A stretch of DNA of 61,861 nucleotides, filler included, from Globobulimina sp. (taxonomy: Eukaryota), in the NCBI GenBank assembly GCA_003354225.1. It is 28 parts of 28 records of this genome, joined end to end, with 100 filler letters (N's around TTAATTAATTAA, not from the genome) between each part and the next. Parts side by side here need not be neighbours in the genome. Positions count along the whole stretch, not along the records: positions 30,997 to 33,109 come from PIVH01008888.1; 27 more parts are not named here. One strand, given 5' to 3'. The number at the start of each line of letters is the position of its first letter. Positions within the stretch are counted from its first letter, which is position 1. The notes below the pieces were generated by a model. It was given only the letters and a program-made list of their open reading frames with translations, was not told the origin of the DNA and made no database searches. The position numbers were made by a program, and so were the translations under genes. Shown here piece by piece: positions 1-61,861 of this stretch.

Positions 1-4
1 AATA

Positions 5-736
5 ATGTCACAGGCAACAGATAAAATTATATTAAATATACATTATAGTGATAACCAAAAATGCCGCTTGAAAGTGTACAATACATTGTCTGTTGTTCAA
101 ATAATTCAAAATATACGAAATATTGTTGGATGCAATGATATTATTTGTTTAGATGCTGATCGAGATATAATTGCATTATCTCCAACGTTACCAACTGGTA
201 TTGACATATATGTTGTATCAAAGGATAAACATCAACCAAATAAACCAAAATCTGAGCAGAAAGATGATATTAAACAACAATCCGTGCAAGTCCGCAAGCC
301 ATTAATGTATGGATATGCTGATCGCGCAGGTTCAGGGCATCAACAATATGCATTTGATGGTTCAGGATGTGGTGAGCCTGTTTTATTCACAAATGTTACA
401 AATAATGGTTGTTGTAATATTGGTGATATGTTAAATTCGCAAAATGGAAGATTCACTGCGCAAATAAATGGTATTTATACCTTTACAGTGGGTGTGTTGT
501 TAAGTGGCTGTGCTGATCAGTTATGGTTTAATTATAATGGCAAAAGGCAACAAACGTTTTCATCGCCAATTCATCATAATAGTCAGGCATTTAGTGGTTC
601 ATTAACTATTCAGATTAATAAAGGCGACTATGTTGATTTTAGAATGTATAAAAATAGCTTCAAAGGAACAACAATGGAAATTTACGAGAATTTCCATCAT
701 ACGTTTGTTAGGTGGACATTAATTGATGCTTTATAA
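5..736 (+). CDS. C1q-like domain protein with an N-terminal ubiquitin-like/unknown domain
   Basis: 243-aa ORF; C-terminal half has C1q-type motifs (PVLFTNV, GRFTAQINGIYTF, SGSLTIQINKGDYV). Confidence 0.6.
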   Translation: MSQATDKIILNIHYSDNQKCRLKVYNTLSVVQIIQNIRNIVGCNDIICLDADRDIIALSPTLPTGIDIYVVSKDKHQPNKPKSEQKDDIKQQSVQVRKPLMYGYADRAGSGHQQYAFDGSGCGEPVLFTNVTNNGCCNIGDMLNSQNGRFTAQINGIYTFTVGVLLSGCADQLWFNYNGKRQQTFSSPIHHNSQAFSGSLTIQINKGDYVDFRMYKNSFKGTTMEIYENFHHTFVRWTLIDAL

Positions 737-871
737 TACAATTAAATAACATTTACCCTTTGTTATAGCCTGTAGGTTTCCAAAAGTTTCCATGATACTT
801 CACAAAAAAGTTTTCTTTAGTCAGTATCTTTATGTTCATTTTCAAATTGACTTTGTAACTGAAACAAGAAT

Positions 872-1651
872 TTACATGATAGAACATCTCCTTTTCGTAT
901 CATTTAATATCATCATATCGTTCAAAGTTGTGTTAGATTCCTCATACACTTCGACCAAATCAATTTCTTTAATATCATCCATTTTCTTCATATCTTTACC
1001 AACAAACATACAAAACTTCAATAAATAAACTTTCCTTTCAAATTCAGTCAAACCCAAAGGACTATTCAATATCACAACTTTTCGTTTCTCAAACATTTGT
1101 TTCTCTTCTTCTGTTTTTAAATTTGCTGCATTTGCATCATCCGAATTCCCCAATAATGTGTCCCAAATTTCTTCCAAATACGCTCTTTTTTCATTGATAT
1201 TCAATGTATTCCATTCTTTATATATTTCCTCAAATGGATCAATCGTTGACACGTCAAATGTTTGTTTGTTTTGTTTAATATCTTCATCCTTTTCCTCATC
1301 GTCCAATCCATCATTGATCCAACTGCTTTTTTTCACATTAAACTGAACAGCAAACATTTTTAAGTAAAATAGGTATAGCATTTTGCCTGGATCTTGTCTA
1401 TACTCCTCGAGATTTAATGTTTTAGTTTGTAGCTTTGTATCAGCACTCTTCGCTATATTTACATAACGTTTCATCTGCTTTTGCTTTTCTATGTATTGTT
1501 TTAAATATAATGGCAAAAAGACATTGTGATAAAAGCGTTTCCGAAATATCATCGAATGATTATAACTTGCAAGTGCTTCCGCAGCAGCCTCTGCCTCAAG
1601 ATCAGGGCCACCACAAAAAGACTCATAAACGACAGAGAGTTGTGTTCCCAT
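872..1651 (-). CDS. hypothetical protein
   Basis: 259-aa ATG-initiated ORF with natural composition; no motif recognised. Confidence 0.6.
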   Translation of the reverse strand: MGTQLSVVYESFCGGPDLEAEAAAEALASYNHSMIFRKRFYHNVFLPLYLKQYIEKQKQMKRYVNIAKSADTKLQTKTLNLEEYRQDPGKMLYLFYLKMFAVQFNVKKSSWINDGLDDEEKDEDIKQNKQTFDVSTIDPFEEIYKEWNTLNINEKRAYLEEIWDTLLGNSDDANAANLKTEEEKQMFEKRKVVILNSPLGLTEFERKVYLLKFCMFVGKDMKKMDDIKEIDLVEVYEESNTTLNDMMILNDTKRRCSIM

Positions 1652-1703
1652 TTTGTAAGTTTATTACTTTTGTTACCAGCTTGATCTTTTAGACTTGCTC
1701 AGC

Positions 1704-2006
1704 ATGTCAGCATTGTCAACCTATTTTTTGCTTCTGCTTGGTTCAATACCCATTAATTGTCAGGATCCGGATATTTATACATCCACTGAAGGTAACGTCG
1801 AAATAATATGTTATAACGGCCCTTGTGTCGGTTTGGTTGTTTATTATGGAGGATCTGGAACATTGAGGATAAAGTGTGTTTGTAGCGGGTGTTGTGATGG
1901 TATAAAAGTATATTGTGGCAATTTTGACCCACCAGGGATGCAATACGATGATACAGATATGTTGGGTACGGGCAGTTGTTTCATTATTGGCGATGATGAA
2001 ATGTGA
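1704..2006 (+). CDS. secreted Cys-rich protein fragment (possible pseudogene)
   Basis: signal peptide, then IxCxxxxC repeats like those of 59751-61802; stops early at TGA. Confidence 0.4.
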   Translation: MSALSTYFLLLLGSIPINCQDPDIYTSTEGNVEIICYNGPCVGLVVYYGGSGTLRIKCVCSGCCDGIKVYCGNFDPPGMQYDDTDMLGTGSCFIIGDDEM

Positions 2007-2115
2007 AACGGTATAAAATCTATTATAAACAATAACACATCAAAAACGTACTGCATCGCAAACATAACAATATAACAGTGATTAATTCAGAATTATACTG
2101 TAAAGGACCAAACAT

Positions 2116-2215
2116 NNNNNNNNNNNNNNNNNNNNNNNNNNNNNNNNNNNNNNNNNNNNTTAATTAATTAANNNNNNNNNNNNNNNNNNNNNNNNNNNNN
2201 NNNNNNNNNNNNNNN
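2116..2215. other. artificial contig linker (first of 27; they recur about every 2213 nt up to 59651-59750)
   Basis: identical 100-nt N-run/TTAATTAATTAA/N-run spacers with stops in all frames; flanking contigs decrease steadily in length. Confidence 0.99.
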
Positions 2216-2227
2216 AAAAATAAAAAA

Positions 2228-2291
2228 TGTGATGATAGGGATTTGAACCCAAATCTTCTTTAATTAGATGCTTTTCTTAAGCTATCATCAC
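2228..2291 (-). ncRNA. 64-nt tRNA-like element with stub anticodon arm ('mini' copy 1)
   Basis: GTGATGA TA GCTT AAGAA AAGC A TCT AATTAA AGA AGAT TTGGG TTCAAAT CCCTA TCATCAC A, followed by a T-run; paralog at 32582-32645. Confidence 0.75.
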
Positions 2292-2842
2292 AATAAATTG
2301 GATAATGTGGCCAACATAATCTCTCTTTTAAATATGTTTTTGCTGCGGGAGGCACGCCACCGATCTCTCATTTAATTTATGTGCCATCAAACTTATGTTT
2401 TCTACATCAGTTTGTTTTTATTTTTATTTTGAGGTTTGAAATGGATTACGTTCTTTTTTACTGTTTACAGTGGGCGCCGATGATTTGCGTTTGTTTGTGT
2501 CGTGTTCCTTTCTTAGATTGCAATAAAATGCATGTTGCAGTAATATAGCAATCTGATAATAAACATAAATCTAAAAATTATTGTCTTGAAACATTTGATA
2601 CACATCGAATATGAATATAAATATTAATGTCAATATGATAATAAATGATAAATATTAGTGGCAGCTGGCTCATATATATATTCATGATCATAATCCAGGA
2701 CAACGAATGTTATTAATATAGGAATTATGATTAAAATTTAAAAATATCAACTAAAAATAACAATCTCCCGCTCCCTCTCACTCTCTCACACTATCTCCAT
2801 CTCTCTAACATTGCAAAGTTTGTGTAACACAATAAACAGAAT

Positions 2843-3393
2843 ATGAGCAACATCGAGTCCATCAAAAAAGAATTATTAAACAACAAGCATCGAAACTTAG
2901 GACTGGTACAATTCCGACAAGATCAAGTATTTTATGGTCCAATCGCAGCAGATGCAGCAAAAGCAGGCAATGTACAAAAATGGTGTCAATTGGTGGCCTC
3001 CATTATTATTGAAGCAAACGGTTCTGTTTCAGATAATATTCGCAAAGAATTTGTAGCATGGATTATGGCCTGGGGAATGAGTCCACAACAAGCAAACCAA
3101 ATGTTTGACACAAATTTAGCAGAATTGAGTGTATTCCAAACATTTATCGAAAAAAATCAATGCAAATTGTATTCCAATTATCGAAAAAAATCAATGCAAA
3201 TTGTATTCCAAACATTTTATGTCATGGTTTCCTTTGGAGTGTAAAAGATGGAATTAATGAAAAACACTTTGAATGTTTATACAAGATTGGTGAAAGAATT
3301 GGTTTACAAAAAAAAGATGTTGATCAAATATTTTACACACTGAAAATGGAAAATGATTTATTACATCAATTTGATAAAATATATATTCGATAA
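2843..3393 (+). pseudogene. TerB-like protein gene frameshifted by a 38-nt templated insertion
   Basis: ORFs 2843-3244 and 3160-3393 join in frame if 3131-3168 is removed; TerB-like motifs IIEANGSVS and DGINEKHFECLYKIGERIGL. Confidence 0.55.
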
Positions 3394-3513
3394 ATTATTG
3401 ATTGATTGTTTGTGTTTGTGTATCCATAATATTTAATATTTTAATTTTAGAACTTGACACAAGAAAGCAAACGATATATTCCATTGGCTAACCACCCCTT
3501 TGTATACTAGAAC

Positions 3514-4032
3514 ATGCCATTCGATTATAAGTTTGTTCTGACTTTGTTCTGTTATAATGCATGTTGGGTTTTTGATTACTTCAAATATAAAAAAGAATAT
3601 TATCAAGCTAGCCAGCAATGGAAAATGAATTTGATAAATAACAACTTGAGGCAAATTATTACCAGAAACAGTGCATCAAAATTAATGCTATCCACATTAT
3701 CATTGTTGAATGTATTTCATGTTTCTATCCTGGTTGGGATTGTTCCATACAAATATGTTTGGGCAGGTACGGTAAAATCACGCCAAGAAATGTTAAAAAT
3801 GGAAGGCATTTCATTATTGCTGACTTGTGCAATGATGTATTGTGTATGGTTAACATTCTACGAAGCAAACTCTAGAAATAGATTATTGGGTCCACTGTTT
3901 TATGGATTCAGTGCATTATTTGCCCTAAATACAATCGGAAATCTTACTGCAAAGAATAAATATGAACGCTATATTGGCACTATATTAACCTTCATATCTT
4001 CTATTTTAATGTATAGAATCGCTATCAACTAA
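3514..4032 (+). CDS. small multi-pass membrane protein, bacterial-like
   Basis: about 4 hydrophobic helices; motifs FHVSILVGIVPYKYVWAG and LFALNTIGNL. Confidence 0.6.
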   Translation: MPFDYKFVLTLFCYNACWVFDYFKYKKEYYQASQQWKMNLINNNLRQIITRNSASKLMLSTLSLLNVFHVSILVGIVPYKYVWAGTVKSRQEMLKMEGISLLLTCAMMYCVWLTFYEANSRNRLLGPLFYGFSALFALNTIGNLTAKNKYERYIGTILTFISSILMYRIAIN

Positions 4033-4430
4033 ATACTATATTGTATAATGACTATAATCAATCTTATTTATTACTGAATCTTTACTCATTCACAAATTTT
4101 AAACAGCGTGATATTACGGATTTCGAAACGATGTACCACTTTTTTATTTGTCCAAAAGCCGTAAAAGTTAAAAAAATGATAAAATGTTAAAAATCATGAT
4201 CATGAAAATCCATGAAAAGTGCTAAAAAAATGAATATATTTATGAGACATTTGCAAAATTGCCAAAAATACAGAATCATCGAAAATCTGTCAAAAATATC
4301 GTATTTATACACATATTCTGACGATTTTCTNNNNNNNNNNNNNNNNNNNNNNNNNNNNNNNNNNNNNNNNNNNNTTAATTAATTAANNNNNNNNNNNNNN
4401 NNNNNNNNNNNNNNNNNNNNNNNNNNNNNN

Positions 4431-4755
4431 AAGGATGACACCACCGAAAGTTGAGAAGGCGAAAAAGAAAAAGAAAAAGAGGAAGTTGGAGGATGTTGGT
4501 GTTGATGTTGTTGCAGCAAAGAAGCAGAAAGTGGAGGATGTGGTGGCTGTGGAACAAGAAGAAAAAACTGAGAAAAAGAAGAAGAAAAAGAAAAAAAAGA
4601 AGGAAATGGACATTGATGTGGTTGTTGTCGGCGATGAAGGATTGAAAAAGAAAAAAAAGAAAAAGAAAAAGAAGAAGGATAAAACAGTGGATGTTGTGAA
4701 AGAAGCATCGAATGATGAAACCTTACAAAAATCATCAGAAACGGTTTGCCGCTGA
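4431..4755 (+). CDS. Lys/Glu-rich low-complexity fragment resembling nucleolar protein tails
   Basis: poly-Lys tracts; open from contig start; collides with a minus-strand ORF starting at 4906. Confidence 0.4.
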
Positions 4756-4971
4756 ATTGTGGTTGATTTATGGTTTTGATTGGATTGTAATTAGGGTTGT
4801 ATTTAATAGAGAAATCGTTTTGAGTTTTTTTTCGTTTTTTATCTTCCTTTGTTTCAAAGTCTTCGATCAAGGCCAATAAAGCAGTTACTTTCTCAGTGGC
4901 AGACATTATTTATTAGACTAGAAAACTCAGATGAAAACTCTAACAAACTTAATTAAAGAAACTCTGACTGT

Positions 4972-6544
4972 TTACTGTTTGATCAACGCCTTCGATTGCG
5001 TCCAATCATACGGTTTAAACTTATCCTTTAACCGATTTGTTTGATTTTTTTCATCCGTTATTTGTTGAATACACGCAGTCCATTCAGCTTTCTCTGGCAT
5101 TGCTAAACAAATCGCAATCACTCTCCGCAAGAAATTCAAAGGAATCCTCTGTTTCATGCCACTCTGCACCGAATGTACATATTTCTCCCCATTGCCATTG
5201 TTGTGCAATATCAAATAGCCAAAGGAGGCCACATTATATTTGTTGGAATTCTCTTTTTTATGCACAATAAATTCAATATTTTCCTTTTCCGCCTCTTTAA
5301 ACAACACAGCTTTCAATCCGTTAATTTTATCCTTAGCAACGGCCACAATCTCCAAATAGCAATGCTGTGTATAGGCAGTCTGCAAATTTCTGTCGCAAAT
5401 CAGCAACACTTTGTTTTCTGTCTCGTAGCATTTCTCCAAACACAGCAAATATCGATCAATCTCTTTGCGAACACCGACGGGGAACTTCATGGAATTTGAT
5501 AAGTGATTAATTGGAATAATCAGTAAATGGTCGCTGAGCATCGGCCCTTTGGCCATGGCTAAATATGTATATTCCGCAATGGATAAAACCATATGAGACT
5601 CCACTTTGGTGGCACCCAAACAAAACCAACATTCTCCGCCAGCTTTCTTTGCTCTTTTCATGGCCCGCCGCCCTCCAAATTTCTCAAAGAAATAATCGTC
5701 TCTGTTGCCCCGAGTACCATTACCAACGCCTTTGTGCACATTGTGGCCGATGCCGCATTCGCTGATATAATGTCCGGGTTTGCCGCATTTATGACAAATA
5801 TATGTAGCCGGAGGGACAGCGCCTTTCCATCGATGATTATCGGCATCGTTTTCTTGCGCCATCTCATTGAATTTCCTTTTATGAACCACCCGTTTTAATG
5901 TCTCGTTTTCTTCTTTTCGCTCTGCCTCAATCTGTCTAAACGGCAATGTGTAGGGACATTTGGTGTATTTTGCATCCGATATTGCAGCAATACTCTCATT
6001 CAACGGAGTCATATTTAAGGCGTACACACTCTTCTTTTGTCCCAATGATATAAACCTCGTTAAATGTGTGCTGTCCTCATCGGTTTTATACGGACATAGC
6101 CGGAAAAACATGTTTTCATTTGCTGCGAAATGGTATTGCGGCGATAGGGACAATGCCAATTTATTCACAATCGGCGATTTGCCCAATTTCGCAAACTGAG
6201 CTAATGGCAAATCCTTTGGAAGGATGGACGTCTTATCCATTCCATGCAAAATGGCCAAATGAAAAGATCGCGGCCACTCTGAGGTTAGTAATATGTCCAC
6301 ACCGCTTTTATAATTTATTTGTTTTATGTCTGTCGAACAGTAATATCGACGGAATTCATTGGCTGCTTTTGTGTCTTGCAATTTCTTATTAATGTTTGTG
6401 TTTTGCTGTGTTTCTAGCTCTTTGGTGGCGAAATATGTTCGTATTTCGGACGGTGTTTTACTAAACAAAGTGGAGTCATATAAACCAGACAAATATCCAA
6501 CAGTTATTCCATTGTATACTTTCAACGCTCTCCATTGAGCTTTG
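4972..6544 (-). CDS. CWF19L1: CWF19-like protein 1 (Drn1), 5'-partial
   Basis: GVDILLTSEWP, PQYHFAA, TRFISLG, CCHC knuckle, CWFCL and HLLIIPINH CwfJ domains. Confidence 0.9.
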
Positions 6545-6644
6545 NNNNNNNNNNNNNNNNNNNNNNNNNNNNNNNNNNNNNNNNNNNNTTAATTAATTAA
6601 NNNNNNNNNNNNNNNNNNNNNNNNNNNNNNNNNNNNNNNNNNNN

Positions 6645-7212
6645 AAAGCCATTTGTTGCTTTATTTACCGCACAACAAAACTATGAGCATGATGCCGATG
6701 CGAAAGATATCTATAATGAAGGATCTAAATCTGAATATAAATATAAATATGAGATGAACACAATTAATGGAGATGATTATCAAGAAATACATACGGCATT
6801 AATTCATGTTCTTCGTGGTGTTGGAGAAGATGCCAATGATTTTGACTCAGTGTTGGTAATATTAGTTTGTGTAACTTCTATTAACAAATTTGTATATTTT
6901 AACAAAGAATATGCCAGACCAAAACGTAAAGGATTGGAGTCGTTTTATGTAATTGATAAATTACATTATTTCATCCAAATGATTTGTGATGAAAAACACA
7001 GGAATAATATTTATTTTAATTTTGATCATGTTTTATGGATAAATGACGTGCGTTTAAGGAGTGATTGGCGACCAGATATTGGTGCACATAGTAATAATTA
7101 TTGTTATTCGCGTAAAGTAGATTTCAAAAAAAGAAATTGGACAAAGCAAATTGGAATTGATGTTGAGACCAAAGACACGCGTCCATCAACGTCGACGTCT
7201 GAAGGCTTATAA
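6645..7212 (+). CDS. hypothetical protein, 5'-partial
   Basis: ORF of at least 152 aa near contig start; no motif recognised. Confidence 0.4.
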
Positions 7213-7382
7213 CAAATATAAGTCTTTAAAAGTATGCATTTATATTGTAATTAATTGTTGTATAATGACGTACGTTTTTGCGTTTTTTTTCTTGTAGATT
7301 AAAATTAATTGTGTAATATTTCACAGTATATCCTTGCACTCAGTATCAAACAAAAAGAGTTAATGCAGGCAAACAGGAGAAC

Positions 7383-8758
7383 ATGGCCTCTTCAAATGAA
7401 TCAAGTAATGCCCAATGGGAACAAACACCCCGTTTGCGACAAATCAAACTGAAATTACACAAATTTCGAGAATACGTACGAATTTATCTGTTATCAAATA
7501 TAGAGGTAACACGTGACAATTCAGTGTATATTTCCTTTAAATATAAAAACATTCCTCCGAGACCCTATATGATGCACAAAGTCTCTGCGTCTTCACTAAA
7601 CCTACAAGTTTACGATTATTTCCTCAAAGAACCAAGGTATACATGTACACAATTTGCAACATATACAAACCTATTGTGTTTTTTGCGAATTTGCGCTTAT
7701 ATTCAGACCAAACACCAACTTACAATGGCACTCAATCGATTATACTTTGCCCTTTGCGCCCGATTTGAATAACTTCTCCGACATTGACGATGATGAAAGT
7801 GACATAGACTCTGCCGCCGAAGACATATTTGGCAGCGGCATCTATGCAAACAATATGATGTTACCTCTCAAACAAAAGCAAATGTTAAACAAAACCCAAA
7901 ACATACTAAACATCAAAGGCATCACTGACAAGCACGTCTGGTTCAAGTTCCTCTTCAATTGCCTCCACCGCGAAAGCAAAGGCTATTCCTCTGAAATGGC
8001 CGAATTTGGCGCAAAAACATATAATTTCAATAACAAAACCTATGCCAAATTAATCATTGCCGATATCACCGACAAACAGTCCAAAGCCTTGGCCATTGAG
8101 CCGGGCAAACCTTCCTATATTCCCATTGTCCATTTATTCAACCACTGGTTGAACGACTTGCAAATATTATCCTTCAATCAGGTCATTGTATTCGTCAATG
8201 ACATCATCACCGCCAGCAACGACATTGACGAATTGATAGTGGACTCACATTCCATTTCGCAGATTGTCGCCAAAACGCTATCGTCCATCAAAAAAACATG
8301 GGATATGTACGCGGATAACGAGGATATGGCAGACGCAAAGGACGCAGATCTAAGTTCTGATATTTATCCGTATGAGTTCCGCCAGCGCAACAAAGGCAAA
8401 CTTCAGAAAAACGATCAACAAATCAGTGGTTTGAAGAAAATATTGTTTCGAAAGTTTTTATTTTTATTTGTGATTGCTTCCAAGATCGATTACCATCGCA
8501 TTAAAAGCAACAAAAAGAAGAAAAATGAAAAATATAAACGCTTATTCGACTGTGCATTGTTGTATTGGTTCGTGCGCTCAATATATTATTATCAACGCGC
8601 TTCGATTCCTTATATACTGGCGCTGTTCCGCGATGAATATGACATCATCGCATTGAACATATTGTGGGAAGCGATTCAGATAAATGTCAAATGCTGCACC
8701 GACTTCGAGACTTTCTTGTACTTAGCTCCATTCATTAACTTTTTCGATGCCATTGATT
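7383..8758 (+). CDS. hypothetical protein, one intron (7637-7706), 3'-partial
   Basis: 70-nt GTATAC...TTCAG intron joins ORFs 7383 and 7654 in frame (KEPR|PNTN). Confidence 0.7.
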
Positions 8759-8858
8759 NNNNNNNNNNNNNNNNNNNNNNNNNNNNNNNNNNNNNNNNNN
8801 NNTTAATTAATTAANNNNNNNNNNNNNNNNNNNNNNNNNNNNNNNNNNNNNNNNNNNN

Positions 8859-10731
8859 CGTCACATATTATATGATGTTAATTGGAGTATCCACCGTATT
8901 TTTTTTCGAATCCTTCTATGTTCCGCTACCTTATGATGATCCCAACTATTATAAAGAAAGCATATTATTGCAAGCAGAGTCTATTCAAAGTGGGAAAGGT
9001 ATAATGAGTGGGAAATTATTTTTAGCGACTACACTTTGTTGGGTCCTGACATTTATTTGTGTACATAAAGGAGTCAAAACTGCCTCCACCGCTGTTAAAA
9101 TCACAATGCCTTTACCTTTCCTGTTGTTATTTATTTTATTGATTAAAGGACTGACACTGCCCGGTGCTGGTAAAGGAATTGCCGCATATTTAGATTTTAG
9201 TGATTGGTCTGAATTGGCTTCAGTAGGTATATGGAACGCAGCCATTGGACAATGCTTTTTTAGTTTGGGCGTTTGTATGGGTGTAATGACTGCGTTTGGT
9301 TCGTATAACCCCATAAAACAAGATATTGCTACGGATGAGAAAGTAATATCTTTTGTGGATTTATTAGCATCGCTTATGAGTGGTTTTGTTGTTTATTCTG
9401 TTTTGGGATATTTAGTGCATATAACTGGCGACACTGACTGGTACGATCAGGCATCGTTAGGATTGGTATTTGCTACACTTCCCGTCGCAATCACTACTTT
9501 TAAAGGAGCCAACTTCTTTGGGATAATATTTTATCTTTGTTTGGCATTATTAGGCATTGACTCTGCATTCTCGTTAATTGAGGCAATATCTACAGTCATA
9601 TTTGATAGTGATTTGAATAAATATAAATTAAAATTTACTCGACCAAGAATCACAGCAACAATGTGTATTTTTGGATTTTTTGGGAGTTGTTTATTCATTT
9701 TTGACACTGGCATATATTGGCTTGATATTGTTGATCGTTATGTTAATAACTATGGTATGGTTTTTATGGGTTTTTGTGAAACAGCGGCCTGTGGCTGGTG
9801 CTATGGCTACGAAGAGAAGATCAACGTAAAAATTGGTAAAGTTGCTGCAAATATATATAGAGTGGGTTTTTTAAGGTATTGTATATGTAGCAATGTTCAA
9901 ATTCTTTGCGTTGTAAGATAAAAAACAAATATTTTGTCGGCATTATTTTATTCTGAATGTACTAACTGTTTTACAGAAACATAATGTCGTCAAATATTTG
10001 CATTTTATTCGTTTTTCTTTTGTTATCTGTTGCCTACATTCAGTTCGATATTGTTGATGTGCGTATTATCCATTTGTTTACAATCTGTGTTTGACGCAGA
10101 TAGATTTTATATTGCATGGATCATTGGATTGTGTTTAGGTTTTGTAATATGGCTAAGTTCAATTGTTGCGTCATATTTTTATCGCAGTGAATATGCCAAA
10201 AATAATTTAACATTTTGTGAATTTCTGTGGTATCAAATTGGTTGGGAAAATGTGGAAATTTTGCGCGATTTTATTAATGAGAATGGCGTTGGAGAGGAAG
10301 AGTGGAATAATGAAAAACATACTTGTTTGGGTGAACTAAAGGCAGTGTATCATCATGGAACAATTGGTATTTATTTCGGATTCTATATAAAATATTTCAT
10401 TCCGATTGTTTTATTTTTAGTGCTAATACAAACAATGAGAAATGATACGATTAATCCATATGAAGGGTTTGCGTGGAAATATCTGTCAGTTGGAATTATT
10501 ATATTTAGTATAATGGTAATTGTTGTTGTTGTGGTTGCAATATTTCCACAGTCCATGACACAATCATGTGATGAAAATATTATTACACAAAAACAATCAG
10601 ATATCGAACATGATGGAGCAGTATTTTCGCCATTGGGACAAATGGATGATGAAATTACAGATGACAATGACGATGAAAATACAATACAAATGAGCAAGAA
10701 ACCTGATCCGCAAATCAACGGAGAATTATAA
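8859..10731 (+). CDS. SLC6/NSS sodium-dependent transporter, intron 9876-10043, 5'-partial
   Basis: GLTLPGAGKGI, WNAAIGQCFFSLG, FGSYN, GLVF, LGIDSAF, GIYWLDIVD motifs; GT-AG intron restores frame. Confidence 0.92.
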
Positions 10732-11073
10732 TTATATATTGAAGTAAAGAAAAATATATAAGACATTTGTTTTGAATGACATGTGTGTTTTTTTTGCTTT
10801 AATAAAAATTAAATTTTTATGTCAGTCCACAGATTTTTTCGAGCTCCAGTGAGAAAATCATTTCTAAGTCAGAAAAATAATCAGAAAAGTAAGAAAATCC
10901 TTTTTCAAACCAGAATTTGAAAACGCTGCAGCCTTGTATCAATACCAATCACTTCGCAGTTTTGTTAAGCACNNNNNNNNNNNNNNNNNNNNNNNNNNNN
11001 NNNNNNNNNNNNNNNNTTAATTAATTAANNNNNNNNNNNNNNNNNNNNNNNNNNNNNNNNNNNNNNNNNNNNA

Positions 11074-13186
11074 ATATCAGCCGGAGTATCAAGAGATGTG
11101 TTTGGAACATTTCCATTAAAAGGAAGACCATTAAATGTACGTGGTGTAGATGCCATCAAAATAATGAAAAATCAAGAAATATCAAACCTTAAAAAAATAT
11201 TAGGTTTAAAACAAGGATATAAATATACATCTTTATCATCATCAGAGGGACTTCGATATACTGGCTTAATCATACTTACAGATCAAGATTTTTTCGGATT
11301 CTCCATTAAAAATCTCATATTGAATATATTTCATGTATTCTGGCCAGAATTATTAAAACTTGGCTTCATTCATTTTGTTAATACACCAGTATTAAAAGCA
11401 ATAAGCAAAAAAGAAACGCATACATTTTATTCGATGCAAGCTTTTGAAAAATGGTCTGTTGTAAATGATGTAAAGAAATATCACATTAAGTTCTTTAAGG
11501 GATTGGGCGGACATGACAGCAAATCGGCAAAAGAAGCATTATCAAACATTGAAGATAAATTAATTAAATATACATTCACAACTGACAAGGATGACAAAGC
11601 TATGAAATTGGCATTTGACAAAAGTTTAGCAGATGACAGAAAACAATGGTTAATGAATTATGATCGCAATAATGTATTTGACCCAGTTGTCAGAAATCTT
11701 TCACTTGATGACAGTATTAATAAAGAATTAATTCATTTCTCAAAATATGATACCGCAATCGCAATACCAAGTGCTTTAGACGGTCTCAAAAATTCACAGA
11801 GAAAAATATTATATACTGGATTAAATTATGTAAAAGGCGAAACCAAGATCGCACGTCTCGCGGCAAAGATAAGTGAAGTCTCAGATTATCACCACGGTGA
11901 GAAATCATTAGAGAGTGCTCTAGTCGGTATGGCGCAAAACTTTGTTGCCAGTAATAATTGCAACTTGTTTGAACCATTAGGACAATTCGGAACACGTATT
12001 ATGGGTGGAAAAGATTTTGCGAGTTCTCGATATATATTCACGGAATTAAGTAAAATTACGAAAAAAATATTTAGAGATTCAGACTCTGTTCTTTTAGAAA
12101 GAAATATGTCAGATGATAATGACCCAATTGAACCTCGGTTTTATGCACCATGTATTCCAGTAATATTAATTAATGGAGCTCGTGGTATTGGAACTGGTTT
12201 CTCAACAAGTATATTACCGCATAGTGTTGAAGATGTTGTTAATGCAGTTAAAGATAAATTAAATAATAAAAAAGCAAAAAAATTACAACCACATTATCGC
12301 GGATTTAGAGGAGAAATTAACCCGGCTGAATCAAAAAAATATATCGCATCTGGCGCATATACAATTGATGAACCAAAAAACACAATAATTGTAACTGAAT
12401 TACCACCAGGTGTATGGACTGAGACTTATAAACAATATATTGAAACCCTAATTATTGATAGAAGCGCAGATAAAAAATTACAAAAGAAACAATTTATTAA
12501 GAACTACTTAAATTATTCATCGGAAAAAACCGTACGATTTGAAATTGAAGTTGAAAAGAAAATCTTTAAAGAATTAATGAAAAAGAAATCTACAATTACA
12601 AAATTGCTAAAATTAGAAACATCATTATCCGAAACAAACATGTATCTGTTTTATAAAGATGACAAAATCAGAAAATTTAAATCGGCAAATGAAATATTAG
12701 ATTATCATTATGCGATTAGATTACATTATTATGAATTACGAAAACAAAATATGATTAAAACATTATCAGCAAAAGTCACCGAATTAAAAAATAAATCTCG
12801 ATATATCAAGAGCGTAAATTCAGAAGAAATTAAACTACTTAGACAAACCGAAGAAAAATTAATTGCACAATTAGAAAAAGCCAAATTTGTAAAAATTAGT
12901 AACAATAAAGGAGTATTATCATATGACTATTTATTAGATATGAGACAACGTGCATTAACAATGAAATATGCAAATAAACTTGAAAGCGATTATAAAGAAT
13001 TAAATAAACAATTAGATGCATTAAAACGAAAAGATATTAAGGATATGTGGAGAGAAGATTTAGATGAAATCTTAATAGAAAATGAAAAATATAATGATAA
13101 ATTAACACATGATATGGAAGAAGAATTAAAGGAACAAGGAAAAGGTAAAAAAACAAAGAAAGCAGCTAAAAAAATTAGAAAAGTAC
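11074..13186 (+). CDS. TOP2: type IIA DNA topoisomerase (TOPRIM to C-gate), 5'-partial, giant-virus-like
   Basis: FPLKG, LRY, TDQD, KGLG, DGLKNSQRK, YHHGE, catalytic SSRYIFT, GIGTGFST; intronless and very AT-rich. Confidence 0.93.
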
Positions 13187-13286
13187 NNNNNNNNNNNNNN
13201 NNNNNNNNNNNNNNNNNNNNNNNNNNNNNNTTAATTAATTAANNNNNNNNNNNNNNNNNNNNNNNNNNNNNNNNNNNNNNNNNNNN

Positions 13287-13428
13287 GAGCAAGCCGCGAA
13301 CACCGCAAAAATCTACGGCCAGTCACGCCTCAATGGCGATGGCGTGATCGCAAAAGACGCCACTGACCTCCCGGAACTACAGCAACTGATCGCCGAGATC
13401 ATGGATTGCCTCGGAGCCGAAACGGACG
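13287..13428 (+). other. foreign GC-rich coding fragment, probably bacterial, fused to NOL10
   Basis: reads EQAANTAKIYGQSRLNGDGVIAKDATDLPELQQLIAEIMDCLGAETD in a different frame from NOL10, with no splice junction. Confidence 0.5.
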
Positions 13429-15013
13429 AAGATGCTCTGTGGTGCTACGAGACCACCGATGGATGGAATTCCATACTCGACACGGCAGACATTACAATTT
13501 GCGAATGCCGGTGATTGGGACTTGTATGGCTTACAACCGACCAATGTGCGAATTGTACACTGGCACCATAAAGAACATTGTGTTGCGCGCCAACCTGGAA
13601 CAGGGCCGTTACTATGCTCCGTTGGAAACTTCCTTGGATTATATCACGAGCTGCGATACGGATCGGACGCATTTACTGACTGCCTTTGGCGACGCAAACG
13701 GTGTGATCGAATGCTGGGATCCCAGGCATAATGCATGCATTGCCAAATTGGACATATACGATTCCATTCCGTCGCTATCGCCCGTTCCGAGTGTGACCAA
13801 ACTGAGATTCGGCACTGATGGGCTGACGTTGGGCGTGGGTCTCAGCGACGGCCATTTGGGCATTTATGACTTGCGGCGGCTGAAACCTTTGCATGTCCTG
13901 AGCCATCGCAACAAATTGCCGGTGGTCGACATTGCGTATCACCAACAAAGCAGTAAGATCATAAGTTGCGATGCGCGAACTATCAGATACTGGGAGCAGG
14001 CCACCGGAAAGCTGTACACTGTCATCACGCCGGCGGAGCGGGTCAATAATGTGGCAGTGGTGGAGAATTCTGGCGTTATCTTTGTGGCTCAGGAACAGCA
14101 TCGGATTGGTGCCTATTATGTGCCGTCGGTGGGGATCGCACCGAAATGGTGTCCCTTTTTGGACGGAATGACGGAGGAATTGGAGGAAAGCAAATATAAA
14201 TCCATTTACATCGATTATAAGTTTGTGTCTCGCGACGAATTGGAGGCGTTGGGCATGGAACATTTGATTGGAACTAACATTTTGAAGGCGTACATGCACG
14301 GATTCTTTATGGATATTAAGTTGTATCGGCGAGTCCGCAGCATTGTGGATCCCGATGCTTATGACAAATTTCTGAAAGCCAAAACTGAGCAAAAAGTGGC
14401 CATGCAAAGAGTTGGCAGAATTAAGGTCAAAGGAAAGTTGCCGAATGTTAACAAAAGTTACGCCAATTTCTTGTTGAAGACAAAAGGCCAGGAAAAGGAT
14501 ACTATGCTGAATCCATTGGTGGATCCTCGATTTAATTCGATGTTTAAAGACAAGGATTATCAGATTGACTTCGCCAATGATAAATATTTGCGGAATCACC
14601 CTGAGATTAAATATGCAATGCACCAGATTAAGTATCAGGAATTGGTGGGAGACAGCGTGGAGACGATGGAGGCCGATAAAAAGGACGAGTTTGATCGGGA
14701 TATTGAGGCGGATGACATTATGGTTAGCGGAGAACATAAGAATATCACTTATGATGATAAGTTTTTGCGTGCAAATGAGAATACGAGCACTATGAACAAT
14801 GATTATACGAAAGAAACCCGATTGCCAGTCTTGCTGGAGAGTGATCAGAGTGATGATGAGGATATGGATCAGGACATGGATGGCGTTCAGGATTTCATTA
14901 CGGTTGAGGAGGATGAGGTTGTTGATGAAGAGGATGAAAATGAGGCAAGTTGGGATGAAGGAATGGCAGATTTTAGCAAATTAAGACGATTGGATGTTGA
15001 AAATGTAAATTAA
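13429..15013 (+). CDS. NOL10: nucleolar protein 10 (Enp2), WD40 protein, 5'-partial
   Basis: EFHT..G.HY..RMP, NLEQGRY, GIAPKWCPFLDGMTEELEE, DYKFVS, LKAYMHGFF, DPRF..MF. Confidence 0.92.
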
Positions 15014-15125
15014 ATTATGATACACTTGATTGATTGATATTGTTTGTACTGAATCTTTAATTAATTGAGTTAACGTGATACTTATAAGTTTTTTTAATTA
15101 ATGAAAAACGTACTTTGGTTGGTTC

Positions 15126-15400
15126 ATGGATTCCACACAAGAAACAGCAGCATTGACGGAGCCATATATTATTGAAGCAGACCAAAAGCCAAAAGAAACA
15201 AGCAATGAATTTGAATCCTCTGAAGAAGCAACATCACCATTAATTGCTGGCTCATGTTCAAGATCTCCATTAATACCAATCGATTTAAATGAGCGTGAAA
15301 CCAGATTGACATTATGGTCCATTGCATATTTCATATTTTGTATTTGTGAATTTAGTGCCAATGCAATCTTAGCCGATGAAAACAGTATTTCTCCAAAATC
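15126..15400 (+). CDS. N-terminus of a membrane protein, 3'-partial
   Basis: acidic N-terminus then a hydrophobic helix; runs into the linker. Confidence 0.4.
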
Positions 15401-15581
15401 NNNNNNNNNNNNNNNNNNNNNNNNNNNNNNNNNNNNNNNNNNNNTTAATTAATTAANNNNNNNNNNNNNNNNNNNNNNNNNNNNNNNNNNNNNNNNNNNN
15501 TTTATAAAGTATTTTATCCTCGCACATACGTAAAGTCAACATTAGAACTCTGTATGCGATATAAAAAAAACTTACTAAAAA

Positions 15582-17504
15582 ATGGGAACTTGTGCAAATA
15601 TAAAAAAGAGAAACTTTAATACCAATGCCAAAATTGTAAATGATGAACAAATAGAAAAATGTCAAATATATGCCATTGGTCGCAAACAATCTAAAAAGTG
15701 TCAAACATTCCAAACATTGACACCAAATTATCATCTCAAAAACAAAAATATAACCAATATATATTGTACTTTGAACCAAAACATTTACAGTAGTGGTAAT
15801 AAACAATTTTGGTTTGATCGCTCCAAAAGAATTGAACAAATTTTGTACTTTGAACAAAATAACATTGAAATAACCAAAGTGATCACACAGTCATTCTCTG
15901 ATAAAATATATTGGATTTCAAAGAGTAACATGGTTTATCATCAGCAAAACAATAAATTTCAACAAATTCCTGACATTTTTGATGTAATAGATATTCAACA
16001 ACAAACAAAAGTGATCCACGAATTGCATAGAAATAAAGTACGGTTTCAATCATTACAGACATTTTGTTATTGCCTATGCAATCACAGTATGAGCATACAA
16101 TTAATAATAAATAATTGGCACTTTGACCCAATACCAAATGAGATATTGCGCCAAATCATAAATTATCACGGGAATGCGAATGAAATTTACATTCAAACAA
16201 ATAGTCAACAGCATGAATGGAAGAAAGTGGCATTTTTCAGAGATAAACAAATCACCAAAATAGTATCTGGTCGGAGTTATACTCTGTTTCTAGATTCGGT
16301 CGGTGTTGTTTGGTGCAGCTACAATCCACAAAGAATAAAAAAAATAGATTTATCAAATCAAAATAGTTGGCCTTATAATCCAATCAAAATGGTTGATGTG
16401 CTGCGTAGCAAAGATGATGTCTATGAATGTGGTCTTGCTTTGGATGCTAATCACAATATTTACCAATTCAAAAAAAGTAAGAAAGCAGTTTTAGTTCTAA
16501 ATATGAAGCGATATAAAATTATTCAAATACAATGTGGATCAAACCATTTCTATGCGAAAACTGAAGATAATAAACATTTTCTTTGGGGAGGAAATAAATT
16601 CAATCAATGCATAACGAATGAATCAGATAATATAAATTCTCCTTATTGCATCAACCAAGCAGTCTACGAGCAAACTAATGGAGGAATCATAAAATCAGTG
16701 TTTTTGGGTGATTATAGTACAGAAATTATCCTTTGTAATAAGGAACTTGGTGAGGATATATTTATGGATCCAATCTGCGGCGCTGACATTTATGTTTCTG
16801 CAGTTGAGATGGATGCAGTGGTAAAATTGATAGTAACTTGGAATAAGCACTCCGTGCCAATATGTTGCCTCTCAGATAAAGTTATAGCTGATTATCATCA
16901 TCGAATTGAACGTGTCGTTCATAATAGATTTGGATTGGGATCATTTGGGAAGTTTAAGATTAGAGGAATATGTCGAGAGACAATGATGATTGATATGGCT
17001 TTGGGGAATACATTGTATAAATTAGAAGAACAGATTAAAATTAAAGTAAAGTATAATGAGAATAATGTCGAAGTTATGGATTACTATCAACTACAAACAT
17101 TAAATGATATATTTGTGAAATACGCAAAAATCGTGCCATCGGACGTACATATTTATTTGAATGGGAACTCGTTTATTTATGATATAAATGATATAAATAA
17201 ATCCTTGGATGAAATAGGAGTATCTCACGGTTCATTAATTTTTGTTAAAAATGTTGTTTTGGAGAATGAGCGGTGTTGTCAATTTGTTAAAGGTCTTGAT
17301 GGTAAGACGGAAATATACGATGTCAATCTAAATTGGAAGGTGTTTGATTATAAATATTTGATATATAAAAAACATGGAATTCCGATTGATTTGATAAGAT
17401 TGATATGCTGTGGAAAACAATTAGCGGACGGCTACATTTTATCGGATTATGGAATTCAAAACGAATCAACGTCTCATTTGGTACTTAGAAATCGAGGATC
17501 TTAA
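15582..17504 (+). CDS. RCC1-repeat protein with F-box-like insert and C-terminal ubiquitin-like domain(s)
   Basis: [35 protein letters not shown]-terminal FVKGLDGKT...[40 protein letters not shown]. Confidence 0.8.
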
Positions 17505-17716
17505 ACAATTGTATTTCGATTAATTTACTTGTCATCTTTTACATAATTTTTTGTTGTTGGTCTTTATCGATATATTCCAAAAGATACCATGTCGATAAGT
17601 TGTTTACATTTGGTNNNNNNNNNNNNNNNNNNNNNNNNNNNNNNNNNNNNNNNNNNNNTTAATTAATTAANNNNNNNNNNNNNNNNNNNNNNNNNNNNNN
17701 NNNNNNNNNNNNNNCC

Positions 17717-18818
17717 ATTGCAAAGCAAAAAGCTGAGCAACAGGAAAAGAAACTGAATGAATCGAGAGCTGACAAAGCGATTGAAATATCAATCAACTTT
17801 GGCCAGGGACATGCAGTGAAAATCAATGAGGTTAAAGATGGCCGCAAACAGTATGTGTTTGACTCTATCGATCGAGAAAGAGCGGCAAATCCAAAGGAAA
17901 AGAATGGAGCAGGAATGCAAAGTGGATAGCAACCATCAAAAACATCAGAGCGTGTATCATAACTCTTCATTGACGGGCAACGCATCCAAGATTTATGCCT
18001 CTTTGCAGAAGATGCTCGACGCCGAAAAGGAGAAAGCTAAAAATATCAAGAATAAGCTGGAAAGCGACACTGCAAAGAACGGAGACTGCGCAGTGAGTCA
18101 ATTAAAGGACAAATTCGTGCAAGAAGCAAACAGCGACATTGAGGACGAGGATGAGAAAAAAGCAGTGTTGTATTTGTCTAAAAAGCAGCAAAATAAAAAC
18201 TTTGGCAAGAAGCTGAACAAAAAGGCGCGATATAAGGACAGCAGCGACCATGGCGTCTGTTTGTCAATGCATCAGCCGTGGGCCAGTTTGCTTGTGTCCG
18301 GCATCAAAAGAGTGGAGGGACGCAGCTGGAGCACGCAGTATCGAGGGCGGCTATGGATTGCCTCGGCGAGAAGGGAGCCGACGCCGTTTGAAATTGAACA
18401 GGTTGAGCAGGAATATTGCTGTGTTTATAGTATGGATAAGAATGACATTCCGTTTCCAAAAGAATATCCGACCACAGCGCTGCTGGGTTGTGTGGATGTG
18501 ATCGACTGTTTGGCCAATGAGCAATATCAAGAGCGATATATAAAGAATGGACTGTCGGATGAAAATAATTCCTCTGCGTATTGTTTTATTTGCGAGAATC
18601 AAAGGAAATTAATATTGCCTGGCGCTATCAGCGGGGAACATAAGTTATGGAAAATGCCGTTTGAACGCATAAAATCTATGCAATCTGGATTGATACCATG
18701 CGATTTGTCATGGCAAACGGTAACGGTTAGGGATAATGGTAGGAATCGGAAGGGATTGGAAAATGATGATGACGAAAGACTGCAAAAGGTTATTGCGGAT
18801 TCCTTGCAACAACAATGA
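17717..18818 (+). CDS. ASCH-domain protein (ASC-1/TRIP4-like), with a frameshift or short intron near 17851-17896
   Basis: CLSMHQPWASLLVSGIKRVEGRSW..YRGRLWIAS, FPKEYPT..LLGCVDV, GEHKLWK. Confidence 0.85.
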
Positions 18819-19031
18819 TTTAATTGTCTTTTTTTTAACTCCACGGTAACTTTCAAAACCACCCGTTTGATTCGCCTGCAATGTTTTCTTCAAAAATCTT
18901 TAGTAACATTTAAATCCTTAAATGACAGCTATGGAATAAATTATAATGTACAATTCTGATGATTTGATATTGCGACGTCATACACATATTATCAAGACGT
19001 ATATTATGAGATATTTTTTCCTACAAAAAAA

Positions 19032-19828
19032 ATGTCAACCACAAAATCTCTGCATATAAATACAACCACTTCCTTTGATAAATTGGAGAAAGATTTTGAG
19101 AGAGTATTAAATGAATTAATTTCAGATAAATCGTTAGAAAAATTCCGTGGAGAATATGAGAAATTGCATAGTGCGCTGCAGCGATCGCATGGCAATGAGA
19201 AAAAATTAATTGTAAAATGCCGTGAATTAAATGAAGAATTAGTGTCAAATGCGTCAAAAGTCGGTAAAGCAATGCAATTATCGTCAGAGGACCAAAATAG
19301 TATCGCTTTATTAAAAAACGAGATTGATAAAGCATGGAAAATGGTGGATTCAGCACAAGAAAAAGAGAAAAAGGCTAAACAAACGATCCAAAGCTTGCGT
19401 GCAGAAATACAAAATTTAGCAAAATTAATTGAAAAAGGCGCAGGTTTGAATATTGGACAAGAATCGACAGTCAATGAATTACTGCGAATCAAAGAGGAAT
19501 TGACGAAAGAGGCTGAAAATAATGATAAACAAATCGAATTGCAACAAAAAGAAATAACAGATTTACATTCCGAATTGGTTGCAAATGAAGACAATAAAAC
19601 CAAATTCGAATCCAAAATCAAAGAATTAAACAAATCATTAACTAAAACAAAACAAGACTTATCTCGATATTCACGAAAATCGCAAAGATCTGAAAAACAA
19701 TTAATTGAAATAAATAAACATTTGGACGAAAATAAATTAATTGCAAAGCAGCAAAATGCAGCAATTTTTGCTAAAGACAATGAAATAAATAATTATAAAA
19801 ATATTTTGAAAATAAAAGATGACAAAAT
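19032..19828 (+). CDS. CFAP58: cilia- and flagella-associated protein 58, 3'-partial
   Basis: LEKDFERVLNELISDKSLEKFRGEYEKLH...KCRELN...EIDKAWKMVD coiled coil. Confidence 0.85.
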
Positions 19829-20022
19829 NNNNNNNNNNNNNNNNNNNNNNNNNNNNNNNNNNNNNNNNNNNNTTAATTAATTAANNNNNNNNNNNNNNNN
19901 NNNNNNNNNNNNNNNNNNNNNNNNNNNNTTTTATTTCAGAAAACATCATCTGAAATAATCCAGGAAATTATCTGACTATTAAGTTAATTTGTATTTCAGA
20001 AATTCCTCTTTTTTGTATGTAA

Positions 20023-20587
20023 TCAAAAAAACTTAAAATATAATAATTGGTTGAACAGCATTTCCGCAGTGTCAACGTCTTGAATTTGATACGCAGAATG
20101 AAACAATGAATACAAAACGGTTCTCAATGTTTGAATGTTTGACAGTTGTAAATGTTGCGGACATAGTTTGCAAATTTGAGTCATTCTTTCATAAAATAGT
20201 TTTGGTGTTTTTGTGCGCAATGCAAGAGGTTGTAAAAATTGAATCATTTGTTCGTTTGTGATTTTATGCCATTGGATATTCTTTCTTTCCATTAGAAGTG
20301 CGTCTAAAATGGCAGTATCATTGCAATACAATAATGTATTGTCGACATATCTTAATTGTGACAGATTAATGTAATGATGGAACCTATTATTAGTTGAATA
20401 AACAAAGATAAACAAAAATTGAATGATAAAATGTGTTGATAACATGTTTGTTTAATAGCAGTATAACGATGGTCGATAATTTATTAATGTTGTTTGCACT
20501 CTTTAAATGTTTTTTAGTTGAAATCACTCTGTGACTCTGACACTGGATAATCATGTTTAGAAATAATGAAAAAGTTGGTTTAATCAT
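20023..20587 (-). CDS. hypothetical helical protein in two overlapping ORFs (intron or frameshift)
   Basis: ORFs 20390-20587 and 20023-20445; no motif recognised. Confidence 0.3.
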
Positions 20588-20627
20588 TTTTATGGTTCAA
20601 ATTTTCCTGTTAATTTATTTATTCACA

Positions 20628-21790
20628 CTATAATTTGCTTTGTATTATGTCACTCTCAAATTTTAATCCAATTTGTTTCCTAACTTCATCACTTATTTGT
20701 ATATTCAACAACATTTCATTCCATGTATACCCATTGGATTGCAATAATCCTTTATCTAAACATTGTGTAACTTCCTCTATTTCATATATAAACGCCTGCG
20801 AATTTGGAAAAACAAAGCCATTCTTATACTTAAATTGAGCAATATTCTCAACGGGAAACTCTTTCCTTTCCATCAATTTCTGTTCTCTCCCACTCGTTGC
20901 ATATAATTCAATTTTTGTTGGACAATGTTGGCTTATGTTGCGGAGAGTTTATTTTAATCCGCCCTTTTGCCCCAACAATATGACATTCTTCAGCTGTTTT
21001 AACAAACATATTACAATTTATTTGAGCATATTGACTGCTGTCCTCATACAATACATTAATGGCAACAATGGTATCAACATTATATTTATCATCAATACAA
21101 CCAACCGCCGATATGGTGCTTGGCATTCTAGCTCCAAATACACGAAGCAAAGGGTCATAAATATAGCATCCCAACCCCATGAAACCGCCGCCCACTAATT
21201 TATTCTGCCATGTTTGTGGTGAATCCTTTGGTTTACTTCGAGATACACCAAAATCACACGACATATACATTGGAGTACCTTTTGTGAATACAATTGCAAT
21301 GCTTTCAAAGTCTTAAGAAGCAGTACAAGTACAACACAGTGAAAATACCAATGTTTCCGGCATCGATCCATTTTTTGCACTGTAAAACCGCGGGGAAATA
21401 CCTGGTCCAAATTCCTTCCAATAAAAATAGCTTATTCCTGCGAGCACAATCAATCATTGCCTTCACTTCTTTGCGATTTATCCCGATTGGTTTTTCACAT
21501 AACACATTTTTGCCATTTTCTAAACACATTATAACGTTTGAATAATGCGCCGGATGTATTGTACCAACATAAACAATATCAATCTGATCATCTTTGGCTA
21601 ATTGTTCGTAGCTGTCATAATATGTATTGATATCATATTTGATGGCAAACTCTTTGGCTGACGATAACTTTCTCGCTGCACATGCTTGTATTTGTGCTCG
21701 ATCGTAACCTGTCAAACAATTGCAAAAATCACTGGACACTCTGCCACATCCAATAATACCCCATCTATACACTTTATCGCATGCAGCCAT
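20628..21790 (-). pseudogene. DHDH: Gfo/Idh/MocA oxidoreductase (DHDH-like); intron 21279-21348; 10-nt frameshifting insertion at 20925-20934
   Basis: RWGIIGCG, DIVYVGT.HPAH, GKNVLCEKP, EGIWTRYFP; removing 10 nt restores SPQHCPTKIELY in frame with the last ORF. Confidence 0.8.
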
Positions 21791-21834
21791 TTAAAGCCTA
21801 AAGCCGATATTAACAAAAAACATTTTTAAATGAA

Positions 21835-22042
21835 ATGGCAGCAACGATGGCACCAAATGGCCACATCGTTACTCAATCCGAGCAATTCTTTGGTGGCGTC
21901 CAACTACAAATCTCCATTGACCACAACATAAAAAACACGTGGGTCTGTCCGTCCTGCGGCTGCAGCAATATGGGCAAGAGCAACTCCTGCGGCTTATGCG
22001 GTTTACTCAATCCCAAATACACCATCAAAGCCAGAGATATGC
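21835..22042 (+). CDS. RanBP2-type zinc-finger protein, 3'-partial
   Basis: WVCPSCGCSNMGKSNSCGLCG. Confidence 0.6.
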
Positions 22043-22142
22043 NNNNNNNNNNNNNNNNNNNNNNNNNNNNNNNNNNNNNNNNNNNNTTAATTAATTAANN
22101 NNNNNNNNNNNNNNNNNNNNNNNNNNNNNNNNNNNNNNNNNN

Positions 22143-24048
22143 TGTACTGATTTATTAATATCAATATCAAATTACACGTGATATCATTATTGATATTGGT
22201 CAAATTCAACAGCAATTGGAAGGTAATCGTAATTATATCAATAGTATGGTCATCATATTCGTGCATATGAGCATGTGCATTATTTGCGCTCTCCTCGTCG
22301 TTATTTAACGTACTTAATATGTTTAATATATGTTGGCAGCCACCGGCATTCATAATGATTTTCTTATTCTTGTCATTCAACGTCGAGCCATTCCATGAAA
22401 TCAAATTATTCAACACATTCAAACTCGAAATAATCAGCAACTTATTATTAAAATGCTTCGTATTCCATGAGATAATAATATTAAATATGCATTCAATGCC
22501 TCCATAATCCACCGCAAACGCAATGCATTCGTCGTTTTCCTTGGTCATCTTCTCCAAAATGCCGCACGCTCTCATCATCACTTTATTAATCTTGCTCGAA
22601 ATGGACAAATAGCGCAACAATATGTCAATCATACACTTTATAATATATCCGTTGTCGTTGCTATCCCGGCTGCTTTTCCTCACATTTTGCCGGTCGCGGC
22701 CCTGCCGCAGACACAACACAATGATGTCTAAGATACCAATCAATAATCCGCTCCATAGGCTATTATTCCCCATCAAGATGATCGTGATCAAGTCGCAGAG
22801 CACGCTGATCGCGTTTAGATTTTTGAACAACTTCCAGATATAATCATTATTATTGCTCATAAAAAACGCTTTTATCTCCATCAACGTGTGAATAATCGCT
22901 TCATTATCGTTCAAAATGCCGTTGTTGACGCGACTTTTATCGCATTCCTGCTGTATATAAATAATCCAATCGCGCAACTTCTTGTACTCCAAATCGCTGT
23001 TTTTAATCTGTTCCCGTTCCAGTTTCTTGTAGAAATTGCTGACCTGCTTCGCGTGGCCATGTCCGCGCTCTCTCTTCTTTTCCTCCACTCCGCCGCTGCC
23101 GCCGCCAGATTCCAGCACAGCTTTATTAATATCCACGTGCAAAGACCGCAATATCCCTTTGGACAAATCAGCAGCCTCAGCGCCATGAGTCTGGATCACG
23201 TACACTGCGAACTGGACGGTGCGGTCCATTTGCATGTTGTGCTTACAATCCCTATTGATCCAAAACTGCGCATTGTCAATGTCCTCAATGATGGTCTTAA
23301 TGACTTGCAACGCATACAACACAAAGTCGATGTGTTGATACGGTGAAATTATGCTTTGCTTGATCTTATTGAATACAGTGTGATATAATATCTCTTTGCC
23401 GCTGAAGTTCACCGCCAAAACCTGCAATATTTTCATGTCCACTCTGGCCGAGGAAGCAGCGGTTAATGTAAATAGATCGTTGTCGTTGGGAGCCTTCGAC
23501 GATAAATGGTGGTGTCGGACCATTAGCGACTTGCTCAGATATTGGATGACGTTGTTTTCATTGGTGAACTTAATGAAATTCTCATCCGCGACATCGTATA
23601 AATTGTCTAAGATTTCCACGATGCATTCGCGGATTAAGTCATCTTTGATCTCGAGACAAGACAAGAAATGTACAATGATGATATTACTGCTATGACAGTG
23701 TAGCAAACCATCAATGCATTCATCGTGTCCATTGCCGGCAAACTCGCGCAATTTCTGTAGGATATCACGCAAACTCTCCACGTAATCACCTGCGTTTTTG
23801 CCGCGTGACTCTATATACTTTGCGTAGTATTTCCCGAATTTGTTCCATAATTTGTCATTGCCGTTGCTAGTGTGGTTGCTCATGGTTCTTTTCTTAGTTT
23901 TCCTGTTATTTGAGGGCGCTTTGATTGATTTATGTCGCTTTTTATATGTAATCGGTGGTTTTTCTTCCTCACTGTCACTATATTTCTCCTCTACTTCCTG
24001 TATTTCAGCTAATTGCGATCTTTCCTGTTCAGCCTTCCTTTCCGCCAT
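22143..24048 (-). CDS. ARM/HEAT-like helical repeat protein, partial
   Basis: 635-codon open frame with ARM-like units (AVDYGGIECIFNII, IMNAGGCQHILNIL); begins right after a TTATTTAG acceptor-like site. Confidence 0.7.
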
Positions 24049-24109
24049 CTAAATAATACAAAAAAACAGATATAAAAAACAATATATGTATATCCTTTTG
24101 CACTTAGTA

Positions 24110-24198
24110 AATAATAAATACCCATAATAAATAACCCAATATACATATAATAATACCATAATAAATAACCCAATAAATACCATAATAAATACCAAATA
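24110..24198. repeat. degenerate CCATAATAAATA low-complexity tandem repeat
   Basis: several near-copies visible directly. Confidence 0.6.
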
Positions 24199-24206
24199 AT
24201 TTGTTG

Positions 24207-24256
24207 GGGCTGCCTCAGGCTTTGAACCTGAATCTTCTGGATATATCTATCCAGTG
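24207..24256 (-). ncRNA. 3' portion of a tRNA-like element, cut by the contig end
   Basis: CTGGAT AGATAT ATCCAG AAGAT TCAGG TTCAAAG CCTGA GGCAGCC: perfect 5-bp T stem and a non-canonical anticodon hairpin. Confidence 0.6.
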
Positions 24257-24356
24257 NNNNNNNNNNNNNNNNNNNNNNNNNNNNNNNNNNNNNNNNNNNN
24301 TTAATTAATTAANNNNNNNNNNNNNNNNNNNNNNNNNNNNNNNNNNNNNNNNNNNN

Positions 24357-24705
24357 TATAGAGAAATCATTGCAGAAAGTATTGGCACCAAACGTTGTTG
24401 GAATAGAAATCATGAAATATTTATATGGCGAATTGTATTGTAACAAAGGAACAGGAATATTAAGACTTGATTTATCTGCAAATAAAAGGAGTGCCAGAAG
24501 ACATTCTATATTCAGTACTTTGCAAACTGCAAAAAGAAGACAGGATAATCGCAAAATTGATACAAAACTGGATGACTTTAAAAAGGTGTTTGAATCTTTG
24601 GAAAGAAATTGGATTCAGAGTGGTTTGGGCAATTCCAATGAATATTGGGATTGGAAGAAATCTATAAAAAAAATACATCGCATCCTAAATTTCCATGCAA
24701 TGTAA
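24357..24705 (+). CDS. hypothetical protein C-terminus
   Basis: open frame from contig start. Confidence 0.4.
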
Positions 24706-24796
24706 GTATGTAACTGCTATAAAGTACGTGTATACAAAAATGCGAACCCAAAACGTTTTTTGAAGTTAGTGATCTAGTCATCGTTTCACCTGATCG

Positions 24797-26239
24797 ATGA
24801 AGCATACCAACGAAAAACGTGTGAAAGATAAATGTGATCGATATCCAATGGAATTGATCGATGCTATGACACACGAAAGACTGCATCCAAAGGAACGCTT
24901 TTGGCAAATAGTTACTACCGTGACTTGCTTTATTGCATATGTTTTTGTGTATTTTTGTCGCAATCAGCTATATGTTGTAAATACAAATTTTAAATCATAT
25001 TTGGCTTCTGATAATAAAGAGGCACAAAAATATTTGGGCATAATGCTAGCATTTGGTTATGCGGCATATTTATGTGGCAAAATATTATTTTCATTCATCA
25101 CAGATACATATCTGAAATTCGGTGTGATCGCGTTGATGATAACTATGATATTTGCACCCATTTCAAGTTTATTATTTGCATTAATCTCAATTAATAACAA
25201 CCAATCATTGAGAATCGTGGTAGTGATGGTTTTATGGAGCGTCTTACGCATAGCTCAAGCAAGTGGATGGATTGGAATCGTAAAAATCATATCAAACTGG
25301 ATACCGTACAAATATCATGGCCGGGTCATGTCCTTTGTGTCGGTATCCTTTTTATTGGGTGACTTTGTCACGAGAATTATTTTAGGTGCAGTCCTAACTT
25401 ATTCTGAGAAATGGCAACACATTTTTATATTTGCAGCCATAGCAACGGGGTCGTTTGCAATTCCTACAGTGATTTTATTGCGAGACGATCCGACAAAGAG
25501 AGGTTTACCAAAACAATCTGAAAATCCAGAGAATGTATACAGTAAAAATAATACTCTGTATCGGAAGTCTTATGATTCAAATGGTGCGGCTGCAATAACT
25601 AATAATACAACATGGGGAATCTTAAAACCATTATTAGGTAGTTTTGATTTCTGGTTAGTGTTAATATATTCTTTTGAGTTTAGTTTAATTCGAGAAATGT
25701 TCAATGTGTACTCTGCAATGTATTTGCATGAAAGTGTGGGTGCTTCCACGTCTGTGTCAGCGTGGATTAGTGCATTATTTCCATTGATGGGGGTATTTAG
25801 TGCGCCATTATGTGGTCTATGGCTGGATAAAATTAGTAAAAAACATTTGCGTTTCATTATATTACCAATTGCTGCTTTCATTATATGTATTTGTTTATTG
25901 GTATTTACAATATTTAATGATAGTTTATCAATTGAATTGGTATCATTTTTATTATTGTTTTGTGGTTTTAGTTTATTGGGTCCATATTCATTGCTGGCTG
26001 GTGTTATGTCGATAGATCTTGGAGGACAAACTTCACCCGCTTTAATATGTGGATTGGTTGATGCTTCTGGTTATATCGGTGCTATTTTATTGTCACTGAT
26101 TTCTGCATTCTTTGATTTTCAAGTTATGTTTGCTGTTGCCGCATTTATTGCGTTTCTCGCTGTCGTCACTGGAATTGTGCAATTTACAAGAAATTATAAA
26201 TTAGCACTAAAACAAGATGAAAAAAGAAACCTTATTTGA
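24797..26239 (+). CDS. MFS transporter, OPA/GlpT/SLC37 sugar-phosphate family
   Basis: YVFVYFCR, AYLCGK, AQASGW..IVKIISNW, GPYSLLAG, GLVDASGYIG; about 12 TM helices. Confidence 0.88.
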   Translation: MKHTNEKRVKDKCDRYPMELIDAMTHERLHPKERFWQIVTTVTCFIAYVFVYFCRNQLYVVNTNFKSYLASDNKEAQKYLGIMLAFGYAAYLCGKILFSFITDTYLKFGVIALMITMIFAPISSLLFALISINNNQSLRIVVVMVLWSVLRIAQASGWIGIVKIISNWIPYKYHGRVMSFVSVSFLLGDFVTRIILGAVLTYSEKWQHIFIFAAIATGSFAIPTVILLRDDPTKRGLPKQSENPENVYSKNNTLYRKSYDSNGAAAITNNTTWGILKPLLGSFDFWLVLIYSFEFSLIREMFNVYSAMYLHESVGASTSVSAWISALFPLMGVFSAPLCGLWLDKISKKHLRFIILPIAAFIICICLLVFTIFNDSLSIELVSFLLLFCGFSLLGPYSLLAGVMSIDLGGQTSPALICGLVDASGYIGAILLSLISAFFDFQVMFAVAAFIAFLAVVTGIVQFTRNYKLALKQDEKRNLI

Positions 26240-27052
26240 TTTATAGATAATATTTAATTCTACATAATAATAATAGTAATATTAACGCACTAATGCATAT
26301 AATTAATTCCATATTTTCATCTAAACTCCGATCCATTTCTCTAAATTCTTTTCGCAGTTCGAGTTTTTTACTTTATGAAAAACATATTCCATACAGCTAG
26401 TGTACAGCTAGTTCATCCATCGTATTTCCATAACGTCAGTGCAGTTCAAGTCTCTTGTGATAAACAAGCTNNNNNNNNNNNNNNNNNNNNNNNNNNNNNN
26501 NNNNNNNNNNNNNNTTAATTAATTAANNNNNNNNNNNNNNNNNNNNNNNNNNNNNNNNNNNNNNNNNNNNGCAGATATCTTATGATTGGATTGTGAGTTG
26601 CATAAAAGGTTTGCCATGAATGAAGATTCAGGAATGACAATCTTACTTCAGTTGCGACCAAGTATGAATTAGCAATTCTTTCTCTTTTGATGATGATAAT
26701 TAAATTAAATATTCGCGAATAAAATATGAATGTGAATAACAACTAATTTCTTTACAAATGGTCCAGCGGTTGCCGCTGGTTTGGCCTTGGGGGCTCCCAC
26801 CCAGTTTATATTAGCTGCAGTTTATATTCAGGTTTGCCTGATAAAATAGCTTCTTATGCTTAATGGGAATACACATCAAATCATCATCAAACTTATTTAC
26901 ACCAAACTTATTTACATGCTTAATTTACAAAATCCAGTGATAAAATGGCAAATATGATAAACAATTAAAATGAAAAATGCTTATTGATTATAAAATTAAT
27001 TTCTATTTTTAGTGGTAATTATTGTTAAAATCAAATAGTGCATTAATTCAAC

Positions 27053-27520
27053 ATGAAATACATTGGAACAATTCTGCTCATTTCAACATGTTTATGTACA
27101 TTAAATACAATTGCATTCACCGAAGATATTCTAGATCCAAATACAAATATTTTCCGAGTAGTTTTGGAGAAAGAATCTTCGTTTTTGAGAAAGAATCCAT
27201 ACAAAGATCCACCATTAAACTACAAAATAGATTGGAAAACACAAGGATTAAATTCAGAAACACATCATTCAGTGTTTCCAGGTATTTATACCGTTTCTGA
27301 TTTAAAGAAATATCGTTTTCATCCTAACACCGCACATTCTAATGCCAATCAAAAAACTTTTATTATTTTAATTGGAGATTCCAATGAACGCATTACGTTG
27401 AAATGGAAAGACGACACCGCCAAATCAGTAATGTCAGGTTTTAAACTGCAACTTTCTTTCAACATAATATTCCAAAAGATAACCATCCCCTTACTTTGGT
27501 TTCGTTCAGTTTCGTTTTAA
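27053..27520 (+). CDS. hypothetical secreted protein of uncertain (possibly prokaryotic) origin
   Basis: MKY-type signal peptide; 155-aa ORF. Confidence 0.35.
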   Translation: MKYIGTILLISTCLCTLNTIAFTEDILDPNTNIFRVVLEKESSFLRKNPYKDPPLNYKIDWKTQGLNSETHHSVFPGIYTVSDLKKYRFHPNTAHSNANQKTFIILIGDSNERITLKWKDDTAKSVMSGFKLQLSFNIIFQKITIPLLWFRSVSF

Positions 27521-27634
27521 CGATTAGCAATGTTTTTGGGTTAGCTAGAGTGGTTTTCAACTTCAAATACAAGTATTACCTAAGTAAAGATGAAACGAAA
27601 TCTAATTAACTAACGACAAAATAAATAAATTACA

Positions 27635-28683
27635 CTACAAACTCGCACATAAACAAAGCCAAAGTGGGCAAAATGGTGGATTATGATTACAATTTAGTTC
27701 ACACCAATCTCCAATACCAGGTACATCTTGCAGTAGTCCGATTCCAATACAATATAAGTAACCTTGTGATGCAGTTGTTGGTGATGTAGTTGTTGGTGCT
27801 GTGCTTGTTGGTGCTGCTGTTGTTGGTGATGGTGTTGTTGGTGATGCAATTGTAGGTGATGCTGTTGTTGGTGATGTTGTTGTTGGTGACGCTGTTGTTG
27901 GTGATGGTGTTGTTGGTGATGCTGTTGTTGGTGATGGTGTTGTTGGTGATGCTGTTGTTGGTGATGGTGTTGTTGGTGCTGCTGTTGTTGGTGATGGTGT
28001 TGTTGGTGATGCTGTTGTTGGTGATGCAGTTGTTGGTTCTGCAGTTGTTGGTGTTCCTGTTGTTGGTGTTGAAGTTCCACTATTACATTCAAGAACAAAT
28101 ATCTTCTCATTCACATCGCATTCTATATAATCATTCACCTCGCCACTTGTCTCCACTATTGGAGCACCTTCACATATTTCATTACTAAACCACGTCGAAA
28201 TTTTAGCAATGTTATTATCACATTCATATTTCATACTCATTCCCGTTCCTGAAACAGGTACACAAACATCTAAAAGATTCGCAGAGTCTCCATATAAACA
28301 ATTTGGTCCTGGTGGAATGCTACAATCTGGACTGTCTGCAATTGGATCTGTTTCAAAGTCTCTTGTTTTAACATAAGGACAAGTTTCGCCTGTTACACAT
28401 GAAAATGCCATCTGCATATCATCAGTCAAATTGATTGAGTGCATATCATCAGTCAAATTGATTGAGTGTTTTGGAGTGCCACTGCAGTCTTCGTCATCGT
28501 TCTCATACTCCACCTGGAAAATTAATCCATCTCTACACTCAAATGATGAATGTCTGACTTGAATACCATTTCCTTCATCTACTTTTCTGCTCAAACATAC
28601 ACCAGTTGGCTGAATGAAAATTGTTGGTCCCATGGTAATGCTTACATGATCACAATGACTTACAACAATCGCATTTGTACTTG
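27635..28683 (-). CDS. secreted Cys-rich protein with mucin-like PTT(A/P)S linker and C-terminal 6-Cys module, 5'-partial
   Basis: about 20 copies of a 15-nt/5-aa repeat; ends C-x12-WCELNCNHNPPFCPLWLCLC. Confidence 0.8.
27765..28070 (-). repeat. coding 15-nt tandem repeat (CCAACAACAGCATCA type)
   Basis: visible directly; encodes Pro-Thr-Thr-x-Ser. Confidence 0.95.
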
Positions 28684-29231
28684 NNNNNNNNNNNNNNNNN
28701 NNNNNNNNNNNNNNNNNNNNNNNNNNNTTAATTAATTAANNNNNNNNNNNNNNNNNNNNNNNNNNNNNNNNNNNNNNNNNNNNCACAGATTCTTTCCTAA
28801 GTATTATAATTTCTATATTTATAGTGAATAAGTAAATAAAAATAAGACAATTAACTCATTTGGCGGGCCTTCTGCAAATCACATAAGAAATCATCGATTT
28901 CTCGACGTACCGCAATCCTCTGTCTCTTCGCGTTCTCCTTCGCCTCGTTGATACTATTGAACGCCTTTTGCTTTCTGTCGATTCACAGCCGTTCATTTTT
29001 AAACAACCGGTTCAAAAACATGGTCATAATTATACATCGTCATAATTCTACACCGTCACGGCATCGTTCTACAGCACCAATGGCCATGTGGATCGTTGAT
29101 ATTTGAGATAACTCAACCTTAAGTGCAGTTTTTTGCAAAAATGTATAATATGATGGATCCAATGTCTCAGTTTGCTCTATAGCGGGTGCATATAAGTACT
29201 GCGATTTGCAATATTTTGCAATAGCACCAAC

Positions 29232-29318
29232 AAAGTGGACGTCAGGACGTAAAATACTACGTCCTGACGTTAGTATAAGACGTCAGGACGTCTTGTAAGA
29301 CGTCCTGACGTCCACTTT
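29232..29318. repeat. nested palindromic element of four alternating ACGTCAGGACGT units
   Basis: AAAGTGGACGTCAGGACGT ... ACGTCCTGACGTCCACTTT terminal inverted arms with two inner inverted copies. Confidence 0.85.
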
Positions 29319-29459
29319 TTTGTATATCTAAAGTCTGGTACATTATTGTGATTGTTTGTATGTTTATGTTTGTGTTTATATTATTTGTTGTGTTCTTTAT
29401 CATCGAAGGCACAACTATTGATCAGATTTCAACTTTTCTAGTTGGTTGATCACCAACAC

Positions 29460-30020
29460 AATGCAATATATCAGGATTGGAGTGGACGAGCATTGGATCG
29501 TATCTTGTCATTAACATTTGGTATTGGCACATTAAATGCATTTGAAACCACATTTGAAGACGAAGTACACAGTGATTTAACAGGGGAGCGATGCTGTTTA
29601 ATGGGTTTAATTCAGGGCGCATTTAAAGCACAATATGATGTGTTACGAGAGAATGGACATTCACCGTCGGAGGCATTTACTGAAACTGTTGAAGAGGCGC
29701 TAGTATCATTGTATCCATTGGTTAATGAGAATGGGATGGATTGGATGTATCGAAACTGTCCAACTACGGCACAAAGAGGTGCATTAGATTGGAGCAGAAG
29801 ATTTGAAAAAGTGTTAAAACCTGTGATTGAAGAATGTTATGAATCTGTAAAGTCTGGGAAAGAAACAGAGATTGTAATAGATTCATGTTCGAGTAGTGAT
29901 TATAGAGAGAAATTAGAGAAAGAATTGGCTGAAATGGATGATCAGGAAATATGGAAAGTTGGTAAAATATTACGAGAATTGAGAAACAAATCAATATCTG
30001 ATTTAAAAGTTCCTAAATAA
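29460..30020 (+). CDS. ilvC: ketol-acid reductoisomerase C-terminal half (N-terminal half absent)
   Basis: FETTFEDEVHSDLTGERCCLMG, AQYDVLRENGHSPSEAF.ETVEE, TTAQRGALDW (fungal/Bacteroidetes ILV5 type). Confidence 0.88.
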   Translation, partial: NAIYQDWSGRALDRILSLTFGIGTLNAFETTFEDEVHSDLTGERCCLMGLIQGAFKAQYDVLRENGHSPSEAFTETVEEALVSLYPLVNENGMDWMYRNCPTTAQRGALDWSRRFEKVLKPVIEECYESVKSGKETEIVIDSCSSSDYREKLEKELAEMDDQEIWKVGKILRELRNKSISDLKVPK

Positions 30021-30102
30021 CTCGTTTTTCAATGTAATAATACTGCAACTTGCTGGCTTAATGTTTTATTGAAGTAAACTAAGCAACGCATCATCCTACA
30101 AC

Positions 30103-30648
30103 ATGGAGACAGAAGTGTTACTACATAAAAACACTGCTCGTATTAAGAATGAATGGTCAACAATGCAGTTAGTTTGTATTGTAGCACTATGCGTAATATT
30201 GAGTACTTTAGGCAGTAATATGGACAGAATTATAAAAGCGTTGAAATATAATGACAACGAGAATAAATATGATAAATATGACATAGTTATTGTTGGTGCT
30301 GGAATAACTGGATTAACGCATTCATATTTTTTGAATGAATATTATGATTACAAAATATTAACAGTTGAGAGATTCAATCGGGTTGGCGGTAGAACACATA
30401 GTGTTCATTTAAAATATAATGAGTCAACAATTGTTTTTGAGAATGGTGCAATTCGATTTCCATACGACTCCAATTTATATAAATTATTAAGTTCATTGGA
30501 TTTATGTAATGATATGATAATATTCAGCGATTCATCAATCAATAGATCCCCAAATTATTTATATCGTAATGTTTGGGCACCAGTTCAGGCAATTAATGCC
30601 ACAAATTATTGGGCGCAAATGTATAACTTTCATAACAAAGTTAATTGA
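30103..30648 (+). CDS. flavin-dependent amine oxidase family, first exon(s) only
   Basis: N-terminal TM helix, DIVIVGAGITGL, RVGGR, ENGAIRF. Confidence 0.8.
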   Translation: METEVLLHKNTARIKNEWSTMQLVCIVALCVILSTLGSNMDRIIKALKYNDNENKYDKYDIVIVGAGITGLTHSYFLNEYYDYKILTVERFNRVGGRTHSVHLKYNESTIVFENGAIRFPYDSNLYKLLSSLDLCNDMIIFSDSSINRSPNYLYRNVWAPVQAINATNYWAQMYNFHNKVN

Positions 30649-30778
30649 TTTATTTTTATATACGTAGAAAACGTTATTTTGTGTACATTATTTTAACAAA
30701 TAACCTTATTACATTTTGTGTACATTTAACAAATAACGAAATTTCATATACAAAAAAAAAGTTATTCTAAATATAACT

Positions 30779-30896
30779 TTTTTGTTTGAGAAAAGTTATT
30801 TTTTTTGTCATCCATAAAAGGCAGTGATGAATACAAAAATGAAGGCGTTGATGATTTTTATGGATGACAAAAAAAATATCTTTTCTCAAACAAAAA
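30779..30896. repeat. 41-bp inverted repeat (MITE-like or foldback)
   Basis: TTTTTGTTTGAGAAAAG-TTA-TTTTTTTTGTCATCCATAAAA nearly mirrored at 30856-30896. Confidence 0.8.
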
Positions 30897-31330
30897 NNNN
30901 NNNNNNNNNNNNNNNNNNNNNNNNNNNNNNNNNNNNNNNNTTAATTAATTAANNNNNNNNNNNNNNNNNNNNNNNNNNNNNNNNNNNNNNNNNNNNATGT
31001 ACAACAATATCATGAGGGGCATAATGTGTTGGATACATTGAAGGATTAAAGTAGTATTTGAGCTTTGTGAAAGAATGTACTCTTTTATGAATGAAAATCC
31101 TTTAACTTCTTAGTGAATCGCGAGTCCCTTAAACTATATTTGCAATCAGGCAACAAATCAGATAATTGACATGATCGATATTCCAAAGCTGGTAAAGCAA
31201 CAAAAAGCAATTTGATGACATGAGGTGGATGCTGCAATCGATGGCAGTTCCCATAAACCATTGACAACTATATTTCACTGCATTAAATACAAAATGAAAG
31301 ATGATTACTAGACAACAGCAAATATGAAAT

Positions 31331-31583
31331 GACTCAGTAGCTCAATGATAGAGCGTGTGTCTGCAGTTTCGGCTGTTCCACCCAACAAAAACTCAACATT
31401 GATTTTTTCAAACAATCCATTATGATTATTGAAAAAATTGGTTTGTATTTGCAGTAATAATACGACATTATATTGCAATGCAAATTAATTTCTAAACTCA
31501 TTGTTGCTCAACATAGAGATGCTCCAAATTAAATGTTATGGTTATAACTCACATGAATGTAGGTTTGAGTCCTACCTGAGTCA
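31331..31583 (+). ncRNA. tRNA-like element with a 183-nt structured insert after CTGCAG ('maxi' copy 1)
   Basis: acceptor GACTCAG/CTGAGTC-A, D stem GCTC/GAGC, T arm GTAGG TTTGAGT CCTAC; paralog at 45370-45571. Confidence 0.8.
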
Positions 31584-32435
31584 GCATTGTAAAATTCTTC
31601 TTTTGCACATACCATCCTCCAACCCGTTTAAATCGCAAATTAAAAACGCCATTTTAGAGTAGAGCACAGCTGCATGCTGTCCTCTTTTTGTGCATAATCA
31701 CCAGTAGTATCATCTGTATCAATCTGAATCAATCTGACCGTCGTCGGACCAAGATTTAATTTGCGTGAACGATTAGGGCTTTCCGATAAGTACTGAAAAT
31801 TTCTGCTGTTCAAAAACGTTTTCAGTTCTTTTCCCTGTTTTCGTCAAAAGTTATGGTTTAAAATAAAAGAATTATACAAAGACATTGCTATTCGATCCTG
31901 ATTTGAATACAATTATTTAGAAAAGGAATTGAGTGGCAATCCACCACTCACCACTGCAATATTGGAAATAAGAGATTTGAGTGGCAATCAACAGCCACAA
32001 TCTCACAAAAACGATTTTTTAATATGATATTATTATTAAAATAGAATTTGATGGTTATTATACCATCACAAAATACGCAAACATATTATGTTTATTGTGT
32101 TACTCATGTAATTTAATGGAATTTTATGGTTATTTTGCCATCACAGACAACACAATGAAATACATTAATTGTATATTTATTATTTAATTGTATAATTTTG
32201 GATGAACATATAATAGCATCGACAACAGAGTTAGTTTTGTTAATTTATTGATGGGCAATGATGTCGATATTGTAAAGAGAGTTGGAAATGAATTGGAAGA
32301 TATGATGCGATTATACGACAAATATGGCAATAATTTGAATAAAAATATGTTAGATTTGAATATATCGAGTTAATATATATTTTTTTCACACAATATAATA
32401 TAGGCAGTATAGAGAGTGGCAAGATAATTGCAAAC

Positions 32436-32570
32436 AAAATAGGAAATATAAGCGTAAAAAAATAGGAAATACAGTATTGGTAATCTGATTTCCAACAAAA
32501 ATAGGAAATATAAGGTCAAAAAATTCTACAATACATTGTATTGCTGATTTTATATTGCCTATTTTTGCTG
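32436..32570. repeat. three direct and one inverted near-copies of AAAATAGGAAATATAA
   Basis: visible directly next to the mini tRNA-like element. Confidence 0.55.
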
Positions 32571-32581
32571 TTTTTTTCTAA

Positions 32582-32645
32582 TGTGATGATTGGGATTTTA
32601 ACCCAAATATTCTTCAATAAGACGCTCTCTTTGAGCTATCATCAC
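32582..32645 (-). ncRNA. 64-nt tRNA-like element with stub anticodon arm ('mini' copy 2)
   Basis: GTGATGA TA GCTC AAAGA GAGC G TCTT ATTG AAGA ATAT TTGGG TTAAAAT CCCAA TCATCAC A. Confidence 0.75.
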
Positions 32646-32704
32646 AAGAAGATATTTGTAGGTGGCAGCTGTCACGGCGCTATGGCCACGCTTGATTTGT
32701 CCAC

Positions 32705-33109
32705 GGCGCTACGTACCGTAATAAATGCCATCGGTACGTATTGGAGGCGCCGTACCATCATTAATAGCATCGATTGGCGGCGCCGTACCATCATAAATCC
32801 CATCGGTACGCATTGGAGATGCCGTACCGTAATAAATACCATCGGCACGCATTGGCGGCGCCGTACCATCATTAATAGCATCGATTGGTGGCGCCGTACC
32901 ATCATAAATAATATCGGTACGCATTGGTGGCGCCGTACCATCATAAATAATATCGGTACGCATTGGTGGCGGCGTACCATCATAAATCATATCGGTACGC
33001 ATTGGTGGCGCCGTACCATCATAAATAATATCGGCACGCATTGAGGGCGCCGTACCATCATAAATCATATCGGTACGCTTTGGCGGCGCCGTACCATCAT
33101 TAATAGCAT
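32705..33109. repeat. GC-rich tandem array of 39-nt and 33-nt units (about 10.5 copies, runs off the contig)
   Basis: consensus GGCGCCGTACCATCATAAATAATATCGGTACGCATTGGT; minus frame reads (DGTAPPMRTDIIY)n. Confidence 0.92.
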
Positions 33110-33385
33110 NNNNNNNNNNNNNNNNNNNNNNNNNNNNNNNNNNNNNNNNNNNNTTAATTAATTAANNNNNNNNNNNNNNNNNNNNNNNNNNNNNNNNNNN
33201 NNNNNNNNNAATATGAATCCCAAAATATGCGGTTTTTCACAAGTGTGGCCCTAGAAACCTTTTTTTTTCATCGAAAAACATTTATATAATAATTACAAAT
33301 TACAAACCATAATAAATCATGAAAAACAACGTAAAAAAAACTATTGTATGACACATAAGTATGAAAGCAAAAGTGATGAAATATT

Positions 33386-34957
33386 TTACATATCAACCAG
33401 GATGATTTTTGTATTATGATGTCCTAAATACACCGCTTTGATTGTTTTGCCACCACTTTTATATTCAACAATATCATTAATACAATGCGGCGTCGTAACT
33501 TTGGTGTTGCAATAACATTCATGTTGATTTAAGATTGTATTGTCATACGTGATACATTCATTATATTTATTACTTCCAAATAAATAATGTTTATCGCGTT
33601 CATTTTTACAATGACTTTGTATTAAAACATAACTATGATTGGAACCACAATCAATTTTTTTGACAACATAGTTTTCAAAATATTTTATAAGTTTTGGAAT
33701 ATCGACGTGATTGGTTGATGAATCACCACATTGTCCCAAATGGTTGGCACCCCAACAATACACATTATCATTGCTATCAATGGCCAAATTATGATCTGAT
33801 CCGCAATTTATAGCTTTGATTTTTATATTATTTGTAATAAACCATTGGATCGCAGTTGGTTCATATACATCATTATTATGACCCAGACCTAAACCGCCAT
33901 TTACATTTATACCACAACACCAGACAACACCTTTCGTGTCCAAAAAGATCGTATGATTTCGTCCAGTTTTAATTTGGGTAATATCGCGATCTCGTAACGT
34001 TTTAATCTCTTTCCATCCCCATTTGGTCCGTATTTCACCATACTTATCCCATCGATGTATAAATTCATGTCCGTTGCCTCCATATTTACTGAATTCCGTA
34101 GAATAGACATTATTTATTCTGTAAAACAATACGATTAAAGTGAGCACAACATCTGGTACTTTGATCAGTTTTTCATGTTTTTGTTGCAATCGCGTGCCAG
34201 TCAGCATATGTTTAATGATTGTGGTTATAATGCGGTTATAATTAGATGTACAAAGCGCAACGGAGTAATGTTTCGCACACTGGATGTCAGAAATATATTT
34301 ATTTTTAAAAAACGGTATTAAACAAGGATTCCATATTCGTACAGTCTCATTTAATCCTAACTGTCCATAATCATTGCTGCCATTACCATACACTTCAAAG
34401 TTTTCACTTATCCAAAACACTGACTGTCCGCCGATTGAGACACAGATTTTTTTTATGTCAATGTTATATTTGTTAAAATATTCAATTGCATTACATTTCG
34501 TTGCATCTCTAGCTACATTAAAACCGCATTCGCCATGAGAATTTGCGCCTGCTGCCCAATGATAATTACATTCATATTCACCACTTATATTGGTGTAAAT
34601 TGTAAATTTGTATCCGGAATGAATTGATATATCTTCAGAGTATTCATCTTTTGGTAACGAATTTAAAACTGTCATTGAATCGACATTATCTGTATGACCT
34701 AACCCTAATTCGCCATGTTCGTTATTGCCAACCACAATAATATCAATTGTATCAATTAATTCTGTATAAACAGAATTGCGTTCTACTATGATTGACTCGG
34801 TTCGATCATAATCAAATTGGCTTTCTGTGTTTGTTATCTTTTCCTCATCGAAATCATTTCGTTTACTTTGGCACGCTCCCATTTGGTGGTGTTGACTGTT
34901 GAGTAAAATTGCAGAGGTACTTTGTTTGTCGTTTGAATCATTCAAATATGATTCCAC
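33386..34957 (-). CDS. RCC1-repeat protein with F-box-like insert
   Basis: GNNEHGELGLG, GSNDYGQLGL, INCGSDHNLAID, WGANHLGQCG. Confidence 0.88.
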   Translation of the reverse strand: MESYLNDSNDKQSTSAILLNSQHHQMGACQSKRNDFDEEKITNTESQFDYDRTESIIVERNSVYTELIDTIDIIVVGNNEHGELGLGHTDNVDSMTVLNSLPKDEYSEDISIHSGYKFTIYTNISGEYECNYHWAAGANSHGECGFNVARDATKCNAIEYFNKYNIDIKKICVSIGGQSVFWISENFEVYGNGSNDYGQLGLNETVRIWNPCLIPFFKNKYISDIQCAKHYSVALCTSNYNRIITTIIKHMLTGTRLQQKHEKLIKVPDVVLTLIVLFYRINNVYSTEFSKYGGNGHEFIHRWDKYGEIRTKWGWKEIKTLRDRDITQIKTGRNHTIFLDTKGVVWCCGINVNGGLGLGHNNDVYEPTAIQWFITNNIKIKAINCGSDHNLAIDSNDNVYCWGANHLGQCGDSSTNHVDIPKLIKYFENYVVKKIDCGSNHSYVLIQSHCKNERDKHYLFGSNKYNECITYDNTILNQHECYCNTKVTTPHCINDIVEYKSGGKTIKAVYLGHHNTKIILVDM

Positions 34958-35460
34958 GATATTTGTTCAGAGACGAAAGTAATACAATGTTATCTTAGTA
35001 GTCAGTATCAACAAGAAAACTTTAGCTTGAAGTCTAGTCAAAATCCAAGCACATGATGCATGGCAGCATGAGCTGTTAGGGAATGTTGGTAAATTATAAA
35101 AAGCAGTGGCTAAACAGTAAATATACTGTTTGTCTATTTGTTTTTTCAGAGAAAAACAGTGGAAGTGGATATTGTTTTTTTGATATGTGTTGCAATTTGT
35201 TACAATGTGAAAAATCTGCTTCAACTCCTTTAATGATTTTTGTGGCTATTTTTAAGGTAGATTTAGGCTGACTAGCTTACACTCCATCATGTTCCAGTAA
35301 TCTTAAAGAGGTCGTAAAAGTTNNNNNNNNNNNNNNNNNNNNNNNNNNNNNNNNNNNNNNNNNNNNTTAATTAATTAANNNNNNNNNNNNNNNNNNNNNN
35401 NNNNNNNNNNNNNNNNNNNNNNAAAGTTAAATCAAACAAACAAAAAGCAATGACGGAGCT

Positions 35461-37534
35461 TTAAAAAGTCAGTCCATCCATAAAAGCAGAATGTAACATG
35501 GACGTAGTTTGTAATATAATCTCCGGAATCATATCAATATGCCCCCTTTTATGCACCTGACCCAACGCAAACTTGGCGATATTCCTCGTCTTTGTTTGTT
35601 TCAATGAATACCGAATCGACGATAAAAACTGTGACATAATCTGTGAAGGCAGTATATACTTTTCATGCTGTTTCTCTTTAACCATATCCTCAGTGTACCA
35701 CTTCCAATCCCACGCAAAATGTTCGCTAATCACATCCGGGAACCTCATGGGTTGCGATGCATCAATGCCCGACGAACATAACTTGGCAATCACAGCACAC
35801 ATTTGTTCCAAACAAATACTCGGCTTCGACACCCTCGTTATGTAATGATTGAATACCTGCAACGCCACATAGATCAAATGCAAATTTGTCGACAAATTCG
35901 CCTGATTCAACGGCGGAAACACTAAGTCCCGAATGTGCTTAATATCGCGTTCGGAAATCTTTTTCTTTTGCTTTTTAGACACATTCCCGTTACTTTTCAC
36001 ATTGATTAGCTTTCCCCGCATCACATTGCCATTGGCAGAGCTCTTAAATATCTGCGTCGGCGCAGTGGGATTATTATTGGTCGATGTGGACGACGACTTA
36101 TTTGGTTCGTGGTAAATTGACGGCAAATCCAAATCAGGCATCTCAAACTTAGGGAAAATATTATGATGACAGCTCACGCCGTATTGCTGTGCACTGCTTT
36201 GCGACGCATCGCGATCATAACGTAATAGATCAGAGACGTCCTCATTGCTCTTCATCTCTGTGTTGTTTATCAATCCATACGACAGCTTATCGAATATATT
36301 GCACTCCTTTTTGTATAATGAGAGCAATGCGGCGACCGCACCCGACACACATTTGGGAGGTCTGGTCATGACACACCATATCAAACAGGGAATGAATTGC
36401 AACGCAAATAAGCGCGCGTTCGGGTTTTGTTCGTTGAAGAAGTCGTAGATCCATATACATACAATCTCGTTGTGTTTGGCATCCGTCGCTGACGACAATT
36501 TGTTGCAAATACGAGGGATAAACTCCTTGTCTTTCACCAACTGTTCGTAGATATAATCTTTTTTCTGATCGTCCAGATCCTACAGTGTGTTTTTAGCGTT
36601 TTCAGAAACGGTTTAATTCGTTTTTGGAGTGTACATAATTACGTAACTCTGATATGATCGAGAATTAATTGGATGGCGTGGTCCGATGAGTCGTCGTTTA
36701 AATGCGTTTTGAGAGACATTGGCAGGTTTTTAATATTGGACAAATCCACTTTTTTCTCCTTCTTAAACGCATCAAACACAGACTTTTCTTTCTTTAATTT
36801 CCGGCCTTTCGGCACTTTGGGCGCTAAAATGCCTTTTTTATCCAGTTTAGTTTTGCGTTTTTTCTCCTTTTTATCCACTTCATTCACTTGCGATAATTGA
36901 GGCTGTTGTTCCTTGTCTTTGCCTTTCTTAATCACAGAAAATACCTCTTTTACAGATAACCGTTTATTCAGTGATGGAACAATAGGAACCACATCGTCGT
37001 TATTCTTGCTCTCAACATCGGCGGATTTATTCTTGAGAAACGGCGGTTTTTTATTGTCCTCATTGATAATATCAATCGCAACCTGGTCATCGCCGCCATG
37101 TGCAACATCCGAGAATTTGGTCTCTTCCTCGGCTGCGACGGAAACGTCCACGTCCTCATAAACCACAATGTTCTTCGTAAAGCTCTCCGTCTCCTTCTCC
37201 TTCTCCTTTTTGTTTTTATTCGCTGCGCCTGGTGTCGCCGCAGAGGGAGAGGCCGTATTCGTGTCACCGGTGCCATGCGAGAAGGATCGCGTGGCTCTAT
37301 CAAAAGGTTTGTATACTACATCGAAATCGGTGTCCAATGTGATTTGTCGCTGTGATTGGTGCAAGGGAATGGATATGGGATTGACAGCGGATGCGCGGGG
37401 TTGGCTCATTCGAGCGGCAGAGGGTAGATCTAAATCATCTTTTGATGAGTATATCGGATATAAATGGCGAAGTGTAGGCGATTCCGGAGCGTGCACAATG
37501 TTATCGTTGCCTTGATCGTCTGTTTTGGTCTCTA
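35461..37534 (-). CDS. hyccin (FAM126) homolog with a long disordered N-terminus; intron 36580-36647; 5'-partial
   Basis: FALQFIPCLIW, AALLSLY..E, FEMPDLDLPSIYHEP; 68-nt GTTACG...CTGTAG intron joins the two ORFs in phase 0. Confidence 0.78.
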
Positions 37535-37799
37535 NNNNNNNNNNNNNNNNNNNNNNNNNNNNNNNNNNNNNNNNNNNNTTAATTAATTAANNNNNNNNNN
37601 NNNNNNNNNNNNNNNNNNNNNNNNNNNNNNNNNNTTTTCATTGTTTGGATCAATTGTTATTGTTTGTTGTCCATCAAATGGTAATAATGATAAATATGAC
37701 GACGAATGTTGATGTTTTATTGTTGTATTCGTTTTAGACAATTTATTTTGTTTAAAATCATTATAATTTATATCCAATAATTTATTTGACTTTGCATAG

Positions 37800-38591
37800 G
37801 AATGTTTAAGTTGTTGTTTTGATTGTAAATGGCTGAGCGACTTTGCGAATGAAGAAGAGATATTTTTTATTGGTGGGATGAATAAGTTTACGTTCAAAAC
37901 AATAATCGAAGCTCCAAAATCAAAGAATTTCGAATTGTATATCACAGCATTGAAGCAAATGACTTTCAACATGTCCCGCGGCGGTGACTTTACTTTGAAT
38001 CCAGCTAAAACAGACGAGGAGAAACAAATTGTTTTTCGATTGTTATCACATGAATTACATAGATATTATCCGGAGCATCCACAAGCATTCGAATTCAAAA
38101 GTTGTCCGGGATACTTTAAGCAAATATTGCATCAGCATTGCAAGAGCATGAAAGTCATTTCTTTTGGCAAAGAGTTGAAGAAAGGGCCTAGAAGTAAAGT
38201 ACATGAATATTTATTCAAATATGATAACGGATGGATTAGGTTAGAATTAATATTAACATTGTTTCCAAATATAGAAGAGATTGGATTTGACGCATCATTG
38301 AAGGATATCTCGTTTGTTCTAAAGCCATTCATTTATAACTCGATTGTGTCATTTTTGGGGAATGTTTCAAATGCAAAGTTACAATGTATTCGAATTCATA
38401 TAAATGATGTTGATGACGCAGAGTTACATCAAGTCGGAAAGTATGTTGCTTTGTACCAACAATCGTTTGCAACGTATTTATGGAAGATTCATATCGTTGT
38501 AGTTGATAATGTGTATGATATACCTGACGAGTTGCCAGGGTCCGAGATTCGAGCAGTTGCAATCACTATGGAAACAATAAAAAGAAGTTAA
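37800..38591 (+). CDS. terminal exon of a protein with an ADP-ribosyltransferase-like ExE motif
   Basis: frame opens after TTTGCATAG and reads FDCKWLSDFANEEEIFFIGG. Confidence 0.45.
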   Translation, partial: ECLSCCFDCKWLSDFANEEEIFFIGGMNKFTFKTIIEAPKSKNFELYITALKQMTFNMSRGGDFTLNPAKTDEEKQIVFRLLSHELHRYYPEHPQAFEFKSCPGYFKQILHQHCKSMKVISFGKELKKGPRSKVHEYLFKYDNGWIRLELILTLFPNIEEIGFDASLKDISFVLKPFIYNSIVSFLGNVSNAKLQCIRIHINDVDDAELHQVGKYVALYQQSFATYLWKIHIVVVDNVYDIPDELPGSEIRAVAITMETIKRS

Positions 38592-38602
38592 TGATATAAA
38601 AT

Positions 38603-39746
38603 TTAGCAATATAAGCATTTTTGTTTCTTGTTTAATATTAGGACAGACATAGCAAAACAACAAATTGTTCCCAAAACAATTAATATTATACCGACAGATA
38701 ACGCAACCACTTCACTACAATCAATAGAATGCGTAACTAATAAAATCCCAACTAGTAATATTGCAATACAACACATAAAACAGTTAAAACAGTAACACAA
38801 TTGATCAACAGTTAAATTATTGTCTCCGACAGGACTTAAATATTCCACAACTTGCATATGATTATGTTTCTTCGCATAATCAATCGGTAGCATACCGTAT
38901 GAATACACCCGAACAGCAGCCTTATATCTTTCAACTAAACCTATGACAGAATCTAAATCTCCATTGGCAGCGACGCAATGTAACAGCACAATATTATCAA
39001 ATAATATTCCAGGATAATTTGGGTTTGCTCCATTTTCAACTAAATACATTGCACAATCAAGACATTTTTGTTCCTCACTGAATAAATAGGCATCAATGCA
39101 ATATGATAATGCAGTGTGATGGTATCGATCCTCCGCATTTACATCAGGTGCATGACATTGATTTAATAGGATTTGAAGGCATTTAAGGGATCCAATGTTG
39201 GCTGCTTCCATCATGGCAGTACGACCTATTTTATCCCTGGCATTAATTTGGGAACCATTTGATAACAAAAATTCACAGAATCCTGGTTGATTATTTGCAG
39301 CTGCGTGATGTAAAGGTGTTGCACCATCAAATTCTAATCTTTTATTGATCATTTTATCACGGTCCATGTTATTATACTCAATTAATAATTGAGCAATATC
39401 CACAAATCCATTCATAGCGCATAAAATCATCATTGATGTCTGACCCAAAACTAAAGGAATTGTTGATTTGTAATTTGCAGATTGTTTTAATGCTTGGTCA
39501 GCTTCAGATAAATTGCCAGCACAGCACGCATAATATAATCTGTCACGGTGTACATATATATATTTGAGTTCTTAGTATTTTGAAGATATATTTGCGTATG
39601 AAAAAAATATACCTCTCATCTGGATGTAAATAATAATTTTGAACTAATGTGTATATTGGTGCCGGCACAGTTGTATATAGCAGAAATTGTCTGTCCATTT
39701 GATTGATATACGCCAAAACCACCAATTGATAGTTCGTTGGTGTAAG
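38603..39746 (-). CDS. ankyrin-repeat protein with F-box-like N-terminal motif and two C-terminal TM helices; intron 39540-39612
   Basis: GATPLHHAA, GRTAMMEAA, TALSYC ankyrin repeats; 73-nt GT-AG intron keeps frame. Confidence 0.85.
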
Positions 39747-39846
39747 NNNNNNNNNNNNNNNNNNNNNNNNNNNNNNNNNNNNNNNNNNNNTTAATTAATT
39801 AANNNNNNNNNNNNNNNNNNNNNNNNNNNNNNNNNNNNNNNNNNNN

Positions 39847-41100
39847 GAACAGGAGGCGTACGTTTTTACCAAAGGGAGAGGATTCAGCACACAAAAAATC
39901 AAAAAAAGGATCAAAAAAAGCCACAAAAAAAAGAAAAAGAACAAAAAACACAAAAAAAAGTCATTTTCGTGGAATTCAATGGACGGCATTGACGCATTAA
40001 ACACCGACAACAACAAAAACAGCCACAACCACAACGATGATGATGATGTAGAAATGAGTGAAATAAGTCGTATTTTGGAACGTAAAAAACGGTTTGAATC
40101 CAAACAACAGGAAAATAAAAACAAAAACAAACACAAAAAAAGCAAAAAACATACCTCAAATATTTCCGTCGGCGCCTTAAGCCGCGACATGCAGCAATTA
40201 ATGGAGTGGCACAACAAACGCGTACAAGGCACCTGCACCAAAGTGGAAAAAGACTATTTTCGCTTAACCTGCGAACCAAACCCATCCGAGGTACGCACAT
40301 TGGACACAATGAAGAAGGCATTTAGTTTACTAATGATTCGCTGGAAAACCAAAAACAAGAAACGCGACTATTTATATGTCGGTGGACAGTTTAAATCGTT
40401 GCGACAGGATTTACGCGTACAACACATACGGAATGGATTCAGTGTCGGTGTGTATGAGGAAAATGCGAGGATATGCTTAGAAGTCGGCGATTTAAGCGAA
40501 TACAATCAATGTCAGGGACAGTTAAAGGAATTATATGCCGAAATGGAAGCATTTGCAAACAATTATATTGAATTTTTGTCGTATCGCTTGTTGTACGAAG
40601 CTGTGACCAAAAACTTTGACGCAGTGTCGAGAATCACTAAAATCGAAAAGCAACATTGTAGGAACAAAGAGATTGTCAATACATTGAAGATTATTGATGC
40701 CATTCAACGGACAGATTATTATCACTTTTTTAAGATTTACAATGTGTTGAGATACCATGGACAATGCATCATAAATCAGATCATTTACAAAATACGGTAT
40801 CAGACCTTGTGTCGTATCGCAGTGAGTTACTGTCCCTCGACCTATCCAATCAAAAAATTAATAAAAACCATTGGCTTTAAGAATGAGAAGGAATGCATTC
40901 AATACTTGCGGAATACAGGATGTGTATTGCAGAGAATGGAGAAAAAACTGGTGTTGAATTGTAAAGCATCGCGTGGCAAAATAAAGGAATTTATACCAAA
41001 ATCGGAAGATGATGAATTGGGAGTGACTCATGGCTCGGTGTATCATTCTAAAAATCAAGATGAAACAATAAGTATTGTTAACTTTTTGAGAAAAACTTAA
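39847..41100 (+). CDS. LENG8: SAC3/GANP/THP3 family protein (LENG8-like), 5'-partial
   Basis: GTC..VEKDYFRLT.EP.PSEVR, QFKSLRQDLRVQHI, VYEENARICLE.GD..EYNQCQ. Confidence 0.9.
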   Translation, partial: EQEAYVFTKGRGFSTQKIKKRIKKSHKKKKKNKKHKKKSFSWNSMDGIDALNTDNNKNSHNHNDDDDVEMSEISRILERKKRFESKQQENKNKNKHKKSKKHTSNISVGALSRDMQQLMEWHNKRVQGTCTKVEKDYFRLTCEPNPSEVRTLDTMKKAFSLLMIRWKTKNKKRDYLYVGGQFKSLRQDLRVQHIRNGFSVGVYEENARICLEVGDLSEYNQCQGQLKELYAEMEAFANNYIEFLSYRLLYEAVTKNFDAVSRITKIEKQHCRNKEIVNTLKIIDAIQRTDYYHFFKIYNVLRYHGQCIINQIIYKIRYQTLCRIAVSYCPSTYPIKKLIKTIGFKNEKECIQYLRNTGCVLQRMEKKLVLNCKASRGKIKEFIPKSEDDELGVTHGSVYHSKNQDETISIVNFLRKT

Positions 41101-41164
41101 TATATCGACTTGTAATTGTTATTTAATATTGCACTCATTATTGTAAACGTTATATTATTTTTGG

Positions 41165-41360
41165 TTGTCCAATTTCCATATCCATCATTGTCTCCGTCAT
41201 TACAGATTGGAGAAGTGCATGAAGATGTGTCAAAAGAGAGACAATCAACAGAGCAGATTAGTGTTCCTCCAGTATATCCATGACTTATACAGTCCTCTGA
41301 ATTTAGGTTATTATTATCGCATACTTCATTTCCCTCTAGGATATCATTACCACAAAAAGG
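41165..41360 (-). other. prokaryote-type Cys-rich surface-protein repeat fragment
   Basis: reads FCGNDILEGNEVCDNNNLNSEDCISHGYTGGTLICSVDCLSFDTSSCTSPICNDGDNDGYG; not in the ORF track. Confidence 0.6.
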
Positions 41361-41920
41361 GCATGGCGGTGGTCTTCAGATACTACCGATGCTCTAGGAT
41401 GGTTGACATTGCACCAGCCCAGAAAGGGGGGGCATGGGACAGGTTAGAATGTGGCATGATCCTGCCAGCTGTCTCTGGGTGGGATTACTCTCACCATGCC
41501 ACAGGGGCCAAGAACAGGTGGAAGTGTAAGTTCTGCACACAGCTCTGGAAGGGAGAACAGGGGTGCATGCTGGAAATCTTTGACGGCGTCTCGGTCCTGC
41601 ACATCTTCCTGGACACTGCTCCGTCAAAAGAGTACTCGGTGTGGCAGAAGGATCGCATCAAGCTTTACCGCAAGTTTGAGCCCACGGGGGCGCTCCTGGA
41701 CGCAGCTCCCCGCAGAATCGAAGGAATCACGCCGACAAGGATCCGTCTTCAAGGGGAGGCCTCCAATGCCATGTGGCGCATTATTCTGAATGGAACCCTC
41801 TCCAGGGGAATGGAAGATCTCCTCACAGGTGTCCAAATGGAAATGGAAGCAGAGGCAAAGGCTCTTCTAGAGGCGCACAGGAGCCTCCCGAGGATGCCAA
41901 CAGATGCGAGACTGGTGTGA
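41361..41920 (+). CDS. GC-rich coding fragment of different origin, with CxxC motif
   Basis: abrupt GC increase; WKCKFC motif. Confidence 0.35.
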
Positions 41921-42109
41921 GACGGACGCCTTAGCTCCAGCCCACTCCTTGTCGAATANNNNNNNNNNNNNNNNNNNNNNNNNNNNNNNNNNNNNNNNNN
42001 NNTTAATTAATTAANNNNNNNNNNNNNNNNNNNNNNNNNNNNNNNNNNNNNNNNNNNNAACTTTACAAGTACTAAGTGTGTCTTGTTGATTTAGTTTTGA
42101 ATATTTACA

Positions 42110-43408
42110 ATGATTTCATTGCTCCTTTTCCAGATTTCATTGGCGACTGCCGTGACTATATTACATTGTAATGACAAGACAGACGAGTGTTTATTGTCCA
42201 AACTGAAAATTACTAATTTGAAGCAAGAGATCATTTTGAATTCATACAATATATTAAACAATGAATACATGGACAATGCTTTAATATGGATGTACCCATT
42301 AACATTTTTCTCAAATTCATTTATGCAACAAATAACAAGTAAAAAACAGCCAACAAATGGTGATTTTAGAGACTCATTCTACGATAACTATATAAAAATG
42401 AATAATCTTACACTAATACTGCATATTAATGGTACTCAATCTGATGTAGATGTGAACACTCAATATATAAAGCATATTATTGCAAAATACAGATTTGACG
42501 GATTTACCTATACTGATAATATTAATGCAACTAATCCACCAACAAAGAACAACCGAATGTTATTAGGCGATCCATCCGATTCTTTAACATTTGATATTTT
42601 GAATCAACATACATGGGATGAATACGATTGGTTCTTATATGCATTTGGCATGTTTTTATTTGGTTCATTCTGTCTATTTTGTGGCTGGTGCTGTCATAAA
42701 GAATACATTGTTGATAAAATTGTCCAAGATACAGACATCGAACAATTTAAAACACCGATATCTCCATCATACAATGATAACGGTGAGGAAAAAAAATATT
42801 CTTTTGCTGGGTTTAATATTTTTGGTGAAAAAATCCAATACAATGAATATACGCATCGTATACCAATACCATCACAAACAGATAACAGCAACGCATATAC
42901 ACCAACATTACACTCGGTAACTGTTCAAAATCTAAGTATAGCAGATTCACAAGTGTCTGATACTGATTTCAATACATCACAGACCAATGCAACAACAGCA
43001 CCGGTGATATACGAGACTGACAATGCAGTTGTACAAGTTTTAAATCCTAAATCAATGCCACCGCCACTGCAACCACCACTTATTACGTTACCATCAAAAG
43101 AGACAAACATTGTACCAAAATATAAATCTGTTAATCCTAATCTGAAATCACCACAAACTGCAGGTGTGGCCTCACCTGATTCTGCGGAACCATCTGAATC
43201 TCATGTAATCGTAGAAATGTTTCTGAAAAGAATGACTTCTGCTGGATCAGATTCAGAGAATCGAAATTCACGTTCTCCGATTAACAAAGATTTAAAGTAT
43301 ACAGGTAATGATTTATCACCCATCGGATTAGAAGTTATTGCTGAAGCTAATGAAAATACAGCGGTGTCGTCCCCAAGCTGTTCTGATCAAATACCTAATT
43401 CAATATAA
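42110..43408 (+). CDS. single-pass type I membrane protein
   Basis: signal peptide, TM helix WFLYAFGMFLFGSFCLFCGWCC, Ser/Pro-rich tail. Confidence 0.7.
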   Translation: MISLLLFQISLATAVTILHCNDKTDECLLSKLKITNLKQEIILNSYNILNNEYMDNALIWMYPLTFFSNSFMQQITSKKQPTNGDFRDSFYDNYIKMNNLTLILHINGTQSDVDVNTQYIKHIIAKYRFDGFTYTDNINATNPPTKNNRMLLGDPSDSLTFDILNQHTWDEYDWFLYAFGMFLFGSFCLFCGWCCHKEYIVDKIVQDTDIEQFKTPISPSYNDNGEEKKYSFAGFNIFGEKIQYNEYTHRIPIPSQTDNSNAYTPTLHSVTVQNLSIADSQVSDTDFNTSQTNATTAPVIYETDNAVVQVLNPKSMPPPLQPPLITLPSKETNIVPKYKSVNPNLKSPQTAGVASPDSAEPSESHVIVEMFLKRMTSAGSDSENRNSRSPINKDLKYTGNDLSPIGLEVIAEANENTAVSSPSCSDQIPNSI

Positions 43409-43628
43409 TTGTTTTTCTTTTTACCTCAATCCCTTACAATTTATCTCAATCTTGCAATTTTACCTATTTTCCAGAACGTTTAAATTATGTAATTTTATTT
43501 TTTGTGTTTTGTGATTATTGAATTATTTGTTTTTGAATGTAGTGATTGGAATTTGGTAAAGTTTCTTCGTGATCTATTTATAAAACTCATCGTTTAGTTG
43601 TTTACTCAATTTACTTGGGTCTAGTATA

Positions 43629-44170
43629 ATGGCAGCCAATAAGGCAATAATAACTCTTTTAACATCAGAAGACTTTGTAATTGGCGCACAAGTAATGGTC
43701 CATTCATTAATAACAAGTAATCCACGTGTTAAAGAATTAGAAAATATTACAATTGGGGTGATGGTAACAAAACACATCAGTGACGACAGCAGACAGTTAT
43801 TATTATTGTCAGGGTTCGATGTTGTAATTGAAGTCGATTATATTCCAAATCCAAATTGTCGATCATCAGTTCATGTATCAAATTGGTTGGATGTTGGCTT
43901 TACAAAATTACGTATTTGGTCATTAATTGAATACTGCCAAATATTATTTATTGATGCAGATTGTGTGATTATTTCAGATATTTTACATTTATTAATTGAC
44001 AATAAATATTCAAATGTTTCATTTGCAGCATCACCGGACATATTTCCGCCGGATAATTTTAATGCGGGCGTTATGTTAATCAGACCAAATCCAAACATAT
44101 TTAACATTTTATTACAGGAAATGTCATATATCGCATCATATGATGGCGGTGATACTGGTTTCTTGAATAA
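43629..44170 (+). CDS. glycosyltransferase family 8, glycogenin-like, 3'-partial
   Basis: FTKLRIWSL.EY, FIDAD, PDIFPPDNFNAGV, SYDGGDTGFLN. Confidence 0.9.
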
Positions 44171-45369
44171 NNNNNNNNNNNNNNNNNNNNNNNNNNNNNN
44201 NNNNNNNNNNNNNNTTAATTAATTAANNNNNNNNNNNNNNNNNNNNNNNNNNNNNNNNNNNNNNNNNNNNATGTATAAATATACATCAATATTATGCAGT
44301 TTAAAACAAGAAGAAAGCTGCAAGTGATATTAACTTGAGACAAAACATATTTGGATTGGTTTGCGTCAACATCATTCCTTATTAACACCTCTTTCCAAAT
44401 ATGCAATATTAAGATACTCAGTAGTTATCATCTTACTTTCTTCTTTTTTTTTCGATTACAATGATGAATCAAAAAAAGATAACAATTATTTGCATTTTGT
44501 GTTTCTCAATAGTGAATAGGCATAAATTTATGATTGACTCAAAAAGGCACCATTTGTGCTCAAGGATGCAGCTATCGGAATAAATCAGACAATTTAAAGA
44601 TGTTGCGCAAAAACGTTTTAGTAAACTAGTTGTAGTGATATCGGAAAAAACACAAAAATCAATAAAAAATAGAAATAATAATCTAATCTCCTTCAGAATG
44701 TGGAGAGAGGTAGCTAAGGACAGCTATATGATGAGAAATAAATTGCTCACACACAAGTGTCTATAGCGCGATCATCGAAATGCATCCATCAATTTCAAAA
44801 GCGATAGAAATAATGAATAAACATTCAAAAGCGGTGTATTTAGAATGATAAAATCATTCCGTACGTAGCCTCACGCTCAACAGAGCTCTGCTCACTATCA
44901 ACGATATAAATATCTTTCTTCATCATCAGGAGTTTTTAGGGGGTTGTTTCGAAGACTTGTGATTAAGAATATTTCCTATAGAAATGATCCTGTACAAGTA
45001 TTTCCTTAAAGAATAATATTTTCTCATTTGCTAACTCCACTTTCCTGCCATTCCCATCAAATATCTATAATTAAATTCCATGCAAATCAATTCCATTTAT
45101 GGTACGGTAGGTACCGGTATTATATCCAATTCAGTTCAGTTCAGTTCCAATCACAATTAAATAACTCACTTAATGCTGCTCCATCTGATCTGATCTGATC
45201 GATCTATTATGTGTGTTTCAGTGTTGAGTGTGCCATGAGTGCCATGCTCAGATCAGATGAATTTAATTTAATGTTTGACTGTTTTGTTTTTGAGTAAAAA
45301 ATAAATGTACGAACACAAAACACAAATTTAATTACAAATTGTTGATGCAAAAAAAAATAAACTTTGTGT

Positions 45370-45571
45370 TGACTCAGATAGGATTCAAACCTATATCTAT
45401 GTGGACTATACCAACAACATTTGGTTGTGTATTATATTTAAGGTGTTGGCAAACAAATTGCTTTTAAACTTGGTTTAGTTTAATTTTATCATATTGAGAA
45501 AAGGTTGGTTGTTGGGGGGGGACACAGCCGAAGCTGCAGACACACGCTCTATCAAATTGAGCTACTGAGTC
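45370..45571 (-). ncRNA. tRNA-like element with a 130-nt structured insert after CTGCAG ('maxi' copy 2)
   Basis: same acceptor and D stems as 31331; T arm ATAGG TTTGAAT CCTAT; long T-run about 12 nt downstream. Confidence 0.8.
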
Positions 45572-46190
45572 TTGTATATTGCTTGTGCTTAACATAATTA
45601 TTTGCGCTATATATGTTGCTATCGAATGGCACACAAATATTTATGGTATGCACAGTCGATCTGCTACATTCTCACTGTTAATATATTAAATTAATTATAA
45701 AATATGTAATATATATTTAATATTTGCAATTGATTCATTATAAAATAAAAATGTATTATAAATTAAATTAAAACGGATTGAGAAACGAATTTGATTGTTA
45801 TTGTTTACTATGAATACTAGTAGTACTAAATTGAGAGGCAGCAATATATGATATCAATATCATTGATATGAATGCGTACGTTGTGTAACTGTAACAACAA
45901 TAAAATTATATGTACATCATGAATTAATTCCATGTGGCTCCAGTTGAATGACGTCATTTTATTCTATGCTATTCATGTGAGCGATGAATATAATTAAGTT
46001 GAATGAGTCATGCCTTGCAAATTGGTTTGTGATTGTTTCTGATGTTTGAAGTGTGACTTAAGTGAAAACCTAGAAACATTACATTTTACTGCATTGGATG
46101 ACATTTAATAATTGTTTAATATTTGATTGCTTTATTGGTGGTGTTGAAAAACACCTGGTAAAAAATAAAAAAAGTAATTAATTTATTGAT

Positions 46191-46382
46191 TTATTGTGCA
46201 TATTTGTTGACTGCTTTGCTTGCCTCAGTTTCAGCATGTTTTGATAGCTCGCCTGGGAGTACTAATTTGCAGGCACACTGAACTGCTCTTGCGTCCATTG
46301 TGGCTTTTTTATTATATTTGACAATATTGGAGGCTTCGGCTGCGATCCGATCAAATGTGTCATGCACAAATCCATTCATTAC
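46191..46382 (-). CDS. H2B: histone H2B C-terminal part
   Basis: MNGFVHDTFDRIAAEAS...LVLPGELSKHA..EASKAV.KY. Confidence 0.92.
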   Translation of the reverse strand, partial: VMNGFVHDTFDRIAAEASNIVKYNKKATMDARAVQCACKLVLPGELSKHAETEASKAVNKYAQ

Positions 46383-46482
46383 NNNNNNNNNNNNNNNNNN
46401 NNNNNNNNNNNNNNNNNNNNNNNNNNTTAATTAATTAANNNNNNNNNNNNNNNNNNNNNNNNNNNNNNNNNNNNNNNNNNNN

Positions 46483-48183
46483 CAAATTCAAATAAATCTC
46501 GAAAAGGGAATTTTTCAAAGTTATGTACAACTTACCAAACTTTAAATCTCCAGGAAAAGATGGAGTAAATGGTTTTGTAACGAAAATGGCTTTGCCCATA
46601 ATTGGTGACATGCTATATAAAATTTTCAATCTGTCACTAAAAACTGGTATTTTCCCAGATGTTTGGAAGGAATCTGTTATTATCCCAATCCACAAGTCAG
46701 GATCTCTTGGTGAACCTGCAAACCACCGTCCTATCTCATTGCTCCCTCTATCTGGAAAAGCATTAGAAAGATTTGCCTATGAACAATTATACAACCATGT
46801 CATAAATTATGTGAATCCCCAGCAGTTTGGATTTTTACGAGGACGTTCAACTGAAACTGCAATTCTTAAAATTACAGATGCAATTTACTCAGCCATTCAA
46901 AGTAAACATCTTACATCATTGGTCCTTTTGGATATGTCTAGGGCGTTTGATTGCGTCAATCATGAAATTCTAATTGCCAAACTGGAGCAGTATGGAATTG
47001 CTGGCTCTGAACTCCTTTGGTTTAAGTCATACCTCTCAAATCGAAAACAAACTGTCAGAATGGGAACTCAGACATCACCACTTCTCCATGTATCGACGGG
47101 TGTACCCCAAGGGTCAGTTTTGGGCCCTTTGTTGTTCCTTATCTACATAAATGATTTGCCTAGAATAGTCAAGAATTGTGAATGTACTATGTTTGCCGAT
47201 GACATCCAACTTCGATTTGCTTTTCGCCCTGATAATGTACAAAATGCTTATGATCAAATTCAGTCAGACCTAAATGATATTGCTGTTTGGTGCATGAACA
47301 ATTGCCTAAAAATTAATTCTACCAAATCACAGGTGGTAACAGTTGGGACAAGCCAAAATCGGCGACTGTTAAACAATGTCCCAGATCTGACACTTTCAAA
47401 TGAAAGATTAATATGTGTACCTGAAGCCAAAAACCTTGGTGTGATATTTGACGAAAATATGAACTTTTTTGCGCATCTAAAATCTGTGTCAAAACGATGC
47501 AAAAGTGACTTATTTGCAATAAGCCGTGTAAAGGACTGTATACCTCGAAAAATTCTTATTCAAACAATTGAAACAACTGTCTTTTCGAAACTATATTATG
47601 CTGCCTCTGTAATCCATGCAGCTCCTGTGTCATATGTGGATCAAACCATGCTTCGAGTGGTTAATTATGCAGCAAAAATGGTTTACGGCCTTAGAAAATA
47701 TGATCATGCCACTGAATGTAGAAACAAACTTCATTGGAAAGATGCCACAACTGAACTCAAATATCGAACCCAACTGATGGCCTATAAATTATTTATCGAT
47801 CATAATCCAGTCGGACAATTGACTTTCAGCAATTGCAGGCGTTCAAGCCGATTGAACCGAGTACCGAAATTTGAGATACCATCCTTCACAACTGGTGCAG
47901 CCAAAAGAGCATTCAGTTACAGAGCTCCATTATTGTTAAATGAACTTTGTGAAATTTTAGATGTAAACTGTTCCTCGCCCATATGCTATTCCAAATTTAA
48001 ATCACCATTGAAAAGGTTTTATGACAGTTAATTTTATTCTAGTCTTATAATTTTGGTATGTAACTGTATATGTATATGTAATGTGTCACTTCCCTTGTGT
48101 CATGATTCATTATTCTCATAATTAACCATGTGACTAGTTAACGCTATATCACTTGGGAAGTATAAAACTTGAAACTTAAACTT
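46483..48183 (+). mobile_element. non-LTR retrotransposon (CR1/L2 group) 3' half: RT ORF 46523-48031, 3' UTR and AAACTT(G) tail
   Basis: HRPISLL, QFGF, LDMSRAFD, GVPQGSVLGPLLFLIYINDL, FADD, KNLGV; in-frame TAA at 46493-46495 suggests an inactive copy. Confidence 0.93.
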
Positions 48184-48364
48184 GTGGCCATTCTGGTCGT
48201 GATCAAAGTGTGGTTATTCTGGTCATGATCATAGTGTGGTCATTCTGGTCATGATCATAGTGTGGTCATTCTGGTCATGATCAAAATGTGGTCATTATTG
48301 TCATGATCAAAGTGTGGTCATTCTGGTCATGATCATAGTGCGGTCATTCTGGTCATGATCATAG
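48183..48364. repeat. 26-nt minisatellite, 7 copies
   Basis: TGTGGTCATTCTGGTCATGATCATAG. Confidence 0.95.
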
Positions 48365-48374
48365 TGTACATATG

Positions 48375-48490
48375 TTATAACATAACATAAACATAAACAT
48401 AACATAACATAACATAACATAACATAACATAACATATGTTATAATATAACATAACATAAACATAAACATAACATAACATATGTTATAATA
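48375..48490. repeat. (CATAA)n microsatellite
   Basis: visible directly. Confidence 0.9.
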
Positions 48491-48696
48491 CCAGGGGAAA
48501 AATGCCCTTCGGGCATGTAAACCGGTAGATATGTGGGTTTCGTCCTACTTTCCAGTGGTGTAACAGAAAGGGACAAGAGGAAACTACCTCGATTNNNNNN
48601 NNNNNNNNNNNNNNNNNNNNNNNNNNNNNNNNNNNNNNTTAATTAATTAANNNNNNNNNNNNNNNNNNNNNNNNNNNNNNNNNNNNNNNNNNNNTC

Positions 48697-50376
48697 AGCA
48701 ATTTACAATGCATAGCCATGGATGATTATGATTTTAACCAATTATTATTAGATGAAAAGGAGCAAGAAAAGGAAATAAATTTAATATTTGCAATATCCAC
48801 CTGTGGTCAAGGCGAATTGCCGAAAAATTGTCAATATTTTATGAAGGAATTATTAGACGCAAAATTAAGAGGAAAAAAATTGTCAGCTGGCATAAAATAT
48901 GCTGTCTTTGGTTTGGGTGATAGTTCGTATGTTTATTTCAATGAAGCCGCCAAGATATTAGACACTACAATGCACGAATTGGGTGCCCATAAATTGATTG
49001 ATGTTGGAATGGGCGATGATTGTGATGAGGATGGCTATGACCAACAATATGAGGAATGGATGCCGCCTCTCTACAATGAATTGCAATGTGATGAGGCCTC
49101 TGGCGAATTGATGGAGTCCATCATTAAAAGCGAGATATTGAGCGGTGAGACAGCGACGGGTTATGTACCAAGCGATTGTGTGCAGGAACCAATTAAATTA
49201 CTAACAAATAAAAGAATGACGCGTCCGGAGTATGATCGCGATTTCCGTCATTATGAATTTGACATTCGTGATAATGCAGAGCTTGCCTTTGATGTCGGTG
49301 ATTGTTTGGGCATTTCGCCCGTAAATGACTTTGAATATGTCAATAAATTGTGTGATATGTACAATGTCAAAAGTGATAATGTTATAAAAATTATGCCAGT
49401 GGAGAGTGATAAGAGTGATAATGTAGCGACGAGTATGAATGTAATTGATTTATTTTCGCGGAAATTAGATATTTTGGGTAAACCCAAAAGACGCTTTTAT
49501 GAGTTATTAGCAATGACTGCGACCAACGAAGAAGAAAAATCGTATTTAAATTATCTATTATCAAATGATGGAAATGAAGAATTAAAAAAATTAAAATTCA
49601 AAGATACACCAAATTATATCGATTTATTATCTAAATTTAAGTCTTGTCGACCATCGCTAAATTATGTAATTGAATATATCCCAGAATTAAAACAGAGGCT
49701 GTACTCAATTGCAAATTCGCCGGCAATGTATCCTGATCAAATTGATTTGTTCGTAGTGAAAGACGATTGGCACACAGAGAGCGAGAATATTTATAAGGAA
49801 GGGGTTTGTACCAAATACTTGGAGAATTTGGATGTAAATGGACAGAGTCCGGGTCAGAGTGTGTATGGTAAGATCCATGGCGCCTCGGTGAATATATCGG
49901 AGAGCCATGGCGTCCCGTTGGTATTAACGGGCTTAGGCTCTGGTTTAGCGCCGCTACGCTCTCATGTTCAAGATCGTGTTTATGCTGCCTCTAAAGGCGA
50001 GGTTGTTGGTGAAATGGCATTGATATTTGGTTCCCGCAATAAAAAAGACGAATATTTTTATCAGGATGAGTTTGAAGATTATCATAAAAATGGAAAAGGT
50101 GTTTTAACCCATTTATTGCCCGCATTATCAAGAGATACGGACAAAAAATATGATGTTACAAAAAGAATAGAAGAAAATGCAAAAATGATTTATGATTATT
50201 TAGTAAATAAAAATGGTTATTTTTATTATTGTGGCCAAGGCGGAGCTGTACCAACAAATATTAAAAAAGAAGTGATTAATGCTTTTGTAAAACATGGAAG
50301 TATGAATCAAGAACAAGCCCAACAAAAAGTTGTGGAAATGCAATTGAGTGGACATTATAACATTGAAGCATGGTAA
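48697..50376 (+). CDS. diflavin (CPR-type) reductase, likely the C-terminal module of pyruvate:NADP+ oxidoreductase; 5'-partial
   Basis: STCGQGELP.N, FGLGDSSY, RLYSIA, GVCT.YL, GSGLAP, YYCG; C-terminus YNIEAW. Confidence 0.82.
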   Translation, partial: SNLQCIAMDDYDFNQLLLDEKEQEKEINLIFAISTCGQGELPKNCQYFMKELLDAKLRGKKLSAGIKYAVFGLGDSSYVYFNEAAKILDTTMHELGAHKLIDVGMGDDCDEDGYDQQYEEWMPPLYNELQCDEASGELMESIIKSEILSGETATGYVPSDCVQEPIKLLTNKRMTRPEYDRDFRHYEFDIRDNAELAFDVGDCLGISPVNDFEYVNKLCDMYNVKSDNVIKIMPVESDKSDNVATSMNVIDLFSRKLDILGKPKRRFYELLAMTATNEEEKSYLNYLLSNDGNEELKKLKFKDTPNYIDLLSKFKSCRPSLNYVIEYIPELKQRLYSIANSPAMYPDQIDLFVVKDDWHTESENIYKEGVCTKYLENLDVNGQSPGQSVYGKIHGASVNISESHGVPLVLTGLGSGLAPLRSHVQDRVYAASKGEVVGEMALIFGSRNKKDEYFYQDEFEDYHKNGKGVLTHLLPALSRDTDKKYDVTKRIEENAKMIYDYLVNKNGYFYYCGQGGAVPTNIKKEVINAFVKHGSMNQEQAQQKVVEMQLSGHYNIEAW

Positions 50377-51222
50377 ATTTGTAAATATAAATATATTTTA
50401 TTATTTATTCTTAGTTTTGTAATATAGGATTTTGTCGCGTTATATTACGCAATTTAGGTTTGTGTTGCTGGCTTTTTATACAAGCTTAGACAGAACCACA
50501 TTTACTTTTTTTTTAATTCATTTTCCGTTCGAATTAAAGTTTGCAATTAGGGATCAACACTAACTCTGTCGTTTGAGATTTGCTGCAAATAAACGTGGAA
50601 GGGGGTGGCAAAAAAGTTTTGAAGTTTTTGTAAAGAAACTTGAAAACACGATATAAATTGCTACACAGGCAATTTAAAGATAATTTAACCCCTTTCAAAA
50701 AACGTAATATCATAAATTAGACAGATAAATCATATGTAAAGCATTGAATTGTGAGTGTATATCCAGTGTAATTGTTTTTTTTCTCTCTAATATTCGGTTT
50801 TGTTGTNNNNNNNNNNNNNNNNNNNNNNNNNNNNNNNNNNNNNNNNNNNNTTAATTAATTAANNNNNNNNNNNNNNNNNNNNNNNNNNNNNNNNNNNNNN
50901 NNNNNNCATTTTCATTACCATTTCCATTGTCACGAAAATTTAATGAAATTTTCACCTAATTACGTGTAAATCCATGAAATAATTTGATAATAACTATATT
51001 TTTTTCATTTTCATTTTCATTGCCATTTCCATTACCACGTAAATAAGGCATGTAATTAACGTATATTTCTATGTATATAAAGCTTTCAATTGCATTCAAA
51101 AGTGATCATTCAAAAAAATAAAGATGAAAAAAAAAAAAAAACTTCACTTAAACAATCTATGATCTTGCATCATGAGCTAACTACCTACTTACATTAATTT
51201 AAACAATCTATGATATTGCATC

Positions 51223-52077
51223 ATGAGCCAACAACTACTTACATTAATACAAAATCGAAAAAAAAATGCAATTAAAGAAGCGCATGCATGGAAAACTGGA
51301 GTTGAAGACACATCTATATCATGTTGGCCACAAGTAGCAATTAGCCATTTTATTCAAGCAAATGGATATATTGAAAATATTGATAGATTACAAAAGGCGG
51401 AAGATGCAATTATTATAAAACTAAATCGGGCGAGATTATATGAATCAGATTCAGATTCAGATTCAGAGAATAATAAACAGCCAAAGAAACAAAGACCACC
51501 AAATAAATCAACACCACCAAATAAACAGTCAAAGAAACCAACACTACCAAATAAACAATCAAAGAAACCAAGATCACCAAATAAACCAAGATCTCAACGC
51601 ATTAAATTAATTTTAAATACAAATAAAAATAAAAATAATAAAACTACACTTAAACAAAGAGCAATTAAATGGAAATTAAATAAATCAAATGGAGTTATAG
51701 TTCATAAAAAAAAAAGACTTACAAAACGTGAATTTAAATTAAAATTGTTTGAAAGTAAATTTAAAGTAAAAGATACCAATCAATTATATTGGTATGATGA
51801 TCACAAAAAAGTGTTTGCTGAATTAAAACAATTATTATATACACCAAAATGTGAACCAATTATTGATAAATTCCCAACAAACCGTTTACGCGATATTCTT
51901 TCTTTTGTACGATATCCTCATTGTAAGTATGGTGATCCTGTAAGTATGCGATGTAAGTTAAAGGGATTTGTTAAAGAAGTAAGGGAAACCCTTGGAATTG
52001 AAGCGGTGAGACATGATATGAAACCATTTTCATTTAGACAAATCTATAAAAACATTGATTATTTACGTGAAACTTGA
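51223..52077 (+). CDS. basic hypothetical protein with PNKQSKKP repeats
   Basis: 284-aa intronless AT-rich ORF. Confidence 0.55.
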   Translation: MSQQLLTLIQNRKKNAIKEAHAWKTGVEDTSISCWPQVAISHFIQANGYIENIDRLQKAEDAIIIKLNRARLYESDSDSDSENNKQPKKQRPPNKSTPPNKQSKKPTLPNKQSKKPRSPNKPRSQRIKLILNTNKNKNNKTTLKQRAIKWKLNKSNGVIVHKKKRLTKREFKLKLFESKFKVKDTNQLYWYDDHKKVFAELKQLLYTPKCEPIIDKFPTNRLRDILSFVRYPHCKYGDPVSMRCKLKGFVKEVRETLGIEAVRHDMKPFSFRQIYKNIDYLRET

Positions 52078-52323
52078 ATATAAATATTAATCTAATATAA
52101 TCTAATCTAATTTATTTTATTTTTTCATTTATTAATTATTAATTGTATGTTATTTTAATTTTTTTTTTCTTAATTACTTTCTTTTATACGTTGTCGTGAA
52201 TATAATCGTTTAATATTTATGTTACGTAATCCGGAGTGTTATAATCTAATTTGACGAATATTTCTAGCTTTGTGGATTAGGTTTTTACAGCAACATTTTT
52301 CAGCAAACTCTGTTCAATCAGAC

Positions 52324-53017
52324 ATGGAGCTCACAAGATCTGAATGTGAATTTTATTATTCAAAAGAACGTTATATAGCATCACAAAGATATAACAGAGA
52401 TTATAAACCAATAATTATGTTAAATGTAAAGGATAGTGAAAATGTAACAATTCAAGGACTAGTATCGAATATTACACTCCCTGAAAATAAATTTGGTTTT
52501 ACTTTATGTGATATTGAGGGAACATGTAAGGGTCAAAATTGTTGCAGAAATTCAATTTATGTAGAAATGTCTTTGGATAGATATAATAACAAATCATTTC
52601 TTTGGTATATTGATGATGGTGATTTTATTGATATAATTAATCCACAAATTGTGTCAGAAGATGTATCAATGAAACACAAATGCGGAGAAAGATATTTACG
52701 CCAAGACAAATATTCGATGCATTCATATAAAGCGAATATTAATAACAATTCATATTTTCAACTCAAATCAGATTTACATTGTTTTAAACGAAAAATTTTA
52801 TGTATTGATAATTCAGCGTATAGAAATTATGAATATAATTATGAATATAAAAGAGCGTATAGACCATTCTCACAGCGACCTATTTCTCGATATTATGCAT
52901 TTCGAAATTTCAAAATAATAAGTAATAAAGGAAAAAAACATTGGACAGTGCAGACAAGAAAAGCATCACAACGTAAAAGAAAAATGTGTATGTTATATGA
53001 AAATATGCAAAAATGTA
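52324..53017 (+). CDS. hypothetical protein, possible OB fold, 3'-partial
   Basis: long open frame; VTIQGLVSNI...FTLCD...GDFIDI pattern. Confidence 0.45.
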
Positions 53018-53117
53018 NNNNNNNNNNNNNNNNNNNNNNNNNNNNNNNNNNNNNNNNNNNNTTAATTAATTAANNNNNNNNNNNNNNNNNNNNNNNNNNN
53101 NNNNNNNNNNNNNNNNN

Positions 53118-53707
53118 ATGTTGGTGCAAGGTCTTGACAGGCTCCATTTACATCATATGTTTGACGGGTGATCCTGCTCTGATCGCCAGCATCACAGCCG
53201 GACGGGTCAATATTTACATAGGTGGTCCATTTAAATAAACATTCGCCGGTAACATTGGCACAATTAAAGTCTGCATCTGTCGAATTGTATGTTGTTACTA
53301 ATTGGCAGCCGCTTTGACAGGTTATGTCGCCTAAACAGAAATATTTATCTACAAATTCGTTATTAACGTCGCATTCATAAAACCAAGTTACTTGGCCATG
53401 GAAGGGAGCGCCGGTATCCACTATTGTTGCTGAATCAGAATTGTTGGAATATACTTGATAATAATTGCAATAATCTGTTGGTGATTTCATATTGATCGCG
53501 TACCACCCTTTTTTTTGTTGTTTTTGTTGTTTTTTTGCGGCAGAAATTTGACACAGAGTTAATATATTTTTTCAAAAACATACCAATGAATGTGCCATCA
53601 TCCGGATCCGCATCATGGATATAATTACAATTTGCTAATGTATCGGCTTGACGTGAAGCTAAAGCACCAGATACAAATATTAATATAAATGTAGCTAATT
53701 TCCACAT
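53118..53707 (-). CDS. secreted Cys-rich protein, intron 53508-53583, 3'-partial
   Basis: signal peptide MWKLATFILIFVSGALA; 76-nt GT-AG intron joins the two ORFs. Confidence 0.75.
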
Positions 53708-53939
53708 TTTTTTGATATCAATTCCTTTTTTTTATAATTTTTGTAAGTAATCAAAGGTTTGTGTTGTTCATGTGACAGTACCTCTGTATGAATGTACTGA
53801 CGCGACTGTTTTTGTATTTAGGATTTATTTTATTGTACGGTTGTTTCGCATTAACTGCCGCGGATATAAGGTTTTTTAGTTTAATACTTTAAACTTTTCT
53901 TGAATTTTCCATTTTTCCCATCCAACCCAAGAAGCCAAA

Positions 53940-55109
53940 ATGAGATTAATTGTGTTATCCGGTCATGAAAGAAAAATGACCAAAGCCAAGTTCAACCGTG
54001 ATGATGATTTGGTGTTTACAGCAGCAGCAGATAATACTGTCTGTGTTTGGGATTCCGAGACCGGGGAAAGGTTAGGAACCTATGATGGTCATACCGGCGC
54101 AGTCTTTGATTTCGACATTGATTTCCAATCCAAATTTTTATTAACCGGTTCCGGTGATTCATCAGTTCGATTATGGGAAATATCCACCGGTAAAACCTTA
54201 CAAAGATTTGAGACCCCCGTACGCGTAAACTCCGTGCAATGGGCCTGCGGCGATCGACAATTCTTAGCCACTTCGCCACAATTTTTGAAAACACATTCTT
54301 GTGTTCATATTTATAAAAATCCGCACTCGAAACAGTTCGGTGTGGCGGAAGAGACCGATGATATAAAACAAAACAAACCGATGAAAAGCATCGATATTCG
54401 CAATGATTTGAATGAATTAAATTTTGGTATTACCAAAGGAGTTTGGTCGCCGTTAAACGATCAAATCTTTGCGTTATGCACAGATAATTCGATACGAATT
54501 ATTGATGTTGAAAAAGGCAAACAAATCAAGAAAGTGACATTTGCCAAAAAGATCGAAGAAGAAATGAAATTGGACAGTGAAGTTGGACGAGAAATGACTG
54601 ATTTTCGGTATTGCAATGATTATTGTTCTGCGGTGTTGTGTTCCCGCAGCAAATATGCAAAAGTTAACTATTAAAATATATCCTTGCACTTATTTGTGAC
54701 TGTTTGTGTGTTGGTTTGTCAGTTGTATGATATCCATCGTTGGGATGAAGCAATGTGTGTTTATAAATGCGACCGCGCATTAAATACAGTGGCCATTCAT
54801 CCTAAAATGGACATGTTGGCAATGGGCGGTGGTAAGACAGCACAGCAGGCGGCTTTGGATAAACGGAATGGCAAATATGAGGCCATATTTTATCATAAAA
54901 TATTTGAGGAACAGATAGGGAAAATAGAGACAGATTGTTTTTCGCCGTTGAATAGTATGGATTGGAACAGTGATGGATCGCAAATAGTGTTAGGATATGA
55001 GGAAGGACAGGCGAGGTTATTTAGTATGGATTGCGATTTTGAGAAACAGTTTCATAAAAGGTCGAGACAATTCACATCTATACAGAAAGATGAATCTGAC
55101 TCTGATTGA
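53940..55109 (+). CDS. EIF3I: translation initiation factor 3 subunit I (WD40), intron 54663-54722
   Basis: LSGHER..T..KFNR.DDL.F, GERLGTYDGHTGAV, FYHKIFEEQIG, PLN. Confidence 0.9.
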
Positions 55110-55744
55110 GATTGAATTATTTTGATTACGAATGTGAGTGTGTTAATCGCTTTATTTTTAGATTAATATCAGACCACGAAGGTAAAAACTAAAAAAGCAG
55201 AAACTCAATTCACTTGTCGGCCTTTTTGNNNNNNNNNNNNNNNNNNNNNNNNNNNNNNNNNNNNNNNNNNNNTTAATTAATTAANNNNNNNNNNNNNNNN
55301 NNNNNNNNNNNNNNNNNNNNNNNNNNNNATACCGGAAATATTTTTGATTTTTTAAAATATGCATATGTATTATTTGTTTTTTTTTTGTTTGTTTTTACAA
55401 AAATCACATCGTTTTGTTGTGTTACTTTTGTATATAATTCCACCATTTTTCCATTTTTTTCCATTTATGTTTTTGTTGATTCACGTTGATTAAATTTGTT
55501 TTGTTTGTGTCTGAAAGTCTATCGGTCAAATCCTTGCACAAAAAGTTGATGCTAAAACAAGAATATTAAAACGATCGTAAAACAAGAATATATCAATATA
55601 ACAAAACAAAAAATACTTGAAAAGTTTTCACAGAAAACAAAAGAAAAAGGTTCTCACAGAAAACAAAAAACGTTTTATACTAAATCATTATTGGTTGTAC
55701 ATGGTGCAGCAGCAGCAGATGACCCTTGTTCTATGTTAGGTGTT

Positions 55745-56653
55745 TCATAAAAATGTGATATTATCGATATCATCACTTGTTAGCGCAACGCCTTTGTCTC
55801 TCTCTGTCTCATTGATAATTTCATCATTACATACATTATTAATAAATGCATTTGCATATACAACTTGTACTGCATTACCATTACCCTCCAATTGATTGGT
55901 TTCTTCATCACCCTCATCCTGCATATTTCCATGATCTCCATCATTACAATCAGCAGCTCCCGGTTCACTAAAACTTGCCACTCTCATTAATTTATTCCGA
56001 TCTGCATCAGAAATGGAACTCAGTTGGCCTACACTGGCTGCAGCTGCTGGAGCTTCCATTGTTTGTATCATTATTGAGCTGTTTCCCCCTTTTTTGAGGC
56101 AATATGCACCGTTTAATAAGCAGATAATTAACAATAATATAACCACCACAGCAACAATGATCAATATCAACACCAACTTCTCTTCAAATCGGCTATTTTT
56201 TGTCTCTTCTGTCTGTGGTCCTGCTTCATCATCAACGAGAGATACATCTATATCATAACCATCGCCATATTCGCCTGCCACTGCTTCCTCCACTTTGTCA
56301 TTAATAACATCCACATCCAAATCTACTCTACTTTCTACACTCACCAATACAGTGATTGTTTCCCCATAATTGAATGCAAAATTGGAGACAGTCGCATTGG
56401 TGGGAGGTCTCATCCCATCACCTCCAACATAAAAATTCCATTTACTCATTAAATCTGCAGAGGTACTATTATATGCTGTATGTGTCGCATTCAATAATTC
56501 CACACCATCCGCCTCAAAATACACATAACATTGTGTACAGCGGAAATATATATGTGTTGTTTGCTCGACAGGCAAAATGTAGGAAGGTGGGTTGCCTGCA
56601 AAATCATATTCGAATCTATTTGAGGCAGGATTCGAAACATCTGTCCAACTCAA
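55745..56653 (-). CDS. C-terminal part of a type I membrane protein
   Basis: long TM helix LVLILIIVAVVVILLLIICLL and an acidic tail. Confidence 0.65.
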   Translation of the reverse strand: MSWTDVSNPASNRFEYDFAGNPPSYILPVEQTTHIYFRCTQCYVYFEADGVELLNATHTAYNSTSADLMSKWNFYVGGDGMRPPTNATVSNFAFNYGETITVLVSVESRVDLDVDVINDKVEEAVAGEYGDGYDIDVSLVDDEAGPQTEETKNSRFEEKLVLILIIVAVVVILLLIICLLNGAYCLKKGGNSSIMIQTMEAPAAAASVGQLSSISDADRNKLMRVASFSEPGAADCNDGDHGNMQDEGDEETNQLEGNGNAVQVVYANAFINNVCNDEIINETERDKGVALTSDDIDNITFL

Positions 56654-56665
56654 TCCTATTTGCCC

Positions 56666-56722
56666 AGAATGCAGAATGCAGAATTCAGAATGCAGAAGAG
56701 AATGCAGAATTCAAAAATGCCA
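56666..56722. repeat. CAGAAT(G/T) heptamer repeat
   Basis: visible directly; related TCAGAA-rich tracts at 57208-57250, 19933-20002 and 10869-10888. Confidence 0.6.
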
Positions 56723-57539
56723 AATCGAATTTCTCGAATGCCATACAACAATAATTTATTAATTCTCGTATCAGCCTAATCAGCGCAACCTGCATTGTTC
56801 TTTTTTTTCTTTTTCCGATGGAAAATTGAAAATAATGTCCAGTGAAGTAATGTATTATCATATGATTTCCATATGAAATATTATGTTTTTTAAAATTTTT
56901 TCAATATTTGTTTCGTGTGTGGTCCAAAATTCTTTTTGTTTCCGGGGGGGGGGGGTTCCAGAGCTCGTTCATCTTTGCGAATGGTAACAATGATTCGCAA
57001 AATGGTGTTGAGAGAATAGGTTCCATTTTTTTCCAAGCAATATCTAATGCAGTCCAATATGTTGAATTTGAATCATTAATCGAGTTTTCTAATTTTTCAT
57101 ATAATTCCCATGCTTCGAGAAGCCATATATCTGCCATTTAATTGTGCAGAGTGCAGAGCAATGTCTAATTTTAGAATTATAAAAATATAAAATATGTGTC
57201 ATAATTCTTCAGAATATCATCATAATCAGATCAGAAATTCAGAATTCAAATTCTCCGTTTGGATGAGATAATTAATGTAAGCTGTTGGTGAGGCGACAGG
57301 TTTTTTGCTGTAAACACACAAAAAAGCAAATCCGATATGCGTGCAGTGGTTGCGACTGCCAAAAGTGATGATGGGATATCAACCATAATAAGCAAAGACA
57401 AGCAACCAACCGCAAAACTAACTAAGTCAGACTCCGCAANNNNNNNNNNNNNNNNNNNNNNNNNNNNNNNNNNNNNNNNNNNNTTAATTAATTAANNNNN
57501 NNNNNNNNNNNNNNNNNNNNNNNNNNNNNNNNNNNNNNN

Positions 57540-57736
57540 CTGATGGTTTTAGTAAGCGATTTGGATTACATTTTGTGAATTATACAAATAATCTGACCAG
57601 ATATCAAAAACAATCTGCACTGTGGTTTTCAAATTATATTAATAAATATAACCCAAACGCTCAATATAAAGGACCAACATTGCCACCGATTTTTTTGGAA
57701 CATAGAGCAAACTTTTTGCGCTCTGAATTAAATTAA
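57540..57736 (+). CDS. 3' end of the GH1 beta-glucosidase gene (continuation of 59447-59650)
   Basis: DGFSKRFGLHFVNY...QKQSALWF...ELN*; first 97 nt identical to 59554-59650. Confidence 0.9.
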
Positions 57737-57950
57737 ATACGTCGCATGACATTTATCAAACAATTGTAAAACATTTGTGTATCTCAAAAACAATAAACAA
57801 ACGTGTTTTTGATATATCACTGCAAACAAACAAAAACTAAACACATAAAAAGGATATCAAATACACAAATCTGTTCACAAAATTACCTCTAAAACATAAC
57901 TCAAACACTAAATAAAAAAAGGAAAGGAATAAAATATATACTAAATAAAA

Positions 57951-58178
57951 TTATTGTATTATAAAATGATTTTTTAATGATTTAATGATATTCTTCTTCA
58001 TAAAAATTGAAAATTTTGAATAAAAATTATTTTTCTCAATCATTACATCCTGTTTTAAGCGATTTGCTCTATAATTTAATGCTGCATTACATGTACGTTT
58101 TACCTTTGTACTCATTCCTCCAAAACTATCAAATGCCAATGGTATGAATTTATATCCGCTTAATATATCTTCTTCAAA
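57951..58178 (-). mobile_element. 3' fragment of an RLE-type (CRE/R2-like) non-LTR retrotransposon
   Basis: reads FEEDILSGYKFIPLAFDSFGGMS...; F-x-P-x-A-x-(E/D)-x-x-G is typical after the restriction-like endonuclease core. Confidence 0.5.
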
Positions 58179-59650
58179 TATTGAACCCTTTGTAACTTTA
58201 TATCATTGGGATCTGCCTCAAACAGTGTATGATATAACTAATGGCGGATGGATCAACCAATCAATTATTGCTTATTTCGAAACATATGCACAAACTGTAT
58301 TTGATAATTTTGCGGATACTGTTAAATATTGGCTCACTTTCAACGAGCCATTGACTTTCTGTATCAGTGGATATGAGACTGGTTTGTATTCATTTATATG
58401 TAATTGGCCATGACTTAAATGAGATTATTGCTTACAGCATCTGACAAAGTTGCGGTACAGGAATTAAATATAATATAATTTATGTTTCTGTTGCATATAT
58501 TAATATAAATAGGCAATCATGCACCGGGACGATGTACAGGCTGTAAACCATTGGGTGGTAATTCATCAATTGAGCAGTATCAATGTGCACATAATGTATT
58601 ATTATCGCATTCATCCGCTGTAAAATATTTTCGCTCTCAAGGATACGACACAAATGGAGAGAGAATTGGAATCACATTAAACGTGGATTGGGCAGAAGCT
58701 GCGTCCTCCTCGCAAGCAGATTATACTGCAGCTCAGAGACGATTAATATTGTCATTAGCATGGTTTGCTGACCCTATATTTTTTGGCGATTATCCGCAAA
58801 TTATGAAAGAGTATGTTGGTGATAGTTAAGTTGATATATTCTTTAATATACAGATATATAATATAAAAATTTCATATTTATTTTAATTATAAGGATTACC
58901 TAAATTCAGTGAAGAAGAGAAGAAAGATTTAAATGGAAGTCATGATTTTTTTGGTTTAAATCATTACACAACAAAATGGATCATTTCGCGGGATAAATAT
59001 GATGGAAGTGAGCCAAATTGGAGTAGCGACCAAAGAGACAGTGATTCTCCGTGCAACCAATATAATAACACGCCAATCGGATTTAAAGCAGACAGTGATT
59101 GGCTATGGAGTGTGCCGTGGGGTATTTATAAATTAATAAAATGGATAGATAATAGATATGGAACACAACCAATATATATCACAGTCACAGAGAATGGCTG
59201 TGATGTACCAAATGAAGATGCATTGTCATTGGAGAAAATATTAAATGATACTTTTAGGTATTTGTTATAATTCCGATGGTCTGCTTAGAAAAAAGTAAGT
59301 TGGCTTACACAATCCATCGGAATTATGTGTATATAATGTTGCACTTGTTTGTATTTTATGATATTTTCAATGGATTCTAATCCGAATGGACGAATAAATT
59401 CGATTCAGATTACATTTCGTTGGAAATATGTTGTTTGAATATCTAGAATACGATTTTACGACGGATATATTACATCAATTACGAAAGCAAAGAGTGAGGG
59501 ATCTGATATTGTTGGATATTTTGAGTGGTCATTAATGGATAATTTTGAATGGGCTGATGGTTTTAGTAAGCGATTTGGATTACATTTTGTGAATTATACA
59601 AATAATCTGACCAGATATCAAAAACAATCTGCACTGTGGTTTTCAAATTA
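58177..59650 (+). CDS. GH1 beta-glucosidase lacking its N-terminus; introns 58382-58512, 58825-58893, 59258-59446
   Basis: PFVTLYHWDLPQ, acid/base TFNEP, DFFGLNHYTT, nucleophile VTENG, WSLMDNFEW; all three GT-AG introns keep frame. Confidence 0.93.
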
Positions 59651-59750
59651 NNNNNNNNNNNNNNNNNNNNNNNNNNNNNNNNNNNNNNNNNNNNTTAATT
59701 AATTAANNNNNNNNNNNNNNNNNNNNNNNNNNNNNNNNNNNNNNNNNNNN

Positions 59751-61802
59751 TATGTTCAGATTCGTACAACTGTCATCCTGCACGCAGTTTACGACACATT
59801 CCGTATCACCCTGCACTGGGCAATAAATCTTAGCATTTTCGCATAAACCCAACTCCGCAGACTCAGCATAAACAGCACTTTGTGTGTCGCCACAATTCAC
59901 AATGATCGAGGAAGTGAGATCCGTGGCGTTGATTATTTTATTCGTGCATGCATTATCACCGCCAGCTGAGAAATAATTCGGTTGCGCACACTCAATCACA
60001 CAGTAACCATTGCTGTCATACATACAAGAAAAGTTATAAACGTCATGGCTCTCACAAGTTAAACTATTATATTCATCCCAGGATATTTGCAACGTATCTT
60101 GCAGGCTTTGGGTGCATCCACAGACATTATCGTAGCAATAACTGCCTGGAGACACTGTCACGCGCGAATCATAATTGGTGCCGCAGGATATATACCACAT
60201 AGCATAGCAAAAATATTGCTGCGAACATATGCCGCATCCATTCAATTTAAACGTATAATCTGCCAAACCGTTCAAACTGTAAATATTTAAGTTATAGCAA
60301 CCGTAGCCTTGGCAGGTGATGACAGATGGGATATCATTGGGTGCTGCAGGCGGGAGATACAAATCAAATGAACATAATAATGCATCCACGCACCAAATAT
60401 AATCATCTGCATACGATAACAGGTTGACGTTGCTTGCATATTCGGCATGGATTGAACCGGAATGTAATGCGCGTGTTCCAATGGCATTTATATTGACTGT
60501 ATTTGCTGATTCTGCGTAAATATACATATTTGTACACGCCATATATCCGTTACATTGTATATTAAATTCGTTAGTTACGTTGGTCGCAATTATATTAATA
60601 GCATCGCAGGTGTTATTCGACGAACATATCATATTCACCACATGTGCGAATTTCGCGTCAATAGCCATATGTTGACAGGATTTCTCTGCGAAGCATAATA
60701 AATTTATCTCTTTTGCATCAGGTGACGATATACTGCAATTTGTGCAGGAATCTGTAGCTAAACAATCAATATTTATTAAGTTATAGGCATCGCCATAGAT
60801 TTGTGTATATTGACAACTCTGAGGGTCTATACACTTTATATCGCAACGCGAATTTTTATCCGTGGGACAATAGATTTGTGCGTCCATACAGCCATTGTCA
60901 TTGTTACAATTCACCACTAATGAATTCGCAGCCGCGCCGGATATGATTTTGCCATTACATCCGTCCGCATATTCGTCACAGTCAATAATACATTCGGTAC
61001 CAATGCTACATTCAATATTTGCCTGGAAAAAGTCACATTGTTTGGTTGGGGAATTTGTGAATTTGCTATGAATATCTTGTATCATATAAGGACAATCACA
61101 CTGTGAACCAATGAAATGACATTCTAAACCGTCAAAGATGGCGTTATTGACATACTCTTCACCGCAATACATGTACCAATTCTGTACACACTCATCAATG
61201 GAATTGCATTCCTGACAGGCATCAAACGAGGAAATATTTACATCACTCCAACCGTTTATGGCATAAATATCTAAATAAAAGCAGCCATGTCCACGACAAT
61301 AAATATTTAGTTTCTTCTCATTTTCCACGCTCAAATCATCATATTGCGCGGCATACAGATTTGTTTTATAACAGCCATGTTCGCCAAATTGCGAGGAACA
61401 AAATAATGCAAAATTATTGTTGATTTTCTGGGCGTAAATGTTGCCATAATATAGGCCATATTGACCCGTACTATGCACAGTTAAATAATTTGCATGTTGT
61501 GCATAAATATGTGGATAAAAACATGAAAAATCGCCCTTGCACTGAACATCAATCAATTGGGTATTAAACGAGGCGAAAATATTAAACTTATTACACGCCG
61601 CATAGGCGCTGGAATAGACATTATTTACAGTATCAATATCACGCGCTTCGCAAACTAAGGTCAATACATCGGAAAAATTCGCATAAATATTCAAGTTATC
61701 ACAGGCCTCACTCACTATGCATTGCATAGTAATATCAGAGGTATATAATGCGTTAATTTCTGTATAAGAACACGAATCGGCACCGATACAAGTTACATTC
61801 AA
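59751..61802 (-). CDS. large Cys-rich repeat surface/secreted protein, partial at both ends
   Basis: more than 680 open codons of (I/V)xCxxxxsCxxxxIya repeats. Confidence 0.8.
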
Positions 61803-61861
61803 ATATTTGGTGTGGTATCGTGTGGCATGTATTTCTGTTTCAAAACAGGCATTTTTACCAT

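Follow-up and report, generated by a model that had tools for sequence, protein, structure and literature searches.

A multi-copy family of 64-nt tRNA-shaped, non-decoding elements in contigs of a foraminifer-like rhizarian

Introduction

Sequences derived from tRNA genes include tail-less tRNA retropseudogenes, which are a known class, and tRNA-derived SINEs, most of whose heads no longer fold as tRNAs. RNAs that keep the tRNA shape and do not decode provide a second comparison. MascRNA and menRNA, which originate from MALAT1 and MEN-beta, are described in one account as tRNA-shaped non-decoders of about 60 nt with a smaller D stem-loop and no anticodon loop; as characterized there, their acceptor and T stem-loop regions are tRNA-like, the stem equivalent to the anticodon stem is longer, the loop is compact, and linker residues are missing (PMC11693755). 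In Arabidopsis, the tRNA-like RNA of GUT15 is presented as having an anticodon region unable to form a 5-bp stem with a 7-nt loop and as residing in an intron of a Pol II gene, with no autonomous Pol III transcription in that report's account of it (PMC6152437). Our full-text literature search found no paper linking foraminifera with tRNA-like RNAs and, among the matches listed, none mentions foraminifera alongside tRNA-derived SINEs.

Here, we describe a family of tRNA-shaped elements, denoted mini, two copies of which lie in the window, i.e., the entire stretch of DNA that was analyzed (61,861 nt). With tRNA-derived SINEs and tail-less tRNA retropseudogenes, the family shares a tRNA origin, a putative internal Pol III promoter of the B-box type, multiple copies dispersed among unrelated flanks and the existence of subfamilies with diagnostic positions. 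Unlike these, the mini element measures just 64 nt and lacks both a body and a tail of the LINE-like, A-rich or simple-repeat kind; no target-site duplication was seen, most copies end in a T-run, and the cloverleaf is nearly perfect. The likeness to cytosolic tRNA genes extends to the 7-bp acceptor, the U8/A9-like linker, the 4-bp D stem, the 5-bp T stem and the TTCAAAT loop, as well as to the discriminator, the lack of an encoded CCA, the T-run terminator and the occurrence of identical bodies with unrelated flanks; the differences are a D loop of 5 nt without GG, an arm of 12 rather than 17 nt and the fact that ARAGORN calls none of the elements.

An earlier note on this DNA had likened the elements to mascRNA, and this comparison stands as far as shape is concerned, given that the acceptor and T stem-loop regions are tRNA-like in both, although the mini element has a stem of 3–4 bp and retains a U8/A9-like linker. 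It is not supported for biogenesis: mascRNA forms one module, located where a Pol II lncRNA ends (3'), whereas the mini element occurs in many copies, in four unrelated upstream contexts and with a T-run of its own. In contrast to the GUT15 RNA, the mini elements have many copies, and their B-box-like motif and T-run suggest autonomous Pol III units.

Methods

The window consists of 28 contigs of 2,111–2,115 nt, separated by spacers of 100 bases (Ns around a short linker). Four additional copies (L001–L004) were retrieved from metagenome contigs, all in one WGS set, by a scan in which no more than portions of the D arm, the stub and the T arm were prescribed, and a fifth (L005) was found with a second pattern among genome contigs. 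A covariance model (R1) was built from six of the copies of the first type (type 1). Depth was taken from contigs of four sequencing runs (X1–X4) with a likeness of at least 80% and summed over these contigs, and such a sum is not a copy number.

Results

A 64-nt cloverleaf with a short hairpin in place of the anticodon arm

The two window copies (Table 1) had been described as sharing one length and layout, and their alignments to the Rfam tRNA model RF00005 bear this out: both are 64 nt long, both cover model positions 1–71 from end to end, and they are identical at 54 of 64 positions. Their 7-bp acceptor stem (GTGATGA/TCATCAC) encloses a TA linker, a D arm with a 4-bp stem and a 5-nt loop, a single junction base, a 12-nt hairpin, a variable region of four bases and a T arm with a 5-bp stem and a 7-nt loop; the discriminator is an A. 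The hairpin, hereafter the stub, stands where a 17-nt anticodon arm belongs and, in both RF00005 alignments, comprises 3 paired positions and 6 nt. Copy 1 has the D stem GCTT/AAGC, the stub TCT-AATTAA-AGA and one mismatch in the T stem (alignment column 55); copy 2 has the D stem GCTC/GAGC and the stub TCTT-ATTG-AAGA, and its T loop differs from all others by a C-to-A change. Minimum-free-energy folding of copy 2 recovered the cloverleaf with its short hairpin (z −4.57), and the z-score for copy 1 was −3.84; for neither copy did any of 200 shuffles fold as well.

Searched against the whole window, RF00005 gave E-values of 1.5e-06 for copy 1 and 5.4e-07 for copy 2, the latter being missed by the whole-window gathering search because of a filter effect. 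The six copies scanned with this model scored 45.7–49.9 bits, against a gathering score of 29; L005, scored with R1 and not with Rfam, reached 87.9 bits. ARAGORN reported no tRNA in the window or in L001–L004, and across the 69,983 bases searched with ARAGORN and the Rfam tRNA model no ordinary tRNA gene was found.

Canonical tRNAs have a D loop of 7–11 nt with the consensus G18 G19. In all seven full copies of the mini element, the D loop has 5 nt with a single G, and GG is absent. The stub likewise measures 12 nt in 7/7 copies (3–4 bp and 4–6 nt) and a 7-nt loop occurs in none of them, so that the short arm is, as had been proposed from two copies, a trait of the family. Because this shape, without a 7-nt anticodon loop, excludes decoding, the mini element is non-decoding by shape.

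Three other identities were considered and rejected. The acceptor strand GTGATGA resembles the C box of a snoRNA, but a D box is absent and the Rfam snoRNA matches are sub-threshold. A plus-strand match to the Plastid-ycf2 5'UTR family scored 28–32 bits against a gathering score of 65.7 and is an antisense echo of the tRNA shape. A mitochondrial insertion in the nucleus (NUMT) or an organellar tRNA is at odds with the presence of nuclear-type genes in the flanks (myosin head, protein kinase), and tRNA genes are reported, in the accounts cited, to be missing from retarian mitogenomes (PMC10127745, PMC13746701).

Table 1. Coordinates of the mini elements, their flanking features and related tRNA-like elements (window positions, except where a contig is named)
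Feature	Position	Strand	Remarks
Mini copy 1, subfamily B	2228..2291	-	Rfam tRNA 45.7 bits; model R1 86.2 bits; fold
Mini copy 2, subfamily A	32582..32645	-	Rfam tRNA 47.3 bits; model R1 96 bits; fold
T-run TTTTTTATTTTT	2216..2227	-	directly after copy 1 discriminator; Pol III terminator-like; contig ends here
8-nt leader AATTTATT	2292..2299	-	just upstream of copy 1 body
GCCAC	2307..2311	-	at -20..-16 of copy 1
GCCAC	32662-32666	-	at -21..-17 of copy 2
Shared upstream flank, ~100 nt	32646..32743	-	common to subfamily A: L004; shorter in L001 and L003
Downstream flank	32550..32581	-	shared with L003 (BLAST 111 nt at 87.4%)
39-nt tandem repeat, 10.5 copies	32712..33109	.	upstream of copy 2; degenerate version upstream of the L001 copy
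Type 2 mini, 3' part	24208..24256	-	cut by contig end; R1 T-arm match 24215-24235
Type 2 mini in L004	1061-1127	-	R1 36.9 bits; Rfam tRNA 37.7 bits
tRNA-Cys(GCA)-like maxi element	45370-45571	-	both copies interrupted behind anticodon-loop position 37 by an insertion of ~130-180 nt
tRNA-Cys(GCA)-like maxi element, second copy	31338-31585	+	missed by Rfam searches

Seven full copies in two subfamilies

The full type-1 copies number seven, two in the window and five on other contigs, and all are 64 nt long. L005 lies on a 939-nt contig filed under a Gammaproteobacteria MAG; the same contig also carries a eukaryote-type protein-kinase ORF (22–489), and it is probably a mis-binned contig of a eukaryotic host. 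Viral contigs yielded no match to the mini family pattern.

Two subfamilies can be distinguished. Subfamily A (copy 2 and L001–L004) has the D stem GCTC/GAGC and the stub TCTT-ATTN-AAGA, and subfamily B (copy 1 and L005) combines the D stem GCTT/AAGC with the stub TCTA-NTTA-AAGA and the leader AATTTATT. The compensatory D-stem change first noticed between the window copies is real in the alignment, with C-G in five copies and U-A in two, and a GCTT-type D stem was also seen in another contig of run X1 (divergence end at 32626). The accompanying statement in the earlier note that the other differences lie mostly in loops is upheld weakly: of the 10 differences between the window copies, 6 are unpaired and 2 form the compensatory pair, but 2 break pairs of copy 1. 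In the six-copy alignment, a single pair is changed on both sides, a result that 83 of 500 shuffles also reach, and hence the covariation within type 1 is real but thin.

Over the seven copies, 12 of the 64 columns vary. Variable columns are rarer in the acceptor and T arm (2/31) than elsewhere (10/33; Fisher p 0.023) and rarer at paired (4/40) than at unpaired positions (8/24; p 0.043), but both statistics are biased because the search patterns fixed many positions, stem positions among them. The acceptor stem is identical in L001–L004, where the search pattern left the acceptor free, and the cloverleaf is intact in 6/7 copies. Among the variants listed for the contigs of the four runs, those inside the element fall in the stub only, at 32612 (stem) and 32615 (loop), the latter reading, on the minus strand, G in most of the X1 depth and A in most of the X2 depth; the rows listed contain no insertion or deletion inside the element.

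Borders, terminators and flanks

The location of the window copies on unrelated contigs was confirmed by their flanks, which are not homologous: BLAST similarity between the two covers 71 nt, that is, the body and about 5 nt upstream. Among all copies with unrelated flanks, the similarity extends over 68–79 nt, from 5–8 nt upstream into the T-run, and the homologous unit is composed of a leader of 5–12 nt, the body and the T-run. In run X1, other copies part from the copy 2 contig exactly at 32580 and 32647. The leader motif of copy 1 recurs 4 nt further upstream in L005 and is also present in the X1 consensus of other copies; beyond these 5–12 nt, no upstream motif common to the four flank contexts was found. 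The GCCAC word that had been pointed out about 20 nt upstream of both window copies is indeed there (Table 1), and it occurs in 2/4 independent flank contexts, being absent from L002 and L005; the TATA-like tract is not general across the contexts.

The immediate T-run noted at copy 1 is not peculiar to it. Four or more Ts directly follow the discriminator in 5/7 copies, which represent all four independent flank contexts; the run is T6 or longer in copy 1, L002, L003 and L004, and T4 in L005. In the background, the next 10 nt contain T4 or more in 7.4% and T6 or more in 0.84% of cases. No immediate T-run is present in L001 or in copy 2, where the run is interrupted (TTAGAAAAAAAC) and reduced to TT, the next T6 lying about 60 nt downstream.

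The T arm contains a B-box-like word (GGTTCAAATCC) that agrees with the consensus at 10/11 positions; for the A box, only the first 7 positions (TAGCTCA) match the consensus, and the second half does not. B-box-like motifs number 6 in the window against 1.1 expected, and 4/6 are inside tRNA-like elements; the words at 1740 and 40091 have no cloverleaf around them by eye.

Members of subfamily A are also alike outside the unit. The L004 contig matches the copy 2 contig over 166 nt at 94.6% identity, the L001 contig matches the copy 2 contig over 101 nt at 96%, and the flank at 32646..32743 has raised depth in run X1. The 39-nt repeat that adjoins this flank is open in three frames; one minus-strand frame encodes repeats of 13 residues (PMRTDIIYDGTAP-like), and its stop is 63 nt upstream of copy 2. 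Inspection by eye of the flanks, several of which are only 12–39 nt long because the contigs end there, found no target-site duplication. BLAST comparison of the flanks detected no A-rich, LINE-like or simple-repeat tail, the homology ending in the T-run after the discriminator, and no joint skipping the element (an empty site) occurs among those listed for the contigs of the four runs.

Copy number

In run X1, the summed depth is 20,445 over the element and 5.8 on a 401-nt unique flank contig, a ratio of about 3,500 between sums that are not copy numbers, and it tails off upstream of the element, to 9,622 and then 2,004. The same element bin has a depth of 201.6 in X2, 5.74 in X3 and 25.1 in X4. 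Because the excess is confined to X1 and the sum is not a copy number, the number of copies may be in the tens rather than the thousands. Two stub variants are found on at least 15 and at least 8 distinct contigs, respectively. Furthermore, at most 120 nt separate 6/7 copies from the end of their contig (P = 7e-05); such a position is expected where repeats interrupt a short-read assembly, and is independent support for multi-copy status. We conclude that the mini family is multi-copy, with between tens and thousands of copies.

Host contigs and neighboring genes

The window contigs have a GC content of 27–42%, and the eukaryotic domains identified in their ORFs are CwfJ, RCC1, NOL10, Hyccin, SAC3/GANP, SNF transporter, C1q and RVT_1. 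The NOL10-like ORF is 74–75% identical to two EukProt proteins, and its best organism-named match is from Reticulomyxa filosa (58% identity over 71% of the query). We treat the host of the mini family as a foraminifer-like rhizarian and its contigs as nuclear genome.

One contig stands apart. A 704-aa open frame that occupies it in full (11073–13186, plus strand) encodes the C-terminal two thirds of a topoisomerase II whose best matches, 52–56% identical and about 1,150 aa long, are mostly from Nucleocytoviricota, as are the nearest Atlas clusters, in a search whose length window left out the long eukaryotic Topo II proteins. On sequence similarity, this points to a putative giant-virus contig or insertion among the foraminifer-like contigs. 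Elsewhere in the window, a match to the histone 3' UTR stem-loop at 46116–46160 (minus strand) scored 31.2 bits, slightly below the gathering score of 34. Outside the window, the L001 contig encodes, at 2–781 (plus strand), the C-terminus of a myosin motor domain, followed by a 302-aa ORF.

The RVT_1 ORF (46523–48031, plus strand) is followed, at 48190–48480, by 26-nt tandem repeats and an ACATA-type microsatellite, and is a possible nearby source of reverse transcriptase for retroposition. The idea of a LINE 3' tail was rejected: the 3' region of this contig contains the 26-nt and ACATA-type repeats and no tRNA-like fold, and the weak R1 matches there (9.4 bits, E about 4) are noise. A primer-binding-site role, in which the mini RNA would prime a retroelement, was also discarded, as a 16-nt probe complementary to the CCA-extended 3' end matched the element only, with a chance expectation of 0.61.

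A second mini type and the maxi element

Two further elements follow the same overall plan with stems that differ in sequence from those of type 1, and are denoted type 2 (Table 1). In the L004 copy, located about 900 nt from the type-1 copy on that contig, the D loop has 5 nt, a 5-bp stem closes a loop of 4 nt, the T arm is normal and the acceptor has only 5 bp. The truncated window copy has the stem CTGGA/TCCAG with an 8-nt loop, followed by the T arm TCAGG-TTCAAAG-CCTGA; compared by eye, the two share the same stem, with a loop of 8 nt in one and 4 nt in the other. When type 2 is added to the alignment, 7 pairs change on both sides and none of 500 shuffles reaches 7, but nearly all of this covariation is contributed by a single divergent sequence, and the model that aligned it had been fitted to the same structure. 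Another R1 match, at 51409–51475 (16.7 bits), showed no cloverleaf by eye and was set aside.

The window also contains two copies of a tRNA-Cys(GCA)-like element, denoted maxi, the second of which is separated from mini copy 2 by about 1 kb and has the opposite orientation. Their exons are conserved, with the first T-stem pair changed from A-T to G-C; GG is missing from the D loop, and the T-loop sequence is TTTGAAT or TTTGAGT. Over the 5' part of the maxi element, the summed X1 depth is 1,607, against 5.8 on the unique flank. The mini family had been suggested to be a possible counterpart of the maxi family; comparison of the two found nothing in common beyond a generic D arm.

Discussion

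With moderate confidence, we regard the mini element as a copy of a multi-copy, 64-nt, tRNA-derived family of the Pol III type that is non-decoding and has spread like a SINE, as a repeat made up of the head alone. Its sharp borders, which resemble those of a transcript, the subfamilies and the multi-copy status together argue for a tRNA-derived element multiplied by copying of its primary transcript: the copies with unrelated flanks share exactly the leader, the body and the T-run, which is what a primary Pol III transcript would comprise, and from this we infer retroposition. Given that the element has no body, no tail and no visible target-site duplication, we do not file it as a SINE, and it is the borders by themselves that point to retroposition. 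The two copies with no immediate T-run, the mismatch in the second half of the A box and the confinement of the depth excess to run X1 also count against this reading. The shape, the family, its borders, its T-runs and its multi-copy status are thus observed, and transcription, processing and retroposition are proposed.

Under this repeat reading, the B-box-like T arm and the first half of the A box would recruit TFIIIC and Pol III, and transcription would start a few bases upstream and stop in the T-run directly after the discriminator. The predicted RNA would adopt a cloverleaf fold in which the acceptor stem and the T arm are complete, the D loop has 5 nt and a single G, and the 12-nt hairpin takes the place of the anticodon arm. 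An RNA of such a shape could be a substrate for RNase P, RNase Z and the CCA-adding enzyme but could not decode, and, judged from sequence, the acceptor/T half, the D-loop G and the T-runs would fit a Pol III RNA that enters tRNA end-processing. The family would have multiplied mainly by retroposition of this primary transcript, head-only and tail-less in a SINE-like manner. One subfamily would also have been duplicated at the DNA level, carrying along some 100 nt of its upstream flank and the 39-nt minisatellite; the flank that subfamily A shares next to this minisatellite indicates that such duplication contributes too. No host function would be required.

A serious alternative, although in our estimate probably not the correct one, is that the elements are candidate genes for a selected, non-decoding, trans-acting small RNA, kept in many copies in the manner of tRNA or 5S genes. 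Such an RNA might be made by Pol III and matured by RNase P, RNase Z and CCA addition, and could possibly act as a decoy or partner for tRNA-binding proteins or as a structural RNA. The avoidance of stems by the variable columns and the compensatory D-stem pair between the subfamilies fit selection on the RNA and thus favor this alternative, as do the cloverleaf preserved in nearly every copy, the invariance of the acceptor stem even in the four copies where the search did not fix it, and the restriction of the listed above-threshold variants across contigs to the two stub positions. The one G that each 5-nt D loop retains could form an elbow pair with C56, T-runs are retained in independent contexts, and type 2 reproduces the same design with other stems and, once included, raises the number of two-sided pair changes to a level that no shuffle reached. 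However, young copies of a SINE-like master gene predict the same pattern, and the 7-pair covariation carries the dependence on one divergent sequence and on a structure-fitted model described above. Decay of copies also speaks against selection: copy 1 has its T-stem mismatch, copy 2 has lost both C56 and the T-run, and type 2 combines a 5-bp acceptor with loops of 4 and 8 nt.

The multiplication by transcript copying that we prefer is also to be weighed against passive DNA duplication. In the latter case, a tRNA gene would have lost part of the D loop and the anticodon arm once, and the resulting silent pseudogenes, neither transcribed nor retroposed, would have been carried along by segmental or minisatellite-associated duplication. 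Copy 2, L001, L003 and L004 do share 15–100 nt of upstream flank, and some of them downstream flank as well, and the 39-nt minisatellite adjoins two copies. DNA duplication, however, leaves unexplained the unrelated flanks of copy 1, L002 and L005, with their sharp borders at the leader and the T-run, and the retention of T-runs and cloverleaf also speaks against it; we consider this explanation unlikely.

We rate as very unlikely a module that, like mascRNA or t-elements, would act in cis at transcript ends: the tRNA-like fold would be located in or behind 3' UTRs, and RNase P cleavage would form the 3' end of an upstream Pol II transcript. In L001, the ORF behind the myosin-head ORF stops 148 nt before the mini copy, and in L005 the protein-kinase ORF stops 267 nt before it, in both cases on the same strand; copy 2 follows the stop of the repeat-borne open frame. 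A position at transcript ends agrees with both gene cases, but two downstream, same-strand placements out of two arise by chance one time in four, and the frame beside copy 2 is one of three that the 39-nt repeat leaves open. Upstream of copy 1, the same strand contains no ORF that reaches 50 aa, no upstream motif is conserved across the flank contexts, and the element has a T-run of its own, which a Pol II 3'-end module does not need.

To our knowledge, there is no known case of insertion editing of nuclear tRNAs. A decoding tRNA, whose anticodon loop is completed or remodeled after transcription or has an unusual 6- or 8-nt form, would account for the good tRNA score and perhaps for the variable stub-loop position 32615, but is scarcely credible, given that a 7-nt loop is impossible in every copy, that the loop sequence varies and preserves neither a U33-like nor a purine-37-like pattern, and that one report describes a cluster of ordinary tRNA genes from a foraminifer (PMC3079666).

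If, as the repeat reading holds, the family is a mere repeat, it would be an unusually minimal mobile unit, consisting of a tRNA-shaped head, a leader and a terminator, and would inform how Pol III transcripts re-enter genomes without a LINE-type tail. It would matter for the annotation of foraminiferal genomes, in which the family breaks short-read assemblies. A bolder extension, which we put forward tentatively and regard as rather improbable, is that foraminifera carry hundreds to thousands of Pol III mini-genes of at least two types, whose RNAs would be expressed, matured like tRNAs and maintained by selection, as trans-acting mimics or transcript-end signals. Were the RNAs expressed and selected, the mini family would be the first abundant family of non-decoding tRNA mimics outside the vertebrate mascRNA-type loci and isolated plant cases, and would offer a direct handle on the role of the acceptor/T half of tRNA alone. 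A lineage of giant-celled protists whose RNA biology is almost unexplored would then gain a new class of abundant tRNA mimics or transcript-end signals.

Follow-up and report, generated by a model that had tools for sequence, protein, structure and literature searches.

What kind of gene keeps an intact tRNA frame while carrying a large structured insert in its anticodon loop? The question is raised by two copies of such a 'maxi' tRNA-like element in the window analysed here, a stretch of 61,861 nt from the Globobulimina sp. assembly GCA_003354225.1 that consists of 28 separate contigs of 2111-2115 nt each, with G+C contents of 27-44%, joined by N44-TTAATTAATTAA-N44 spacers; the two copies therefore lie on unrelated contigs. 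Both were found at the positions given in the first-pass annotation of this DNA, copy 1 (W1) at 31331-31583 on the plus strand and copy 2 (W2) at 45571-45370 on the minus strand, each with an intact tRNA frame, and the 16-mers GACTCAGTAGCTCAAT and CTGCAGYTTCGGCTGT occur exactly twice apiece in the window, only at the two copies, against expected values of 0.28 and 0.25. The ORFs of the window are long, with a few gaps of about 60 nt; an RVT_1 ORF, the 3' end of a histone H2B gene with its histone stem-loop and a U3-like snoRNA indicate eukaryotic DNA, and one contig holds a 704-aa topoisomerase II ORF for which a protein search returned only metagenome relatives of 1100-1200 aa.

Read in standard tRNA numbering, both copies comprise a 7-bp acceptor stem (GACTCAG/CTGAGTC), U8, A9, a 4-bp D stem (GCTC/GAGC), G26, an anticodon stem UGUG/CACA with U.U or U.C as its fifth pair (31-39), the bases C32 U33 G34 C35 A36 G37, an insert (181 nt in copy 1, 128 nt in copy 2), a single base at position 38, a variable loop of 5 nt, a 5-bp T stem and A73. 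Most particulars of the first-pass annotation reappear on rereading: the acceptor and D stems just given, the compensatory change in the T stem (GTAGG/CCTAC in copy 1, ATAGG/CCTAT in copy 2), the GA in place of GG in the D loops (AATGATA and AATTTGATA), the T loops TTTGAGT (copy 1) and TTTGAAT (copy 2), A73 in both copies, and the insert ends, with the hairpin GCAG(Y)-TTCG-GCTGT, a C-run and CCAACA opposite TGTT(R)TGG. Its 3' boundary had been set 2 nt too far, at 31549, and for this reason the variable loop had appeared to be 3 nt long; standard numbering places the insert of copy 1 at 31367-31547 (181 nt) and gives a loop of normal size (TGAAT, 5 nt). The stem formerly drawn as TGTGT/ACATG likewise becomes UGUG/CACA with a U31.U39 mismatch in copy 1.

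Copy 1 opens on the plus strand with a '5' exon' at 31331-31366 (acceptor 5' strand, D arm, 5' strand of the anticodon stem, and CTGCAG at positions 32-37), which scores 81.2 bits with R1, a small covariance model of the 5' exon and hairpin only. Hairpin A (31363-31376) pairs G34-G37 and the first insert base with GCTGT across a TTCG loop, with pair probabilities of 0.92-0.96 and covariation among relatives. The insert contains a T6 run (31403-31408) and ends in the closing strand TGTTATGGT and the linker TATAA (31534-31547), the long-range helix being weak in this copy; the '3' exon' (31548-31583) then supplies C38, U39, CACA, TGAAT, the T arm GTAGG-TTTGAGT-CCTAC, the acceptor 3' strand and A73. 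On the minus strand, the 38-nt 5' exon of copy 2 (45534-45571) scores 85.9 bits with R1 and leads into hairpin A, GCAGC-TTCG-GCTGT (45524-45537), which was identified by sequence and predicted pairing. Its 128-nt insert (45406-45533) has a predicted long-range helix of 8 bp and -11.4 kcal/mol between CCAACAAC (45515-45508) and GTTGTTGG (45418-45411), followed by the linker TATAG (45410-45406), and the 3' exon (45370-45405) carries the T arm ATAGG-TTTGAAT-CCTAT and A73.

Beyond the window, 10 further full members were recovered from metagenome and MAG-contaminant contigs, for a total of 12 (W1, W2, L009, L011, L012, L013, L001, L002, L003a, L003b, L062 and L002b). L005, L020, L021 and L061 are partial members cut by contig ends, and L004 and L006 consist of the 5' exon and hairpin without a 3' exon. 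An exact-pattern scan of metagenome contigs gave six loci, and a scan of prokaryotic genome contigs gave nine, of which L009, L011, L012 and L013 are real and lie on short AT-rich contigs within one MAG record (G001), the other five being chance matches in bacterial DNA; viral contigs scanned with the 5'-exon pattern yielded no match. BLAST and the covariance model R1, applied to G001, found 6 and 7 places, respectively, including the divergent type L061/L062, and R1 run over all collected loci added one more divergent type, L002b (L002:1115-1334); L003b lies at L003:107-329 and L062 at L062:16-212. Two groups can be told apart by base composition: an AT-rich one, made up of the window copies, the small contigs of G001 and L004-L006, and one with about 45-49% G+C (L001-L003). 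PMC6783311 describes the accession series to which the L005 and G001 records belong as bins, and contigs left unassigned, from the metagenome of a Globobulimina (foraminifer), and on the basis of this series the AT-rich group is probably foraminiferal host DNA.

Covariation, which had been suggested as the check on the proposed structure, was assessed by shuffles and slid controls on an alignment of 11 members (A4) that spans the frame and the hairpin (26 pairs, 286 pair cells). Standard pairs occupy 96.5% of the 286 cells, and in 12 of the 26 pairs both partners have changed, where shuffles give 2.9 +/- 1.2 (none of 500 reached the observed value), many of the aligned rows being close relatives, so that independent events are fewer than cell counts suggest. 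With the partner slid by 1-3 columns, at most two pairs changed on both sides; a 10-member alignment gave seven such pairs against 1.7 in shuffles. The double-changed pairs are distributed over the acceptor stem (3), the D stem (1), the anticodon stem (1), the hairpin (3) and the T stem (4). Pairing is complete (100%) in the acceptor, D and T stems of the 11 members, and the anticodon stem has 4 bp with a nonstandard 31-39 (U.U or U.C) in 10 of the 11; U.U recurs in L002b, so that the pair is open in 11 of 12. In addition to the two T stems of the window, the family contains GTCGG/CCGAC, GCCGG/CCGGC, GTGAG/CTCAC and GTGGG/CCTGC, as well as GCAGG/CCTGC in partial copies and ACAGG/CCTGT in L002b. 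The copies thus form a real family, as had been claimed, one with multiple members and structural constraint, and the pattern of change argues that frame and hairpin are under selection for structure.

The tertiary core is read in frame as well (U8-A14, A15-U48, C13-G22-G46 and U12-A23-A9). At the elbow, the earlier proposal of A19-U56 as a covariation that preserves the L-shape stands for six AT-rich full copies of the GCA type and does not extend to their relatives: L003b has G19-C56, L062 has U19-A56, and L001, L002 and L003a place A19 opposite C56. G19 is missing from all GCA-type copies, the T loop of L003a reads CTCATAT and the D loop of L005 is without a G.

The insert ranges from 117 to 181 nt in the family, and its ends are kept across two lineages of different G+C content, whereas its middle, which differs among subfamilies, is not. 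In hairpin A, the partners of G34 (as a G.U pair), of positions 35-37 and of the first insert base are the bases just behind the UUCG loop, which is replaced by UUUCAU in L003b, UGCG in L062 and a UCU triloop in L002b. Bases 34-37 are predicted to be paired in all 10 members tested, with probabilities of 0.61-1.0; hairpin A itself reaches only 0.07 in L002b. Farther in, bases resembling GUUGUUGGG close to the insert 3' end are the partner of a C-rich strand similar to CCCAACAAC, and duplex prediction finds this long-range closing helix clearly in six of 10 members, with weaker alternatives in four. The helix covaries (GCCCCUCGA/UCGAAGAGGGC in L003b, CCACAA/UUGUGG in L005 and L020, CACUUGA/UCAAGUG in L002b), and the conserved AYARUY linker reads UAUAA, UAUAG, UACAA, AUACAA or GAUAG before position 38. 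No Rfam family overlaps the insert in the window (E <= 0.5) or in L001, L003, L016 and L018 (E <= 1). An identity as SRP RNA was rejected on account of the separate SRP RNA gene that adjoins the element in L001, and RNase P/MRP RNA, telomerase RNA and box C/D or H/ACA snoRNAs were rejected by eye, there being no boxes common to all members and an unconserved insert middle.

The triplet at the anticodon position is GCA in nine full and three partial members, GCG in L003b, AUG in L062 and GUG in L002b, and the hairpin partners compensate for each replacement (GCGGC/GCCGU, AUGAC-UGCG-GUCAU and GUGUCC/GGACAU, respectively); neither GCG nor AUG is known as a normal anticodon in eukaryotes. Relative to the GCA type, L062 shows compensated changes at two pairs of the acceptor stem, one of the D stem and three of the hairpin, the last with a further one-sided change; it keeps its upstream box, a TATA-like sequence and a run of T11, and is therefore no copy in decay. 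The identity of tRNA-Cys requires the discriminator U73. Ten of the 12 full members have A73, and the nine with GCA have A in seven cases, G in L012 and T in L013, so that GCA comes without a consistent U73. The opinion that the element does not fit tRNA-Cys is hence upheld by A73, by a triplet that varies among paralogues and by the lack of the canonical anticodon-intron pair.

C32 and U33 are invariant across the family, and all 12 full members can be parsed with the insert at 37/38, but so can any loop insert after CUNNNR. According to PMC6614914, the anticodon-intron helix of animals joins exon bases 32-37 to the 3' part of the intron, and its conserved proximal pair, between C32 and an intron G, sits beside the 3-nt bulge that invariably marks the 3' cut site. 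In the six members checked, position -3 is U (W1, W2, L003b and L002b) or C (L001 and L062) and never G; the C32:G(-3) pair and the 3-nt bulge are absent from all six, under rules that come from animals and yeast and may not be foraminiferal. A tRNA-Tyr(GUA) gene from the AT-rich contig set (L031:518-603), used as a control, has an 11-nt intron that we read at 37/38, with G at -3, ARAGORN giving another parse of this gene. Hairpin A pairs the anticodon with the 5' end of the insert, and the would-be cut sites are therefore not brought together.

Upstream of the genes, the pattern [TC][AC]CCAT[AG]A was counted within 120 nt. It precedes all eight intact AT-rich members, at -70 to -94, and all three U3 genes, at -93 to -97, together with two of nine ordinary tRNA genes, both of them tRNA-Ala(CGC) with an unusual ATCGAAA T loop; it is found before neither of the truncated members L004 and L006, none of the five second-lineage members and none of 10 'mini' and other odd tRNA-like genes. 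In copy 1, the box identified by this count is TCCCATAAAC (31249-31258, plus strand, at about -82), and a TATA-like TATATTT can be read at 31269-31275 on the same strand. Copy 2 has the box TACCATAAAT at -77 (45639-45648, minus strand) and TATATAG at 45613-45607 (minus), in a block that is kept in L009, L011, L012 and L013 while the adjoining upstream DNA is not. When these five AT-rich members are aligned with their flanks, the common block extends from about -95 to -45 (TACCATAAAT, 25 nt, TATATAG) and the rest of the upstream DNA has diverged. The second lineage shows no upstream block common to all five members, L001 and L002 alone sharing 27 nt at about -85 to -59. As far as conservation can indicate the function of the box, the AT-rich members fit a Pol III gene with an upstream snRNA-type promoter.

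The proposal of a Pol III family also agrees with the T-runs of Pol III type (T4-T14) that follow the genes. A T9 run stands 12 nt after copy 2 (45349-45357, minus strand), with T7-T14 at the same place in L009, L011, L012 and L013; across the family, the runs are T9, T8, T7, T10, T14 and T11, and copy 1 has only T4 (31601-31604). Copy 2 adjoins a U3-like snoRNA gene (44890-45007, minus strand) with the same TACCATAAAT box at 45104-45095, the order on the contig being H2B 3' end, histone stem-loop, element and U3, and L011, L012 and L013 have the element and U3 side by side in the same way. In L001 the order is SRP RNA, element, tRNA-Arg(CCG), tRNA-Sec and U2, the core of which is repeated in L002 and L003; the spacers of these second-lineage clusters measure 14-19 nt and have no T-run, and L002b sits 14 nt behind a tRNA-Gly(CCC). 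The claim of a multi-copy element is borne out in sequencing run X1, where contig depths, which are sums and not copy numbers, reach 854-1607 where the 5' exon and hairpin lie, compared with 69-154 in the remainder of copy 1 and 5-17 in the flanks. In run X2, from another organism, the copy-1 insert is found with 0-3 differences per contig piece of 62-139 nt and its flanks are uncovered. Many more tRNA-shaped repeats, whose anticodon arms are aberrant, are present in the contig set of the AT-rich members.

Gene finders recognise the elements in part. With default settings, ARAGORN called nothing in the window; with introns allowed it reported a gene in six of 10 elements (four tRNA-Cys(gca), one Thr(cgt) and one Ile(tat)) and placed the insert at five different offsets over the six calls. 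Five of eight elements pass the 29-bit gathering threshold of the Rfam tRNA model (RF00005), at 35.6-44.9 bits, copy 2 among them at 42.1 bits with a 131-nt insert, and copy 1, L002 and L003a were not reported. A search of the open-access literature, limited to the terms we chose, returned no description of such genes. The idea of a retroelement primer was also discarded, the window elsewhere being without a site complementary to the element's 3' end plus CCA.

The reading we tentatively prefer, with less than even confidence, is that the family consists of conserved multi-copy genes for a non-decoding, tRNA-shaped small RNA that would retain its insert, in keeping with the earlier suggestion of a tRNA scaffold used as carrier or mimic. 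Transcription in the AT-rich lineage would start from the upstream box and the TATA-like element, of the kind also present before U3 snoRNA genes, and the gene of the second lineage would be a cistron of a tRNA polycistron; transcription would end at the T-run, and the polymerase is therefore most likely Pol III. The L-shaped frame (acceptor stem, D arm, T arm, elbow 19-56 and core triples) would be selected as a handle for RNase P, for RNase Z and CCA addition, and for tRNA-binding proteins. The anticodon loop would be replaced by a three-way junction in which a stable hairpin with a UNCG cap locks bases 34-37 against the start of the insert, the variable middle is closed off by a long-range helix and the AYARUY linker leads back to the 4-bp anticodon stem. 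Keeping the insert, such an RNA could not read codons, and the conserved junction would be its working part. If so, the family may represent, again as a tentative proposal, a candidate new class of eukaryotic small RNA, probably foraminiferal or rhizarian: an L-shaped, end-processed tRNA mimic with several paralogous types, expressed from snRNA-type promoters or tRNA polycistrons, whose target would be the machinery of tRNA handling or translation and which would not itself decode.

The main rival holds that these are true decoding tRNAs, tRNA-Cys(GCA) and tRNA-His(GUG) among them, interrupted at 37/38 by structured introns of exceptional length, which the tRNA splicing endonuclease would remove and whose conserved ends would be splicing or folding signals; we regard it as unlikely, although it deserves serious attention. 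The case for a non-decoding RNA is built on helix covariation, elbow covariation, a compensated triplet that is not fixed, the pairing of 34-37 and the upstream box, the last of which is neutral between the decoding and non-decoding readings since it also stands before tRNA-Ala(CGC). It draws further on A73, here combined with GCA, on a 31-39 pair that is open in all but one of the 12 members, on the conserved insert ends and on the missing C32:G(-3) and 3-nt bulge, which the lineage's own tRNA-Tyr intron does possess; these same features speak against decoding, as do the GCG and AUG members, an anticodon that pairs with the insert 5' end and so keeps the cut sites apart, the loss of G19 in GCA-type copies, the aberrant T loop of L003a and D loop of L005, and the T6 run inside copy 1. 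On the other side, the insert occupies the exact, canonical site of eukaryotic tRNA introns, C32 and U33 never vary, two of the triplets (GCA for Cys, GUG for His) are legitimate as anticodons, the frame is canonical down to its core tertiary partners, and the Rfam scores of five of eight elements and the tRNA-Cys(gca) calls in four of 10 are those of tRNA genes. The second-lineage genes sit in tRNA polycistrons with no T-run between cistrons, as real tRNAs do (Maxi-Arg(CCG)-Sec, Maxi being the element, and Gly(CCC)-L002b); L002b, with GUG, A73, G at -1, a D-loop GG and a TTCGA T loop, is like a tRNA-His, and ordinary Cys or His tRNA genes were not seen in the examined contigs of either lineage, which are a very small sample. 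The low hairpin A value of L002b and the weak long-range helix in four of 10 members also count against the non-decoding reading.

Two further explanations have to be considered along with these. The tRNA frame might be a disposable processing cassette from which the insert is excised, and possibly circularised like tricRNAs, as the actual product, the ligated exons being a by-product with an anticodon free to drift. We hold this to be improbable, even though the triplet does drift with compensation, the insert ends and closing helix are conserved, and stable circles from animal tRNA introns offer a precedent (PMC4536317 and PMC6614914). The proximal pair and a bulge-helix-bulge-like motif are missing for this purpose too; since the insert pairs with the anticodon through its 5' end and not its 3' end, the motif does not form, and this weakens the notion of an excised or circular intron. 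Excision would moreover destroy hairpin A, the best conserved part of the insert, and the would-be payload, the middle, is the least conserved. More improbable still is a selfish tRNA-derived repeat, SINE-like or spread at the DNA level, with no cellular function and a structure kept only for transcription or mobilisation. The depth over the 5' exon in X1 (854-1607 against 5-17 in the flanks), the copy-1-type insert at depth in X2 with other flanks, the truncated copies L004 and L006 without a 3' exon, the other tRNA-shaped repeats of the same contig set and the RVT_1 ORF of the window would suit such a repeat. Nevertheless, as first reported, the copies have no A-tail and copy 1 is not flanked by a direct repeat; no LINE-like tail follows the tRNA 3' end, where the element stops and where, unlike in SINE heads, its B-box half lies. 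Retroposition would not carry along a non-transcribed upstream box, and the presence of this box in eight of eight intact AT-rich members, from at least three subfamilies with unrelated upstream DNA, therefore counts against retrocopies. The conserved gene order with SRP RNA, tRNA-Arg, tRNA-Sec, U2 or U3 and the compensatory changes in every helix point in the same direction, and the mobile-element option of the first-pass annotation is accordingly unlikely. Whatever weight these readings leave falls to something else.

The nearest known things to the family are long-intron tRNAs with their tricRNAs and tRNA mimics such as mascRNA. With intron-containing tRNA genes and tricRNAs (e.g. Drosophila tRNA-Tyr) it shares the tRNA frame, an insert after position 37, anticodon-insert pairing, T-runs and a multi-copy state, but its insert is of 117-181 nt, as opposed to 11 nt in the lineage's tRNA-Tyr, and its anticodon pairs with the insert 5' end, in a local UNCG hairpin, instead of the 3' end. 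The C32:G(-3) pair and 3-nt bulge, a rule stated in PMC6614914, are also lacking, the triplet varies and A73 goes with GCA. The RNA proposed here, in turn, would resemble mascRNA, which is cut from MALAT1, and bacterial YrlA in being an L-shaped, non-decoding tRNA mimic handled by tRNA-processing enzymes. MascRNA, released from a transcript of Pol II, measures about 58-61 nt and its anticodon arm is shortened, and YrlA has the opposite topology, ending in a non-tRNA stem; the genes of the family, by contrast, stand alone, with tRNA termini and an anticodon loop expanded to a predicted three-way junction.

Other comparisons concern promoter and form. U3, U6 and tRNA-Sec are snRNA-type genes with an upstream element, and the family box may resemble the DUSE and the plant USE consensus. 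The Dictyostelium ncRNA genes described in PMC7919456 carry a DUSE about 60 nt upstream. The family likewise has a short C-rich box and a TATA-like element at a fixed distance and a T-run after the gene, and it has the box in common with U3 genes on the same contigs; this box, whose function is suggested by its conservation, nonetheless also precedes tRNA-Ala(CGC) and is absent from the five second-lineage members. With tRNA-derived SINEs the family shares a relation to tRNA, multiple copies and A- and B-box-like sequences, but its tRNA halves flank the insert instead of forming a head, its helices covary, its upstream box is kept, and tail and target-site duplication are missing. Vault RNAs are Pol III transcripts with tRNA-like A and B boxes near their ends, paired termini and a variable middle, as in the family; they are without the full cloverleaf (D, T and anticodon stems and elbow pair) that the family has, and Rfam gave no sequence match to them.

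The family is small and well defined. Standard tRNA finders miss most of its copies, and annotations of these genomes would therefore lack them. According to a rhizarian genome paper (PMC13746701), retarian mitogenomes are devoid of tRNA genes, a reason to look more closely at tRNA-like genes in the nuclei of this group, although any connection between the two would be speculative. Should the insert be spliced, it would rank among the longest nuclear tRNA introns, and its architecture, at odds with the proximal-pair rule of the eukaryotic splicing endonuclease, would be informative on how that enzyme recognises its substrate. Should it be retained, the family would constitute a conserved and abundant eukaryotic tRNA mimic with its own promoter, and thus a new use of the tRNA fold, in Retaria, a group whose RNA biology is almost unknown.

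The short conserved motif that precedes the AT-rich members of the long-insert family, and the TATA-like element that follows it, are not restricted to those tRNA-shaped genes. Beside the second window copy of the family lies a U3-like snoRNA gene (44890-45007, minus strand), with its upstream box at 45095-45104; the gene keeps the conserved box A region GGATCATTTCTATAG and scores 27.9 bits against Rfam, under threshold; a U3-like gene and a long-insert gene are linked in four contigs. The tRNA-Ala(CGC) genes (L020:1270-1342, L049:969-1041 and L053:54-126) present G3.U70 and an initiator-like T loop, ATCGAAA (A54/A60). In both of the tRNA-Ala(CGC) genes with sufficient upstream sequence the TCCCATAA box is found upstream, with TATATAT 35 nt downstream of it, a combination of box and TATA-like element that they share with the long-insert family and U3.

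In the second lineage, the long-insert gene belongs to a tightly packed cluster of small-RNA genes (L001:1-155, 521-593, 608-693 and 822-989, with L003 and L002 alike), in the order SRP RNA, long-insert gene, tRNA-Arg(CCG), tRNA-Sec(UCA) and U2 snRNA. Since the spacers among the three tRNA-type genes measure 14-19 nt and no T-run is present between these genes, their arrangement suggests that they are probably expressed as a single polycistronic transcript.

Several protein-coding genes and repeats were also observed in the window. An H2B-like ORF (46191-46379, minus strand; Pfam Histone, E 5.9e-4) is immediately followed at its 3' end by a histone 3' stem-loop (46116-46160, minus strand) that, at 31.2 bits, falls slightly below the 34-bit threshold. 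A 511-aa open frame with a reverse-transcriptase domain (46496-48031, plus strand; RVT_1, 111.8 bits) is probably a piece of a non-LTR retrotransposon. An intronless topoisomerase II ORF spans a whole contig of 29% G+C (11073-13186), and its closest relatives are metagenome proteins of ~1100-1200 aa (52-56% identity). Such a length is typical of giant-virus enzymes, and the assembly may therefore contain giant-virus DNA. Self-BLAST offsets reveal a tandem repeat with a period of ~74 nt (32704-33109) at the end of the contig carrying the first long-insert copy.

Another family consists of 'mini' tRNA-like genes of 64 nt, located in the window at 2228-2291 and 32582-32645, both on the minus strand, with further genes at L050:756-819, L054:87-150 and L059:541-614. 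The Rfam tRNA model gives scores of 45.7 and 47.3 bits. ARAGORN detected none of them. They combine a GTGATGA/TCATCAC acceptor, A73 and normal D and T arms with an anticodon arm of just 12 nt; a T-run lies immediately 3', no upstream box was found before them, and similarity among copies stops at the element border. The family is very high-copy, as summed contig depths in run X1, which are not themselves copy numbers, reach 9522-20445 over the 'mini' genes against 5-17 nearby. Aberrant anticodon arms recur, with acceptor, D and T arms intact, in tRNA-shaped genes on small contigs of G001, a MAG record whose AT-rich contigs are probably foraminiferal host DNA (L051, L052 and L058; L055, L056 and L057; L060). 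Some of these arms have loops of 8-9 nt; others consist of a stem of 8 bp topped by a 9-nt loop, after which comes the GGAATGGA satellite, or have a loop of 13 nt. Anticodon-disabled tRNA look-alikes seem to be numerous in the lineage of these small contigs.

Follow-up and report, generated by a model that had tools for sequence, protein, structure and literature searches.

The gene at 45370..45571 (minus strand), hereafter copy 2, was identified with Rfam and ARAGORN as an intron-split, tRNA-type gene with the anticodon GCA. It lies in a window of 61,861 nucleotides, which is the whole stretch of Globobulimina sp. DNA that was analysed, and it has one paralogue in the window and seven homologues in public contigs. 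The assignment of copy 2 to the Pol III-type genes, with the geometry of a tRNA or pre-tRNA, is supported. For the GCA family as a whole, we give about an even chance to the reading that these are nuclear tRNA genes transcribed by Pol III, each with a very long, protein-spliced intron at position 37/38.

Copy 2 and the GCA family

Upon cmscan analysis, copy 2 matched RF00005 with 42.1 bits (model positions 1-71), and the anticodon loop contained an insertion of 131 nt. ARAGORN reported a tRNA-Cys(gca) with a 128-nt intron in the anticodon loop only when run with the intron option (-i); at default settings, zero tRNA genes were called in the whole window. According to the alignments, the 5' exon (45534..45571, minus strand) comprises the acceptor 5' strand, the D arm, the 5' strand of the anticodon stem and the loop CUGCAG (C32-G37), and the 3' exon (45370..45405, minus strand) comprises position 38, the 3' strand of the anticodon stem, the variable loop, the T arm, the acceptor 3' strand and A73. 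The intron of 128 nt (45406..45533, minus strand) was placed by ARAGORN at the canonical 37/38 position; an AG repeat allows its boundary to slide by 2 nt. In the cmscan alignment, the insert sits precisely at 37/38, and its excision would leave an anticodon loop of 7 nt. The pre-tRNA-like geometry recognised in the first-pass annotation is supported, with the insert exactly at the eukaryotic tRNA intron position.

A stretch beginning with TAGCTCAA and the motif GGTTTGAATCC are found at the expected places in copy 2, and we take them to be the A box and the B box, respectively. The Pol III-like flanks, which had been noted before, were also found. A T9 run in RNA sense (45349..45357, minus strand), resembling a Pol III terminator, begins 13 nt past the gene end, and a T-run is present at the matching place in 4/4 close homologues. 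Upstream, a TATATAG box (45609..45615, minus strand) is located at about -38 to -44, its TATATA (45609-45614) at -38 to -43 being the one previously placed about 40 nt upstream, and is kept in 5/5 upstream flanks. It is preceded by a conserved block at about -77 to -45, which starts with TACCATAAAT (45639..45648, minus strand), a candidate proximal promoter element of the snRNA type. This upstream block, ATACCATAAATATTTGTGTGC, is invariant in all five flanks and may act as a promoter.

The paralogue, copy 1 (31331..31583, plus strand), has the same exons and, by homology, a 181-nt intron at 31367-31547. It was not called by Rfam, the sensitive scan included, and ARAGORN placed the intron elsewhere than the homology assignment. 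The ARAGORN alternative, tRNA-Ile(tat) with an intron at 31/32, was rejected, since the CUGCAG loop, being invariant in 9/9 sequences, argues for GCA. The flanks of copy 1 and copy 2 have nothing in common beyond about 14 nt. In the seven homologues from public contigs, the intron measures 117-143 nt.

The alignment of nine sequences contains the two copies of the window, three metagenome contigs and four contigs filed under a bacterial MAG. Five metagenome matches had been obtained, from which L002 and L005 were left out as chance pattern matches showing a weak match to a bacterial sRNA family below cut-off and no tRNA-type gene. A scan of the viral_contigs collection for the gene family returned 0 matches. 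ARAGORN found an anticodon-loop intron of 134 nt in L003, placed the intron differently in L001 and missed L004. The Rfam tRNA scores of the family were 35.6-45.8 bits vs. 67 bits for a neighbouring tRNA-Arg, with copy 1, L004 and L006 being missed.

Apart from A2>G in one sequence and the length of the D loop, the 5' exon is invariant in 9/9, and the loop C32 U33 GCA G37 is present in all nine homologues. The acceptor stem, the D stem and four anticodon-stem pairs are invariant in the nine sequences, acceptor and D stem being 100% paired. In the T stem, likewise, 100% of the cells are paired (all 45; n = 9), with 3/5 pairs changed on both sides; in slid control registers, no pair was altered on both sides. 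These compensatory changes in three of the five T-stem pairs imply selection on the cloverleaf. The 5' exon and the intron start are invariant across AT-rich and GC-richer lineages, between which flanks and cores are unalignable.

Among the sequencing runs, none on record as RNA contains copy 2, the best match amounting to 0.20 of the sampled words. Contigs of run X2 span the 3' exon-intron junction; they are of unknown or guessed kind and uninformative on expression, splicing and copy number. One contig of run X4, also of unknown or guessed kind and uninformative on expression or splicing, spans the 5' exon-intron junction. In run X1, the summed depth was far higher over the exon regions than over the core, this again being a contig measure that is uninformative on copy number and expression. 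Exon-exon joining contigs numbered 0 among the four runs compared, and contigs cannot show absence.

Intron ends and departures from a canonical tRNA

Intron bases 1-10 showed 98% identity over all pairs, a value above that of the 3' exon (83%), with 66% in the last 22 nt of the intron and 38% in its core (nine sequences). The intron start contributes to the anticodon-intron hairpin GCAGC(UUCG)GCUGU (45524..45537, minus strand; n = 9), which holds G34-C35-A36-G37 together with the 5' splice site. The hairpin has 5 bp, with C(UUCG)G at 45528-45533, and 100% of its cells are paired in the nine sequences, including one C-G to U-G change. In constrained folds, the predicted P(unpaired) was ≤0.18 at positions 34-37 and intron base 1 in 9/9. 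The 5' splice site was predicted to lie within the UUCG hairpin in all nine folds (P(unpaired) ≤0.16 at G37), and the 3' splice site to be mostly unpaired (P(unpaired) 0.57-1.0 at position 38). The RNA may have two competing folds: the hairpin buries the 5' splice site in 9/9 sequences and would have to open for cleavage.

Further inside, the core is closed by a helix between CCAACAAC in RNA sense (45508..45515, minus strand; also written GTTGTTGG) and GUUGUUGG in RNA sense (45411..45418, minus strand; also written CCAACAAC), the latter strand belonging to the conserved 3' end of the intron. This helix is a perfect 8 bp in copy 2 and invariant in the trio of copy 2, L009 and L006; over the nine sequences, 76% of the cells are paired, with no convincing covariation.

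Several features of the family depart from those of a canonical tRNA. The D loop is without GG in 9/9 sequences, having only a single G, and varies in length from 7 to 16 nt, with A/T-rich expansions of up to 16 nt among the copies of the related organism. Position 56 is U in 6/9, and the T loop of L004 is aberrant (CUCAUAU). The elbow set G18-G19, U54-U55-C56 and A58 is not preserved in the GCA family (n = 9); GG and UUCGA are present in ordinary tRNAs that the contigs of these records carry. Positions 31:39 are paired in 0/9, and the anticodon stem has 4/5 pairs. The anticodon-intron pair between position 32 and intron position -3, which would delimit a 3-nt bulge at the 3' splice site, is absent in 9/9, C32 being opposite U or C (by eye), while a control tRNA-Tyr with an 11-nt intron from the same MAG record (L014:518-603) has C32:G(-3) (by eye). 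The discriminator is A in seven of the nine, G in one (L008) and U in one (L009). In both E. coli and yeast, U73 is a major determinant of cysteine identity (PMC9976931). The GCA anticodon was found in 9/9 sequences and U73 only in L009.

Because of these non-canonical features, an unspliced tRNA-like RNA is a serious rival to the reading as spliced tRNA genes, although we consider it rather doubtful. It would be a non-decoding Pol III RNA of about 200-250 nt from which the insert is never removed. Its acceptor, D and T domains would provide a handle for RNase P, RNase Z, CCA addition and stability, and a long arm would replace the anticodon arm, the base of this arm (UUCG hairpin, C-rich strand, GUUGUUGG) being functional and its tip free. 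The lacking D-loop GG, the unpaired 31:39 and A73 in 7/9 favour such an RNA as departures that are conserved in distant relatives. The same holds for the anticodon-intron pair that is missing in all nine sequences, yet present in the tRNA-Tyr of the same MAG record, for the buried 5' splice site and for an intron start that is better conserved than the 3' exon.

The same genomes contain further tRNA-like families that are clearly non-decoding, among them the 64-nt 'mini' genes, in which the anticodon arm is a stub and the D stem covaries. The conservation of this 64-nt family implies that non-decoding tRNA shapes are in use here, and the unspliced RNA would be their large counterpart in the same genome.

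The surroundings of the genes also bear on this alternative. The exact 10-mer TACCATAAAT has two occurrences in the window, the second of which is upstream of a U3-like gene, and the spacing from TACCATAAAT to TATAG is about 26 nt before both copy 2 and the U3-like gene (two instances in the window). The U3-like snoRNA gene (44890..45007, minus strand; RF01848, 27.9 bits, E 0.16, below cut-off) is located about 360 bp downstream of copy 2 on the same strand. The order of tRNA-type gene followed by U3 was also found in L010, L011 and L013 (U3 matches of 26.8-29.8 bits, all below cut-offs), so that the linkage is seen in the window and in 3/3 relatives' contigs long enough for testing, at a distance of about 360-440 bp on the same strand. 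In the marine relatives, the nearest neighbours of the GCA gene, at 13-16 nt, are tRNA-Arg and tRNA-Sec genes of the ordinary kind, which speaks for the reading as spliced tRNA genes; the gene is also linked there to SRP RNA and U2. Both the match of the upstream block and TATA with those before the U3-like gene, as in snRNA-type genes, and the linkage to U3, SRP RNA and U2 speak for the unspliced RNA.

Against it, C32, U33 and G37 are exactly of the decoding type, and without the insert the loop has 7 nt; the position of the insert is precisely 37/38, with an anticodon-intron pairing that is normal for pre-tRNAs; the tip of the arm is without conserved structure or sequence; and the insert matches no known RNA family at E values up to 10. 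In its broader form, which we likewise consider possible but rather doubtful, this alternative holds that the 'maxi' genes are not ordinary tRNA-Cys genes and form a conserved family, located beside U3, SRP RNA and U2, from which Pol III would make tRNA-shaped RNAs at a snRNA-type promoter, the anticodon being permanently sequestered in the UUCG hairpin. The long arm or the excised insert would then function via its conserved ends, namely the first 10 nt, a C-rich strand (CCCAACAAC) and the GUUGUUGG strand.

It is improbable, in our estimate, that copy 2 is a decaying tRNA pseudogene or passenger in a repeat unit of about 1 kb duplicated for U3, the insert being junk in a dead gene. In the related organism, four copies have flanks in common on both sides of the gene, extending over hundreds of bases, and the U3-like gene is seen in three of them. 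The D-loop expansions and the discriminators A, G and U among those copies, the aberrant T loop of L004, and cores that differ by indels yet keep homology patches, such as a common 14-mer, would all suit such decay. The long common flanks and the patchy core homology in this organism imply a pattern of duplication and decay, which is at odds with the first-pass annotation. Copies 1 and 2 of the window have at most about 14 nt of flank in common. The pseudogene reading is opposed by the three compensatory T-stem pairs with 45/45 cells paired, by the invariance of the 5' exon and intron start between lineages with unalignable flanks and cores, by copy 1 and the marine copies, which are found in other contexts without a U3 gene, and by the conservation of promoter-like and terminator-like signals.

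Fold of the intron core

The variable core with three small hairpins (45449..45502, minus strand) is the most divergent segment of copy 2. The hairpins are TTTTCTCA/TGATAAAA (45484-45502, minus strand; 7/8 pairs), TTAAACT/AGTTTAA (45464-45483, minus strand; 7/7 pairs) and GCAA/TTGC (45449-45461, minus strand; from the sequence). All elements described earlier, i.e., the perfect closing helix, the three small hairpins and C(UUCG)G, are present, the RNA sense being the minus strand, but as a signal the hairpins and the helix do not rise above chance level. The 128-nt insert alone folded with -16.1 kcal/mol vs. -13.1 ± 2.7 kcal/mol for 500 dinucleotide shuffles (z -1.13), and 71/500 shuffles folded as well or better, so that the insert energy is no better than that of the shuffled controls. 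A perfect helix of at least 8 bp occurred in 87/1000 mononucleotide shuffles and one of at least 7 bp in 321/1000. For the whole 202 nt, z was -3.73 and 0/200 shuffles were as good, a value contributed by the tRNA stems together with the UUCG hairpin.

Copy 2 and three relatives gave insert z-scores of -1.13, -0.96, -1.25 and -0.01. In L009 and L006, the two close homologues with the insert and flanks of copy 2, the hairpins are lost: over these three sequences, 46%, 75% and 50% of the cells are paired in the three hairpins, copy 2 included, with 0 compensatory changes. The insert of copy 1, correctly described as longer, unrelated and hairpin-rich in the same place, reached z -1.76 (25/500 shuffles folding as well or better). 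Within the window, complementarity of the insert was limited to matches of ≤26 nt with E of at least 0.087, and the sensitive Rfam scan revealed no known RNA family in the insert at E up to 10. Hence, of the claim that the copies keep one architecture around differing cargo, the common architecture and the differing cores stood, and the retention of core structure did not: with the hairpins lost and the core folding like shuffles, 'structure kept while cargo turns over' is unsupported, and the insert core appears to be neutral filler.

The proposed alternative pairing of TATAG with CTGCA is possible in copy 2, where UAUAG (45406-45410) pairs with CUGCA (45535-45539) at 4/5 positions, but this register is limited to copy 2 and L009 (2/9), the other seven sequences having A at intron position -1, opposite C32. 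In the alignment, a weak alternative, U33-A(-4), G34-U(-5) and C35-G(-6), is jointly possible in 6/9. A structured cargo with a selected fold and a switch between the UUCG hairpin and an anticodon-intron fold is very improbable: hairpins in all cores, the long near-perfect hairpin of copy 1 and the weak pairing in six sequences are outweighed by shuffle-like z-scores, by hairpins lost in close homologues with no compensatory pair, by the frequency of 7- and 8-bp helices in shuffles and by a register restricted to two of the nine.

For tRNA genes with a spliced intron, the reading that we favour, the following course is proposed. Transcription would start about 5-10 nt upstream of the gene and stop at the T9 run; the A and B boxes within the gene, the conserved upstream block and TATA would drive it. 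The pre-tRNA would adopt the cloverleaf, on which selection is shown by covariation, and the first 10 intron bases would fold back on G34-G37 to an anticodon-intron helix, capped by UUCG. An anticodon-intron helix is usual in eukaryotic pre-tRNAs. The remaining intron may loop out, and the CCAACAAC/GUUGUUGG pairing, which is loosely conserved, would bring it back to a 3' splice site that is single-stranded. Measuring from the tRNA body, the tRNA splicing endonuclease would cut after G37 and before position 38, and a ligase would join the 74-nt tRNA and leave the intron as a linear or circular RNA. The core would evolve via neutral substitutions and indels; only the intron ends would be constrained, because of folding and processing, and the 'cargo' would differ between copies as a consequence of neutral core drift.

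Relation to known systems and significance

The genes resemble canonical intron-bearing tRNA genes in their cloverleaf exons, the insert after position 37, the anticodon-intron pairing and the single-stranded 3' site, as well as in A/B boxes, a T-run terminator and a multi-copy family with differing introns. They differ in an intron of 117-181 nt, the lack of the 32:-3 pair, a 5' site within a helix, the lack of G18-G19, the 31:39 mismatch and the first 10 intron bases being conserved like exons. In a green alga, a tRNA intron of about 64 nt was already termed 'unusually long' (PMC13578239). In Drosophila, the tRNA:Tyr gene CR31905 has a conserved, 'unusually large' intron of 113 nt that is spliced and circularised to tric31905 (PMC4536317). 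Both have a large intron with conservation within it, and a gene-within-gene arrangement could yield a stable intron RNA. The intron structure of CR31905 is conserved with many covariant pairs, whereas here only the ends are conserved, the core shows 0 covariation and the family is known from DNA; the isotype is Tyr in CR31905, with a GCA anticodon here.

The family is like tRNA-Cys in the anticodon GCA and in G37, and its D stem GCUC/GAGC presumably resembles that of eukaryotic tRNA-Cys. The identity set of tRNA-Cys is given as the GCA anticodon plus discriminator U73 (PMC9976931); G1-C72 with A73, as found here, is not the Cys pattern. External snRNA-type or mixed Pol III promoters are described for vertebrate tRNA-Sec, U6 and vault RNA genes (PMC2943599), to which the conserved block and TATA ahead of a tRNA-shaped gene are comparable, promoter function being predicted. 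For trypanosomatid snRNA genes, an adjacent tRNA or tRNA-like gene serves as the promoter (PMC4950102). The likeness is in a tRNA-type gene physically linked to U3, SRP RNA and U2. In trypanosomatids, the genes are about 100 bp apart and divergent, whereas here U3 follows the tRNA-type gene on the same strand at a distance of about 360-440 bp.

Other identities were rejected. A tRNA-derived SINE does not conform with a T arm and acceptor 3' strand that come after the insert and are paired with the 5' end, nor with flanks that contain conserved promoter- and terminator-like blocks and no target-site duplications. Vault RNA (RF00006) was not among the matches of the sensitive cmscan (45340-45600, E up to 10), which returned the tRNA and two chance matches (E 6) to unrelated families, and a snoRNA or miRNA in the insert was matched only at E of at least 2.9. 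A telomerase-RNA template in the C-rich strand is opposed by the lack of a repeat-and-a-half, by the copy-variable region and by the multi-copy family, and a MITE insertion by the lack of a target duplication and by insert ends common to all homologues. Giant-virus origin was considered, as topoisomerase II relatives in metagenomes carry inteins, but dismissed since the window encodes ordinary cellular genes, including NOL10, eIF3i, SAC3/GANP and Hyccin.

In full-text searches of one literature library on long or longest tRNA introns and on intron-bearing Cys-GCA genes, the GCA family was unreported. The Rfam tRNA model and ARAGORN without the intron option fail on several copies; therefore, the whole family could escape annotation in this lineage. 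If spliced, the introns of 117-181 nt would rank with the longest tRNA introns recorded at the canonical position, compared with the 6-133 nt that a review gives for canonical eukaryotic tRNA introns (PMC4090602). With a conserved intron start, yet no 32:-3 pair and no U73, the genes would be a test case for site choice by the splicing endonuclease. The GCA family is equally a test case for whether tRNA-shaped genes can evolve into non-decoding RNAs; if the 'maxi' genes do yield such RNAs alongside the 64-nt 'mini' genes, this protist lineage would have recruited the tRNA fold as a general non-coding RNA scaffold.

The tRNA-type gene and the mini tRNA-like genes

The maxi gene at 45370-45571 (minus strand; copy 2) was matched by the full length of the Rfam tRNA model at 42.1 bits (gathering score, 29), with 131 nt inserted into the anticodon loop. 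With its intron option on, ARAGORN called tRNA-Cys(gca) with a 128-nt intron; with that option off, it returned zero tRNAs across the whole window. The 5' exon (45534-45571, minus) provides the acceptor strand GACUCAG, the D arm GCUC/GAGC, the anticodon stem strand UGUGU and the loop C32-U33-G34-C35-A36-G37. The intron spans 45406-45533 (minus), and the 3' exon (45370-45405, minus) comprises position 38, CCACA, a 5-nt variable loop, the T arm AUAGG-UUUGAAU-CCUAU, the acceptor strand CUGAGUC and discriminator A. The whole gene folded with a z-score of -3.73, none of 200 shuffles being as good. Every sequence detail listed in the first-pass annotation was present, and the architecture described there, though unnamed, is that of a pre-tRNA; its interpretation is partly supported, in that this is a Pol III pre-tRNA-like gene, but the insert ('cargo') is not conserved in structure. 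In sequencing run X2, whose contigs are of unknown or guessed kind, adapter sequence abuts the gene. Summed contig depth, which cannot rank gene parts, was 20-40 times as high for the 3' exon together with the intron's conserved 3' third (45378-45457) as for the 5' exon; that this skew would fit a stable intron-3'-exon species is only a lead.

The Rfam tRNA model also matched two 64-nt mini genes at 2228-2291 (minus) and 32582-32645 (minus), with 45.7 and 47.3 bits for the pair; a related organism carries such genes at L018:257-320 and L022:87-150. Mini and maxi genes are different families by sequence. The former have a full acceptor stem (GUGAUGA/UCAUCAC), D arm and T arm, and are unable to decode, since a 12-nt stub (3-4 bp with a 4-6-nt loop) replaces the 17-nt anticodon arm; they resemble mascRNA. 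The family is conserved in the related organism and its D stem covaries (GCUU/AAGC vs GCUC/GAGC; U-A/C-G), so this lineage makes use of non-decoding tRNA shapes. Masked stretches, in the form of paired 44-base N runs, recur about every 2214 bases (first 2116-2159 and 2172-2215; 2376 N in total) and interrupt several ORFs; one such pair comes immediately after the first mini gene, on its downstream side.

Homologues and genomic setting

A paralogue (copy 1, 31331-31583, plus) shares the exons of copy 2 around an insert of 181 nt, and was unseen by Rfam, sensitive scan included. Scanning metagenome contigs with one 20-nt exon pattern gave five loci, two of which (L002 and L005) were dropped as chance matches, showing only a weak, below-cut-off match to a bacterial sRNA family and no tRNA-type gene. 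The homologous gene in the other three, from GC-richer relatives, has inserts of 143 nt (L001), 134 nt (L003) and 137 nt (L004). The gene order in L001 (1-925) and L003 (1-980) is SRP RNA, maxi gene, tRNA-Arg(CCG) and tRNA-Sec, followed in L001 by U2, and L004 (1-1220) carries the maxi gene, tRNA-Arg and tRNA-Sec. The spacers between the three tRNA-type genes of these clusters are 13-16 nt long, and no T-run was found in the two spacers read (L001, L003), which suggests a polycistronic precursor in these relatives.

A scan of genome contigs yielded four further homologues (L006-L009; inserts of 117-129 nt) on short AT-rich contigs filed under a bacterial MAG, the whole contigs being L010-L013. 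These contigs look eukaryotic and mis-binned, as a U3-like gene or an 11-nt-intron tRNA-Tyr is present on other short AT-rich contigs from that MAG. In total, at least 19 short AT-rich contigs of this record (L006-L028; GC 28-40%, 15 measured) bear tRNA or tRNA-like genes, comprising maxi and mini families, U3-like genes, the tRNA-Tyr and further odd tRNA-like genes, e.g. L019, L020 and L023.

Copies 1 and 2 have no common flank past about 14 nt upstream. Copy 2 and its four close homologues have in common the sequence ATACCATAAATATTTGTGTGC ... CATATATAGC upstream of the gene (about -80 to -37), as well as the downstream T-run and several further downstream blocks. About 360 bp downstream of copy 2, on the same strand, lies a U3-like snoRNA gene (44890-45007, minus; RF01848, 27.9 bits, E 0.16); a U3 box A sequence is recognisable in the window. 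The exact 10-mer TACCATAAAT occurs just twice in the window, before copy 2 and before the U3-like gene (45095-45104, minus), in both cases spaced about 26 nt from TATAG, which together with the 10-mer forms promoter-like motifs before the latter gene (TATAG at about 45060-45070, minus). The order of tRNA-type gene, about 400 nt and U3-like gene recurs in contigs L010, L011 and L013 of the related organism; all U3 matches, in the window and these contigs, lay below Rfam cut-offs. Between the two genes (45060-45340, minus), blocks conserved in the four close homologues include GCATCAACAATTTG, directly after the terminator, and CATTTATTTTTTACTCAAAAACAAAACAGTCAAACATTAAATTCATC, with a splice-donor-like GTGAGT further along; these blocks had no Rfam family match.

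The window comes from a cellular eukaryote with gene-dense, AT-rich DNA (about 33% GC), and its Pfam matches include NOL10, eIF3i, SAC3/GANP, Hyccin, an RCC1 protein and a reverse transcriptase, and a topoisomerase II about equidistant from the animal and yeast enzymes. The closest relatives of the latter (11029-13242, plus) are mostly unnamed metagenome proteins of 36-52% identity, many carrying intein or homing-endonuclease domains; no such insertion was found in the part of the window enzyme searched. A 502-aa ORF with an RVT_1 domain (46523-48031, plus; E 4e-32) begins some 950 bp upstream of copy 2, and a histone 3' stem-loop match (46116-46160, minus) scored 31.2 bits, just below its cut-off of 34.

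Conservation across nine maxi sequences

In an alignment of both copies, L001, L003, L004 and L006-L009, the 5' exon was invariant save for one A2>G and a variable D-loop length. Mean pairwise identity reached 98% over the first ten intron bases, 64% over bases 11-30 and 38% over the core, with 66% at the final 22 bases of the intron; the 3' exon stood at 83%. Pairing was complete (100%) in the T stem, where both partners had changed in three of the five pairs (A-U/G-C, U-A/C-G, A-U/C-G); the acceptor and D stems were likewise fully paired and near-invariant, and the anticodon stem had four invariant pairs, 31:39 being paired in none of the nine. The hairpin GCAGC(UUCG)GCUGU was 100% paired with a single C-G to U-G change. 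Slid control registers gave zero pairs changed on both sides, and together with the pair counts this shows selection on both the cloverleaf and the anticodon-intron hairpin.

Readings of the maxi gene

The leading reading, at about even odds, is that copy 2 is an intron-bearing tRNA(GCA) gene. Pol III would start a few bases upstream and stop at the T9 run; the transcript would form the cloverleaf, for which covariation shows selection, and the first ten intron bases would pair with G34-G37 as a UUCG-capped anticodon-intron helix, a pairing that is conserved. Such a helix is typical of eukaryotic pre-tRNAs. The remaining intron is predicted to loop out and return to a single-stranded 3' splice site. 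The splicing endonuclease would measure from the tRNA body, as in the ruler mechanism described in PMC4090602, and exon ligation would give a 74-nt tRNA.

Several features fit an intron-bearing tRNA poorly. Only one G is present in the D loop, whose length ranges between 7 and 16 nt, and six of the nine sequences have U at position 56. Seven carry A as the discriminator, one carries G and one U; U73 is a major Cys identity element (PMC9976931). Opposite C32, intron position -3 holds U or C throughout, and the anticodon-intron pair is therefore missing in 9/9, whereas the tRNA-Tyr from the MAG record of L006-L009, read by eye, has C32:G(-3). Furthermore, each of the nine constrained folds places the 5' splice site within the UUCG hairpin, and the same genomes keep the non-decoding 64-nt family. 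Given these misfits and the mini family, we regard an unspliced tRNA-like RNA as a possible, if less probable, alternative. A decaying passenger of the U3 repeat unit appears improbable.

The first-pass annotation had proposed that the fold of the insert is kept while its sequence turns over. The copy 2 insert alone folded no better than shuffles (z -1.13; 71 of 500 dinucleotide shuffles equal or better), copy 1 being borderline (z -1.76; 25/500), and the L009, L006 and L007 inserts were all shuffle-like (z -0.96, -1.25 and -0.01). The closing helix CCAACAAC/GUUGUUGG was 76% paired over nine sequences and showed no convincing covariation; when the copy 2 insert was shuffled 1000 times, 87 shuffles contained a perfect 8-bp helix and 321 one of at least 7 bp. 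The L009 and L006 inserts align as homologues of that of copy 2; across these three, the small hairpins fall in the most variable part, with 46%, 75% and 50% of cells paired (copy 2 itself counted) and no compensatory changes, and the predicted unpaired 3' third is near-identical. The L007 and L008 inserts form a third type sharing patches with the copy 2 type, e.g. a 14-mer. Hairpin loss, shuffle-like folding and patchy homology indicate a core evolving by substitution and indels, without visible structural constraint. A structured cargo is very unlikely.

Returning to the intron-bearing tRNA(GCA) gene, tRNA introns of about 64 nt in a green alga have been termed 'unusually long' (PMC13578239), and a 113-nt fly intron 'unusually large' (PMC4536317). 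The introns of the copy 2 family lie at or past the canonical eukaryotic range of 6-133 nt reported in PMC4090602. The family is notable for how long its introns are, for an intron start conserved much as an exon is, for lacking identity and splicing hallmarks, and for its putative snRNA-type context.
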